Source: Blastocladiella emersonii ATCC 22665
Taxonomy: Eukaryota; Fungi; Blastocladiomycota
DNA length: 64,000 nt
Reading direction: 5' to 3'
Assembly (NCBI GenBank): GCA_025594325.1
Contig: JANHCV010000003.1
Location: 2,294,001 to 2,358,000, forward strand
Shown: positions 1-64,000 of the stretch, one piece after another
How the letters are laid out: each line of letters begins with the position of its first letter
How positions within the stretch are numbered: position 1 is the first letter of the stretch
Position numbers and translations under genes: made by a program
The notes under the pieces: generated by a model
Told to the model about the DNA's origin: nothing
The model's input: the letters and a program-made list of their open reading frames with translations, nothing else
The model's database searches: none

Positions 1-461
1 TAAACTACATCCCGTTCACTGTCTCCATGCCCAATGTGCGCAGCTGGACTCGCGCGTGCTAAGCAATAGAGAGAGCTGCTTGCACCAAAGACTTGAAACA
101 CGACGCGTCCGCGCCGGCCAGCAGCTGTGGCTGCGCCACCGCCACGGCGCTGAGCCACCGCCACTTCGACGCGCGTCACCGACTTTCCGCTTCCGCGGCT
201 CGAACCCCGTGTTCCCTCCCGCTCGCGTTCCGCGTTCCTCTTTCAAAGGTCCTCGTTGACAGCGGCCGGTGCACCGGATTGCGGCCGAATCCGCAGCCGA
301 CGCTGACCGCAGCCGCAGCGTTCCGCTGGAACTGCGGCGCACTGCGGCGCCGCCCCCGCGTCCGTGAACCGCACGCCGCGACGCCTCACCGCTACGTCTA
401 TAATTCGGTAAAGAGCGAGGTGCAACGAGGCCCAGCGGCTCGCTGACACGCGGCGCCGACT

Positions 462-472
462 CGTATAAGAAC
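462..472 (+). promoter_or_regulatory. TATA-like motif CGTATAAGAAC upstream of the Gln/Ser-rich gene
   Basis: Ends ~100 bp upstream of ATG 575; the same 11-mer lies upstream of the protease genes (46952-46962; mirror 41893-41903). Confidence 0.45.
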
Positions 473-574
473 GGGCTGCTCCCCCGCCGCCTCAGACCGA
501 GTTGACCATCAACACCTCCTCTTCCAGCGCCACCACACCCACACCCACTCCACCACCTCCACCACCTCTTCAAG

Positions 575-1447
575 ATGACCTTCGGCCCGATCTTCGTCCC
601 GCCCGTCCAGTCGCAGTCGCAGTCGCAGTTCCAGAACCAGTGGGGCGGCAACGGCGCCCAGCATCAGTCCCAGTCGCAGTCGCAGACCCAGTTTGGCGGC
701 AACGGCTCGCAGCCGCAGTCCCAGTCGCAGACCCAGAACCAGTTTGGCGACGGCGGCAACCAGTCGCAGTCGCAGTCGCAGTGGCAGTCGCAGTTCCAGG
801 GCCACAACTCGGTCGACCCCGCGCAGCAGCAGTCCCAGTCGCAGTCGCAGACCCAGTGGGGCGACGGCGGCGCTCAGTCGCAGTCACAGTGGCAGACGCA
901 GAACGGCGGCAACGGCGCCCAGAACCAGTCCCAGTCGCAGTCGCAGTTCGGCGACGGCGGTGCTCAGTCGCAGTCGCAGTGGCAGGCGCAGAACGGCGGC
1001 AACGGCGCGCAGAACCAGTCGCAGTCGCAGTCGCAGACCCAGTTCGGCGACCATGGCGCTCAGTCGCAGTCGCAGTGGCAGGGCCAGTGGGGCAGCAACA
1101 ACTCGGGCGACGCGGCGCAGCAGCAGTCGCAGTCGCAGTCGCAGACCCAGTGGGGCGACCACGGCGCCCAGTCGCAGGCCCAGTCGCAGTGGCAGCAGAA
1201 CCACGGCGGCGACGCGTTCCAGGCCCAGAACCAGTGGCAGCAGCAGGGCCAGTGGGGCAACCACAGCTCGACCGACGGCGACGGCGGCTCGCTCATTGCC
1301 AGCGGCGGCGACCCGGCGACCTGGGGCCCGTCGCCCGCGGACGGCGGCGGCAACGGCGACTTCCACCACCTGCTCCCGACCCCGCACCATGGCGACGTCG
1401 GCGGCGACGTCATGACGCTCCTGCCCGTCCACCACAACCTCATGTGA
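575..1447 (+). CDS. Intronless 290-aa Gln/Ser/Gly-rich repeat protein with His-containing C-terminal tail
   Basis: ATG after a CA-rich leader and TATA-like motif; many QSQSQSQ(T/W)Q(F/W)G(D/G)xGA units; consistent codon use (cag tcg); no Lys or Arg; the alternative frames are shadows. Confidence 0.8.
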   Translation: MTFGPIFVPPVQSQSQSQFQNQWGGNGAQHQSQSQSQTQFGGNGSQPQSQSQTQNQFGDGGNQSQSQSQWQSQFQGHNSVDPAQQQSQSQSQTQWGDGGAQSQSQWQTQNGGNGAQNQSQSQSQFGDGGAQSQSQWQAQNGGNGAQNQSQSQSQTQFGDHGAQSQSQWQGQWGSNNSGDAAQQQSQSQSQTQWGDHGAQSQAQSQWQQNHGGDAFQAQNQWQQQGQWGNHSSTDGDGGSLIASGGDPATWGPSPADGGGNGDFHHLLPTPHHGDVGGDVMTLLPVHHNLM

Positions 1448-1871
1448 AGGCGGCATCGCGTCGCGACCCGGCCGTCACCCTCAAGCACATTCCCCAAGGT
1501 CCTGGATGCTCCGAACGCGAGGATCGACCGTGTAAATACTCTGTCATGTTACCCAGCAATCAATATCACATCTTTCGTTATATCACTTTCATGGTGTCGT
1601 GGGAGATGGGAGAGCGAGGACGCGTTGCGGCGGTCGCTCGCGCTTTGAGCTCCGCTTCTCCGCCACTCGTTGGCCGACCCGTCTACAACTCTCTCGAGTT
1701 TTACGATGGCACCTCATGCAACTTGTATATCTATGGCCTAGAAACCCGTCTTTGTAGTTGCCCGGACCGTTTCAGTGCCTCGACGCGAGTCGGGCCTCGA
1801 CAACGACGCGACGCACTGGATCCGCTTGCGTCCGTCGAGAACTGTTCCGCCGACTCTTGAGAAACTCCGGC

Positions 1872-2414
1872 TCATACCCGATAGTCTCGCCTTCTTCGGC
1901 CTATGCACTCATAATCAACGAACTCGGGCGCCCCTGGCTGGCAGCCGCACGTGGGCTCGACACATGGCCTCGTGGCACTTCGCACGGCTCTCGGTGCGAT
2001 CCACTCGGAGCGATCCAGGGGGACTTCGTCGTCAATGAGCGTACGAGAGCCGCACCTCAGCATGAACATGCACTTGCCGCGCGCTTGGACGTGGCCCGCG
2101 ATGAGAGCGGACAAGTCCTCGCGGACAACGACAACGGCCCTTTCCATGAAGTCGGCCGTGGTGGCGAGCGCGTCCTTGGTGAGTCCAACGCTGATGATGC
2201 CCGAGTCGCCCGTGACCAACTAGGCCGCGCTAATGGTGACGGCCGAGGTGCGCAGGCCGTACAACGTGGCCGTCCTCCTGCTGTTCGCCATCAGCGTCCG
2301 GAACGCAAGGATGAGGATCAGGCCAAGGAGCAGCACTCCCGAAATGGAAGATTCCTCGACTAGAACTATCACGACCGTCGCGATGATCACCATGATGCCG
2401 AACGAGATGGCCAC
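1872..2414 (-). pseudogene. Small two-TM ORF interrupted by one in-frame TAG (2220-2222)
   Basis: ORFs 2220-2414 (hydrophobic) and 1872-2219 abut in the same frame; no homolog recognised; ORF-track start is GTG. Confidence 0.3.
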
Positions 2415-2644
2415 GTACGCGAGAGAAAATGAGGTTCGCCGTCAGCGCACCGAACGCGTACGAATGGCCGGCCATGCTCGCACAATTGGGCCCAGTAGAT
2501 AAGTCTGATCCTGATCAACTAAATGATGATGTTGGGAACACATGAAAGAAATCAAATTTTCGAACAGGCGAAGCGCAAACGAACAGTACTTTTCAAGAGA
2601 CAGGAACAGATGAGGGGTATCACGAAAAGCAGAACATCAACAAC

Positions 2645-3636
2645 TCAGCAAACATCAACGGCGGCCACAGCGGACCGCAGGACAACGGGCGCCGAGGAAG
2701 TCGGGAGTACCTTGACGCCAAACTTGGTCGAGCGCGGCTCGGAAGTCTTAGCAGACACCTTGACGGTACTGGATGCACCGCCCAGGAGGTTGCTGAACCG
2801 ATCCTTGATCGTCGACCATCGGGAGCTCGAAGCCGACTCGACCAGCGTCTGATCGGAACCGAGCTCGGCCGGGAGCTTGACGAGGTTCGAGTCGATGGCC
2901 ATGGACTCGGCCACCGCCGCCACCTTTGCCTCGGGGCCTCGGGGTCCGCCGCGGCCTGCGGCGCACTGCCACGGTGGCCGGCACGGCGGCGAACCCAGCG
3001 CAGAACGTTGCCAGCGGTGCTGCGCTTCTTCTCGGCTTGGGCGGTGACGGCGGGAGCGTGGGTCGCGTTCGTCGACTCGAACAGGGTGGAGAACTCGGTT
3101 GCCACTGTGCCCGCGGGGTCGGTGCACGTCGAGGTCTCCTGGAGCTTGATCGACGCCGCAGTCGACACGGGAGCGTCGACAACAGCGGTCTGGGTAGTCG
3201 GGACGATGGCAGGTGTGACAGCAGCCACGGCGGCGGGCTCAAAGCTAGCGCGCAGGGTCGATACATGCACCCCGGCGAGCGCCTCGAGCACCACCGCCGC
3301 CGTCACAGCGCACGCCGGAACCGACTTGGTCTCGTTGTTGCCCTGCCCGAGCTGGTTCTTGGCATCGCCGCCGAAATGGGCGATGTGGACCTGGTCCTTG
3401 GACCGCGAGCAGGGCGAACGAGACTTGGACGAGCCGGGAGCAAGCGCGAGCTGCTCGAACCGGTGCTTGAGCGTGCCGGCCGTGGGGGTCGGCGTCGAGT
3501 CGACGCACTCGTTGTTGTTGGTGGTCTGCTTGTTCTCGGGCATGCTGATGCTGGTGCCATTGAGCGGCAGCTTGGCCGAGGACGAGAACACCTTGGACGA
3601 CGAGGACGACGAGGCGAGGGCAATCTGGGCAGACAT
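2645..3636 (-). CDS. Ser/Thr/Ala-rich hypothetical protein with one frameshift near 2933
   Basis: TATA-like cctataaa (minus strand, ~3731-3738) then ATG 3636 (MSAQIALASSS); frame switches at gac ccc gag gcc cc(c) gag gca aag, where one extra C in a C-run restores ...ADPEAPEAKVAAV... Confidence 0.5.
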
Positions 3637-3790
3637 GGTGCGATACAAGCGAGTGAAGTCGGATGTGGTACAAGGTCTGCTTTGAGGCAAGGGTGAAGAG
3701 CAAGAGCTGAAGCGGGGAGGGCGGCCGGGATTTATAGGCGGTGCCTTGCTCGAGTCGCTCTGCACACTGGTCGTGCACTGCCTGAGATGA

Positions 3791-3890
3791 TGAACAATGC
3801 GAAAGCAGCAGATCTCAGGTGACTCCGAGCAAGCGGGTGGCGCAGCGACGCGCCCAGCTGCGCCACCCTCGTCGGGTCGCGTTTCATCTT
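3791..3890. repeat. 100-bp repeat copy 1 with 12-bp GC stem / 10-nt loop
   Basis: Colinear with 7011-7110 (84/100 identical, no indels); stem GGGTGGCGCAGC 3835-3846 / GCTGCGCCACCC 3857-3868. Confidence 0.9.
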
Positions 3891-3936
3891 GGCCGCTCCT
3901 CTCCTCTCGCGCGAGTCAAGGTGTGTGCAATAAAGA

Positions 3937-4272
3937 CTAGGGGAGATACATTGCAAACAAACCACACGATCCAGTCTGCTCGTCCGCGACCGTCGGTGAC
4001 GCGGTCCAGACCTCGGCTGAGGCGGCGGCGCCAGGGACCGCGGGCGCGACGAGCGACGCGAAGGTCTTGGGGAACATGCGCTTGTGGAGGTTCATGCAGA
4101 CGTTCGTGTCCGTGCTAAAGGTGATGGACGAGGCGCCCAAGCCGTAGAAGGCGGCCGCGAAGAGGGCCACACCTTCGAGTGCGATCCAGAACGTGAAGTA
4201 GACGATGAGGCCGAGCGGCAGTCCGAATCCCAAAAGTTTGCCCTCGACCACGGCCACGCCGACCGTCGCCAC
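3937..4272 (-). CDS. Possible small membrane protein or fragment
   Basis: 111-aa ORF with hydrophobic segments (LLGFGLPLGLIVYFTFWIALEGVALFAAAFYGLG); non-ATG start in the ORF track; no homolog recognised. Confidence 0.3.
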   Translation of the reverse strand: MATVGVAVVEGKLLGFGLPLGLIVYFTFWIALEGVALFAAAFYGLGASSITFSTDTNVCMNLHKRMFPKTFASLVAPAVPGAAASAEVWTASPTVADEQTGSCGLFAMYLP

Positions 4273-4433
4273 ATCTGCCCACTGAAATGACCTTATGCGT
4301 GAAGAAGACGCAGCGACGCGCCCAGCTGTACCGTTCTAAGTCGCGCAGCGTTCAAAACGGTGCTTCTTTTGTACGCATTTGTCGTTCAATCACGGTTTGT
4401 CGTGCCATCTATTCTCCATTCATTCATTCCAAA

Positions 4434-6312
4434 CTACACTGCGCGATCCCCGGCCTGGCGCACAACGGCAGCCGCAGGCGCCGACGGGTACGCGACGAGG
4501 GGCGTCGTAGCCGACGACGCGGCCTCGTTCGGCACCGCCGCAGCCGCGCCCGGGCCCGTCATACCGATGGGCTGGATCAACGGCGAGGGCGGGAGCGGGA
4601 CTGCAGCCACGACCGACGGCGACGGCATCTGCATCGTGGCTGCGGGCGGGGCGGCGAGGGTCGCCGAGGTCGGGGTTGCGAGAGCAGGCGGCGGCGGGTA
4701 CGCGTCGATGGAGCGGTACTGAGGTGGCGTCGTGTTGGTCGCCGACACCATCGGGGGCTGCGGCATCGACATGGTCGGGTACACTGGCGCAGCAGCAGCA
4801 CCAGCAGTTGACGACGACGGCGGCGGGGGCTGCGGCATGTTCATAGTCGCGTACGCGGGCGCCGCGCCTGCATCCATCGGCGGCTCGGGCATCGCGGTGG
4901 GCATGACCGAGTACACGGGAAGGCGCTCGACGGCGTACCCGGCGCCGCGGACGCCCTGCTCGGGGTTGGAGTTGAACTGGGCGCACCGGAACGGGAGCTG
5001 GCCGCAGTTGAGGCGCACCGCGCACGGGCCGTCGGCGCCGACCGCGATATGGACCGCCGTCTCGGGACACGGCGCGCGCGGACCCTCGACCGTCGGAAGC
5101 ACGACGCCGTTGCGCGTGAAGAAGCACGACCCATCAGCGGTCCGGAGCCCAACGCCGATCACGTCGTCGACGCGGAACGGCTTCCCGTACGCGTCGCCGT
5201 CGCCGTCGTTGTCGCAGAACACGCGGCCGTCGTCCGAGTGGTACCCGACGCTCCAGTCGTGCCACCCGGGCAGGCGGAAGTACGGGTACGGGACCGTGGC
5301 CAGGCCGATGGCGAGCGTCGTCTGCGGCGCCATGGCGACGACCGTCACCTCGTAGTAGAGCACGGGCGGCGGCGGCTGCGCGTGCGCAGGCAAGAGCCAC
5401 GGGACGGGCAGGTTGCTGACGAGCGTGAGGTCCGTGTCGGCCGACGCGCGCGTGATCGGGTTCGGGAAGAAGTGCACGGTGCCGTCCTCGGGCGCGACGC
5501 CGACGAAAGACGCCATGTCCTGGAACGGCAGCGCGAGCGCCCAGGCCGCCGGGTTGGCCATGGCGTCGAGCGCCTCGGGGGTCGGGTTGAACGGCATCGG
5601 CGGCGTGTTGTTGATGAACTCGCGACCGCGTGCCGCGGCGTCAGCCGTAGCCCGGTGCACGGGCGCGGCGAGCGAGCCCTGGTACGTGACCTGCGTCGGC
5701 GGCGCGTAGTCCTTGGCGGCCACAGCGGCGGGCGCCGAGTCCCTTGGCGAGCTGCTGGTGGTGTTGGACGTAGGTTTTTCTTTGTTGTTCTTGGGGATAC
5801 TGCAGGGGCGGAAAGGGTTCGCAAGGCAGATGAGCGCGATCGCGACGACGAAAAGCACGATCATCACGATCCCAGAAGCGCTGATGCCGTTGCTGTTGGA
5901 CAGCCGGTCGCAGGAGGACCGGTAGGTGCCGTCGACTCGTAAGCCGTCCTCGTTGTAGAAGACACAGCCGTTTGATGACGGCACGTAGACCCAGTAGCCG
6001 TAGCCGTACGGGCCGTAGTAGACTCTAGGATACGTGTCTAGATGCAGGGGCTGATCGAATCAGCGATGCGAAGGACCAGGACGAGGCCGGGCGATCCGTA
6101 CTCCCGTAGATGGCAGTCCCTGCTGGGGAGGAGCCGCTGATGCCGCCTCGCGAAGATGACGACGAGGACCCGCCGCGACTACCGCCGCCTCGGCCGCCGC
6201 CACCCCCACCGCCTCGGCCGCCGCCGCCCTTGGGCAAGGGGACGGGCGCGGCGAGAACGGCGGCCGCCTCCACGAGCGCTAGGAAGGGGAGTGCGCGGTG
6301 ACGCTGATGCAT
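4434..6312 (-). CDS. Single-pass membrane SPRY-domain protein (Ssh4/Ear1-like), ~604 aa, 2 exons
   Basis: join(6312..6102, 6037..4434), 64-bp GT-AG intron, frame preserved; N-terminal hydrophobic segment, Gly-rich stretch, TM (GIVMIVLFVVAIALICL), SPRY motifs YYEVTV...IAIGL...LPGW...SVGYHSDDG...DVIGVG...FFTRNG, Pro-rich tail. Confidence 0.85.
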
Positions 6313-7010
6313 GGCAGTGTTTGAAGGTGTTGATCTCGAGAGTTCCAGAAAGAGAGAGAGACGCGGCCGACGAACGAGGCCTTTCCGTCGAGCAAGAGCT
6401 GGCGCACTGGCTGGCTCTGTGGCGGAAGAGGAGCACTGCCTGGGCGTCGATCATGCTTCGTCGTGCACAGCCTTCACCGCTGTGGCGCAACGCGGGAGCG
6501 TTGCTTCGACGGCCCGTCGCGAATTCCTAGGGAACTCTGAACGGCGTGTTAACCATTAACCAGGTTCAGCTCAGTCCAAAGAACTTATATTCATCGACTG
6601 CGACAGCTACACAGCAGCTTGAGCGCCCAACTCGGCCGTGATCGGCCGCATGATTTCCTCCTCCACCGTGTCCTGCGCGACGAACCACTTCACAGCCGGG
6701 TCTCCCGAAACCGAGCCGAGCGCCCGCTTGACCATCGCCAGCGCCGCCTCGTCCGTCTCGGCAAGCACGGGATGCGCAAAATACACGCTTGACGCGCCCG
6801 AGTTGACCTGGAAACGGCGGCCTCGCGTCGCTCGCGCCGTCCAGCGCAATAACTATGACGCGGACATCATTCTACTTGCGGGATACACGGATAGCCGCTT
6901 GCTGCAGCCGCGCGTTGGGCGATGACGCGTCGATCGCGTTCACGCGGAGGACCGAGTTGATGGCCGTGGTGATGAGCGACGCGTGCGCGGGCGACTCTTG
7001 TGCAGGATTG

Positions 7011-7110
7011 TGATCAATGCGAAAGCGGCGGATCTCAGGTGACTCCGTGAAAGTGGGTGGCGCAGCTCGGTGCGTTGCTGCGCCACCTTCGTCGCGTCGC
7101 GTTTCACCTT
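7011..7110. repeat. 100-bp repeat copy 2 with 11-bp GC stem / 10-nt loop
   Basis: Stem GGTGGCGCAGC 7056-7066 / GCTGCGCCACC 7077-7087; loop differs from copy 1 at 7 of 10 positions. Confidence 0.9.
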
Positions 7111-7351
7111 GATCGCACCTTCCCATCACTCCCACATAAGGGCCCGTTTGGTTCAGATCAGGTGGATCAGCTGAAAAAGTTGCCACGTTTCACCTCACCC
7201 CCCTTCATCTCAGCGGCCGTGCGGACCAAACGCCCCGCTGGATGAACGCCCCCCCCCCGCAATAAAATCTTTCCCACCTCTTTGCAGCCGCACTTATTGC
7301 AACGAATCAACACCTAACCTCACGCATCGTGTTCTCGAGCCCTCGAACAAC

Positions 7352-8669
7352 ATGGGCAAGGGATACAACCGCAAGCTGCGCGGCCTCATGCTCACGGCCG
7401 CCCTCGCTCTCCTGCGACGTCTCGCTGCTCGCAACGAGCGCCGCTCGCGGGAGCCTATCCGCACGTCCACGCTTTCCGGCGAGTCGTGGGTTCAAGAGCT
7501 GCTGACGTGTAACAGCAAAACGCGTTTTTCGGAAATCGTCCGTATGCCCCGCAAGACCTTCAAGGCCATCTGCCGCCTGTTCCGCGACCGTGGACTTCTC
7601 GCCGACGGCCGCAAGCTGTCCGTCGAGGCGCGCTTCATGGTTTTTCTTGTCATGGCCGGCGAGGGCAGCACCAACCGCAACCTCAGGGAGCGGTTCCAAA
7701 TCTCTGGCGAGACCGCGTCCAGCGTTCTGAAGAAAGTGATCGACGCTCTGTACCGCCTGATGCCCGAGTTCACTGTCCAGCCGTCCGATTCTACGCCCGT
7801 GCATGAGCGCATCGCCCACGACCCGAAATACGCTCCGTTCCAGAACGCGGTCGGCGCGCTTGACGGAACGCACATCCCGTTTGTTGTGCCCACTAAGCTT
7901 CACGACTCGTTCCGAAACCGCAAGGGGACCATATACTCAAATGTCCTCGCTGCCTGCGACTTTGACTTGAACTTCACCTACGTTCTCGCAGGGTGGGAGG
8001 GCAAGGCGCACGACTCGCGCGTGCTCTCGGACGCCTTCGCCCGTGGGTTCAAGATCCCCGCCGGCCGCTTCTACCTCGCCGACGGCGGCTACGCAAACCG
8101 CACGTCCATCATCGTGCCCTTCCGCGGTACCCGCTATCATCTTCGCGAGTTTGCTCGCGGCAAGGATGGGTACGTTCTCACTGCCATGACCATCACGTTG
8201 GCGCCATCTCATCTGCTTCACCAACGTACGTAGAGTTAAGAACCGCGAAGAGCTTTTCAATCTGCGTCACGCGTCGCTCCGCAACTCCATTGAGCATATC
8301 TTTGGCGTGCTCAAGAAGCGGTTCCGCGTCCTCTCGATTGGCGCGGCCTACCCAATCAAGACTCAAGTCAAGCTTGTGTACGCGCTCTGCACGCTGCACA
8401 ACATGATCAACAAGTGGAACCAAGGCGGCGACGCCTTCTTTCGCGACGCCGAGACGGAGCTCCGGCGCGCGCGGGACGCGGCGCGTGAGGCGCCAGTACG
8501 TGGGCGCGAGCCCCTGGACGACGAGAACGAGGAGGACGACGAGGCCGCTGTCCTCGAGGCCTCGCTGGACGGAGCTCGTCAGCGCGGTATCTCGCTTCGG
8601 AACCGCGTCGCAAATGTTCTTTGGACCGAGTACAGGCGCGTCATGGCCGCTCGTGGGACCCGTCTTTGA
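7352..8669 (+). CDS. Harbinger DDE transposase, 417 aa, 2 exons
   Basis: join(7352..8169, 8234..8669), 64-bp intron; motifs GALDGTH, YLADGGY, FNLRHASLRNSIEHIFGVLKKRF. Confidence 0.93.
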
Positions 8670-8982
8670 AGGCGCGAAATAATTGTTGTACCCGCATGCA
8701 TGCTGTAATATACTGATTTGTCAAGTACTATAACGTTAGATAAGCGATTCCAGATGATTTGACGCGTCGCTGAGGTCAGAACGCATCGGTGGAGACGCGT
8801 CGATCAATCACGTGACGTGTGAGACACTTTGAGAACCACGCGTTTCTCAACGAGTCGCGTCATTTTCGAGCGAAGGGTAACGATTGAAGATACGATGGAC
8901 ACAAAGCCAGATGTATTGGACACAAATGGGCGAGAACAAGGCCAGGAAGCAACGCGAGGGGAGGGGGACATGTGCGAGAGAG

Positions 8983-9360
8983 CTACTGAATGAAAAACTC
9001 GAGGACGCGCTTGCGCTTCGATTCGGACACGGCCATGACGCGAAGCGCTTGATCCTCGGTCAGGCGGGTGGCGACGTCGATCTGGTACTCTTCATTGTCA
9101 TTGTACGCGTCCTGGACCCATTCAAGTGCGGCGGTCAGAACGGGCTTGGAGTCGGCGGTCGCGACGCTCTGGAACACCTCCTTGATGCCCATGAGGAATT
9201 CCGAGTCCGAGAGGCGACGCGAGCTGCTGTCCGAAGTGCGGCTGCGCTTGCTGGCGGGGGCCGCGTCGTCTTGACCATCGACACCTTCCACGTCACCAGA
9301 CTCCTTGCCGTCCTGCTCGAGGTGCGAGTACTCGCCGGTGGTGGTCGAGCTGCCCCACGA
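8983..9360 (-). pseudogene. 3' remnant of the Harbinger Myb/SANT-like gene
   Basis: Translation matches 23859-24234; the DNA-binding exons are lost at the junction ttttcct|tc|gtggggc. Confidence 0.9.
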
Positions 9361-9599
9361 AGGAAAACAGCGTTTATATAGGCCGGGAAGCACAGCCTGA
9401 AGGTTTCGGGGGCGAGCAGACGGGCAATTCAGCGACGAGGGTTCCATTCAGCTCATCCGGGGGTCGACCCAAACGCCGCGATGAACGCGACGGGGTGAAA
9501 ATGCCACGTTTCAGCTGGGTGAACACCGGACCGTGTAAAATCGATTGATCCACCTGATTCACCCCGGAACCAAACGGGCCCTAACATGCTGCCGACGAT

Positions 9600-11407
9600 A
9601 AGCCTTCACCACTTACTGCAAATGTATCAACAACATGGAAATGGCCTCTGCGTCGTGCCATTCGGTCAAATGAAGCTGCACCTCCTGCCAGCACGACGAG
9701 GCCGCCGCACAGCGTCACACTGACCTTGCGCCATTGTTGCGGGCGGGTTCTGATCGGATATGACTCGAACAGCAAAGAGCCCATGTCGGGCGCGTTCGAA
9801 GCTATTTATGAGGCCTACGACCACGCCTCGAGGCGCCCACACTGCAATCTCCGCTGTTCCACTTTGCAAGCGAGGACCGCTTCGACCGCGCGCTGCTCAA
9901 GGACTGGATGATGCTGGTCCGCGTGTGTCGCGTCCTGACGCTCCCGTCGCTGACGGTCGCCATGGCCAAGGGCGCAGTCGACGAGCTCCGCGACTTCACC
10001 AAGGCGTTCGCGCGGCGGTTCGGCGCGCACGTCGTCAAGCCCAACATCCACCTCGCCCTCCACTACGCCGAGAGCATCATGAACCACGGGCCCACGCCCA
10101 GCACGTGGCTCTTCGGCTTCGAGCGGTACAACGGCAACTTCAAGAACCGCACCGTGCAGGCGCTCACGGTCGAGGAGTGCTACATGCGCAGCCACCTCCG
10201 CATGCAGCGGCTCGACTAGACGATCCGCGCCGCCGTGACCGCCGAGCCGCGCGTCGCCACGCTGCTGCCCGGTCGACGGGTATCCGACTCGGGCGACGCC
10301 CTCGTCGAGCACCGGAGCACGCGCGCGCGCCTGCTCCCCAACCACCTCGCCACGGCGTTCAAGGCGTTTGCGCGCGCGGTGCTCCGCGAGCCCGACGGAT
10401 CGGCTGCTACGACCACTTCGGGCGGGCATTCGTGGTTCATCCGCACCCTGCAACTCAACGGCATGGTGCTCAACCGCAGCCCTTCCGCGACCGCCGCGTC
10501 CGTGTTCCACTCGGCGACGCTGTCTGGCGTTCCGCTGCAGTGTGGCAAGAACGCCGTCGTCCGCAGCGTGATCCCAACGACGGTGGCCAACGCGGTGTTT
10601 GCTGTTCCTGGCGCGTTCCCCGCGCTGCCGCGCTCCGCGCGCTTCGTGGTGCCTAACGCGGACGCGGACTCGGCCATATCGTCGATTTTGGGCTACATCT
10701 CCAACTTTTTCGAGCTCGGCGTCGTCGTGTTCGCCGCGCTGTCGCCGATCGCCGTGCGCCCGGTGCACCACCGCCGGATCAACAAGCAGGACAGGGCGCG
10801 AACGGAGACGGCAGGCCTCGGCCGCGCGTGCTACGTCCCCGTCGCGCAGCCGATCGTTGTACCGGTCCGCGCTCTTCGCGACCGCGTGTGCGTGTGCCCT
10901 GGCGAGCAGCGGCCACCACTGGCGGCTCGCGACGCGCCCGCCGACAATGAGTTTGTATGGACCATCTCGCGCATCCCGATCCCGCGGCATGGCGAGCTTG
11001 ACACGGCCGGCGCGGTCGATCCGGCCATGCAACCGCATGGCGGGACAGGAGCGGGGGCCAATGGTGGCAACGACGTTAACTGACGCAATGTATAACTGTT
11101 TCTGCTGCTCATTCAGCGCAGTATCGACCCATCAGCGAGCGAATCAGGCGGTGAAACTGCTGATCGCCGCCGCGACCAGCTATCCGACCACTAAGTGCAG
11201 CAAAGTAACTTTGCGCTCCGTGTCCCAAGACACTTTGCGCGCGGGTGCAAACTAAACGTTTCCAAAGCAATCTTGTTCAAAACCACAAAGTAATCCCTTG
11301 CGCAAAGTAACTTTGCATTACTTTGTTGGCCCAAAGTTACTTTGCAATCCTTTGCGGGTTTACTTTGTCACCGCCACAAAGGAACTTTGCCCCGCCTGTT
11401 CACTGTG
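9600..11407 (+). mobile_element. Degenerate CACTA/EnSpm (CMC group) transposon: transposase relic plus right end
   Basis: KPNIHLALHYAESIMNHGPTPSTWLFGFERYNGNFK (within 9908-10219) matches the C-terminal HxxxH...GP...W.F.FER signature; in-frame stops on both sides; subterminal palindromes and terminal CACTGTG at 11401-11407; left end not found. Confidence 0.7.
11201..11389. repeat. Subterminal array of CAAAG-N3-CTTTG palindromes
   Basis: Full copies at 11201, 11303, 11332 and 11377, plus half-sites. Confidence 0.85.
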
Positions 11408-11595
11408 ACCGCGCCAGGCAGCGAGGACGTCTTCGTTGACGAGGGATACGAGATCATCCACTCGACGCTCAAGCTCGCGCCAACGACCAAAGCCAACATG
11501 AACGAGTCCATCATGATCGAGTCCACGTCGGTTGCATGTGCACGGGTGATATCATTAAGAGGTTGAGCAATGGGTTGTCGAGAGAATGTGAGCGT

Positions 11596-12680
11596 TCAGT
11601 GGGAGGAGCGGTAGAAGCGAAGCGAGGGGGATTCTTCGGGTACCGGTAGCGGCTGGTCGTACTCGTACACGGGCGGGAACCCCGCGGCCTCGGCCTTGGC
11701 CTCCTCGATCTCGCGGACCTGCTTCATGGCCATGGCCCCGAGCGCTGGCTGGCGGCGCCACGCATACCTGGCGCGGCCGCCGTACCCGAAGCTCGGTCGC
11801 GATGGCGACCAGGTCCGTTGGACGCGGTGCAGGGAGGCATCGGGCGCTGATGTCCGTGGCGGTGACGACGCGATGGTGACGCGGCGGTCGCCGTCCGATG
11901 GGCGACGCAGTGGTGCAGCGGGTGTTTTCGAGCCGCGACGAGGTAATGCGGGTGCAGGGTCCGATGAGCGACGTGGTGGCGCAGCCGTAGTGCGACGAGG
12001 CTGTGCAGGTGCAGGGTCCGACGCGCGGCGTTTCGATGCCGCCGCCTTCTTCGCGGGTGCGCGCCGTTTCGGTGCTGCTGGCGGTTTCGGTGCCGCAGGC
12101 GGCTTCTCGGCGGACGGTTTACGCGGACCGCGCTTGCGCGGGGGTTTCGCGGCGGCGGTGACGACGACAGGTGCGGGCTGAGTTGGTGGCGGCGAGGGCA
12201 GATGGACATGGACCGGTGCCGGCGGTGATACTGGAGCCGGCGGTTCGGGTCTGCGCGGGACGAGCTGTTCCTGGATCGCGAACAGCTACACGATGGCGGC
12301 GGCGAGGTGAGCCGCGATCCGGCATGCCACAGTCCGAGGCGATACGCACCTGGTTGTAGGCCGTCTCCGAGAACTCGTGCAGCTTGCGCATGATGTCGAG
12401 CTCCTCGACCATCGTCAACAGCGTAGCGCCGTCGTCGATGCGCTTGACGGCCACGGCCTCGTCCAGCCGCACGCCGTTCTGGAGCTGCACGACGGCGTAG
12501 TCGCAGACGACGGTCTTGTGCTTGTGCGTCCCGCGGTGGCCCCGCAGGTTCGCGACTTTAATATCGACGTCGCAGATGAAACAGTGCGCCCTCTACGGGA
12601 GAAAGCGACGCGGGCTTGGTCAGCGCTCGCGCGCGCGGGACGCTCTCCACCTGCCGCCGATGGCCACCGACCTTTGTCAT
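11596..12680 (-). CDS. Hypothetical protein (~313 aa): N-terminal C2H2-like finger and Pro/Lys/Arg-rich tail, 3 exons
   Basis: join(12680..12672, 12592..12350, 12285..11596), all phase-0 GT-AG; MTKRAHCFICDVDIKVANLRGHRGTHKH. Confidence 0.65.
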
Positions 12681-12907
12681 TGCAGTTTGCGTGATGGTGA
12701 TATCGTTCGTTCAGCTGGACCCTGCTCGACGTTTTGATCAACCTTGGCGGCTGAGCACCGGTCGCGTCGAAAGCGAGACGCGTTCAGCCATCAGCTGATG
12801 CCCCTGCCACGGCTGTCGGGCCTTCGGGCTGACACAATCGCGCGCTCGTCGCACACGACAGGCCGATCGCTCCTATAAAAGCGGGACCCGCGTCATTGCG
12901 ATAAACC

Positions 12908-13876
12908 ATGTCCAACAACATTATTGTACGTTGCACATGGTGCAATGCATGCAGCGGCGCGTTGCGGGCGTCCCCGAGAGTTTTTGCCATGAATCGACAC
13001 CAACAACCGGCCGCGCGCCCGTGCATGCACGCGTGTAGCCGAACCTCTACCGCGAGGTCATCCAGAAGGTCATCGAGAAGGCGCGCGAGGAGTTTGAGCT
13101 CGAGAACATTGACGATGCGATTCTCGACGAGCTGAAGATTGTACGCGTCCCGCTACAGCCGTGACCCTCGCCGTCACTGACCTCGGGCCTGCGCCGCTGT
13201 AGACGTGGGAGCGCAAGCTCAAGGACACGGGCGTCGCCGACTTTGGCACGGCCGACGACGACGACGACGAGTACTACGCCGAGCCGTACGCCGCGCAGCC
13301 GCCGCCGCCCGCGGCCCCGGCGCAGCCGGCGGCGCCGACGGGCCCGCCGCTGTACCAGTTTGGCCCGACCATGGGTCAGTTTGGTCGTGCTGTACGCTTT
13401 CTCTCGGCGCACTCGCGTTCTCCGCGCTGGTCTGACGCGCACGGCACTCGCGTGTGTAGACCTCCCAACAGCCCCTCGCTACACCTGCGCCGCAGGCGCG
13501 CCCACCACCGGGCGGTTCGTCGCACATTCCACAGTACGACGGTCCGGGCGACGACGATGACGACGAGGATGACGAGGACGACGACGAGGACCACCACCAC
13601 GGGCACGCCATGCGGCCCAACGAGGCGTCGGCGGCGGCGGGGGCGACGCCGGCGCCCGAGGAGTACGACGAGGACGCCATCAACAGCGACCTGGACGACG
13701 AGAACGACGACTCGGACGACGAGGCCGACAGCGAGGCGGTCAACATGATGCTGTGCCAGTACGAGAAGGTGAACCGCACCAAGAACAAGTGGAAGTGCGT
13801 GCTGCGCGACGGCATCGTGCAGGTCAACGGGCTCGACTACGCCTTCTCGCGCATCACGGGCGACTACCAGTTCTGA
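12908..13876 (+). CDS. TOA1: Transcription factor IIA large subunit, 241 aa, 4 exons
   Basis: join(12908..12925, 13039..13140, 13203..13391, 13460..13876); N-terminal LYREVIQKVIEKAREEF...TWERKL, IPQYDG, acidic stretch, C-terminal NMMLCQYEKVNRTKNKWKCVLRDG. Confidence 0.95.
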
Positions 13877-13967
13877 TCTCGTGGGTCGGGTTGTTGCGGT
13901 TCCTCATTTCGTTACACGTTCAATAAAACTACAGGAAATCCATCCTCGCACGGGTATCTCTATGAGT

Positions 13968-15196
13968 TCACACCGCGTCCTGCGCGACCGCGCTCCCCAT
14001 GGCCCCGAACAGCTCGTCGAGCGCCTTCATGTGTCCGTCGACGACCCACGCGCGGTGGCCTGCCTCGAGCGACGCGAGCCGGGCCTCGATACCCGCCCCG
14101 CCGATGCCGCCGCCGACAGGCGGTGGAAGTGCTGTCGCTCCGCGCGCGAGACTGCTGGACCGCGGCGGCCCCATCCCGCCGAGCTGCATCTGCGCCTGCA
14201 TCTCGTCGAGCCGGTGGGCGAGCCCCTGGACCTGGATCTCGAGCCGCCGTCGCATGTCGGTCTCGGTCGCGAGCTGGCGGTCGAGCTACACGCACACACG
14301 TTCGGTGAGTACCGTGTCAAGTCGCCCGGGTACCCGACGAAAAACGTACCAGCGTGATCTGCCTCGCCGTCTGCACGACCGTCATAGACGCGAGATCGAG
14401 AACCGCGTCGGTCGCCATCTCGTCGCCCTCTCCGTCATCCCCGTCCTCGTCCTCCTCGTCGGCCGGAACGTACTCGACGGCATCGCCCTGCATCGACTGT
14501 CGCGCGAACAGGAGCGCGCGGCGTAGCGTGCGGACCGACTTCTTGGACGCCGATCCGCTCGCCGGCGGCGGTGCAGGTGTCGACGGACGCGACGTAGCGG
14601 CGGAAGCGGTAGCGGGCTGGCCCGTGCGCCCGCGCTCGCGCTCGAACCGCGCGATCTCGGCGTCCTGCGGGTCGACAGCTGGCACAGCCGAGGGCCGGCG
14701 AGACCGTGGTGCGGGGGCCGACGAGGACGAGGACGCGACGGACGCGGCGTCGCTCGCGGTGGTCGTCGGTTTGGGCGTGCTGGACCCGCGCCGGCCGCCG
14801 CGCATCAACACTACCGGCGGGGCCGCGGGCCACCCGCCGTCGCTCTCGTCATCGGAGGCACCGCCACCCGGGCGCCGGCTGGGCGACACGCCGAGGCGGC
14901 CGCTCGCGGGCGTGTACGACTTGAAAACCTGCTTCTTCTTGACCTGCTCCTGCGGCGACAGCTTGAACTGCGACTGGTCGACGATCGAGCCCTGTGCGCG
15001 CATGCGATGGGGCGGGTCAGGTCGGGCTGTGGCGGAGCTGGGTGTCGGCGCAGTAGCGTACATCCCACGCAGGCCGCGGGGCGGGCGGCTGCGGCGAGCG
15101 GGACCGGCGCGGTTTCGCGGTCGGCGGCGTGGCGCGCTTCTTGGTGTCGCCGCCGGATGGCGGGCGAAAGGATGCATTGGCTTCAGACATGGTCAT
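13968..15196 (-). CDS. Hypothetical low-complexity protein with C-terminal coiled coil (~364 aa), 3 exons
   Basis: join(15196..15062, 14991..14350, 14285..13968), phase-0 GTACG-AG introns giving one open frame. Confidence 0.65.
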
Positions 15197-15344
15197 GTGT
15201 TTGCTCAACGGGAGCTGCATTGCGGGAGTCGGAAGGGAGAGAGGAAGGATCGGCGGCCAACGGGGGGTGGCGGAGCTCGCCCGCAAGCTGAAACGTCTCG
15301 CGGGAGACACACGCCAGCGGCCACCCGATGTGATAAAAATCTAT

Positions 15345-17159
15345 TCAAGCTGTTCCCGGCACGCGAAGCCGGATGTCCGGCGCGCTCCACGTCACCTCAT
15401 CATCACCGGCGCCAACAGGCGCCACCGCGTCGTCGGTCTTGATCCCAACCGCCGCGATCACCGCGTTCCAGCACCCGGCGAGGTGCGGGACCACGCCGCG
15501 CGTCCACGTCTCGAGCTTGGCAGCGTCGCCTGTCGCGGCCAGAGCGGTTTGCACGGTCTCGATGGATAACGCGAGCGAATCGGCGAGCGCGGGGAGTTCG
15601 GCGACGGGGACGCGCGGGTGGACCGCGGCGTTGAGCGCGGTGACGACCGCCGCGGCGTAGACGGCGATCGCGCGGCTCGAGCTCGCCCACGCCGCGCCGA
15701 GATCCGCGCCCGGCGGGAGCACGGACGCCCGGGCCGGCGCCTCGACCTCGATCGCGTCCACGGCGTCGCGTGCCGCGCGCTCGACCGCATCGACGAACCG
15801 GCGCCGGACCTCCGCATCCACAACCCGCACAACGACCGCGGCGCCGAGATCCCACCCGAGCCGGCGCCACGCGGACCCGAGCGCCGCGGCCGCATGCCGC
15901 GCGCCCACCGCGAGCGCGTCGGCGTCGGGCAACCCCGCGAGGACCTGCGCGAGCCCCGCCTCGACCGTCCCCGCGAGCGCAACGGCGGCCGCGTGCGCGA
16001 CGCCCGGCTGCGCGGGGAACACGACGCGTGCGTGGGCCCAGGTATCGAACAGGTGGGTGCGCGTTGCGTCGAGCCACGCGAGCGCCGCGGCGAGGGTGAC
16101 CGGGGTCGGCGGCGGCGGGATGCGGGTGCCGCGCGAGGCCAGGTATGCGGCGGCCCACGTGCGCTCGCTCGATACGGCGAGCCGGCGCAGCGATGCGGTT
16201 GCGCGGAGGAGGGAGGGGAGGGGTGTGCCCGCGGGCGAGGTCAGGTGCGCGAGGAGCTGCGAGTGGAGGTCTGACTCGGCGATGGCGCGGGCGTCGGCGG
16301 CGATTGCGGAGACGACGCGGTTTGTGGTAGAGGGCTGCGTGGTCGAGTCGAGTGGCGCGGGAGCGGGCGGGGTCATGGACGCGGTGCTGCTCAGCCGGCG
16401 CGCGAGGCGGTGCACGTTCGCGTCGGCGGGCGGCGCAGGTGCGGGTTCGGCAACGAGACTCGGCGAACTTGTACGCGGCGCCGACGCGAGCGCAGGGTTG
16501 GACCCAGACACGCCGCTCGCCCCTGCCGCGTTGACGCGGCGCTCGAGCGCAGCGATTTGGGAGAGCAGCGCAAACACCTGGTCGAGCAGCGCGCCGACAT
16601 CGGGCGCGCCGGGCGTCGCGGCCGCGACGGCGCAGCGCAGCGTGTCGGGCACGGCGAGCAGCGTGGCGAGCTCGGCGTGGTTGCTCGCGAGCGTGCCCAT
16701 GAGCGTGACGCGGCGCGTGATCTCGTCGAGCCGTGCGTCGATCGACGCCGCGCTCAGGTCTGCCGACGCGTTGGCGGGCGGCGTCACGGCGGCAGAGACG
16801 CGGCGGCTCGCGGTCGTCGACGACGAGTAGGACGAGATGGACTCGTTGGACGCATTCGCCGACTTTGCCGCGGCCTTGACGGGCGCAGCGGCAGGATCCG
16901 CGTCGTCGCCAAACGCGCGGGCGAGCCGCGCCGCGAGCGCCGCTGCCGTGGACGCGACGGGCGCGCACGAAGCGCCGGCGGCGGCCTGGTGCAGCAGCGG
17001 CAGGGCGTCGGCGTGCTCGACGTAGAGCCCGTGGGCGTCGAGCAGCAGGCGCGAGTGGCGCGTGGCGAGCCCCGACGGCAGCGCCGCCAGGTCGCCCGCG
17101 CCGCGCGTCACCCACTCGGCGAGGTACGGCTGCGCTGCGGCGAGTGCATGCGATGTCAT
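15345..17159 (-). CDS. COG8: Conserved oligomeric Golgi complex subunit 8 (Dor1 family), 604 aa, intronless
   Basis: Motifs ELATLLAVPDTLRCAV, PLPSLLRATASLRRL, DATRTHLFDTWAHARVVF correspond to Cog8 LLELP.LM..C, LP..L..V..LRR and R.HLFD. Confidence 0.75.
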   Translation of the reverse strand: MTSHALAAAQPYLAEWVTRGAGDLAALPSGLATRHSRLLLDAHGLYVEHADALPLLHQAAAGASCAPVASTAAALAARLARAFGDDADPAAAPVKAAAKSANASNESISSYSSSTTASRRVSAAVTPPANASADLSAASIDARLDEITRRVTLMGTLASNHAELATLLAVPDTLRCAVAAATPGAPDVGALLDQVFALLSQIAALERRVNAAGASGVSGSNPALASAPRTSSPSLVAEPAPAPPADANVHRLARRLSSTASMTPPAPAPLDSTTQPSTTNRVVSAIAADARAIAESDLHSQLLAHLTSPAGTPLPSLLRATASLRRLAVSSERTWAAAYLASRGTRIPPPPTPVTLAAALAWLDATRTHLFDTWAHARVVFPAQPGVAHAAAVALAGTVEAGLAQVLAGLPDADALAVGARHAAAALGSAWRRLGWDLGAAVVVRVVDAEVRRRFVDAVERAARDAVDAIEVEAPARASVLPPGADLGAAWASSSRAIAVYAAAVVTALNAAVHPRVPVAELPALADSLALSIETVQTALAATGDAAKLETWTRGVVPHLAGCWNAVIAAVGIKTDDAVAPVGAGDDEVTWSAPDIRLRVPGTA

Positions 17160-17744
17160 CTGCGAGTTGCGGTTGGTTTGTCGTCGACAAGGTCGCGGAG
17201 CGGAGATGTGGCGGAGCGCGAGCGGGGCCGTCGGCCGCGACGCTGCGATCTTCGAGACCGCCGCCGCCGCCGCCGCCGTGCCGCTCATGCACGCCGACCG
17301 CACTCCATGCAACCAACCCACACCCCACAACGCGATCGACGCGGGCCTCCTCGCGCCGTCGTTCGCGGTCGGTCAACCGCACGTGCGGCGCGACCGCGAC
17401 TGCGGCGGCAAGTTCAGTGCCGCGCTCCAGCCCCGCCGACGCTCAGCGACCAAGCCCCTCCCCTCCTCCCCCTTCGCTGTGCCGGCCGGCCGTCCCTGCT
17501 GCGCCTCCTCGAGCTCTCTGGTGTTGGTGGCTGACACGGTCTGACGAGACGACGACGACGAGTGCTCCTGCTGCGGTCTCTCCTCTCCATCGAGCACTTC
17601 ATCACCACCAGCGACGGCGTGCGCGCCGGCAACGACTACCCCGCTGCGCCATCGCCGCCTTCATACCATCACCGACTCGCCTCGTGTCGCCGGCCGGCAC
17701 GAGACACATCCATCGACCACCGGTAGACGACCCGAGGAGTCGCC

Positions 17745-19557
17745 ATGGCCGACCCATCGACCCCGCTCGTCCTGTACGCGCGGTCCGCGTCCGACGGCGG
17801 CGTCGCCCCTGCGCTCGGCCTGTTCCCGCTTCCCGGCGAGCCAGCGGCCAACTCGACTGCGCCCGTGTCGCACCTGTGCACCCTCTCCTCGACCACCAAC
17901 GACGCCGTCCGCGTGTGTCCGGGGACCAGCAGCACGGCCGCCGTTGCCGCGCACGCCGCGTGCCTGCGGACCGCGTGTCCGGGCGAGCTCAAGGCGCTCG
18001 ACGCGGCCGTCGTGAACGGGACCACGGCCGCGGACCCTCCCGCCGCGAGACTCGAGGTGTGCGCGCTCGCCAAGTGCCGCGCCACGTTCCGCGACATGGC
18101 CGCGGGGATCTGTGTCCCGCTCGACGCGCCCGCGCTCGTCGACCGCGGCGTGTTCTTGCCGCGCGCGCCCGAGGGCGTCGACGCGAAGATCGCTGCCGTG
18201 TTCCAGCAGTACTCGCGCGCGGTCGCCGACCGGATTCTTTCCGGCAATGCCGACGCGAGGCCGCCGGACGAGGGCTCGTTTGCGGATGCTGCGGCCCTGG
18301 ATGGTACACGCTGCCCCGCCTTGTCTCGGCCACCGTCGTCGACCTCGCTCACACCTTCCCACAAATGTAGGCCAGCGCCTCGGCGTGTGCATGCCGTCGT
18401 TCCCGATCGGCGCCGAGTGTCCGGCGGACCTGGTCGACGTCGAGACGGGCCGCATCACCAACACCTCGATCCTGCTTCGCCCGCCGCTCCCGTTCCCCGC
18501 GCAGAAGACGTGGACCGTCCCGACCGCCCCCGCCGCCGCCCTCACCCTGGTCCGGCTCCCGTCGAGCGCCGCGCAGCGGTCCGCGTTCGCACGGCCCGCC
18601 AATGTCTACTCGCTGACCGTGTGCGGGCAGCAGACGGGCGCGCTGCCGCTTATGCTCACCTCGAGCGACGACGCCGCGTCGGGCACCGAGGACGTGGAGC
18701 GCGCCATGATCGCGTCGTCGCCCGCCGCCGGCCGGATCCTCGGCGCCGCCGCTCTCCCGGGCGGCGCGTGCACGTCCGCCGCGAGCTGCGTCCTGGGCGC
18801 GTGCGTCAACTCGCGGTGCGTGCTCGCCTCGGACACTTTGTCCGTCCCATCACCCCCACCCGCCCCGCCCTCCTCGCCCTCCCCCGCGCCCGCCGACGAC
18901 GCGGACCTCGGCATCGGCAACCCATGGCACACGGACCCGACCTGGATCTTCGCCGCGCAAGCCGCGGGCCTCGTCATCGCGGCGTTCCTACTCCTCGGCT
19001 GGTCGCGCGCGGGCATCGCGTGGCGCACACGCACGCGGCGGCGGCTCGTCCGTGCGCTCGCGTCCGCGCAACCGAAAAAGTCGACCGTCGTTCGCGAACT
19101 CGTGCTCGACCCCGCCGACCCGCGCATGCTCGCGGCGTGGCACCCGGACCGCCCCGCGGCACGACGCGTGCGGTACCTGCCCGACGGGACGGTCGAGGTC
19201 CTACCGCGCGGGTACGGCGGGTGTGATGATGGGACGGGGGAGTGGGTCAGCGAGGAGCCGTTGCCGCGGTATGTCGCGTACGGCGACGAGGATGAGGTAG
19301 GCGGGGACGTGTACCGCGCCCGCGCGCCCGCGCCGACGTACAACGCGGAAACGATCCTCGACCGCCGGCGCGCGCGGCGCGGGTCCACGGCTTCGACGGG
19401 GAGCAGCGGGGCGGATTCCGCGGCGTCGTTTCCGCCGCTGCCGGTGCCAATCGAGGCGCTCGTCGAGGAGCCCGCGACAGCCGAAGCGACGGTCGTGGTC
19501 TCGGCGACGGGGGCGCTGGCGTCCCCGCGGCTCACGGACCAGCCGCCAAGGCGGTGA
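17745..19557 (+). CDS. Cys-rich single-pass membrane protein (~581 aa), 2 exons; paralog of 42813-44159
   Basis: join(17745..18303, 18371..19557); motifs CVPLDAPALVDRGV, GVCMPSFPIGAEC, GGACTSAASCVLGAC; TM near IFAAQAAGLVIAAFLLLGW. Confidence 0.8.
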
Positions 19558-19889
19558 GCAGCTTGTACCATACATATCGAATCCACGTGCGCACACGAGT
19601 AGAATGAACGAAAAGGATACTCATTTGTTTAGGACACACGGAGGGGAGGCGATCGATATCATGTATGTGCATGGTAGAAACAGGGGGGCGGCCGCGGGCG
19701 TGCTCGATCGCGCGGGGGTGCACGCCGCGGCCGCGAAACGGCAAGGAACAGAGGGAGAGCTAGGATGGGTAGGAAATGGGCAAAATGAACACAGGGAGCG
19801 CCGTCGCCGTGGCCGAGGTGATCGGGACCGTGATGGACGGCGACAGACCGGCGCTCGGCCGAGGCGGCGGCGCTCGGCCGAGGCGGCGA

Positions 19890-20444
19890 TCATGCGGGCA
19901 GGACGGCCGCGGCACCGGCGACGGCGGGGTGCATGCGCGAGCGGACCGAGGCGAGGACGTGCAGCAGGCCCTGGCGCGAGCGGGTCATGTTCTCGGCGAA
20001 CTTGGAGATGCCGAACTTCTCGAGGCGCGCCGTGAGCCCCCACCCGAGGTTGCTGGAGATGCGGGCCGTGGTGATGAGCAGCGTGGCCCCGGGCTTGTCC
20101 GGGTGCGGGACCACCTCCTGGGTCTCCTCAATGAACAGGAACCGGCGGTGGTCCATGTTGCGGGTGCGCGTCACCATGCGCTGCGCGTGCGGGTTCACGG
20201 TCGAGTCCTCGACAATGTACGACACGGGGTTGGCCTTGAACAGCGACTGCGCCCACGTCGGCACCGACCCCTTCTTGACGTGCATGCGCGTCGTCGCCAG
20301 CGTCCCGTCCGCCGCCACGCTGCGCGACAGCACGTCGCTCTGCAGCACGTGCGACGCGAACGGGTTCGGGTACTTGTTGAACACGGCGTACGTCACGTCC
20401 GACCACGACGCATCGAGCTCGGTCTTGTGCGTGTACACCTTCAT
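19890..20444 (-). CDS. UPS1: PRELI/MSF1-family mitochondrial lipid-transfer protein (Ups1-like), 184 aa
   Basis: WSDVTYAVFNKYPNPFASHVLQSDVLSR...SYIVEDSTVNP...TRNMDH...IEE. Confidence 0.9.
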   Translation of the reverse strand: MKVYTHKTELDASWSDVTYAVFNKYPNPFASHVLQSDVLSRSVAADGTLATTRMHVKKGSVPTWAQSLFKANPVSYIVEDSTVNPHAQRMVTRTRNMDHRRFLFIEETQEVVPHPDKPGATLLITTARISSNLGWGLTARLEKFGISKFAENMTRSRQGLLHVLASVRSRMHPAVAGAAAVLPA

Positions 20445-21094
20445 GGCGGAGCGGGTGGGCGGGGCGGTCGCGTAGGTGGTGCGGCGGGTTGGAGGGGCGG
20501 GTTGCGTGTGGAACGAGTCCAGGGCAGATGTGGGGGAGCGCGCGCGTGGAGCAGGGTGCAGATGCCACGGAGCGCGGGTTGCAGCGAGTTGCTGGCGGGC
20601 GTCGTGAAGCTTGATTCGTTGCAGGCAGTGGTGCGGGTGTAGAGCGTGAGGCCGATCGCCGCGCTGCTGTCCCTTGAGTTGATGCCGCTGTTCCGGCCGC
20701 CCGCCGGCGCCTTCCGCGTTCCTTCATGCGGCCCCGGATGATGTAACGTGTTCGGGTCCCCTTGGCGCCTGGCCACGCGGGGCCACCTGAGCGCGTCAAC
20801 ACGTCGCCTGCGCCACTACGCCTCGGTCGCTCTCCCTCGCGACTACTTAGTGTCGTGTTCGCCCCGACCACCCCTCGTCCTGTTCGGTACGTTGTTTTCA
20901 CTGCCTACTTACCTTTTGGGTCCCTCGGCCTGGTCCGCACCGCCGCTCCTGCTTGCAGGGGCGACGACGCCCCGGGCCGCTGCTCACGGGGTTCGAATAA
21001 AATCAAGCAGAAGACCAAAGTCTTTGACGATTTATAATGCTCGCCGGGCGCGCTAAACGCTCGGGGCGCTTCGCTGTCGTCCGAAATCTCACTC

Positions 21095-22466
21095 GTGTGC
21101 GAGTGCGAGTTGCTACTTTCTGCCTTGTCTCCCTCAACCTCGCGGCTCTTCGATACAACACTCCTCTCCTTGCGTGCACACGAAGCTCATGCAACGTTGG
21201 ATGTGTACCGAACTGGTTCAAGAGCCATCCACAAGGAGACGTTCGAGTGGTCAGCGCTTCCCGACCTCCCCCTATGGTCGATCCTCAAGAAGTTGGCTGT
21301 GCGCGACCTGCTTGCACTCGCCGCAACGACGCGCGTATGGCGCGCTCGCTTCTCTTCTAATAACGTCGATCTGTGGGCCGACCTCCCGCGCATCCACGCC
21401 CCCGTCGCCGCGCCCGTCCTGCTCGCGCGCCATGCTCAAACCACGCTCAACATGGACCTTCGCCGCGCTTTCATGCTCTCGACATGGACCTCCGCCGCGC
21501 TTTCTTGCTCGCTATCCCTTCCCCGATAACCAACGCGACCCGTATCGAGCAGAGGGGCAACAGCTCCACGGTCAATGAGATTGGACACCGCGCGTCGACC
21601 CCTCGTTCCCCGCGTTCGCGCCAGGCTCGCGCGCGCCCATCCTACATCTCGCCATGACGGGCTTCGGCACCATCGCCGTGTACGCCGACGACACGCTGCT
21701 CCGCGCGGGCCCGAATCGGGCAGCACGACACGGGTTTGCTCATGGCGACTTGATGACGTACATCCCACGCGACCCGGACCAAGTGCTCGTTGGGTCGGGC
21801 GCGAGCGAGGTCGTCGCGTTTGACCCGCACGCGCGCCGGCCGCGCGTTCTCGTCGTCAACAACGGGCTCACGATCACGAGGGCTGCGCTCCCGCTTGACG
21901 ACGACGCGAACCGCATCCTGGCGGTGGGCGGTAACCTCACCCGCGTGCTCAAAGCCAGCATACGAGCGTTTCTTGCTTCCGCCGCGGCAAACGTCCTGGA
22001 ATGAACGACCGTCTTTGAAACCAACGCGAGCGAACACATAACCGCGCTCGCCACCTACTGGCAGTCCATGGCCATCACGACCACGCGCCGCGTCGCCGCC
22101 ATCCAACCGCTTGTCTACTCTGTGCTGACCACGACCACACTGCCCGTCCCGCCCGCCGCGATCCGCCAAGTCGCGCTCGGCGACCGCAACTTCGGGTACC
22201 TGACGCACGACGGCCGCGTCTTTACGTGGGACCCGCACGGCCCTGAAGGCTGGCCGCGGCCCGACCTCAAAACCGTGCCCGTGGTCGCCGTCGAGAAGCG
22301 CGAGTACGCGGCGAGCCGCAACGCCGCGGTGCATCTCGCCATGGGCGGATCCATGGCCGCGGTCGTCGCGATTGACCTCGACGCGTCCCGCCGTGACGTG
22401 CACAGAATGTTGAACAGCGTGTCGGACGTGTGGCGTCGACTCAAGGTCTTCCACGAACGGCGGTGA
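21095..22466 (+). pseudogene. F-box + probable beta-propeller pseudogene
   Basis: F-box WSALPDLPLWSILKKLAVRDLLALAATTRVWR; 32-bp tandem duplication (21451/21483) shifts frame; a further frameshift before 21654; in-frame TGA at 22002-22004; downstream beta-rich segments (IRQVALGDRNFGYLTHDGRVFTW). Confidence 0.7.
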
Positions 22467-23089
22467 ATCGCTTGGACTTGCGAGTTGTAAATCTATATCC
22501 GCAGCGCGCATGGGAAAGTTCAAGCGAACGTTTCGTGGCAAAGTCGCACCAGTCGCAATCCACCGCCACTCGCGTGAAAGTGGCGCCCCGCCAAAGAAAC
22601 CCGGAGGAAGTCTTAAAATCGTGAGTTGGCCGCGTTGCTGTGGATACGACCACGGCGAGATATCTCGGCTTTTGGGCTGGGCGCGTCGCTGCGACTTCAT
22701 CACGCACCGACGGTCGCGGACGACAACAATGAGATGATGATGGACGGACAAGCAGACTGAATCCGTGTGAGTTACATGTAATATATCTCCCTCTTCGTTT
22801 TATCGTGCAGCTTGACTTAGGGCCCGTTTGGTTCCGGGGTGAATCAGGTGGATCAATCGATTTTACACGGTCCGGTGTTCACCCAGCTGAAACGTGGCAT
22901 TTTCACCCCGTCGTGTTCATCGCGGCGTTTGGTTCAACCCCCGGGTGAGCTGAATGGAACCCTCGTCGCTGAATCGCCCGTCTGCTCGCCCCCGAAACCT
23001 TCAGGCTGTGCTCCCCGGCCTATATAAACGCCGTTTTCCTCCAAAGTAACTCGCTCTCTCTCCCCCGTCCTCCCTCAAAGCCGAAAAGA

Positions 23090-24234
23090 ATGGCTCCCCC
23101 GTCAAGCAAAAAGCGCGCTGGCCGTACGGCCATGTCCATCGAGGAGATCGTCAAGAACGTGCCCGAAATCCCGCCGCCGCCCGCCGATAGCGACGAGGAT
23201 GCAGATGACGACGCTGCTGGGAGCGACGGCAACGCTGCTGTCACGCCGACCAACCCGCTGCCGCCCGTGACCATCGCCAAGCCAAGCAAACGCAAGGCCA
23301 GTGGCAGCAAGGCCAGCAGCGGCAAGGCCAGCAGCGGCAAGGCCAGCGGCGGCAAGGCCACCTTCTGCTCCGCGTCAACCAACTTCCTCCTCGACCACTT
23401 CTGCAACCTCGCTGACGACGGCGTGTTCGGCGACAGCAACACGCTCAAGGCCCAGCACCGTGTGTCGATTGCCCAGGCCCTGTCGGACGAGTTCAACATG
23501 CAGTTTACGGCGGAGCAGGTCAAGAACCGCATGACATACGTACGCTTTGTCTTGCGGACACGCGTCAACCGTAGCGCTAACAACGTCAGCGTTCGGCTCC
23601 AGCTTCGCACTTGTTTTCGCGCCGTAAAACGGCTTCTGTCGTACTCGGGCAACGGCTGCACCTGGAATGAGGGTGAGTGCACGGTCGACGTGCCAGAGGA
23701 GTTCTGGAACGATCTCTCGGTACGTTTGTTCAATATCGTTACGCGTCAACTCGCGGCGAGCTAACAGCGCCTGGCCTGCTTCAATTGTAGGCAGAGCTCA
23801 AGGAGGAGCTGACTGCGGGCTGCAAGCCCTTCCCGTACTACAAGAAGGCCAACATGCTGTGGGGCAGCTCGACCACCACCGGCGAGTACTCGCACCTCGA
23901 GCAGGACGGCAAGGAGTCTGGTGACGTGGAAGGTGTCGATGGTCAAGACGACGCGGCCCCCGCCAGCAAGCGCAGCCGCACTTCGGACAGCAGCTCGCGT
24001 CGCCTCTCGGACTCGGAATTCCTCATGGGCATCAAGGAGGTGTTCCAGAGCGTCGCGACCGCCGACTCCAAGCCCGTTCTGACCGCCGCACTTGAATGGG
24101 TCCAGGACGCGTACAATGACAATGAAGAGTACCAGATCGACGTCGCCACCCGCCTGACCGAGGATCAAGCGCTTCGCGTCATGGCCGTGTCCGAATCGAA
24201 GCGCAAGCGCGTCCTCGAGTTTTTCATTCAGTAG
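23090..24234 (+). CDS. Harbinger Myb/SANT-like DNA-binding protein, 336 aa, 3 exons
   Basis: join(23090..23539, 23603..23719, 23791..24234), phase-0 introns; FLLDHF...IAQALSDEFNMQFTAEQVKNRMTYLRTCF...SGNGCTWNE...FPYY; TATATAAA at 23021. Confidence 0.9.
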
Positions 24235-24547
24235 CTCTCTCGCACATGTCCCCCTCCCCTCGCGTTGCTTCCTGGCCTTGTTCTCGCCCATTTGTGTCCA
24301 ATACATCTGGCTTTGTGTCCATCGTATCTTCAATCGTTACCCTTCGCTCGAAAATGACGCGACTCGTTGAGAAACGCGTGGTTCTCAAAGTGTCTCACAC
24401 GTCACGTGATTGATCGACGCGTCTCCACCGATGCGTTCTGACCTCAGCGACGCGTCAAATCATCTGGAATCGCTTATCTAACGTTATAGTACTTGACAAA
24501 TCAGTATATTACAGCATGCATGCGGGTACAACAATTATTTCGCGCCT

Positions 24548-25865
24548 TCAAAGACGGGTCCCACGAGCGGCCATGACGCGCCTGTACTCGGTCCAAAGAA
24601 CATTTGCGACGCGGTTCCGAAGCGAGATACCGCGCTGACGAGCTCCGTCCAGCGAGGCCTCGAGGACAGCGGCCTCGTCGTCCTCCTCGTTCTCGTCGTC
24701 CAGGGGCTCGCGCCCACGTACTGGCGCCTCACGCGCCGCGTCCCGCGCGCGCCGGAGCTCCGTCTCGGCGTCGCGAAAGAAGGCGTCGCCGCCTTGGTTC
24801 CACTTGTTGATCATGTTGTGCAGCGTGCAGAGCGCGTACACAAGCTTGACTTGAGTCTTGATTGGGTAGGCCGCGCCAATCGAGAGGACGCGGAACCGCT
24901 TCTTGAGCACGCCAAAGATATGCTCAATGGAGTTGCGGAGCGACGCGTGACGCAGATTGAAAAGCTCTTCGCGGTTCTTAACTCTACGTACGTTGGTGAA
25001 GCAGATGAGATGGCGCCAACGTGATGGTCATGGCAGTGAGAACGTACCCATCCTTGCCGCGAGCAAACTCGCGAAGATGATAGCGGGTACCGCGGAAGGG
25101 CACGATGATGGACGTGCGGTTTGCGTAGCCGCCGTCGGCGAGGTAGAAGCGGCCGGCGGGGATCTTGAACCCACGGGCGAAGGCGTCCGAGAGCACGCGC
25201 GAGTCGTGCGCCTTGCCCTCCCACCCTGCGAGAACGTAGGTGAAGTTCAAGTCAAAGTCGCAGGCAGCGAGGACATTTGAGTATATGGTCCCCTTGCGGT
25301 TTCGGAACGAGTCGTGAAGCTTAGTGGGCACAACAAACGGGATGTGCGTTCCGTCAAGCGCGCCGACCGCGTTCTGGAACGGAGCGTATTTCGGGTCGTG
25401 GGCGATGCGCTCATGCACGGGCGTAGAATCGGACGGCTGGACAGTGAACTCGGGCATCAGGCGGTACAGAGCGTCGATCACTTTCTTCAGAACGCTGGAC
25501 GCGGTCTCGCCAGAGATTTGGAACCGCTCCCTGAGGTTGCGGTTGGTGCTGCCCTCGCCGGCCATGACAAGAAAAACCATGAAGCGCGCCTCGACGGACA
25601 GCTTGCGGCCGTCGGCGAGAAGTCCACGGTCGCGGAACAGGCGGCAGATGGCCTTGAAGGTCTTGCGGGGCATACGGACGATTTCCGAAAAACGCGTTTT
25701 GCTGTTACACGTCAGCAGCTCTTGAACCCACGACTCGCCGGAAAGCGTGGACGTGCGGATAGGCTCCCGCGAGCGGCGCTCGTTGCGAGCAGCGAGACGT
25801 CGCAGGAGAGCGAGGGCGGCCGTGAGCATGAGGCCGCGCAGCTTGCGGTTGTATCCCTTGCCCAT
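24548..25865 (-). CDS. Harbinger DDE transposase, 417 aa, 2 exons
   Basis: join(25865..25048, 24983..24548); translation identical to 7352-8669. Confidence 0.93.
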
Positions 25866-27813
25866 GTTGTTCGAGGGCTCGAGAACACGATGCGTGAGGT
25901 TAGGTGTTGATTCGTTGCAATAAGTGCGGCTGCAAAGAGGTGGGAAAGATTTTATTGCGGGGGGGGGGCGTTCATCCAGCGGGGCGTTTGGTCCGCACGG
26001 CCGCTGAGATGAAGGGGGGTGAGGTGAAACGTGGCAACTTTTTCAGCTGATCCACCTGATCTGAACCAAACGGGCCCTTAGTTATGGGAGAGAAATCGCG
26101 ACCGTCGCGGTGGTCGGCGTGGCCAGCAGCAGGTTCCCGTCGTGGGCTCCACTTTAGGACTCCGCCGCGCTCGGCCGCCACCCATAGTTTCCTGGCCTTC
26201 CGTCCGCAACACTCGCGTCACTTCGGTGCCCGACGTTGAACTTCCTGACACGTTTGGTATGTTAGACATCTCTTAGGAGTGGATCCGCAAGCTCGCCGAG
26301 GTCAACTCGAGGCGGTCCGCTTCATGGCCGCTTCGACCTGCGTCCCACAGCCCCGGCCAGCAGTACCGTTGGTGCGGGTGATGATAGAGCTCCAGGTGGT
26401 GTGTCTGTGAGGGTGGCTAGTAGGTTGCGCGCGAGCACCAAGACGTATCGCGAGTTGCGGTCCGCGACGAGACTGCGCGGCGGAGCGTTCTGTTTCTTAA
26501 CGAACGCGAGGACCGAAGTTTGAGTTGTTACGATTGTTTTCTGCATCGTGTATGGTGGTCCGTGGTGGCGCGGACGCGTCGAGTGCGGCTCGGGGCGGAC
26601 GCGCGAGACAGTGCGAGACGCGTCGCGAAAACACGTGATGCGCGTTTTTTGATCGGCGCGCTGCGCGTTGGCCGCTTCGGCGCTTCGGCGATGGACTCTG
26701 CGCTTCCGCAGCCACACGCCCCCGCCCCCTGCTCGCTCGCTCCCGCCCGGCCCCTACATAAGCGGGCGGGTCCCCTTGCACCGACTGCCGCTCCCGCACA
26801 CGCTCGCCGCCGCCGCCATCCCATCCGCCGCTCCACGCCGCCGTCGCTGCACACTCGACCCGCGCCCGCCTACCAAGTGGAGCTTGCCGCCCGACCGATT
26901 GATGCTACACGACGACGCGCACCCGCACTCGCACGCTTGGCTCCACGTCACGGTGCGCGTCCCCGCGACCCGCTCGTCCCCGCGACCCGCTCGTCACGGC
27001 GCACGCGCGCGGCGGCGACGTCGGTCGCCCGCCCGCCCACCTCTCGTGGTGATGGGCCCGAGACCGACGTGGATGCCACTCCGCCGCCGCCCTGCTCGCC
27101 GTCTCCCGCACATCCGCGCCCGCGCAGTGTGTCTCACTAGCTCTCGTCGCGATCCCGTAGCTCGCGCGCCCCGCATCAGCGCTGAGCGGCCCGCGCAGTC
27201 GCGTCGGTTGCCGCCACAATCACGGCGAGCGGGTGCGCCTCCTGCACGCGCGCTGGGTCGCAGCTCAGCGTCTCACGTCCGATCGCTCGCGCTCGCTGCC
27301 CGTCTAGACTCGCGGAGACGGTGCCAACTCGGCGCTCAAGCTTGACGAAGTCGCGTGCGGTCTCGGTACGATCACGCTTCTCGCGTCCACCACCGCGGCG
27401 ATGACTAACTCGGCGCCTGCCGCGATCCGTTCCTTCTATTCGAGCGCTCAGGTGCCGCGGCGGCCAAGGCGGGCGCAACACGGGTACGTTCTCGCTCTGC
27501 TTGCACGACAGCTCCCTCGATCCCGCTCCTCACCTCGGTCCCCCGCACTCGCCCCGCTGTAGCCTCGACTGAGCGCGTCAAGTGCTTCAAGATGACCACG
27601 GCCGCGAGTGACGGCGGCGGCGCGAGGACCGCGGCAGCGGCGCGCGCGCGTGCATGGGCTCGACGTGGGTGCGGCGCGGGCGGACCGTGGTCGGGGCGGC
27701 CATCGTCGCAGTAGCAGTGCGGGTGCGGTGCTGGGGTGCAGGGCGTGCGCGCTGGCCGCGGCCCTGATCCCGGCGCCGCCCCCCGCTTTTTTTTGCGTCC
27801 CGTGATCCCTATA

Positions 27814-28065
27814 CAAAGTTCCTTTGAATACTTTGGACGGATTCCTTTGTGAAGCTTTGAGGACGCTTAGGCCGAAACCGGCGCAAAAGGAACTGCAGCC
27901 CAAAGGATTCAAAGCGACTTGAACCGGCCCTCACCCAAAGTTTTCAAAGTAACTCAGTCGCCGCAAAGGATCCCAAAGTGACTTAGAAGTGTTCCGTCCA
28001 AAGGAAACGCAAAGTAAACTCCAAAGGGACTTTGCCAATCCTTTGTGCTGGGCTCAACCCCAGTG
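27814..28065. repeat. Second CAAAG/CTTTG subterminal array (CACTA/CMC-type end relic)
   Basis: CAAAGTTCCTTTG at 27814, CAAAGGGACTTTG at 28022, many CAAAG half-sites; ends ...ccccagtg (CACTG on the minus strand). Confidence 0.65.
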
Positions 28066-28767
28066 GTCTCCCCGAAAAAATGAAGCCCACGTGACCTGAA
28101 CTTTTCACGGTCACCCCTCTTAGCAACCGGTCACCTGACCCCACCTGAGGCTCGATTTCTTTCTCGCCTCACCTGCACGGGCCGCGCGTCGCTCATGTCC
28201 ATCTCGTAAAGGATCCAGCCGTACCTACACATGGAGCAACGGTGATGCACTCTAATGAAGATCGCCGCGACGCGAAAAGGCGTGCGAAGCGCGCAGTGTG
28301 GGCTGAAGCTCCGGTCGCTGCTGGCAAGCGACAGCTCGTATGTGGAACCGGCGCCGGAGGCGTGACACCCTGCAGGCGCGAGTGCTGTCGCGTCAGGTGA
28401 AGCCGTCGTTGCTGAGCCAGAGTGACCTGGAGCTGCCAGCCGGTGGGAAGGAAGAACCTGAGCATGAGAAATGAGAAGGTTGCTGCGTGCACCGCCCACC
28501 GATACACGCTTCTCGCACCGGCTACTACCCGCATGTGAGTCTAACCGCTTGCCTCGCACAAGTGCTGCGAGCTCCTTGCGAGGCTGAAGGATCACTTGCA
28601 CTTGGGCTTGCGAAACAGAGGCGGAAGGCCGCGACAATCATACTCGGCAGCCACCGACACCCGCCAGGCCACTACAGCGGGGCGTGATCGTGGATTTTGT
28701 CGCTTTTCTCGCGCGGCGCAACGCCGTCTAATGTGCTCGTCACGCCGCGCGTAGCCTCGCTGGCCTG

Positions 28768-29497
28768 TTGCCCCTTGATTGCCACCGCGGACTGGCCGAG
28801 ACCTTCTTGCCCCCGTTGCCCACGCTCGAGCAGACGGAGCAGCTGATCCGCGAAGCGGAACAGCGGTTTCGCGCGATTCTGACGGCCATGTGGTGGGTCT
28901 TGTCACAGATTGCTTGTGTGGGTTTCCGATGTGGCGCACGACCGTCTCGATTAGCTGGAAGCGTGTTACGGCGCATCTAGTCGCGATCGGCGGGTTACTA
29001 GGCTCGCCGGCTGTTGCACCGCGTTCCGCGCTATGGACGGCGTGTCCGCCGTCGCCATCTCGAAGAAGGCGCTCGCTTCCCTCAAAGAAGGCCGCAAAGG
29101 CGCTTGAGCAGCACCCAACTCGGCGCAGAAACCGCCCATGGTCGCGATCGTGGACGGTGTTCGCATCGGGCTCGCCCTGGGTGACGACGCAGCGTCGCTC
29201 GAGATCATCGCCGTTGCACTCGCGCAGACGCGCGGAAACTTTGAGGTCAACTACAGCGGGCGCGGCGCGGTCCTCCGCTCCCACTTCCTGCATTGGAACA
29301 ACGAGCAGGCTGTCGCGGCCGCGTCGATCCCTGTGAACGTGACCAAGTCGGGCTCCTTCCACGCCATCCTCGCTAATCCCTTCACGTCGCTTGGGAGCTT
29401 TTGCCGCGCACGCGCGACCCCCGCAACTCGTTCAGGATTCGCGAGCTTGTCCTCCTCGCCGCCACGTCACGCTGCCCGCGTCACGACGCTCCGCTGA
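28768..29497 (+). pseudogene. Degraded ORF of unknown family
   Basis: MDGVSAVAISKKALASLKEGRKGA*AAPNSAQKPPMVAIVDGVRIG... reads through one TGA; further broken fragments upstream. Confidence 0.35.
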
Positions 29498-29639
29498 ACC
29501 AACGCGCCTCGCGCGTCATACTCACTCTACTTGCTTGATTTGATCGCTTCTCTGATCTCTCTCTGATCGCGCGGTTTCTTGTACGCGACGCGTAATCCAC
29601 GACACCGCAGCTCATAAATCTTTCATCAACGCGCCAAAG

Positions 29640-29742
29640 GGTTGGGTGAAGTTGAGGTGGAGTTGGGGTTCAGGTTGAGGTTGAGTTGAGGTTGAGTTGA
29701 GGTTGAGTTGGGCTGGGTGAGGGGTGGGGGAGGGGTGGGGTT
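29640..29742 (+). repeat. (GTTGAG/GTTGA)n microsatellite followed by G-runs with G-quadruplex potential
   Basis: gttgaggttgagttgaggttgagttgaggttgag... then gggctgggtgaggggtgggggaggggtgggg. Confidence 0.85.
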
Positions 29743-30527
29743 GAAAGCCCAGCACGGAGGGGAGCAGTTCTTAACGCTACCAGTCGCCAATATCCTTTGG
29801 AGCCCGGGGCCCATTTCACTGTGCTAAGGCCTGGCCGGCGCGCTCGCTTCGCTTGTGGAAGAGGGCTCGCGGTGGGGGACAAACTCCGCCGCGTTGCGCC
29901 AGTTCAAGTACACACGCGCACGCTGGCCCAACTGCAAGAGACGCGTCGGACAATCACGCGAGTGGCACGCGCCGGCGGCGCCACACTTACAGTCACCGCC
30001 GGCGGACTGCCTCGCTGCGGGGTTGCACGCTCACCTCAAGCGAGCGTCTCCGCTCCCTCTGGTTTTGTTTGAGATCGCTGCTACTATTAGCCGTCGTTAT
30101 ACACCCTTTCCTCCCTTCTGCGTCTACCTCCTTCGCCGTGTCCATCGCCGTCTCCGTCATCTCCTCAGCCTTCCGTGCATTGTGCTCAACCTTCCTCTCG
30201 CACCCTGCACCTGTACGCTTCAACTCCCTGCACCTGTACGCTTCAACTGCGCCACATCACGCCCGAGACCGTCCACATGCAAACGGTCGCTCTGATGCAA
30301 ATGAGACAAGTTTCATGCAAGTGAGACAAGTTCTATCATGCGCTTGTTGTGAAAAATGCGGGAGTCATCCCTTTTCCTCCTCTCGGCGTGCCTTGCCCCC
30401 ACGCCGCGCGGATGGTCCCACCTGCCCCGTCCCCCGTGCCACGCTCTCTCTCCCCCTTTCTGTCGACCCCTGTGCGACCGCTGAAAACTCCACTGTATAT
30501 CGCTTGCCGCGTGCCTCATAAACAACC

Positions 30528-30860
30528 ATGAATCAATCTGAACCGCTCCTCCACGCTCACACGGGAGGCACCACACCCACGACTCCAACGACTCCAACCT
30601 CACCTACCACTACCACCACGATGCTGCTCAAGCGCGCGCTCGTCCTCCCCAACCACGAGCCGCTGCTCGCCGTCGTGGCTGCCGAGGTGAAACAGGCGAA
30701 AGAGGCCGTGCGGGTAGTCTTGGGGCCAGCCGCTGTGGCGCTGCCAAGTGGCTTGCGTTTCACTCCGCCAACCGTCAGCGACAGCGTCTGGGAAAACTTC
30801 GACGCGGCGTGGACGTTCTCGCGATCCAAGAGGCCTCTGAAGGTCGCGCTCGCACTCTAA
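30528..30860 (+). CDS. Possible small orphan ORF (110 aa)
   Basis: ATG start with a Thr/Pro-rich N-terminus; lies in the degenerate region; no homolog recognised. Confidence 0.25.
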   Translation: MNQSEPLLHAHTGGTTPTTPTTPTSPTTTTTMLLKRALVLPNHEPLLAVVAAEVKQAKEAVRVVLGPAAVALPSGLRFTPPTVSDSVWENFDAAWTFSRSKRPLKVALAL

Positions 30861-33529
30861 TAATCAGGACTACACGGACATCACAACCAGCAACTCCAAC
30901 CTTAGCGGAAGGAACTAGTGTAAGGTTGCACCTCAGAAAGAGACGGCGACATGGTAGGATGGTCTACCGGCTCGTGCGGAAAGAAGCGACCGTTTTCGAT
31001 CCCTACCTTTTGCATCCGCTAAGTGCAGTTTTGGGACCCCCTCTTTCTTTGCCCTCTATGTATTCAGAATAATTTCACTGACTTTCTGTCAAAAAATGGG
31101 AGCTTAAAACATTTTTTTAGCGTGCGTAGCAAAGTCGCGACTTGGGCGTGGGTTTCGCGAGGCGCGGCGAGCTCCACCTCGAAATGTTCACCGCCGCGCG
31201 AGCCACCATCGCACCGCACGTTCGCTCTCCAACTTCCGTGTCAGCACCCACATGAAAATATAGCGAGAAAATTCCTGATATTAAAGTGTTCCTCTTGATA
31301 CCTTACTTAAGGCGATATTCGTTCGTGCGACAGAAATCCGCGGATAGGGGTGACATCAGAGCGACCATCGCCACGTCCTGTTGCAAGTGCCACGCGACGG
31401 ATGGAACCATTCCGCGCACCTCAAACTCTGAAGTAACCTGCTCTGCCGCGGGGCACGAGTCTGCCGAGGCATACCCTGATGCCCACAACATTCATAGCGT
31501 AGGAGTGGCACTGCCATCACTCGCACAATCGTGGTGACCATCGATTCGCGCAGAACACATCAATTCCGGGCGCCCTGCTCGAGAAGGACGTGGTGTGAGG
31601 TGGTCCTACGCCAGTTCAGAGAGAATCGCTTCAACTTGGAGCTCTGTTGGACCCAGTTGTTGAACTTGTGAGCTGAACCTGTCGCGGGAGCTGGCGGCCG
31701 TAAAGTGAATCGCGACGAAACTATGCCCGCGCGCGAGTACGCCAACTGATTGATAGCCTTGAGGTAAGCATGGTGTTGTCGGGTCACTGAAATTGAGTAC
31801 GCTGCCATGCGAGCCACGCGAGACCTCTTGTTAAGTGCCTTGCGGTTTGACGCGTCGCGACTCAAAACACGTGTCATCGCAGGGACGCGTCGCGCTCCTT
31901 CACGCCACCGCCTCCTCAACTGCAGTACGAACAGTGGAGATCGGACGCGGGCACTTGGCGCAATGCCTTTTCGAATGTTTATGCGATGATTCGCTTGGAG
32001 CGTCCAGCCGCGCCTTGTTGTCAAGCGAGAGTGTCAAAGCACTCATGCGCGCCTTGTGCGGGCTGGCTTGAAGGACCAACGCGGGACACCTAGTCCGCCA
32101 GCGACGCGATCTGCGCGACCGCGGTGCGCGGCGGCGACGCTCCTGCAGCAGCGTTCCTGTGACGTCTGGCGTAGCACCTGCAGGGCCCGGCGAGAGCAGG
32201 TCTACCGCGCCGCGCTCCTCCTCGCGGCGGTCCTTGACGAGACTGCTCAACCACCACCCGTGCTGCCGCTCGTCGGCACAGCGGAGTTTTTTGCACCCTC
32301 TCCGATCATCCCACCGTCTGGCGCAGGAGCAATCTGCTTGATAGGTCCTTGCCGCCTTGGTCATTGATACGCTGTGTCCCGCCACCAAGCTGCTTGCGCT
32401 CCTCGCCGTGGCGCACGACTAGTCGACCTTCGTGCCCATCTTCAGCTTGCAGCGATGCGGGTTTTGCTGGACGCACGATCGCTGAGCTGAACCGTGTGAT
32501 CCACTGGTACCATGGCTTCGAGTCGCCGTTCATAGCAAGTGGTAGCGCGGTGCGCATCAAGGGGAAGATTCTCGAAACACTCGCGCGTGGCCCGTCATTT
32601 CACGTTCCGCGAGCGATTGGCGCTTGCTGGGAACGCGATGATCCGCGACAGGAGCCGTTGCACGCGTTCCAGCTTGAGCTGTACCACTTTGCCCGCTTCA
32701 ACCTGGCGCCCGTCACCACCTGAACCAACCGCAGTACCTGCATCAACCATGCCGTCGGCGAGGGCGGCGCTCTCGGTTTGCGCTTCGTCTCCCGCGCCGC
32801 CCCCTTCAGTTTTCGCCGCACTGCACGCGGTGCCAATCAGCCAGCGGCTGACGCGCGCGTCCCCACGGCATCGCGATTCCCCGCCGAGAACCGCAGCCAC
32901 TGATCCGTGTGGCCGCACCGCACGTCGCTCACGCCGGCCATCGAGGTGTTAATTTCGAGCTGTTCGCGGCCACCACCGTGGAGCTTTGCTCGCGCGCATC
33001 GTCGCGCTCCACGGCCGCGCTGCCCACGTCCAGGGTCTCCCTCTTAGCGGCACTGTACAGCTGCAGAAGGGGAAGCACATCTACACCATAATCCATCTCC
33101 TTAATCAACACTGTTGTGTCGCGCGACAACGGCGTCGTACGGGTACAATCCGCGACAGCGGCACCGAGCTTGGGTGACGATAGGTGCAAAAGAACGAGGG
33201 CAAAACGCCCTTAACGAGATTTGAACCCCTACTCTCCGGTTGGATAACGCGACCTTCCAGTAAGCACCATGCGACCGCTTCAGGCCTTCCATCAACAGGA
33301 TATATATGTGTCACGCCAACCCAGGCGGGTTGATCCTGTTTCGCGGGAGCTGCGCCTTGCAAGTCGTTTGGGTGATCCGACCATCAAGGGCGAGTGAAGA
33401 GTGTCTCCCTCTGTGTTACTCGTACCGTTAAAGCGGGGGACGCGGCGCACGAACTCGCCATCCATGTTTGACGCTTCTGCCTTGGTATCTCGCCGCGTGG
33501 GCGCAGCTAGCGCAAGCTTACAGCCTTTT

Positions 33530-34740
33530 TTCGCGCGCCGGACTAGTACCGTCAACAGATGCGCCAACGCGCTTTCGCGCCGCGCTGACTACAAGGCGCG
33601 CAACAACCCAACGCTTGGCCGCTTGATCTTCCCCGCCACGTCGCTCACGGTCGGCGCCACGCTTGGTACTCGACAGGCGACGGCGAAGAGGAGGAGGACG
33701 GCAGCCCGACCCGCGCGGCGATCCTGGACGGCATGCGCAACGACGAGTACGCGCAGGTGGTGCGGCGCAACCAGGCCAAGTACCTGCAGCTCGAGGTCGA
33801 CCTCGACGGGTTCGTCTGGCGCGAGGCCAAGCTGTATGTGCCCGCAGGCGTCACGCGCACGCGCGTGCTTGAGGAGGCGCACTCGGCGCGGGTCGCGGGT
33901 CATTTCGGCGTCGCGCGCACCATGAACCTGGTCAAGCGGTCGTACTGGTGGCCCGGGATGCGCCGCGAGGTCGGGCTGTTCGTCAAGTTGTGCCTCACCA
34001 CCTGCGCGCGGGCCAAGGTGCCGCGCCACCGACCTGACGGCGAGCTGCAGCTGCTGCCCACGCCGCCTCGGCCATGGTCGTCGATCTCCATGGACTTCAT
34101 CACGGACCCACCGCGCAGCAAGAACAACACGTGCATCGTGGTCGTGGTCGACCGGCACTCCAAGATGATGCACTCCATCCCGCTCGCTGCGATTCTGACG
34201 GCCACCACGACCGCCGAGGCCTTCATCCAGCACGCTGTGCGGCTGCACGGGCTCCCCACCGACATCGTTTCGGACCGTGGGTCGCAGTTCACGTCGCGGT
34301 TCTGGTCGGCCATGTGCGAGTCGCTCAAGATCAAGGCCAAGCTCTTGACAGCGTACCACTCGCAGACCGACGGGCAGACCGAGCGCATGAACCAGACCCT
34401 CGAGGTGTACCTGCGCATGGTTGTCAACAAGGACCAGACGAACTGGGTCGAGCTGCTGCCGTACGCCGAGATGGCCATCAACAACGCGCGCAACGAGTCG
34501 ACGGGCGAGACGCCATTCAAGGCCAACTATGACTTCGACCCGCGGCTGTCGGCGGCGACGGACCGGTCAGATCGGGTCCCGTTGGCCGCGGCGCTGGCCG
34601 AGCGCATCGCCGACATCCAGGGCCAGCTGCTCGAGAAGGTCGAGTGCATGAACTGCAGCAAATGTTGGACAGCGCCAAGCAGCTGTATAGGAAGCACGCC
34701 AACCGCTGGCCACTGTCGCCGCAAGAGACTCTAGTACAAG
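33530..34740 (+). mobile_element. Ty3/gypsy LTR-retrotransposon relic: RNase H tail and integrase
   Basis: NRCANALSRRADY (RNase H end); H2C2 domain AH...GHFG...YWWPGM...C...C; core WSSISMDFIT, VVVDRHSK, IVSDRGSQF, AYHSQTDGQTERMNQTLE; frameshift at ~34640; no RT or LTR found. Confidence 0.9.
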
Positions 34741-36175
34741 GTAAGCGACACGGGAGCACAGAGGCTTGCACGTCCGCGAGACGCGTTTCCTCATTGTGGA
34801 GACATAGAATCCCGCAGCATTGCTCACTCTCGCGTTGGCGCATGCGAGTGCGACTTGCCTGGTCGTCTCTCTACCCTCGACGCTCTTGATTTACGTGCAG
34901 GGAGCTCGGGGGCGCTCTGTCGCGTGAATGGAGCTCTACAATATAGAAGGAAACAGAGTAGCGTACTTGACAGGGAGGTGGAAGCTAAGCTGGATGCGCA
35001 GCCGTGACGATACAGAGAGGAACAGGATGTATCGACGACGGCTAGACTAGCAACTGAACAATCAAAGGAACCAAAGAGGAGGGGAGAAGCGGGGACGACT
35101 GGTCGAGATGAGCGGTGCGACGGTCGGGCGGGCGGCCGCTCCCCCGGGGCGGCGATCAAAACAGAACAAGTGGTCGGGATGACGCGATTCTCACGTGCAT
35201 CACGCGCGGCTGGTCCGAGACGCGTCTCGCACTCGGTCCCCGCGTGTGCGTGTACACTTGAACTTACAACAACCAGCGCGCGGTGCGTGACGCGACGATG
35301 GTCTTCACAACGCGTTCAACACGTTGCGCAGGTAATGTTTCATTGAGGAGCTCGCCACGATGGTAGGCCAAGATACCGGGCCGGGCCGTCATGATTGTGA
35401 CAAGATAGTTATGAGGCGCGGTTGCTCATCGCGATGGAGGTCTAGTCCACCCCCGCCGTTGCTTGTTGAAGGCCGTTGATCAATTTGAGAACCGATCTTG
35501 GATGGACGTGATGCGAGGCTATTGGACGTGCACGAGTTCGCACAGATGAGCGTAATCAAGAAGGTCAAACGAGAGGACACAAAGGTTCATGCGTAAGGAC
35601 GAAGTCACGCGCGACTGGCCATCACGGCGACCATCAACATGGTGCACCTGCGTTTGGCCGGCCGGGATCTTCTGTCTGTGCTAAACTCATCGGCACCCGA
35701 GGTACATCACACGTGTTCTTAAGGCGACGTAGACGTGACGGCTTGAGCTCGTATGACCTGAAAGTATGGCCGCGGCCGCGCGACGCGATCCCCACAAGAG
35801 GACTTAGTGAAACTGCTCACTGTGAAGCATATAGCATCCCAATACGTTCAACCATGTATCAGCGGAGTTTGGTGGGGTTTGGAAACGTTTTGACTGTCGG
35901 CGCCTAATTTATGAAGCTAAGGTCGAGACGCTCAATTTATGAAGCCAAGTCCCGCTCGCCAATTAGAAGGCTAACCCTCGGGCTTCGGGGATCGGCATCC
36001 GGAGGGTTCCAATCCGCGGAGGCGCACTCGCTTTTCCTGTCGCCGGCATTTCTCGACCATTTTCCGGCCGGCCCCAGCCAAAACGATCTCGGCGAGGAGG
36101 CGGCCGATCGACTCAGTTCCTTCAGGTCTTTTCTTGATCCTGGTAGGATCTTCTCGCCTATATTTTTTGTTTGCG

Positions 36176-39129
36176 ATGAGAGTGCCTGTAGGAGGCTGTA
36201 CAAACTACACAGGAGGGAAGTTTTCCCAGACGCTGTCGCCGACGGTGGCCGCAGTGAAACGCCGCAAGCCACACGGCGGCGCCACAGCGTCTGGTCCCGA
36301 GACTACCGTGCGGGTGCTGCGGGACAAGGGCCCGTTGCCCGACTCGCTCGTGGGCTCCGTCCTGCGGCCCGTCCAGCAGAACCACGCGGGTCCACCAGCG
36401 GGTCCACCGACCGACACGGACGGCGATGGCGACGGCGCCACGCGCCGTGCGCTGGTCAGTGCGCTGGTGCAGCCCGCCACGCCGTTCGGTCTGGTCCCGC
36501 TCCACGTCGCCGCCATCGTCCGCTCGCGCGCGTGGTTCCAGTACCTCGTCGCGCTCGCCCCCGTGCGCCGCGCTCCGCCCACCCCCTACGGCCCCGGTGG
36601 GCGGGTGCTTAACGCGAGCCTCACGGCCCGCGACACGCGCGGCTGGTCGTCGCTGCACTACTCCGTCCTCGCCGACGTGTACGACTGGAAGGTCTGGAAG
36701 AAGGCCAACCTGTCCGTGCCGCCGCAACGGGAGGGTGAGAGTGCTGGCGATGGAGCTGGTCAAGGTGAGCGGGCTCAACCACTCGAACTCGACTCTGAAG
36801 TGTGAAATCTAACCCCTTTCCGTGTTCCATCCTCGTAGCAGTCGAGCCCTTTGCGCCCGTCTTCACGCCGTGCCTCCTCGCCAAGCTCGGCGACACGGGC
36901 CTGCTCGCGTGCATGTCGCGGTCCACGTCGCCCGCCCAGCACACGCCGCTCGACCTCGCCGTCGTCTTCGACTGCCTGCCCGTCGTCTCGCTGCTCCTCG
37001 ACGCCCTCGAGCCCCACGGCGCGTCCGTGTACTCGGGCACCGTCGTCCCCGCGCTCGCCCGCTCGCCCTCGGTCCTCGCCGCCCTCCTCGGGCGCCCGTC
37101 CATTGCCACCGCCGTCAAGTCGCGTTACCTGTGGTTCGCGCATCTGCGCGGCTCAGTGACCATCATCACCCAGCTGCTGTACTGCTGGACCGACTGCAGC
37201 CTGTTTGATGGCATCGACGACCCGACCATCACGGCGGCCGCGCTTCAGCGGCTCGCGCCGCTCGCCAACACGTGCGTCACCGACGAGGAGCGCAAGCTGT
37301 TCCGCCTGCTCAACGAGGTCTTCAGCCTGCCCACGCCGGATGCCGACGGCGGCGAGGCGGCGCTGCCCGAGGCTACCGAGCCCGCTCCCGCTGTCGCTGC
37401 TGCCGCCGTGTACGAGCCGCCGTCGCCCGAAGTGGCCGATCCCGCTGTCGCTGCTGCTGCCTTGTGCGAGACGACGCAACTCGAAGCCGCCGAACCTGCT
37501 GCCGTCACCGCTACGCCCGCCGCCTGCGAGGTGCCGCTGTCCGAGCCCGCTGCCGCTACCACTACGCCCGCCGCGTGCGAGGTACCGCCACCTGAGGCTG
37601 CTGAGCCTGCTGTCGCCGCTACAACCACCACCATCATCACGGCCGCCGTGTGCGAGTCGCCGCTGCCCGAGTTTGCCGAGCCCGCCCTCGCCGTGTGTGA
37701 CGCACTGCCCGAGACTACGGAGCCTGCCGTCGCCGTGTGCAACGCGCCGCTCGAGTCCGCCGCCATCTCCGCACCCACTTCCCCACCGCTCAAGGCATGC
37801 TCCTCGCCCGCTCGCGCCGTCGCGCCCATGAACCAGCCGCGCGAGACCGTCTGGAACCTCCGCAACGACCAGCCGTTCACCGCCGAGGTCACCTCATCGC
37901 CGCCACACGCCAAGTCGGTCGATATCGCCGCCCCGGCCTCGCCCGTCACGGTGATGCGGGTCGAAATCTTCCCTGACACGGCTTCTCCGTGTGTTGGTCT
38001 CGCTGTTTCGCCGCCGTGCGACACCTACGATGCGTCCCCGCGCGACGCGTGTACCGGCACGCCGTGTGCGATGCGCCCTGCCTCGCCGCTCGCAATCCGT
38101 GCCGGCGGTCGTCGCTCGCGCAGTCCAAGCCCTACGCCGTCGTACCCCAACGAGTACGACTTCTCTCTAACCGGAACGTACGCGATTGCGCAAAACTGAC
38201 CCATCCCGCATCGCTTGACTAGGACCGAGTCGAACCCGCGAAAGCGCCAGCGCACCTCGACCACAACCTCGGCGCCGTCGACCTCGCCCGCCGTGTCGCG
38301 CGCGGCGCCGGACCACGTGGGCGACGCGCCTCGCGCCGAGATGGACTGCGACTTCATCCTGTCCAGTCCCGCTGCGACCACCAGCCCGGCTCGTAACTCA
38401 GCAGCCGCACCCGAACCCCGGCTCGACGCGCCTGCGCCTGAACGGCACCGTGCGCTCGAGCTCGACCTCGTACCCGCGCACCCGTCGCAGGTCCATCCAC
38501 TGCATGCTGCCCTCTCCGCGCCCGTGCCCCAGCAAGCGCCCCGCCCGATCCTCCCCGCTCACTCAGCACCCGCTCCACTCCCTGCTGCCCCCACGCATCC
38601 TCCACTCCCTGCACCTGCCGTGGCTGCACCACCCGCACCCGCCGCACCAGTCGCTGTCCCGCATCCGATTCGCGTGCGGCCGTGGTTCCGGTGCGAGTTC
38701 GACAACTGCGGCGCGCTGCTCGCAGTCGACGGATTCAGCAAGCACATGACCGACCACTTTACGCTTCCCGGCGACGATCCCTTGATGTGCATTGGATGCG
38801 TCCCCAGCAACCACTTCAACGACCTCAAGCATTTGCGCAACCACATCACCCGCGCGCACTTCTTCCTCGTGTGCAACCAGTGTGGCGCCTCGTTTGGGTC
38901 GAGGAAGTCCGCCCTGGGACACGAGCTCGTTGGGTGCCCGAGTATCTCGCACACGGAGCTCACGCGGCTGCCCCTGCCGCCCGTGCACCAGCACCGCGGC
39001 CTCGTCCAGGATCAGACGCAGCAGCAGCTCGTCGCGCTCAGCAGCGACGCGGCCAGCGCGTGGTCGGGCGTGGAGGACGGGATGCAGGTCGACCCGTACT
39101 CTGGAGCAGATAATGAATACCGGCCCTGA
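36176..39129 (+). CDS. Ankyrin-repeat / tandem-repeat / triple C2H2 zinc-finger protein (~944 aa), 3 exons
   Basis: join(36176..36764, 36839..38177, 38223..39129) is one open frame; ankyrin motifs GLVPLHVAA, RGWSSLHYSV, HTPLDLAV; fingers CEFDNC..H..DH, CIGC..H...H, CNQC..H...C. Confidence 0.8.
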
Positions 39130-39810
39130 ATCTTGTGGCCTTCCGTATCCCTCTGACTTGAATCACTTGAAGCGGGAGCGAACTTTGAGCGATCCGTTGA
39201 AGCGAGCTCGCGACGGCCGGCCTTGGATCACGGTTGCCTTGACGAAACAGTTTGGGTCCAAGTTGCGCAAACTGTTCCTGTGGATCTCGACGGGGCGGGC
39301 TCGCCGCGGGGTGAGATGATCGGGGAGTGCGATCACTGCTTGTACTTGAGACTTAAGTGCGGGGTGACATTAGGAGGTACGAGGGGAAGAGCGAATGATT
39401 CTGAGCGTAAGAAAAATTCTTCAGTGCGTAAATACGCGATGGATGACCATGGCCACGACCATGGCCATCCAACCACAGACGTTCGCGTCGCGCGAGCCGT
39501 CAAAACGGCAATACTTTCTAAACTTGAGCATGCAGGAAGCTAAAGGCTCCATCGGCGAATGAAGCGATGCTTCCCCGGCGGAGTTCAGAAAGTGGGAGAG
39601 TTGAGAGCGACATCGGCGCGGCGCGTGACGCGATCTCATCATCTTGCGACGCCCGAGCCATAAAGGCGGCGACGTTTTCCAGGGCTGAACATAAAGGAGG
39701 CTAACGAACACGCCCGAAAACAGGTTATACGCTTTTCCGGTGGAGATCAGTAAACACAGAAGAGTTGGAGAGTCAACAGCTGCTGGCCACGACCGTGGCC
39801 ATCGATTAAG

Positions 39811-42247
39811 TCACGCTGACAATCAACAACACGACCGTTCCAAGAGATGAATATAAACTATATTATATTCTTGTTGATAATACGACACGTTTAAGCAGCG
39901 CAGACGCCCTTGGGACTCGCAATGGCGCGCTGGAAGGCGGGCATGGAGACGAGCGAACCCGTGTTGGCGGACGTGCCTGACCGCGCGGTGCACCCGCCGT
40001 TGGTGTGGATGCCCACGGCGACGTCTCCGACACTAATTACCGCGCCGCTGCAGCCGCCCTCAGTGTCAATACGGTGACGCACGTGGAAGCGGTCGGGCAG
40101 CGACACGACCTTGCCGTCGGCCTCCTGCTGCACCTGCGACATTTGCTTGCGCGCCTGCGACGTGACGAAGCCGTAGCCGTAGATCTTGACGGCGTCGCCC
40201 GCCTTGACCGCGTTGGCCGCGTCGAGGTTGCCCGTCGCGGCGTCGACCTTGGCCAGCGTGTACGCCTTGTTGCCGATCGTCTCGCGGTGCGTCATGCCCG
40301 TGTTCGGGTTTGGGAAGGTCCCGAAATACGCCCAGTCCTCGGCGGCCTCGCCCCCGCTGAGCGGCGTCAGGTTGAACTGCACCGACTTGGTGTCGACGGC
40401 AAACTGGAACTTGGGGTGCGGGTGGCGCAGGATGGCCGTGCGCTGGCCCGCGGTCGTGATGACCGCCGACTGCGGCACGTTGACCTGGATGATCTGGTCC
40501 TCGAGCTCCTTGCCCTGGAAGCAGTGGCCCGCCGTGACGTGGCACCCGTTCTTGTCCGTGATGGTCCAGGCGCTGCAACCTACGGGGAAAATTCGCGTGG
40601 ACCGCGGGTCCGACGACGCCTTGCGCTCGTCGGCGGCCGTGCACAGCGACGCGGGCGGCGGCAGCTGCGCCTTGTTGGACCCGAACCCGGTCTGCGTGTT
40701 GGTCTCGAGCTGCGACACGATCACCGACGGCTTTTCCTTGGGATCCGTGTTCGGGTCGGCGAGCAGCTCGATCTTGAGCTTGCCGCCGTTGAAGACGGCC
40801 GACCGGAAGTTCCACTGCGCGATGGACTCGAAGTTGAGGAACTGCACCGCGCCGTCGGCCAGCGACGTGATGCGCAGAATGTCGCCCGGCAGGTCCTCGC
40901 CGAACCCGGGAAAGTCGACGCGGATAAAGTTCTCGCGCAGCTTGGTCTGCGCCTTGTCAAAGTGCAGGCGCGACCAGAAGATGTTCTTGGCGCCCGGCTG
41001 GACCTGGGCCACGTCGATGGTCTGCTCGAACACGACGACGTGTCCGTTGCGCGTCACGGGCGTGGGCGTGCCCGACGGCGTTGTTGGTGGTGCGGCACTG
41101 GTTGTTGAGGTGGGAGGACGCGCGGGCGGCTGGCCGGGGAACACGATGCCGCCGTCATTCCCGTTGTTCTGGTCGCCGGGGAACGCGATCGCGCCGTCGT
41201 CGGCCTTGGCCTTGCGTGCAGGCGGGGCCGCCGCGGTCGGGTTACGCGTGGTGGTCGTGGCGGGCGGCGCGGCCTTGCGCGCGGGAGCACGCTGGCCGGG
41301 GAAGACGATCGAGCCGTCGTCGTTGGGGAACACGATGGCGCCGCCGTTGTTGTTGTTGTTGGCCTTGGGGCGGCGGTTGACGACCTCCTCGACGGCGGCG
41401 AGCGACGGAGCCGTCGTGCTCGCGCCGCGCAGGGCAGCAGCGGACGCGGTGCCGGTCGCGGCGGTGCTCGAGGCCGGCGGGGCCGATGCCGTTGCGGTGG
41501 CCGCCGAGGTGGAAGCGGGCGCGGTCGCCGTGGCGGTGCCGTTGCCCGGCTGGCGACCGGCGCCGGGCGGGAGCTGCACGTCAATGTTGGCCTTGCCGAA
41601 CGACACCTTGATGAACTCTCGGGCCTCGGGGACCAGCAGCGGTGACGCCTCGTTGGCGGCGGGCGCGGCTTGGGTCGCGGGCGAGGTGGCGAGGGCGGCG
41701 AGGACGAGCGTCGCCACGGCCACGGCCGTGAGGCGGCCGATGCGCGGGCGGCGGTGCGAATAGGTGGACGAGGTCATGATGCTGATTGAGGTGATGGCTT
41801 CTAACAGTCGATATTGGGGAGTGTATGTGTAGGGCAGCGACGATCTACGTCGGTAGGTGCGGATCACTCTGGAGGGACGCGGGTCGCGCGCGGTTCTTAT
41901 ACGCCCCGCGCTCCTCCCTCAGGGCTGCACGACCCAACAAGTCGGAACTTGCATCGCGTGCGAGTCGACAGCAGCGAGACAGGAATAACAACCGTTCACG
42001 TAACGCCAGGTCCCGAAAGCCGCCTGTGAGCGGGAAACGAGCCGCGATCGGATGCTGGCGTTTCGCTCCTTCCATTTCTCTGAGACGCGACGCGGCGGGC
42101 TGGCGCGGCGCCGAGGCAGCTGCTGAGACGCGTATCAGCGGCTCGAGTGTGGTTCAGGATCGGCGCCGGCGCGGGGCGTTGTGGCGGTCACAGGGCGCCG
42201 AGGTGGCGCAGCTCTGGGGCTCGAGGGCGCAGCCACACCGGCTCGCG
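39811..42247. repeat. Left arm of large inverted repeat (2437 bp)
   Basis: Mirror of 46608-49044 (coordinates sum to 88855); mirrored ORFs in all frames translate identically; spot-checked bases identical. Confidence 0.95.
39891..41777 (-). CDS. Secreted trypsin-like (S1, bacterial-type) serine protease, copy 1, 628 aa, intronless
   Basis: Signal peptide (LTAVAVATLVLAALA); low-complexity pro-region with 4 G(A/S/G)I(V/A)FP repeats; triad TAGHC / DWAY / DTEGGCSG; GIHTNGGC. Confidence 0.88.
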   Translation of the reverse strand: MTSSTYSHRRPRIGRLTAVAVATLVLAALATSPATQAAPAANEASPLLVPEAREFIKVSFGKANIDVQLPPGAGRQPGNGTATATAPASTSAATATASAPPASSTAATGTASAAALRGASTTAPSLAAVEEVVNRRPKANNNNNGGAIVFPNDDGSIVFPGQRAPARKAAPPATTTTRNPTAAAPPARKAKADDGAIAFPGDQNNGNDGGIVFPGQPPARPPTSTTSAAPPTTPSGTPTPVTRNGHVVVFEQTIDVAQVQPGAKNIFWSRLHFDKAQTKLRENFIRVDFPGFGEDLPGDILRITSLADGAVQFLNFESIAQWNFRSAVFNGGKLKIELLADPNTDPKEKPSVIVSQLETNTQTGFGSNKAQLPPPASLCTAADERKASSDPRSTRIFPVGCSAWTITDKNGCHVTAGHCFQGKELEDQIIQVNVPQSAVITTAGQRTAILRHPHPKFQFAVDTKSVQFNLTPLSGGEAAEDWAYFGTFPNPNTGMTHRETIGNKAYTLAKVDAATGNLDAANAVKAGDAVKIYGYGFVTSQARKQMSQVQQEADGKVVSLPDRFHVRHRIDTEGGCSGAVISVGDVAVGIHTNGGCTARSGTSANTGSLVSMPAFQRAIASPKGVCAA

Positions 42248-42812
42248 GCTCGCGCTTCGCAGCCGCGGACTCGGACTCGGACTCGGCTCCTGGTGAGATC
42301 CAAGCGACGGCGAGACTGCAACGCGAAAGCGGAGGGTGCGGAGAACGACGCCCAAGGCTGCGTGCCACCGTGAGGCATGAGTTCGCGAGTCAGCATCGCC
42401 ATTTTCTGATCCGGCGGGCCTTGGCTTGGCTTCACCAGGTCGTGCACGTTCTGTTGAGCGTCCCACTCGCTGCGAAGCGAGGTCTGGTGCTTCGCTCGCG
42501 GTGTCGCGCGGGTTGCCTCACGCGTTCGGATATCACGCTAGCGTCACCTGATCGTCTCAGCTGTGGCGCAACGCGCTTTCGTCGCACGCTGGCTCCGGCG
42601 ACCGGGGAGGAGCCCGCAACGCGCAGCATGTATCCCGGACGTCAATGACTTGATATGGCCTTCTGAGAAGTGAAGCTCGAACGAGGTTCCGACCTTCAGA
42701 GGCGACGACGCGCAACGCGACACGCGATAACTTCTTCAAGCTCTGCCCGAGGAAAGACGCTGTGCACACACACAAAGTTGTTGATCTATTGAACGCAAGG
42801 TTCATCGTCTAT

Positions 42813-44159
42813 CTACACCTCAAGCGCCGGCGCCGTCGGCTTGCTCTGCGGCTGTACCTTGGCCGCCTCCACCTCGGCCTTGCGGCGGCGCTCGGCGCGC
42901 ACGCTGTACACGGTGCCAACCAGGATTAGGAAGAGCGTGGCAAACATTGGCGACCACCACCACCGGTAGGTCCCGAATGCGCCGAGGTAGGGCGCAGCGA
43001 GGTGGTCCGGCGTGATCGGGGTGAACATCATGTCCTTGGCGACCATGGGCACGGCGCTCGCGTGCACCTCCGCGAGGCACGTCTTGTCGGGCCCGCAGTT
43101 GGCCGACAGGACGCACTCGGCGTTGCTGGAGCACGAGTCGCCGGAAAACTTGCCCGCCTGGAACGTGCCCGTCTTGCCGCCGCCGCTCGCGACGCACCGA
43201 CCGAGCGTCGCGTGCCCGTTGAGGTCGCCGCCCTTCTTGCCGCCGAGCACCTCGAGCTTGGCCATGGTGCGGTACGAGAGAACGGGGAACGGGTGCTGCG
43301 CGGCCTCGTCCGACTTGCGGAACGCGTTGAGCGGCTCCCCGACGTCGAGGCGGCGCGTCACGTCGAGGTCCGGGTTCTTGGCCGACCACGCGAGCTTGCC
43401 CGCCGTGACCCACCGCTCATCGGCGTCGATGACCCACCCGTCAGCGACCGCGAGCTTGCCCGAGTCGTATGCGGTCGCATCACACGGCGCACCGATGGGA
43501 AGCGACGGCATGCAGATCCCGACGCGTAGCTTCTTGTCGGCGGGGCGCACCGTGACGTTGGCGAGCGAGGCGGGGACGGGCAGCTTGGCCGACTCGAGGT
43601 AGCCGCGGTAGACGGCGAGCCCAAGCGGCGTGATGTCGCCGTTGTTGCTCAGCTCGTCGAGGTTGGGCGGCGCCTCGAGGTGCAGCTTCGGGTACACGCC
43701 GCGCGCGGCGAGGGCCGGGTGGTCGACGGGCACGCACACGTCGGACAGCGCCGTGGCCGTGAGGAGCGAGCAGTGGCGCAGCATGCAGTCGAGCTCGACG
43801 CTGGGCGACTTGCCGCGGGTATCTGCGCAGTGCCGCTTGCCGCACTCGGTGCGGGCCGACTCGAGCGTCATGGGCGGCATGCGGTTGCTGGTGCGCGGGC
43901 GCTCGCCGAGATCGCAGCCGAACCCGTCGAGCTGGCCGGAGCCGGGCGTCGTCGGGTCGATCAGGCACAGGTTCGGGAAGTTGGCGCTCGGGGACAGCGT
44001 CGCGGACTCGGCGTCGCCAGCGGCAGCGCTCGCGGCGGGCTCGATCCCGGGGAAGACGCCCGTGGCGAGCGTGTCGTTACTCGTGTAGACGAACGACACG
44101 TTCCGCAGGCGCAGGTCGTCCTTGAAGACCTTGATGGCGGCGCTGTACTGCTCGGCCAT
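42813..44159 (-). CDS. Cys-rich single-pass membrane protein, 448 aa; paralog of 17745-19557
   Basis: CVPVDHPALAARGV, GICMPSLPIGAPC, GDSCSSNAECVLSANC; C-terminal TM MFATLFLILVGTVYSV followed by basic residues. Confidence 0.8.
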   Translation of the reverse strand: MAEQYSAAIKVFKDDLRLRNVSFVYTSNDTLATGVFPGIEPAASAAAGDAESATLSPSANFPNLCLIDPTTPGSGQLDGFGCDLGERPRTSNRMPPMTLESARTECGKRHCADTRGKSPSVELDCMLRHCSLLTATALSDVCVPVDHPALAARGVYPKLHLEAPPNLDELSNNGDITPLGLAVYRGYLESAKLPVPASLANVTVRPADKKLRVGICMPSLPIGAPCDATAYDSGKLAVADGWVIDADERWVTAGKLAWSAKNPDLDVTRRLDVGEPLNAFRKSDEAAQHPFPVLSYRTMAKLEVLGGKKGGDLNGHATLGRCVASGGGKTGTFQAGKFSGDSCSSNAECVLSANCGPDKTCLAEVHASAVPMVAKDMMFTPITPDHLAAPYLGAFGTYRWWWSPMFATLFLILVGTVYSVRAERRRKAEVEAAKVQPQSKPTAPALEV

Positions 44160-44476
44160 GTTGATGCGTTGCACTCAGGAGGTTCCGGGTGGAGACTGAG
44201 CGGGACGGGACACGCTCCTCTTTGTACATAGGGCGAGCGAACGCGACGATGGCCGAGGTCGCCCTCGCAGGAGACCCAGGCACTTCGCTTCGCGTGAAAC
44301 AAGGCAGAGTACGCCACGGCGCCACACGGCGCCCGACGACGCCACAGCGCAGGCGAGCGTGTGTTTCCTCGCGCGAGCGTGATGGGGCAGCTGATCTCCT
44401 CTCACTCTCCCACTCGCGCCGCATGGGCCCATGTCACTTTATGATCAATGCATGCTGCGACCCACACGATCCAGCA

Positions 44477-46190
44477 TCACACGAACCGCGACGTCAGCGC
44501 GAGCGAGACGGCGAACACGAGGCCGAGCGTGCCCGCGAGCCACCACAGCCAGAGGTTGAGTTTGCTGCTGCCGTTTCCGCGCTCGGGTCGCACGTCCGAC
44601 CCGTCGGCGTTTGACTGGTCGTTCTCCTCGAACGGGCGCTGCGGGTCCCACCGCATCGCAAAGGCGAACTGGCGCAGCGCTGCGCGGAGCGCGCCGTCGT
44701 CGTCGTGTTGAGCGGGACCCTCGCTGGCGCCGTCGGCGAGCACGAACTTGGCCATGAGCTTGCGGTACACCTTCTGGTACCGGTTGTACAGGCCCGCCTG
44801 CATCGCGGGCGAGTAGTCCCACAGCCACGCAAAGATGGCGGAGATGAACCACAGGCGCGCGCGGAACACGGCGATCCGGAGCTCGGACGGGCGCGCGATG
44901 CCGAGCGTCGAGGCAAAGTCGTTGCCGAGGTACAGGTGCGCCGAGGCCTCGGAGCCGGCCTTGCTGCGGTACGCGGGCGGCTGGTTGACACGGCCCTCGA
45001 CCAGGCTGGCCGCCAGCGTGCGCGACGTCTCCGTCACATGGTACTGGTGGAGGCCGAGCGCGAGGCGCGCGCGGACCGCGTGCTCGACGGGATCTACGCC
45101 GGGCGGCGGCGGGGCAAGCGTGCCCGCGACGTATGGGCGCTCGGCGGCCGCAGCCGGAGCGAGCGCGTTGTACTCGGTCTTGACGCCGAGCAAGTAGAGA
45201 ATGTACGCCCACGTGTGGAGGTAGTCGACCTTGCGCTCGTGCGGCACGTCGAAGCCAAACTTCTTGAGGCCCTCGAGGATCTTGACCGAGAACGTGATCC
45301 CCGTGAGGAACATGTCGGGCTGGTTCACGGCGGTGCCGTACAGCGCCGCGTCGTACTTGGGCGAGTCGCGGAGCCGATGGCGAACTAGAGCAGGATCGAG
45401 ATGGCGGGTGAGTGACCATGGTCGTGCGAGACTGATCGACCGCCGTACCTAGAGCGTGCAAGGATCGGACGTTGACGACGTTGAGCCAGCCCTCTCCGAA
45501 CGGAGAGATGGACTCGACGCTTGCCAGGGCGGTGAAGACCATGTGCGAGGTCTCGGCGAGGCGCCGCATGACCGTGTTCTTGCGGCGACTCGTGAGGTAG
45601 CCCGTGGCGACCAGCACCTGGTTGATCGAATCGGCCGCGTAGCCGCCGAGGAGAGAGTACGAGCTGAGCGTCTCGGCGTTGAGGATAAAGTACTTCCAGT
45701 AGAGAGACTGGCCGCGCGCGACCGAGGCCCAGTCGACCCAGCTCGGGACGGTGGTGACGGCGCGCCAGAAAGCCATGACGGCGTCTCGATCAGCGGGAGA
45801 CATGGTGCCAAGGTTGAGCGGCGGCACCGTCTTGTTGTTCTCGTCGGCTCCGGTCGAGGCCTTGGGGACGGCAGCAGGATCGAGTGCAGCAACGACACGC
45901 ATCAGGAAGCTCGCCATGTTGTGAGGTGCGAAAGCGACCGCGGGCGTTGCCTGTGGATCGGAACCCTTGCACGCTTCAAGCGCCTTGTGGAGGCGGAGCA
46001 ACGCAGCGAGAGCCGCATCGGCCAGATCATCGCCCTCGGAGCGGATCGACTCAAGGAACTCGAGCGAGGGGAACTCGGCGGTCGACCACTTGAACGTGAA
46101 GGCACCGACAACGCTGACACGTTCGCCGTCGGCGGGGCTGACGACGCGGCGCGACGCCTTGAACAACGAGGCGCTTTCATTCGAGTTCAT
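44477..46190 (-). CDS. ER-bound oxygenase MpaB / rubber-oxygenase-like (DUF2236) protein, 549 aa, 2 exons
   Basis: join(46190..45449, 45384..44477), 64-bp intron; GDDLADA, PSWVDW...RGQ, SLLGGYA, RRLAET, VRSLHALVR, VNQPDM, DYLHTWAYI..LLGV; C-terminal TM anchor. Confidence 0.85.
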
Positions 46191-46607
46191 GATTCAAGCA
46201 ATTTGCATAGAGTATGGGCAAGTTCTTTTAAGACAGCGGGTAGAGGGATGAGCTGGATCAGGGGGAAGGCGATCAGGAGGCGACTCGGGAGACAGCAAGG
46301 CGTGCTGCGCCACAGCTGAGACGATCAGGTGATGCTGGCGTGATATCCGAACGCGTGAGGCAACCCGTTCAGCACCGTGAGCGAGTCGCTTCGCAGCACG
46401 GAAAAGACTCTCAGAAAAACGTGCACGACCTGGTGAAGCCAAGCCAAGGCCCGCCGGATCAGAAAGTAGCGATGCTGACTCGCGCACTCAGTGCGCCTCG
46501 CGGCGGCGCATGCTTGGCATCGTCCTCCGCACCCTCCGCTTTCGCGTTGCAGTATCGCCGTCGCTTGGATCTCACCAGGAGCCGAGTCCGTGGCCGCGGC
46601 TGCGAAG

Positions 46608-49044
46608 CGCGAGCCGGTGTGGCTGCGCCCTCGAGCCCCAGAGCTGCGCCACCTCGGCGCCCTGTGACCGCCACAACGCCCCGCGCCGGCGCCGATCCTG
46701 AACCACACTCGAGCCGCTGATACGCGTCTCAGCAGCTGCCTCGGCGCCGCGCCAGCCCGCCGCGTCGCGTCTCAGAGAAATGGAAGGAGCGAAACGCCAG
46801 CATCCGATCGCGGCTCGTTTCCCGCTCACAGGCGGCTTTCGGGACCTGGCGTTACGTGAACGGTTGTTATTCCTGTCTCGCTGCTGTCGACTCGCACGCG
46901 ATGCAAGTTCCGACTTGTTGGGTCGTGCAGCCCTGAGGGAGGAGCGCGGGGCGTATAAGAACCGCGCGCGACCCGCGTCCCTCCAGAGTGATCCGCACCT
47001 ACCGACGTAGATCGTCGCTGCCCTACACATACACTCCCCAATATCGACTGTTAGAAGCCATCACCTCAATCAGCATCATGACCTCGTCCACCTATTCGCA
47101 CCGCCGCCCGCGCATCGGCCGCCTCACGGCCGTGGCCGTGGCGACGCTCGTCCTCGCCGCCCTCGCCACCTCGCCCGCGACCCAAGCCGCGCCCGCCGCC
47201 AACGAGGCGTCACCGCTGCTGGTCCCCGAGGCCCGAGAGTTCATCAAGGTGTCGTTCGGCAAGGCCAACATTGACGTGCAGCTCCCGCCCGGCGCCGGTC
47301 GCCAGCCGGGCAACGGCACCGCCACGGCGACCGCGCCCGCTTCCACCTCGGCGGCCACCGCAACGGCATCGGCCCCGCCGGCCTCGAGCACCGCCGCGAC
47401 CGGCACCGCGTCCGCTGCTGCCCTGCGCGGCGCGAGCACGACGGCTCCGTCGCTCGCCGCCGTCGAGGAGGTCGTCAACCGCCGCCCCAAGGCCAACAAC
47501 AACAACAACGGCGGCGCCATCGTGTTCCCCAACGACGACGGCTCGATCGTCTTCCCCGGCCAGCGTGCTCCCGCGCGCAAGGCCGCGCCGCCCGCCACGA
47601 CCACCACGCGTAACCCGACCGCGGCGGCCCCGCCTGCACGCAAGGCCAAGGCCGACGACGGCGCGATCGCGTTCCCCGGCGACCAGAACAACGGGAATGA
47701 CGGCGGCATCGTGTTCCCCGGCCAGCCGCCCGCGCGTCCTCCCACCTCAACAACCAGTGCCGCACCACCAACAACGCCGTCGGGCACGCCCACGCCCGTG
47801 ACGCGCAACGGACACGTCGTCGTGTTCGAGCAGACCATCGACGTGGCCCAGGTCCAGCCGGGCGCCAAGAACATCTTCTGGTCGCGCCTGCACTTTGACA
47901 AGGCGCAGACCAAGCTGCGCGAGAACTTTATCCGCGTCGACTTTCCCGGGTTCGGCGAGGACCTGCCGGGCGACATTCTGCGCATCACGTCGCTGGCCGA
48001 CGGCGCGGTGCAGTTCCTCAACTTCGAGTCCATCGCGCAGTGGAACTTCCGGTCGGCCGTCTTCAACGGCGGCAAGCTCAAGATCGAGCTGCTCGCCGAC
48101 CCGAACACGGATCCCAAGGAAAAGCCGTCGGTGATCGTGTCGCAGCTCGAGACCAACACGCAGACCGGGTTCGGGTCCAACAAGGCGCAGCTGCCGCCGC
48201 CCGCGTCGCTGTGCACGGCCGCCGACGAGCGCAAGGCGTCGTCGGACCCGCGGTCCACGCGAATTTTCCCCGTAGGTTGCAGCGCCTGGACCATCACGGA
48301 CAAGAACGGGTGCCACGTCACGGCGGGCCACTGCTTCCAGGGCAAGGAGCTCGAGGACCAGATCATCCAGGTCAACGTGCCGCAGTCGGCGGTCATCACG
48401 ACCGCGGGCCAGCGCACGGCCATCCTGCGCCACCCGCACCCCAAGTTCCAGTTTGCCGTCGACACCAAGTCGGTGCAGTTCAACCTGACGCCGCTCAGCG
48501 GGGGCGAGGCCGCCGAGGACTGGGCGTATTTCGGGACCTTCCCAAACCCGAACACGGGCATGACGCACCGCGAGACGATCGGCAACAAGGCGTACACGCT
48601 GGCCAAGGTCGACGCCGCGACGGGCAACCTCGACGCGGCCAACGCGGTCAAGGCGGGCGACGCCGTCAAGATCTACGGCTACGGCTTCGTCACGTCGCAG
48701 GCGCGCAAGCAAATGTCGCAGGTGCAGCAGGAGGCCGACGGCAAGGTCGTGTCGCTGCCCGACCGCTTCCACGTGCGTCACCGTATTGACACTGAGGGCG
48801 GCTGCAGCGGCGCGGTAATTAGTGTCGGAGACGTCGCCGTGGGCATCCACACCAACGGCGGGTGCACCGCGCGGTCAGGCACGTCCGCCAACACGGGTTC
48901 GCTCGTCTCCATGCCCGCCTTCCAGCGCGCCATTGCGAGTCCCAAGGGCGTCTGCGCTGCTTAAACGTGTCGTATTATCAACAAGAATATAATATAGTTT
49001 ATATTCATCTCTTGGAACGGTCGTGTTGTTGATTGTCAGCGTGA
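46608..49044. repeat. Right arm of large inverted repeat (2437 bp)
   Basis: Reverse complement of 39811-42247; a diverged extension continues inward (46306-46607 vs 42248-42570). Confidence 0.95.
47078..48964 (+). CDS. Secreted trypsin-like (S1, bacterial-type) serine protease, copy 2
   Basis: Translation identical to copy 1. Confidence 0.88.
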   Translation: MTSSTYSHRRPRIGRLTAVAVATLVLAALATSPATQAAPAANEASPLLVPEAREFIKVSFGKANIDVQLPPGAGRQPGNGTATATAPASTSAATATASAPPASSTAATGTASAAALRGASTTAPSLAAVEEVVNRRPKANNNNNGGAIVFPNDDGSIVFPGQRAPARKAAPPATTTTRNPTAAAPPARKAKADDGAIAFPGDQNNGNDGGIVFPGQPPARPPTSTTSAAPPTTPSGTPTPVTRNGHVVVFEQTIDVAQVQPGAKNIFWSRLHFDKAQTKLRENFIRVDFPGFGEDLPGDILRITSLADGAVQFLNFESIAQWNFRSAVFNGGKLKIELLADPNTDPKEKPSVIVSQLETNTQTGFGSNKAQLPPPASLCTAADERKASSDPRSTRIFPVGCSAWTITDKNGCHVTAGHCFQGKELEDQIIQVNVPQSAVITTAGQRTAILRHPHPKFQFAVDTKSVQFNLTPLSGGEAAEDWAYFGTFPNPNTGMTHRETIGNKAYTLAKVDAATGNLDAANAVKAGDAVKIYGYGFVTSQARKQMSQVQQEADGKVVSLPDRFHVRHRIDTEGGCSGAVISVGDVAVGIHTNGGCTARSGTSANTGSLVSMPAFQRAIASPKGVCAA

Positions 49045-49571
49045 TGTGATCCATGGCCACAGTCGCGAGTCGACTTCCTTTCCCTGCGCGCGTCCTCGCT
49101 TCAATTTGAGAGATTCGGTTCTTACAGAGCACTTTAGATAGGAGAAGTCACTGAGGGATCCACAATAACTGCTGGAAGTGCCGTTGTGTTGATAGTACGC
49201 GTAAACCATGGCCATGGCCGCGATCGCGCCCACCTCCTCGTTCCCAACACATACTGATCTCAATCCGAAACTTAAATCTCTCCCGCTCTTCCTTTATCGA
49301 AGTCGCCGCCTTGGTGATTCGCCCGACACGCTCATGTCATGGATGGCCATGACGTGGCCACGGCCGCCGCTCACTTCCGCGCTGATTGAAGTTACGCTGC
49401 GTCTCCCGCGCGACGCGCGTCCGCCTTGTCGATGACCGTTCTCTCGTGCATTCCTCACCTCCCTTGACTGTTGAACCCGTTCGGGCCTCCCCTCTCGATC
49501 CGCACAATAGTCATACACGCAATGATCATTCACTCCCACAAATGCAAACCTCCTCCACCAACTCACCTCCA

Positions 49572-52500
49572 TCACTCCCCGCCGCGACCCCACCACGTCG
49601 AGATCCGCGAAAACAGTCCGCGCGACTTGGACTTGGACCGCTTAGCCGCCGTTGCCGCGGACGTGGACGACGACCGGGCGGGCGCGGCCTGCGCGACGAC
49701 CGTGACCTTGCCCGCCCCACCACTGCCGCCGTTACCCGGCGTGAGCGTGAGCGACTTGGACCGCGGCGACGGCAGCGTCGTGACGGACATGCGCGGCTCG
49801 TTGCTCGGGCGTCTACCGCGGGCCATTTCGTCGGGCGCGACGGTGACCGCGAGCGGGATCGACTTGGTACGCGGTGGTGGCGGTGGTGCTGTGCTGCCCG
49901 TGTCGCTGCTGTCCTCGGCCGCGATCGCCACGTCGTCCGAGACGTTCGACGCGAGCGACAGCGACTCGCCCGTGATCTCGAGCAGCGACCGGCGGCGGCG
50001 CGGGAGCTCGGCCCACTTGAGGTTGCTGCGGCGGCGCGAGGAGGATGCGGATCCAGAGTCTGACGGGGCGTCGTCGTCGTCGTCGCCGGCCGAAGTGGGC
50101 GGATCGAACAGCGACGAAGTGATACTCGGGCGGGGCGCAGAGGCGGACGCACGCGCGCCAAGCGTCTTGCTGCGGCCGAGCGCGGGGACGGGAGGCGGAG
50201 CGATGGTCGCCGAGGTGCGCGGTGGCGAAGGGAGGGTCGCGGACGAGTAGATGGGCGCGGAGGTCGGGCGGCCGAACGTCGGGAACAGCGACGAGACGAC
50301 CGACGTGTGCACGATCGTCGAGCGGGCGGCCAGCGAAAGCGGCGGCGACGCAGTCTCCTCGGGCACGGCGCCGAGTTCGCCCGCGGACAGCTCGGGCGAC
50401 TCGTTGTCGAGCGACGTGCACGAGTCGGCGGGCGCCTCGGTCTGCAGCGCGCTCGTCGGGAGCTCCGTCACGGCGCACTCGTCGTCGTCAGCCTGGAGGT
50501 CGGTGGACAGCAGCGACGCAGACGAGATCGACTGCCGTTGCACGGGTGGCGCATGCACCGTGGTCTCGTCGACGTCAACCTGTTTGGTATCGAACACCGA
50601 GTCGACCTTGACAACGTGCGGCGGGTTGCTGATCGGGATCGAGCGCGAGGCGCGGCGGTCGAGCAGCACCTGGAGCGGGATTTGGTCCTCGTCTTGCGTC
50701 GACGCGTCGCCGTTCGCGGGCTGAATCTGCTGCTCGACGGGCGGCGCGTGCACCTCGATGGCGACGGGGGCCGCGGGGGTCGCGGGAATGGGCTCGGCGT
50801 CGTCCTGCTGGGCTGCAGCGACGGGCGACGACTCGCATTCGACAGCGAGTGACGACGGATCGGCGGGCTTGAGCTGGGAAACGGTCTCGACGACGGCGGC
50901 CTTGTCCGAGACAGGCGCGACAGGCAGGACGTCGTCAGCAGCACATGGCTCGGCGGCCGGTTCCATAGCGGGCTCGCACGGCAGCTGCGCGTCGCTGCCG
51001 TGGGCGAGCGCCGACTCGGCACCAGGCAGCTCGGATGCTTCCACCGCGGCCACCTCAATGGCGGCGGGGGCAGCGGGAACGGCCACATCCGTAACCTCGT
51101 CAGCCTCGGAAACCGTGATCCCAGCGGCAGGTCGCTCGAACGCGGACTCGGCCGTGTTGGTCGCGGGCGAAGCCGTCTCGACGAGCGCGATCCGCGTGTC
51201 AGTGGCGGGCGAAGGCGTCGCATCGGCATCGAGCGTCACGGGCGCAGCCACCTCGACAGCGGCGTGGGCGTCAAAAACGGCGGGCTCCGACGTGTCGAAC
51301 TCGGGCGTCTCGAGCACGACAACGGCTTCCTCCATCTCGCTCGCGAACTCGGCGGTTGTTGCCGAAACCGCGACGAACGACGACGATTTGGCCGCCGACG
51401 CCGAGGTGGTGGTGGTGGTGGTCGTCGTGGTGGTGACCTTGGTGACGACGATTTGCTTGACCTGCTTCGCTGCCGCCGTCGCCGCTGCTGCGGCCGCCGG
51501 CTGCTCCTCGAGGACGGGCGAGATGACGGGTTCAGGGACGGGCGAGGCGGGTTCAACCGCGGTCGCGGGCGCGACAGGTACAGCAACAGGCGCGGGCGCA
51601 ACCGGTCGAGCGACTGGCGATGCCATGCCCGGACCAGCCGCCGCCGCCGTCGGCGACCCGCTGGCTGGCCGCTTGGCGCCGAGCACGATCCCAAAATCCT
51701 CCTCGTCGTCGTCCTCGTCGCTGCTCTCGTACCCCGACGCGTCGTCACCGTCGTCAAACTCGCTCACCTCCTCGGCGGCGGAGACGTGCTGCTGCTGCAC
51801 CGGCTGCGCCGCGGGCGCCGCGTACTGCTGCTGCTGGGCGAGCGCAGCGAGCCGGGCGGACGACGACGCGCGGATGAGCGCGGCCATGGGTCCCATAGAG
51901 ACGAGCGACGAGCTGGACTTCAGCCGGATCGGCGGGCGGTGCGCGTCGTCGTCATCGTCATCCACGTCGCTCGGGATCGCGGACGCGAGCTCAGCGAGAT
52001 TGACCGCGTCGATCGCGTACCCCGCCGAGTCGAGGGCGAGGACCGACGACACGGGCGTCGCGGTTTCGTGGCGGCTGCTGGGCGCGCCTGGGTGTGCCGT
52101 CGTGGAGACCGCGGACAGGGGCGTGTCGGAGGGCCGCGCGCCGACGCCCTGGGTCTTGAGCAGCCACCCGAGGACCGCGGCCTGCACCTCGTAGTCGTCC
52201 TCGTCGAGCTCGGCGAAATTGCCGAGCGTGCCCTTGCCGAGGCTCGCGAGCGAGACCGACGACACGGTGCGTTTCGGGATCCCGTGGCCGTGGCCCGCCG
52301 CGGCGGAGGGTCGCGGGAGCGTCCACGGGTCAACGAACGGCGCCACGTCCGACTCGGGGTACATGTCCGACTTGGACGGCTGGTGCAGCGACGGCGTCGC
52401 GGGGACCGAGGACCCGGCCCACACCGAGCCGCACTGCTGCGCGGCCGCGTCGGCGGGCGGCCACGCGGCGGCGTTGCTCATGGACGCGACCGAGTACGAC

Positions 52501-54601
52501 CGCTTGAGCTTGAGCGGCGGGCGGATATCGTCGTCCTCGGAGTGCTCGTCGCTCGCGGCGGCGGGCGTCACGAGGTCGTCGAACCCGGTGGCCGCGGCCC
52601 ACGGCGCAGGCGATTTCGGCGTGCCGGGGACCGCCGAGTTGCGGCGGCGGTGGAGCAGCGGGTCGGCGCTCTCGACGGCGAGCGTGAAGTCGGCGTCGAA
52701 CTCGTTGACGGGCCACGCGTAGTGGTTCTCCGAGGCCGCCGCGGGCGAGGGGTCGACGAGCGCGGGGTTCGTGACGATCGACAGCGGCGCGCTCGCGAAC
52801 CGGCGCCGAGGCGGGCGCGTCGACACGCCGTCGCCGGCGTCCTCGTCGGACGTGGCGGCGGGGTGAAACCGCGAGTACGTCCAGTTGAGCCGCTGTTGGT
52901 GCTGCTGCTGCTCGTACGTGAGCGAGGTCGCCGACGACTGTCTGGCGGAGGAAACCGTAGTCGTGGTGGTCGTCGTCACCTTGGTCACGACGACGCGGCG
53001 GATGATGCGGCGGTCCTCGACGGGCAGGTGCTCGTCGGCCGGCTCGTACACGTACTCGTACGTGAGCCCATCGTCGGCCTCGAACTGCGCGCCGACGCGC
53101 ACGGTGCGGCGCGGCGGGCGCACGAGCGAGTCGGATGAGGACGAGGAGTCGCTGTCGCTGTCGTCGCTCGAGGAGGACGGCGCGCTGGCGTGTTTCGCGG
53201 TGGGCGTGGACACGCGGTAACTCGACTCGTGCGCGACGTCGTCATCGGCGTGGTGATGATGGTGCCGACGGTGGTGGTGGTGCGTCGTAGTAGTCTGCTT
53301 GGTGCGCGACAGATGGGACGGGTGCGAGTGGATGTGGGTGTGGGTGTGGTGGTGCTGGCGGGTGACGACGACGCGGGTGATGCGGCGGAGCTCGGGGCGC
53401 GTCTCGTCGTCGTCGCTGCAGTCGCTCGAGTCGCTCGAAGAGGATGACGAGGAAGAAGACGAGGACGAGTCGCTGCGGAGGAACGAGTACGGAATGACCT
53501 CGTTGGCCTTGGACGGCGGTCCGCTCGGCCGCCAGTCCTCGCGGCCCTGGTCCTCGGCGAACGCGACGTGGCGGCCCTCCTCGTGGCGGTGGAACCCCGC
53601 CGATGTCGTCGTCATGGTATGCGTCGCCGCGTACGACGCGTAGCTCGAGCTCGCCGCGAACCACCGGTTGACCGTGGTCGTCCTGACGCGCCACCATCGG
53701 ACGAGCATAGCGCGCACGTCCTCGTTCATGCCGTGCGGGGTGACGATCTCGCCCGAGGACAGCTGCGGGTACCGCCACGGCTTGTTCTCGGCGCCGATGA
53801 AGTGGATGACGCGGACGTGGCGCTGGAACTCGCGGTAGGCGGGCGAGTACATGTACGAGGCGGACGGCGTGACGTTGTCGGTGAAGGGGAGGCGGCGCGC
53901 GAGGTCGCCGCGCCACGCGTCGCCAAAGTAGGCGTTGAGCAGGCCCTGGTCGCCGCCGTCGAAGCTGCCGTGCGCGCGCAGCTGGGCGCGCAGCGCGTCG
54001 TAGGTGGCCGTCGAGGGCACGGCGACGAAGACGCCCGAGTTGAACTACGCGGCGCTCGGCCGTTAGCAAGGGCGGATCGCTGGAGTATAACCGAGAGAAC
54101 GTACAATGTCGGGCCATCCCGAGTCGGGGGCAGCGCAAAAGTCGGGCTCGCGGTCGAACAGGTCGTCAATGTTGCTCACGACGAGGGTGTCGGCGTCAAG
54201 GAAGACGATGCGGTCAAACTGCGTCAGGGTCCAGGCCCACAGCTTGGAGAAGGAGATGTTGAGCTCGGGGCGGCGCAGCAGGGCGAGGCGCGGGTCGTCG
54301 ACGACGATCGGGTCGACGGGGACCAGCACGTCGAAGGCGGCGCGCAGGCGCGCCAGCGTCGAGGAGCGGACGTGCGACGTGTGCATGACGACGAGCGGGT
54401 ACGGCGTTCCTGTTCCACGGAAAGTCAGCGATGGAGGGGGATGATGGGCTCGCTGATCAGGACAGGGTCCGCACCGGCATCCCGCAGCGAGGCGGCCAGG
54501 ACGAGCGCGCCGTCGGCGTAGTTGTCGGAGGTGATGAGCGTGACGTAGGCCCTCCGCGGCGCGCCGGGCGGCGGCGACACGGCGGGTCGCTGGGCGTCCA
54601 T
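49572..54601 (-). CDS. GLG1: Glycogenin (GT8) with a very long disordered C-terminal extension (~1634 aa), 3 exons
   Basis: join(54601..54475, 54409..54105, 54044..49572); AYVTLITSDNY..GALVL, FSKLWAWTLTQFDRIVFLDAD, PDSGWPDIFNSGVFV, SFDGGDQGLLN, YMYSPAY, HFIGAENKPW. Confidence 0.9.
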
Positions 54602-55269
54602 GGCGACGGCGGCAACGGCAGCGAGGTGCGGTTGCAGTGGCAGCCGCGTCGGCGCGAGTCGATGGCGTTGCAAGTAGTACGGGGCGGTCGGCCCGGTCTA
54701 GCAGAAGATACGTTGGGCCGCGCGGCGGATGGTTGAGAGAGCGGGAGCGGGAGCGGAGCGCAACCTTCGACAAGGTCGGCAAGCCGGCCGATGGGAACCC
54801 GCTCGCGCTCGCGACTCGCCGACCCGGCCCACATCACATCCCCAACCTAATCGACGTCGGCGGCAGCGCCCACGCGGCCGCCATTTCGCGACGTCGGTGA
54901 CTGATTGATACGCGGGCGGAGATCGCCACGGCGGCGGCGAGACAGGCCTATCGCCGGTCCCTGCTTGAGCAAATGCACTTATCCGCGCGGAGGTGCATGA
55001 ACGGCTGCAGCCTGTGCGTCACCGGCTGCTGCGGCTGCTCCACGATCACCCGCGTATACAGATATCCCACCCGAATAGCGGCCGAATAGCGCGGATAGCG
55101 ACGCGTGCGTGGCTTCGTCGTCGCGCCGCTCGCCGACTTCGCCCCACCACCACCGCCCATCGCCCCCACGTCCTCACCCGATGTCAACCAAACCGTAGTC
55201 GATTCCAGACTTGATGCAACTTGCGCTGGCCGCATAGCCTCCCTCCCCCTTCCATCCTCGCTCAGCAGC

Positions 55270-56820
55270 ATGCCTCCAGCCACCGCGCCACCACAACCAG
55301 GGACCGCCGCGGCGCCAACCTCGCCGCCCACGCCCGCGCGCCGGTGCATCGTGTGCAGCGACCCGGCGACGTCGGCGTGCTCGCAGTGCGGGCCCGCCGT
55401 GGCGTACTGCAGCCAGGCGTGCCAGCTCGACGACTGGCCGCGCCACGCCTCCGAGTGCAAGTCTGGTGCGGCGACGCGTGCCGCAGCATCCTCTTCCTCG
55501 GCAGCACCAGGAGCAGTCGCGCCCGACACCACGTCGGGTCCAAGGAACCGGTTCCAGGCCGCGCCCGCCGAGCCGCACCACGCGGCGCCGCACCTGGTGG
55601 TGCCCGAGGCGACGCGGGCGCGGCTCGAGGACCTGGGCTTCGACCCGGACGCGGCGGCGGACCTGCTCTTCTACACGGGGCAGGTGTTCCAGCTCATGAA
55701 GCCGATCCTGATCTGCATCGCCCTGTCGATTGCGTGGACCAAGATCTCGCTCGCCAGTACCGACTTCCGCCCCGCGTCGTCCATCTGGACCGTGTACCAG
55801 GAGACGCCGTCGAGCACGGGCGGCGAGCGGCTGGCGGGCGGGTTCGCCAACGCGGGGATCATCCTGGGCCAGATCGCGGTCATGACGGTGCTCCTGGTCG
55901 TGCTGTTCAAGTACAACTGCATGAAGGTCATCTACGGCATCTTCGGCCTCGTCATGATCAGCGTGCTCGGGTTCACGGGCTTCCTGCTGCTGCTCGCCGT
56001 CATCCAGGTCGGCCGCGTCGTCATCGACTACATCACGCTCACCTTTGCGCTCTACAATTTCGCGATTGTCGGGATCGCGGCCATCTTCTGGCGCGCGCCG
56101 CGCTGGGTCCAGCAAGTGTACCTGGTCCTCATGTCGTCGCTCATGGCGTTTGCCCTGACCGGCCTGCAGGAGTGGACCACGTGGATCCTCCTCGGCCTGC
56201 TCGTCGTGTGGGACCTGTTCGCGGTCCTGTCGCCGTACGGCCCGCTGCGCCACCTGCTCAACACGGTCAAGGAGAAGAACCAGTCCATCGAGATGCTCGT
56301 CTACTCGGTCGGCGGGTGCGTCTGGATGATGTCCTCGTTCGGCGCCCGCGCTACGTCGGGCCCCGCCGACGCGGCGCTCCGCCGCCACAGCAGCCTCATC
56401 GACGACGGCAGCGACTCGCGCATCCTCATGGACGGCGGCGGCGCTACGACGCCCGCACCATCATCCTCGCGCGACGCGCCACCACCACCCGCCGCCACCG
56501 GCTCCGCCCCCGCCCCCGCCGAGGACGAGGAAGACGACGACGAGGACGACGACGGCGGGCTCAAGCTCGGTCTGGGCGACTTCGTCTTCTACTCTGTGCT
56601 GACGGCGCGCGCGGCCATGAACGACTGGATCACGACGGTCGCGTCCATCATCGCGGTCACGGCGGGCATGACGCTGACCATCTTCCTGCTCGCCATCTTC
56701 CGCAAGGCGCTGCCCGCGCTCCCCATCAGCATCACCTTCGGCATGCTCTTCTACTTTTGCTCGGCCGTCACGCTGTCGCCGCTCATGGAGGCGGTCGCGA
56801 ACCAGGGGCTCGTCCTGTGA
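55270..56820 (+). CDS. PSEN: Presenilin with N-terminal MYND zinc finger, 516 aa, intronless
   Basis: Catalytic WDLFAVL and GLGDFVFY, PALPISI, multiple TMs; N-terminal CIVC..ATSACSQC...YCSQACQLDDWPRHASEC. Confidence 0.93.
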   Translation: MPPATAPPQPGTAAAPTSPPTPARRCIVCSDPATSACSQCGPAVAYCSQACQLDDWPRHASECKSGAATRAAASSSSAAPGAVAPDTTSGPRNRFQAAPAEPHHAAPHLVVPEATRARLEDLGFDPDAAADLLFYTGQVFQLMKPILICIALSIAWTKISLASTDFRPASSIWTVYQETPSSTGGERLAGGFANAGIILGQIAVMTVLLVVLFKYNCMKVIYGIFGLVMISVLGFTGFLLLLAVIQVGRVVIDYITLTFALYNFAIVGIAAIFWRAPRWVQQVYLVLMSSLMAFALTGLQEWTTWILLGLLVVWDLFAVLSPYGPLRHLLNTVKEKNQSIEMLVYSVGGCVWMMSSFGARATSGPADAALRRHSSLIDDGSDSRILMDGGGATTPAPSSSRDAPPPPAATGSAPAPAEDEEDDDEDDDGGLKLGLGDFVFYSVLTARAAMNDWITTVASIIAVTAGMTLTIFLLAIFRKALPALPISITFGMLFYFCSAVTLSPLMEAVANQGLVL

Positions 56821-57032
56821 GCCTCCTCGACTTATATATACACAGTTTCTTAGACACTCGCGCCGATGAAGCAGGGTCCACGCGTCGGGCGAGTGGCGCC
56901 CCGGTGGCCCCGCGCTGCGCCGCGCACGCCGTCCCTCGCTTGCTCATCAAATTCGGCCTCCTTCCCGCCTCACTCTTGCACAACAGCGCACTCCCTGCAA
57001 CTGCTACGCATCGACCACCAACCCACGCCGCC

Positions 57033-60000
57033 ATGGATCCCGCGGGCCCTGGCGAGCCGCGCGACGCGGCGTCTGCCGCACCCGCGCCCGCGGCCGCCGC
57101 GCCACCACCCGCTGCTGCCCGCGGCGACTCGTCGTCGCAGCCGCTCCTCTCGCACAACGAGGAACCTACGCCGCGCTACGTCTCCGAAACGGCCGGGACC
57201 CCGCCGCCGACGGCCGTCGTCGAGGGCGTGTACCCCCTGCAGGTCCTGCCCTCGTCATCCGGCGCCCCGGCCGCTGCCGCGACGGCGGTCCCAGCCGCGG
57301 ACCCACACGCCGGCGACGACTCGCCCGTGCCGACCACGGCGTCGTCAGCGGGCGGCGCGACGACGGCGACGGGGCACCACAACTTTGAGGTGATCGAGAT
57401 CGACCACCGGCGCAACGTGCTGCTGTACCGCGGCGACGAGGCCGTCGAGTCGCCCAACGATATCCTGCTCACGCCCGAGCCCATGGACGCAAGGCTCGGG
57501 GCGAGGCAGAACGGGTTGTCGAGCGACGAGGCGTCACGGTGCGCGTTGCTTCTGATGTGTGGAAAGGAACCGCGGCTAATGAGGGCAAGTCGCGTAGAAA
57601 GCTCTCGGACGCGGCGCGCGCGGCGCTCGACGAGGTGACGAGCCGCATCTGGGCCGACACGCCGTGTACGCTACATCGTTGGCGCGACCTGTCAGCGTAG
57701 CTGACGCGTTGCTCCCGTGTAGCCTGGTCCACCTTCTTCCTGCGCGCCGACCTCGCCATCACCGTGCTCCAGATCATCCTGATCATCGCGTACCTCGCCA
57801 CGGGCCCGACGCCCGCGACCGTCGACACCCCGCGCATGGTGACGGGCGGCCTGGGCCTCGAGCTCGCGCTGCTCGTCGCGCTGGTCGCGTGGAACGCGTT
57901 CCTGTTCTACTCGCAGGTCGAGGCGCCGACGCGCCAAGTCCTGATCCGCGCCAAGAACGCCATCGACCTGCTGTCGCGCGCCGGGCTCAACACGGTGCAG
58001 GAGATCAAGATTCCGTCGGTCCCGTCGGCGCCCATCGTGAAAGTCGTCCGCGACGGCGTCGTGCGGTCGATCCCCGCCGTGTTGCTGGTGGAAGGCGATA
58101 TCGTGGAGCTGCACTTTGGCGACCTCGCGCCCGCCGCGTGCAAGTACGTGTACGTGACAAAGCACAAGCCGGGCGCGGGCGACCGGCCCGAGTACGCGCT
58201 CGATTCGGGGCAGGGGTTTCGCCCGACGCTGTTCGGGGTCCCGCCCCCGCAGCTCATGCGGCTCGAGTCGCAGCTCAACCACGGCCGGTTCCAGTTCCGC
58301 CTCACGGCGACGCCCGTCGTGCCCGTCCTCATGAGCCTCGCCCAGGCGAGACCGCGGACGGTCATGACCAACCAGCTGCTCCGGCTCCAGGCCGCCGCGC
58401 AGCGCGTGATTCTGGTTCTCTACATTTTATCGCTCGCCGTCGCGCTCGTCCGCCACTACGTGCTCGGCCACGGCACCGCGCTCGGCATGGCGGTCGCCGC
58501 CTTCTCGGTCGTCCTCCCGCTCGTCCCGCTCCTGGTCCCGACGCTGTACCTGCTGTTCCGCAGCTTCGGCAACGCGCACGTCTCGGTGCTGTGGGAGGAG
58601 CTGCAGACGTCGAAGACCGACTACGAGGACGCGGACGAGGACGAGTTTGACGTCGAGGCGCCGCCGCCGACCAAGGAAGTGACGCTCGCCAAGTTCGACG
58701 TGCTCGCGCAGGCGCTGCGCATCGATACCTCGGACCTGACCGAGTCGCTCGGGTCCATCACGGTGCTGTGCTTCGTCGACCGCGAGGGCACCCTGACCGA
58801 GGCGTTTCCGAGCGTCGACCAGATCTTTGTCCCGCCCGACGCCATCCTCGACGTCGGGTACACGCCCGACGGCCGGTTCGTGTTCGAGGACCGCGACTGG
58901 GCCGCGCAGATGCCCCTGCTCAAGCCGCTCGGGCTCGCGTGGATGTGTCTCACGCACTGCGACCTCCGCAAGACCGAGCCCCACCGCAACCTCGCCGCTC
59001 TCCACATCCACGCCCACACCAAGGCGTCACGCCAGACGTGCCTGTGCCCGCTCGCCCGCCAGATCGGGTTTCTCGGTCCGCCCGATTACCTCGTCCCCGT
59101 CAAGGAGATCTTCACCCTCGCGCCGTACCACCCGTCGCTCGACCCGTTGCAGGACGGGGTCGGCGAGGAGGACGAGGGGCAGGCGGGCAGTGCGGCGGCG
59201 CTCGGTAAGTCGACGGCGCGGTCCATGACGTCGCTCGCGGCGCTGCGGCGGCGCGGGACGGCCACGTCGGGTCCCGTGGCGCCGTCGTCGTCGGGCGGCG
59301 CGATCCCCGAGGCTGACGAGCCTGGCGGCAGCAGCAGCGGCGACGGGCCCGCGTCCCACCACCACGCGTCCCACCACCACCACGGCGGGGAGCACGACCT
59401 GCTGCTCGAGTACGACCCGTACCACGCGCCGGCGGACCCGAGCGGGCCCATGGTCCGGACATTGCCCGACTACGAGTTCGAGGTGCCCTTCCTGCACACG
59501 ATGCTGCTGCAGGACGCGCGGTCGGGGCACCACCAGCTGATCAGCGCCGGCAGCGTCGAGAGCATCCTCGACGTGGCCACCGACGTGTGGCTCGGCGACG
59601 ACCTCGTCCCGCTCACCGACCACCAGGAACTCGCTATCGTCGAGTGGTACTGGAACACCGTCATGAATGACCACCAGATCGTCGCGTACGCGTACAAGCC
59701 CGTCCTCGACGCCGTGACGTGTTTCCCTGGTGGAAGCGGTGGGGTGGGCGAGGATGGCGCGGACGCGTTCGTGTACCTCGAGATCCCGCACCAGCCGGGC
59801 GGCGGCGGCGGCGGCGGGGCGGTGCCAAGGCGCGGGTCCGCCGAGGAGCTCGGCGCGGCGGGACCAGCAGCACCTGCGCCGCCAGGACCGCCGCCGATCC
59901 CCGAGGTCCGCGTCGCGGCCACCACGTCGGGCCCGCTGCCCGCGCTGCCCGACTCGGTCAACGAGAAGAAAATGAAGCCGCTCGACGATGACGACGATGA

Positions 60001-61544
60001 CACGAGGGTGCCCGCGGAACCCGCCTCGCCGACGCTCGCCGACCCCGCCGCCGCCGCGGTCGACGCACCACCCCCGCCCGCGTTCCCCGCGCGCCGCCGC
60101 AGCCAAGTGCGCGCCATCAACCCGGTGCACGGGCTGACGCAGAACCAGATCTTCCTCGGCCTGGTGGCGTTCGCGCACGAGCCGAAAGAGGACGTGTGCG
60201 ACGCGATCGAGGACATTGGGCTGGCGGGGATCCGGTTCGTGTACTTTTCGCCGACCAACGAGCGGCAGACCAAGGCGTTCGGCGAGCGGCTCGGGCTCGA
60301 TACCGGGTGGAACTCGTGCATCCTGCTCAGCACGCCGTCGGACCCGCACGCGTCGCCCATGTACATGGAGCGGACGGACATCAAGGCACGCCTCCCGCGC
60401 GGCGTCGACGCGATCCGCGCGCACCTGCACGACGTCGACGACATCCCCCTGCACGTCAGCCTGTTCGCCGAGTCGTCGCCCGCGTCGGTCGCGGGCATGG
60501 TGCGGATCCTGCAGGAGCACGGCGAGGTGGTGTGCGCCATGGGGTCGACGCTCAACCCGGCCAACGCGGGCATCTTCCGCGCGGCGGACCTCGGCGTCGG
60601 CGTCCAGCCCGTGCCCATCAAGAACACGTCGCCGACCGCGCGCCACGTCCCGCCGCTCGCCCTCGGGTCCACGCTCGTCTCCCTCCCCTGCCCGCTCGTC
60701 ATGCACCCGGACACGTCCCTGTACGCGTTCACCCAGCTCGTCCGCGAGGCGCGCCGCCTGTGCCGCGCCGCGCGCCAGGGGATGATCCTCGCGGCGGCGG
60801 GCGCCGGGCTCATGTCGCTCGTCCAGCTCGCGGCTCTGGCGGTTCTCCTGCCCACCTGGCGCGCGTGGCTGCTCATGTGGGTCGCGTGGGTGCTGGTCCC
60901 GATCCTCGGCGCCACGTACGCGAGCAACCCGCACGAGCCCGAGACCATGAAGGAGTTCACCGAGCGCAACGCAGAGCACGTCCGCGACCTGCGCCGGTTC
61001 GCTCGGTACTTTGTGTGGCGGTTCGCGGTCCCCGTCGTCGCCACCGTGTACTGCTACGGCGTCGCGCTCGCGGCGCAGCTGCCCGCGGGGGAGTCGTGGG
61101 AGAAAGTGTTCACGAACGCGGTGCCGTCGGTCCAGGCCGAGCTCGTCGCGTGTACCGCGCTCGTCATCTTCCTGTGCACGGCGTCGGCCACCATGGTCCA
61201 CCGCACGCAGCCGCTCTGGGCGTACTCGCCGCTCAGGAACCGGTGGTGGTGCGTCGCGGTCGTGATCATGTACGTTCTCTTTACTCGCGCGCGGCGTGGC
61301 GAGCATCAACTGACGCTCCCGAATGTGTAGCCTCGCGATCCACCTCGCCATCGTGTTCGTGTTCGCGATGCCAACACTGTCCGCGCTGCCGTGGCAGTTC
61401 CACGCGGTAGTCTTCGGCAGCCTGCCCGTGCAGGTGGTGATCCACGAGCAGATCAAGAAGCTCGACTGCCGGCAGTGGGTGCGGTTCCAGAAGCGCAGCA
61501 AGCTCGAGTTCAACACGCGGCTCGGCATGCACTCGCCCATCTGA
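57033..61544 (+). CDS. TMEM94: TMEM94-like P-type ATPase-related membrane protein (~1444 aa), 4 exons
   Basis: join(57033..57538, 57598..57665, 57723..61269, 61331..61544); KVVRDG...LLVEGDIV, LGSITVLCFVDREGTLT, QIFLGLV...EPK, GIRFVYFS, ERLGLDTGWNSCILLS, ARLPRG..IRAHL..VDDIPLHVSLF, GEVVCAMGS. Confidence 0.85.
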
Positions 61545-61601
61545 GCGGCTCGCGTGCGTAATAGAATCAATAGTTACGGTGTGCTATTCATCGCTCGGGA
61601 C

Positions 61602-63145
61602 TCAGACAGTGGTGTCTGGCGGTACCGGCCGCTTCTTGCGCCCGAACTTGCGCGGCGACGGCTTGATCGGGTGGTACGCGCCAAGGTACGACTCGTACAC
61701 GGACGCGTTGGTGTGCGGCACGGGGCCGTCGCGGTACACGCAGTCGAAGCCGCCGACGCGCATGCGGGGCGGATCACCCCCGCTGCCACCTGGCCCCGAC
61801 GTGAACCGGCGCTCCATGTCGACCACGTCAAACACGTCGTTGAGCAGGCCGTACTTGAGGTCGTAATCCCACTGTGTCTCGGCCGAGAGCGATGGCGACG
61901 CGTTGATCTCGAGCAGCCACGGGCGCAGGTCCTGGTCGATTAGAATGTCGTAGCCGTACAGCTCGAAGCAGTGCTTGTCGTTGATCATGATCTTCTGCAC
62001 CGACACGAGCGCGCGGATCATGAGCTCCTCGATCTCGTTGAACAGCGTGCGCACCGCGTCGTCGCCGTGCTTCGACGCCAGGTACAGCTTCAGGTTCCGG
62101 ATCAGCCACTTGCACCCTTTGCTGCCGTCGTAGTTGGGCGCCGTCTTCTGGATCGCCACGTTCGTCGCGTGGATGTCTGTGTTCGGGCGGCGGGTGAGTG
62201 ATGCGCGGTTGGCGAGGGTGCGAGCACGTACACATGTTGGATATGTCCTTGGCGTCCATGCTGAAGGGCGTGTTGGAGAAGCGGCAGAAGGCGTGGCGGT
62301 GGATGTAGACGGTGAGCGGGTTCCACGACGTGACGAGGGCGTAGGACCGGATGTCAAACTTCTTGCCTACGCGCACGCGATGGCCGTGAGCGACATATCA
62401 AGCCAACGAAGCGCGAAAACGTACCGCCGATGAGGTACGGCCGGTCAATGTAGCGCTGGACGATGTACGCCTCGGGCCCCTCGGCAGGCTCGCCGTTCTC
62501 GCCGCGGGCCATGAGCCTTGGGTCCTTGCGCCACCCGTTGACCTGGCTGATCTTGTTGATGAGGAAGATGCCGCGGCCCTGGGCCTTGCCGACGGGCTTC
62601 ATGATCCACACGGTACCCGCGTTGCGCTTGAACTCTTCCTGGAACAGGGCGTGTTCTTGCGGCAGGACAAACGACTTGGAGATGAGGTCGTAGCGCGCGG
62701 CCACGTCTTTCCCGCCGCCGGTGCGCGCGGGCGCTTTCGCCGTCTCCTTCATCATGCGCTTCATGTTCTTGACCAGCAGGTCCTTGCGCGTCAGCTCGTA
62801 GTGGTTCTTGAAGTGGTTGATCCGCTGGTCCTCGCGCAGGTACAGCCCGTCGTAGAACTCGTGCAGCCAGTGGATGTCGCACCAGAAAAAGTCCCACTCG
62901 GTCTCGCTACACGCGCGGGTGGTGAGCCGTGTGGCCGCGGAGGTTGTGTGTGTGCAAAGGGTACCTCTCGGTCTCCTTCCACCCGCGGTCCCGCATCACG
63001 TCGCACACCGTGTTGCGCAGCGACGTGCGGAACCGGATCTGCCGCTCCTCGCTAGATGAGGCATGGCGAGTGAGCGCCCGAGAGTCATGCGCTGCTCCGG
63101 CTATAGTTACCCTTGCGTGTTGCTGTCATTGCGTCGCTGTAGCAT
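61602..63145 (-). CDS. TTLL9: Tubulin polyglutamylase, TTLL9-like, multi-exon
   Basis: IRFRTSLRNTVCDV, WDFFWCD, INHFKNHYELTRKD, WIMKPVGKAQGRGIF, QRYIDRPYLIGG|KKFDIR, HATNVAIQK, CFELYGYDILID, PWLLEINASPSL; predicted ATG 63145 with intron 63110-63052. Confidence 0.88.
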
Positions 63146-63372
63146 CGTTTCATCGGCTGCGTAGACTTGAGGAGGGCGCGGAGAAGCAAAAAGTCGAAAC
63201 GCGTCTCCGGGCAGGCGCGAGACGCGTCGCGCCAAGCTGCGAGGTGCACGCGTGCGCCGCGTGACGGATCCGTCGACGCGTTTTCCACTTCTCCTGATCG
63301 ACCACGCGCGCGCGCCGGTTTCCACGCTCCCTCATCCCACCGCAACTGCCACGAATCAACGCAACCACCACG

Positions 63373-64000
63373 ATGACGGACCAGCTGTCCGGGAGCAAGA
63401 CCAACCTGGCGGCGGGCGGGCCGCGTGGGTCGAACCCGAACCTGAGCAACGCGCCGTCGCGGCCAAAAACCGTGTCCGTGAGCGGGCCACCCGGCGGTGG
63501 CGACGGCGGGCCCGGGCTCGCGGGGCTCGCGGGCGGGATGGCCGGTGCGTCGACCAACGTCGAGAAGGCGGCCGAGGCCGGCCAGCGCGTGTACGAGAAC
63601 ACGTACAAGATGGCGCCTGATCGCAAGTACGATTCTGTCCGCGGGAGGGATAGATGGGGAGAGGCTAACAAAGCGAGGAAGGTTCCCGACCGAGGTCGCG
63701 CGCAAGCTCACGTCCGACATCCTCGAGCGGCGGCTGACCAAGGTCACGTACTCGGCCGAGAAGGCGGCCGATCTGTCCAAGGCCATCTCGGGCGATATCA
63801 TCCAGGGGCTCAAGGGTGCGTTCGCTTCCCTCTTACCCTGATCATCGACCCTCGCCAACACGCAAGTGTAGCGCTCGGACTCGACCGGTACAAGTTCGTC
63901 GCGGACGTGACGATCGGCGAGTTCAAGGGCCAGGGGATCCGCAACGCGAGCCGCGCGCTGTGGGACCCGTCGACCGACTCGTTCACGTCGGCCACCTTCA
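63373..64000 (+). CDS. Tctex-1 family dynein light chain (TCTEX1D2-like), truncated by the window end
   Basis: YENTYKMAP..K|FP..ARK..DIL...VTYS...LSKAISGDI..LK|ALGLDRYKFVADVTIGEFKGQGIR.ASRALWD..TD; two GT-AG introns. Confidence 0.88.
   Translation, partial: MTDQLSGSKTNLAAGGPRGSNPNLSNAPSRPKTVSVSGPPGGGDGGPGLAGLAGGMAGASTNVEKAAEAGQRVYENTYKMAPDRKYDSVRGRDRWGEANKARKVPDRGRAQAHVRHPRAAADQGHVLGREGGRSVQGHLGRYHPGAQGCVRFPLTLIIDPRQHASVALGLDRYKFVADVTIGEFKGQGIRNASRALWDPSTDSFTSATF

What the first reader, a model, noticed from the sequence alone, without database searches (positions are those of the whole stretch)
39811..49044. 9.2-kb gene-bearing palindrome: identical 2.44-kb arms with diverged edges (arm-to-arm gene conversion)
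Seen: 39811-42247 and 46608-49044 appear to be exact reverse complements, including synonymous sites (all frames translate identically). Homology continues inward for ~300 bp (42248-42570 vs 46306-46607) with many substitutions and indels, and outward for ~20 bp with mismatches. No TSD or transposase was found. An old duplication would be uniformly diverged and a new one would have sharp ends; an identical core with diverged flanks on both sides indicates an old inverted duplication still being homogenised, as established for sex-chromosome palindromes. Inference: concerted maintenance of double protease dosage; the 3.7-kb spacer may also flip.
Basis: partly seen in the sequence, partly recalled or inferred. 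Interest (0 to 1): 0.85.

Follow-up and report, generated by a model that had tools for sequence, protein, structure and literature searches.

The report
Small protease-gene palindrome in Blastocladiella
The water fungus Blastocladiella emersonii really carries two mirror-image, letter-identical 2.4-kb copies of a secreted protease gene whose edges are about 10% diverged, which is best explained by one copy having recently overwritten the other; the structure is a known kind and one of many in this genome.

Summary
Window 39811-42247 and 46608-49044 are exact reverse complements (2437 bp, no differences). Homology continues inward for about 333 bp (30 substitutions in 304 aligned sites, 9 indels). 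It continues outward for 21 bp with 5 mismatches (chance about 1 in 10,000).

The window is Blastocladiella emersonii ATCC 22665, contig JANHCV010000003.1, a PacBio HiFi assembly. Contigs built from the raw reads give the arms twice the depth of the flank and spacer, with no half-depth variants. The arms are therefore identical in the raw data, so this is not a polishing artefact.

Each arm holds one intronless gene for a 628-aa secreted V8/glutamyl-endopeptidase-like serine protease, plus 470 bp upstream and 80 bp downstream. The spacer holds two other genes.

The best reading (about 0.7) is an old inverted duplication whose core was recently overwritten by arm-to-arm gene conversion. Ongoing homogenisation, selection for double dosage and spacer flipping were not tested.

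The scan has already confirmed at least eight palindromes on other DNA of this genome. I also found a second one, with a 7970-bp exact core, around a paralogous protease on the same contig. This is a new member of a known kind, of moderate interest.

The parts
39790..39810 (.). Left outer diverged margin (16 of 21 matches to the reverse complement of 49045-49065)
   Evidence: chance about 1e-4
39811..42247 (.). Left arm, exact core (2437 bp, identical to the reverse complement of 46608-49044)
   Evidence: twofold word depth in raw-read contigs
39891..41777 (-). Protease gene copy A: intronless, 628 aa, signal peptide, low-complexity Ala/Thr/Pro region with repeated G-x-I-V-F-P motifs, C-terminal V8/glutamyl-endopeptidase-like S1 domain (His418, Asp481, Ser577)
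   Evidence: frame-specific GC3, translation, annotated gene model, family alignment and profile search
42248..42580 (.). Left inner diverged edge (upstream region of copy A); begins at a 7-bp tandem-duplication indel followed by a 6-bp GGACTC-repeat indel
   Evidence: single-copy depth of 110
42813..44159 (-). Spacer gene 1: 448-aa Cys-rich protein with a C-terminal hydrophobic segment and no Pfam family
44477..46190 (-). Spacer gene 2: 549-aa mpaB/Lcp-type oxygenase-like protein with one short intron near 45350
   Evidence: frame change in GC3, annotation, Pfam PF09995 with E 4.9e-5 on the second exon
46297..46607 (.). Right inner diverged edge (upstream region of copy B, shared intergenic region with spacer gene 2)
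   Evidence: seen in raw-read contigs (records 5, 7, 12, 14)
46608..49044 (.). Right arm, exact core
47078..48964 (+). Protease gene copy B, identical to copy A
49045..49065 (.). Right outer diverged margin

Best explanation
This is a real chromosomal inverted duplication (a small palindrome) in the nuclear genome of Blastocladiella emersonii. A unit of about 2.8 kb was duplicated in inverted orientation long ago, on either side of two unrelated genes. The unit holds one intronless secreted V8-like serine-protease gene with about 800 bp of upstream and about 100 bp of downstream DNA. The two copies then diverged to roughly 0.1 substitutions per site, with many indels. Later, homologous recombination between the arms copied 2437 bp of one arm over the other. 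This was intrachromosomal gene conversion, probably mitotic, since no sexual cycle is known to me for this species. It erased all differences in the gene, its proximal promoter and its 3' end. Only the margins kept the older divergence: 333 bp on the inner side and 21 bp on the outer side. Shown here: the structure, its presence in raw reads at two copies, and the sharp step from 0% to about 10% divergence. Inferred: the order of events, and conversion as the mechanism. The inner tract end sits at a 7-bp and a 6-bp indel, which fits heterology blocking the tract, but with 9 indels in 333 bp that coincidence is not significant. The outcome is two identical, outward-facing protease genes with identical proximal promoters. 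Whether that doubling is selected is unknown.
For: There are no differences in 2437 bp, against 30 substitutions and 9 indels in the adjoining 333 bp and 5 mismatches in the outer 21 bp. The upper 95% bound on core divergence (3/2437 = 0.0012) is at least 86-fold below the edge divergence of 0.106. Selection cannot explain the identity. The core includes 470 bp upstream and 80 bp downstream of the gene plus all third codon positions, while paralogues differ at dS 0.30-0.44 and share no upstream homology. Both ends of the core are followed by diverged homology and not by a clean microhomology junction, so the older duplication extended beyond the core on both sides. Raw-read contigs give 2x depth on the arms and 1x on the flank, both inner edges and the spacer, with no half-depth variants. 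The assembly comes from about 185x HiFi reads of mean length 10.5 kb, longer than the whole 9.2-kb structure. A second palindrome on the same contig, around paralogue P0002, shows the same signature: a 7970-bp exact core with diverged margins of 45 and 31 bp. The scan's earlier follow-ups report similar two-tier palindromes elsewhere in this genome (not re-tested here).
Against: Only one genome of one strain is available, so arms identical within but different between strains has not been shown. The inner edge shows no gradient of divergence (21/23/22 differing letters per third), so there is no sign of repeated conversions with different end points. One event is enough. A recent duplication seeded on a pre-existing diverged inverted repeat would give a similar picture. 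The reads come from the same sample as the assembly, and k=31 contigs cannot confirm how the arms are linked to the flanks.
Confidence: 0.72

Rival explanations
1. A recent inverted duplication seeded on an older short inverted repeat. The locus first held only one protease gene and a diverged pair of about 330-bp inverted repeats flanking the spacer. A template switch or break-induced replication that started in one repeat then copied the gene in inverted orientation. That would create the identical arms in one step.
For: This also gives an identical core next to a diverged repeat. Inverted repeats are known substrates for such events (established knowledge; see for example PMC8748988, listed). 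The inner edge has no gradient of divergence.
Against: It needs an unexplained older inverted duplication of just 330 bp of promoter-like DNA. No other copy of that sequence exists in the window or in about 130 kb of fetched loci, and its depth is single-copy. The outer end of the core is followed by 21 bp of mismatch-interrupted homology (P about 1e-4). A clean microhomology junction would be expected instead. Three of the four positions next to the boundary are mismatched, which fits decayed homology. The second palindrome has diverged margins at both ends as well.
Confidence: 0.13
2. A young inverted duplication made by error-prone replicative repair (microhomology-mediated break-induced replication). 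On this reading the diverged edges are mutation clusters introduced at the template-switch junctions and do not reflect age.
For: Short diverged margins of 21-45 bp occur at the ends of both palindromes examined. Mutation clusters near such junctions are an established feature of that repair route (my own knowledge, not checked in a paper here).
Against: The inner edge carries 30 substitutions and 9 indels spread evenly over 333 bp, with a transition:transversion ratio of 19:11. That looks like ordinary long-term divergence. It is far denser and longer than the junction-associated clusters known to me.
Confidence: 0.06
3. An assembly or polishing artefact: a collapsed or mis-polished repeat, a false fold-back, or a haplotype mis-join.
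For: The assembly was Pilon-polished with 65-bp reads, which cannot place reads uniquely in a 2.4-kb repeat. In short-read run X2 the inner half of the arm is only about 1x deep (33-35 against 37-38). A genome with many perfect palindromes invites suspicion.
Against: In the low-bias run X1 every arm contig is 221-237 deep against 113-123 for unique DNA. There are no half-depth alternative contigs within the core. Both inner-edge versions are present at single-copy depth, and the spacer is one 4027-bp single-copy contig that ends in both edges. The X2 dip coincides with a very G+C-rich low-complexity stretch where depth drops to 4, so it is coverage bias. A fold-back artefact has no 4.3-kb gene-bearing spacer or distinct flanks. 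Mean HiFi read length exceeds the whole structure.
Confidence: 0.04
4. Two inverted insertions of a mobile element that carries the protease gene.
For: The same window holds a 2222-bp, 100% identical inverted pair (7137-9358 and 23859-26080).
Against: The unit has no terminal inverted repeats above background (score 15-16 against a random mean of 16). The arms and spacer hold no transposase or recombinase domain. The core is present in exactly two copies by depth. Paralogues share only coding sequence. Insertion of identical copies would not leave diverged edges.
Confidence: 0.02

Closest known systems
Gene-bearing palindromes of mammalian, bird and willow/poplar sex chromosomes kept over 99% identical by arm-to-arm gene conversion (for example PMC8327919, PMC8600007, PMC7023750, bioRxiv 10.1101/800185)
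   Same: Inverted arms lie around a unique spacer. Protein-coding genes sit in the arms and also in the spacer, as in 11 of 26 human X palindromes. Arm identity far exceeds what the age of the duplication predicts.
   Different: The arms are 2.4-2.8 kb, not 8-140 kb or more. The host is a zoosporic fungus with no known sex chromosome. The gene is a secreted protease and not a germ-line gene. Conversion is inferred from a within-genome step in divergence and not from comparison between species.
Long repeat sequences of Candida albicans (Todd et al. 2019, eLife, as summarised in PMC6895784)
   Same: This is a fungal nuclear genome with hundreds of long repeats (65-6500 bp), many inverted and containing ORFs. 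They act as substrates for recombination, inversion and copy-number change, and the size range matches.
   Different: That work concerns the rearrangements the repeats cause. An identical core within diverged edges was not checked there. The organism and lineage are very distant.
Other palindromes of the same B. emersonii genome already reported by this scan (s1-076256, s1-269494, s1-248135 and others), and the P0002 palindrome found here
   Same: Same genome, same perfect-core architecture, gene-bearing arms and spacers. Some are two-tier with diverged outer parts.
   Different: This one has the shortest arms (2.4 kb against 5.6-25 kb) and a single-gene arm, and its diverged tier lies on the inner side. 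It shares a gene family with the second palindrome on the same contig.

Membership tests
Palindrome homogenised by arm-to-arm gene conversion | Two inverted copies on one chromosome separated by a unique spacer | tested here: met
   spacer of 4360 bp between the cores, 3716 bp without any homology
Palindrome homogenised by arm-to-arm gene conversion | Arm-to-arm identity above 99% | tested here: met
   2437 of 2437 identical; no variants in raw-read contigs
Palindrome homogenised by arm-to-arm gene conversion | 'Large' arms (at least 8-10 kb in the sex-chromosome literature) | tested here: not met
   Arms are 2.44 kb exact, 2.79 kb with diverged edges. The size threshold is as used in PMC8327919.
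Palindrome homogenised by arm-to-arm gene conversion | Arms more alike within a genome than the age of the duplication allows (concerted evolution) | tested here: met
   Within-genome proxy only: core divergence 0 (at most 0.0012) against edge divergence 0.106. P of that clustering under uniform divergence is about 1e-39 (my calculation).
Palindrome homogenised by arm-to-arm gene conversion | Arms identical within but different between strains or species | not testable with these tools
   Only one strain and sample was available. No relative's locus could be found.
Invertible (flip-flop) segment | Both spacer orientations present in the population of molecules | not testable with these tools
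   The only read-laying run returned k=31 contigs, which cannot bridge a 2.4-kb exact repeat.
Invertible (flip-flop) segment | Site-specific recombinase encoded at or near the repeats | tested here: not met
   No recombinase domain in the arm, spacer or neighbouring genes.
Transposable element copies in inverted orientation | Terminal inverted repeats, a transposase, or more than 2 copies | tested here: not met
S1 (chymotrypsin-fold) serine protease, V8/glutamyl-endopeptidase-like branch (the arm gene) | Significant sequence similarity to the family | tested here: met
   The family profile hits V8 protease and glutamyl endopeptidases with E 2e-9 to 1e-6. Paralogue P0007 passes the Pfam Trypsin cut-off (30.5 bits against a gathering score of 20.6). 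The window protein alone gives no Pfam hit.
S1 (chymotrypsin-fold) serine protease, V8/glutamyl-endopeptidase-like branch (the arm gene) | Catalytic His-Asp-Ser triad conserved | tested here: met
   H418 (TAGHC), D481 and S577 (GGCSG) are invariant in 13 family members. The serine motif aligns with that of V8 protease. The assignment of Asp481 is by position only.
S1 (chymotrypsin-fold) serine protease, V8/glutamyl-endopeptidase-like branch (the arm gene) | Proteolytic activity and secretion | not tested
   No experiment was done. The signal-peptide-like N-terminus was read.

The most novel reading that the evidence does not exclude
B. emersonii, for which I know of no sexual cycle, may maintain dozens of gene-bearing palindromes across its chromosomes by frequent mitotic arm-to-arm conversion. 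That would be an autosome-wide counterpart of the self-repair proposed for Y-chromosome palindromes. Families such as this bacterial-type secreted protease would then be preferentially kept as perfect pairs (two of its seven members lie in separate palindromes), with invertible spacers that could change the regulation of neighbouring genes.
Probability: 0.15. Interest if true: 0.7.

Novelty: new member of a known kind. Interest (0 to 1): 0.4.

Why it matters
Taken alone, this locus is a textbook-clean small example of conversion between inverted paralogues. A difference-free core, non-coding DNA included, sits inside edges about 10% diverged, so transfer between copies can be inferred from one genome. 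Its wider value is as one more data point for a genome-wide pattern that the B. emersonii genome paper does not mention: many perfect gene-bearing palindromes outside any sex chromosome, in an early-diverging fungus. If a census and other isolates confirm that pattern, it would extend arm-to-arm conversion, studied mostly on sex chromosomes, to ordinary fungal chromosomes. It would also offer a laboratory organism in which conversion and spacer inversion rates could be measured. For annotation, it means that the two protease genes are true identical duplicates and not an assembly error.

Tried and rejected
- **Pfam on the arm ORF.** Scans of the whole ORF and of its C-terminal half gave nothing. 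The protease call needed a family profile searched against solved structures.
- **PDB search with the single sequence.** It gave only a chance hit.
- **TE hypothesis.** Rejected: no TIR, no transposase, two copies only.
- **Repeated-element origin of the inner edge.** No other copy was found in the window or in any locus fetched by then (L001-L006). The whole genome could not be searched.
- **Apparent read variant at 40401 (A>G, depth 354).** It is the state of paralogue P0002, carried on a contig sharing 31-mers with the arm. It is not an arm difference.
- **About 1x depth of the inner arm in run X2.** This is G+C-related dropout, since depth falls to 4 at 41467-41663. It is not evidence for a single copy.
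- **Gradient of divergence in the inner edge**, which would have indicated repeated conversions. None was found.
- **RNA evidence.** No RNA run was listed.
- **tRNA genes at the boundaries.** None.
- **Earlier notes on spacer orientation, or on the P0002 locus.** Nothing was returned.
- **Outgroup polarisation of the edges.** Impossible, because the paralogue loci share only coding sequence.

Full report
**What is there**

The repeat finder reports one inverted pair, 39790-42253 and 46602-49065, plus three shorter inverted pieces just inside it at 89-92% identity. A base-level alignment gives an exact core of 2437 bp, 39811-42247 against the reverse complement of 46608-49044, with no differences.

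Inward, homology continues to about 42580 and 46297. There are 30 substitutions in 304 aligned sites (Jukes-Cantor distance 0.106; 19 transitions, 11 transversions) and 9 indel events covering 36 letters. These are spread evenly over the three thirds of the edge, with 21, 23 and 22 differing letters.

Outward, 16 of the next 21 positions match. An anchored extension that good arose in 22 of 200,000 random trials on this window. Beyond these limits the alignment is at background.

**Where it comes from, and whether it is real**

The arm protein matches hypothetical proteins of Blastocladiella emersonii ATCC 22665. The two copies are annotated on JANHCV010000003.1, a 2.64-Mb contig, which places the window at 2294001-2358000.

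The assembly was made with the La Jolla Assembler from about 185x PacBio HiFi reads. Their mean length of 10.5 kb is longer than the whole 9.2-kb structure. It was then polished with 65-bp Illumina reads.

- In run X1 the left flank contig has word depth 122.7 and ends 30 letters into the core. That is where a k=31 graph must branch.
- The spacer is one 4027-bp contig at depth 113.2 that ends in both diverged inner edges.
- The arm contigs have depths of 221-237.
- No alternative contig at half depth lies inside the core.

The contig breaks inside the arm, and the single 'other letter' (40401 A>G at depth 354), fall exactly on 31-mers that the arm shares with paralogous genes. The G at 40401 is the state of paralogue P0002.

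In short-read run X2 the inner half of the arm is only about 1x deep. That stretch is very G+C-rich, depth falls to 4 within it, and I read the dip as coverage bias.

The arms are thus two-copy and identical in the raw data. What these contigs cannot show is the linkage of arms to flanks, and hence the orientation of the spacer.

**Anatomy**

Frame-specific G+C content at third codon positions picks out one gene per arm, on the strand pointing away from the spacer. The gene is annotated as an intronless 628-aa product, at 39891-41777 on the minus strand and 47078-48964 on the plus strand.

- The core covers the gene, 470 bp upstream and 80 bp downstream.
- The diverged inner edges lie further upstream.
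- The protein has a signal-peptide-like start.
- It continues with an Ala/Thr/Pro-rich region with repeated G-x-I-V-F-P motifs.
- It ends in a C-terminal domain.

A profile of 13 family members matches V8 protease and glutamyl endopeptidases at E 2e-9. His418, Asp481 and Ser577 are invariant. The single sequence gives no Pfam hit.

The spacer holds a 448-aa Cys-rich protein without a family assignment and a 549-aa mpaB/Lcp-type oxygenase-like gene with one intron. There is no transposase, recombinase or tRNA gene. The repeated unit has no terminal inverted repeats above background.

**Why the identity is not simply youth or selection**

All 44 difference events fall in 354 of the 2791 homologous positions. 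Under uniform divergence the probability of that is about 1e-39 (my calculation).

The upper 95% bound on core divergence (3/2437) is at least 86 times lower than the edge divergence.

Selection cannot hold about 550 bp of non-coding DNA and every synonymous site identical. The nearest paralogues differ at dS 0.30-0.44 (dN/dS about 0.3) and share nothing outside the coding region.

So the sequence of one arm replaced that of the other long after the two copies had started to diverge. Edge divergence (0.106) is about a third of the dS to the nearest paralogue. This places the original inverted duplication after the split from that paralogue.

**Conversion or a seeded new duplication?**

A template switch started in an older 330-bp inverted repeat could also create identical arms next to diverged repeats. 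Three observations count against this.

- The outer end of the core is followed by decayed homology, with three of the four adjacent positions mismatched, then GAT, a mismatch and an 8-bp run. A clean microhomology junction would look different.
- The 330-bp edge has no other copy in the DNA I could search and is single-copy by depth.
- The second palindrome described below has diverged margins at both ends.

I put gene conversion of an old duplication at about 0.72. The seeded duplication gets 0.13, error-prone junction synthesis 0.06, artefact 0.04 and a mobile element 0.02.

I cannot tell one recent conversion from continuing homogenisation, because the inner edge shows no gradient. The core's inner end coincides with a 7-bp tandem-duplication indel and a 6-bp repeat indel. 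That fits heterology stopping the tract, but with 9 indels in 333 bp the coincidence is not significant.

**Context in the genome**

The protease family has seven distinct members in this genome, all intronless by gene length. Five are single-copy.

The nearest paralogue, P0002 (88% DNA identity in the protease domain), is also encoded twice, in a second palindrome about 470 kb away on the same contig. Its aligned arms are 8047 bp, with an exact core of 7970 bp and diverged margins of 45 and 31 bp. The spacer is about 9.4 kb and the genes point inward. The two palindromes share no flanking homology, so they arose independently.

The scan's notebook lists at least eight other followed-up palindromes in this genome, several with identical cores inside diverged arms. 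I did not re-test those. The genome paper does not mention palindromes or inverted repeats.

**Comparison with known systems**

The architecture and inferred process match the gene-bearing palindromes of sex chromosomes (PMC8327919, PMC8600007, PMC7023750). However, the arms here are below the size used to define 'large' palindromes, and the host is a fungus without known sex chromosomes.

The closest fungal parallel is the set of long repeats of Candida albicans, 65-6500 bp long and often inverted, which drive inversions and copy-number change (Todd et al. 2019, as summarised in PMC6895784).

I therefore file this as a new member of a known kind.

**What remains untested**

- The orientation or flipping of the spacer.
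- Expression of either copy. No RNA run was listed.
- Selection for double dosage.
- Comparison with any other strain.

Its claims about maintenance, dosage and flipping are not.

Noticed in passing
L001:9338-17383 and L002:9337-17382 (JANHCV010000003.1, about 1826366-1834411 and 1843827-1851872): A second palindrome on the same contig carries the paralogous protease P0002. Its aligned arms are 8047 bp, with a 7970-bp exact core (L001 9383-17352) and diverged margins of 45 bp (outer) and 31 bp (inner). The spacer is about 9.4 kb and the genes point inward.
   Followed up: partly
window 7137-9358 and 23859-26080 (also 9361-9584 and 22817-23040): Another 100% identical inverted pair of 2222 bp, 14.5 kb apart, with a 224-bp pair at 97% beside it. 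I did not examine them.
   Followed up: no
window 41136-41370 and 47485-47719: Three 46-bp direct repeats at 63-74% identity inside each protease gene encode the repeated G-x-I-V-F-P motif of the N-terminal low-complexity region. The function of that region is unknown.
   Followed up: no
window 39891-41777; loci L001, L005-L009: The V8-like protease family has seven distinct members (nine gene copies) in B. emersonii, all intronless. The nearest non-Blastocladiella relatives are about 35% identical metagenome proteins with Trypsin_2 domains. This fits the bacterial-origin idea raised in another note, but I built no tree.
   Followed up: partly
window 551-1240: An array of 13 overlapping copies of a 180-nt unit with start-to-start spacings of 12-57 bp (mostly 45-51 bp). 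This is a tandem repeat, probably coding.
   Followed up: no
   Followed up: no
runs X3 and X4, loose ends at 39526, 42349, 44453 and 44559: Loose ends read ATAACTTCGTATA..., a loxP-like linker. These older runs are therefore probably Cre-lox mate-pair libraries. This is technical and has no biological meaning.
   Followed up: no
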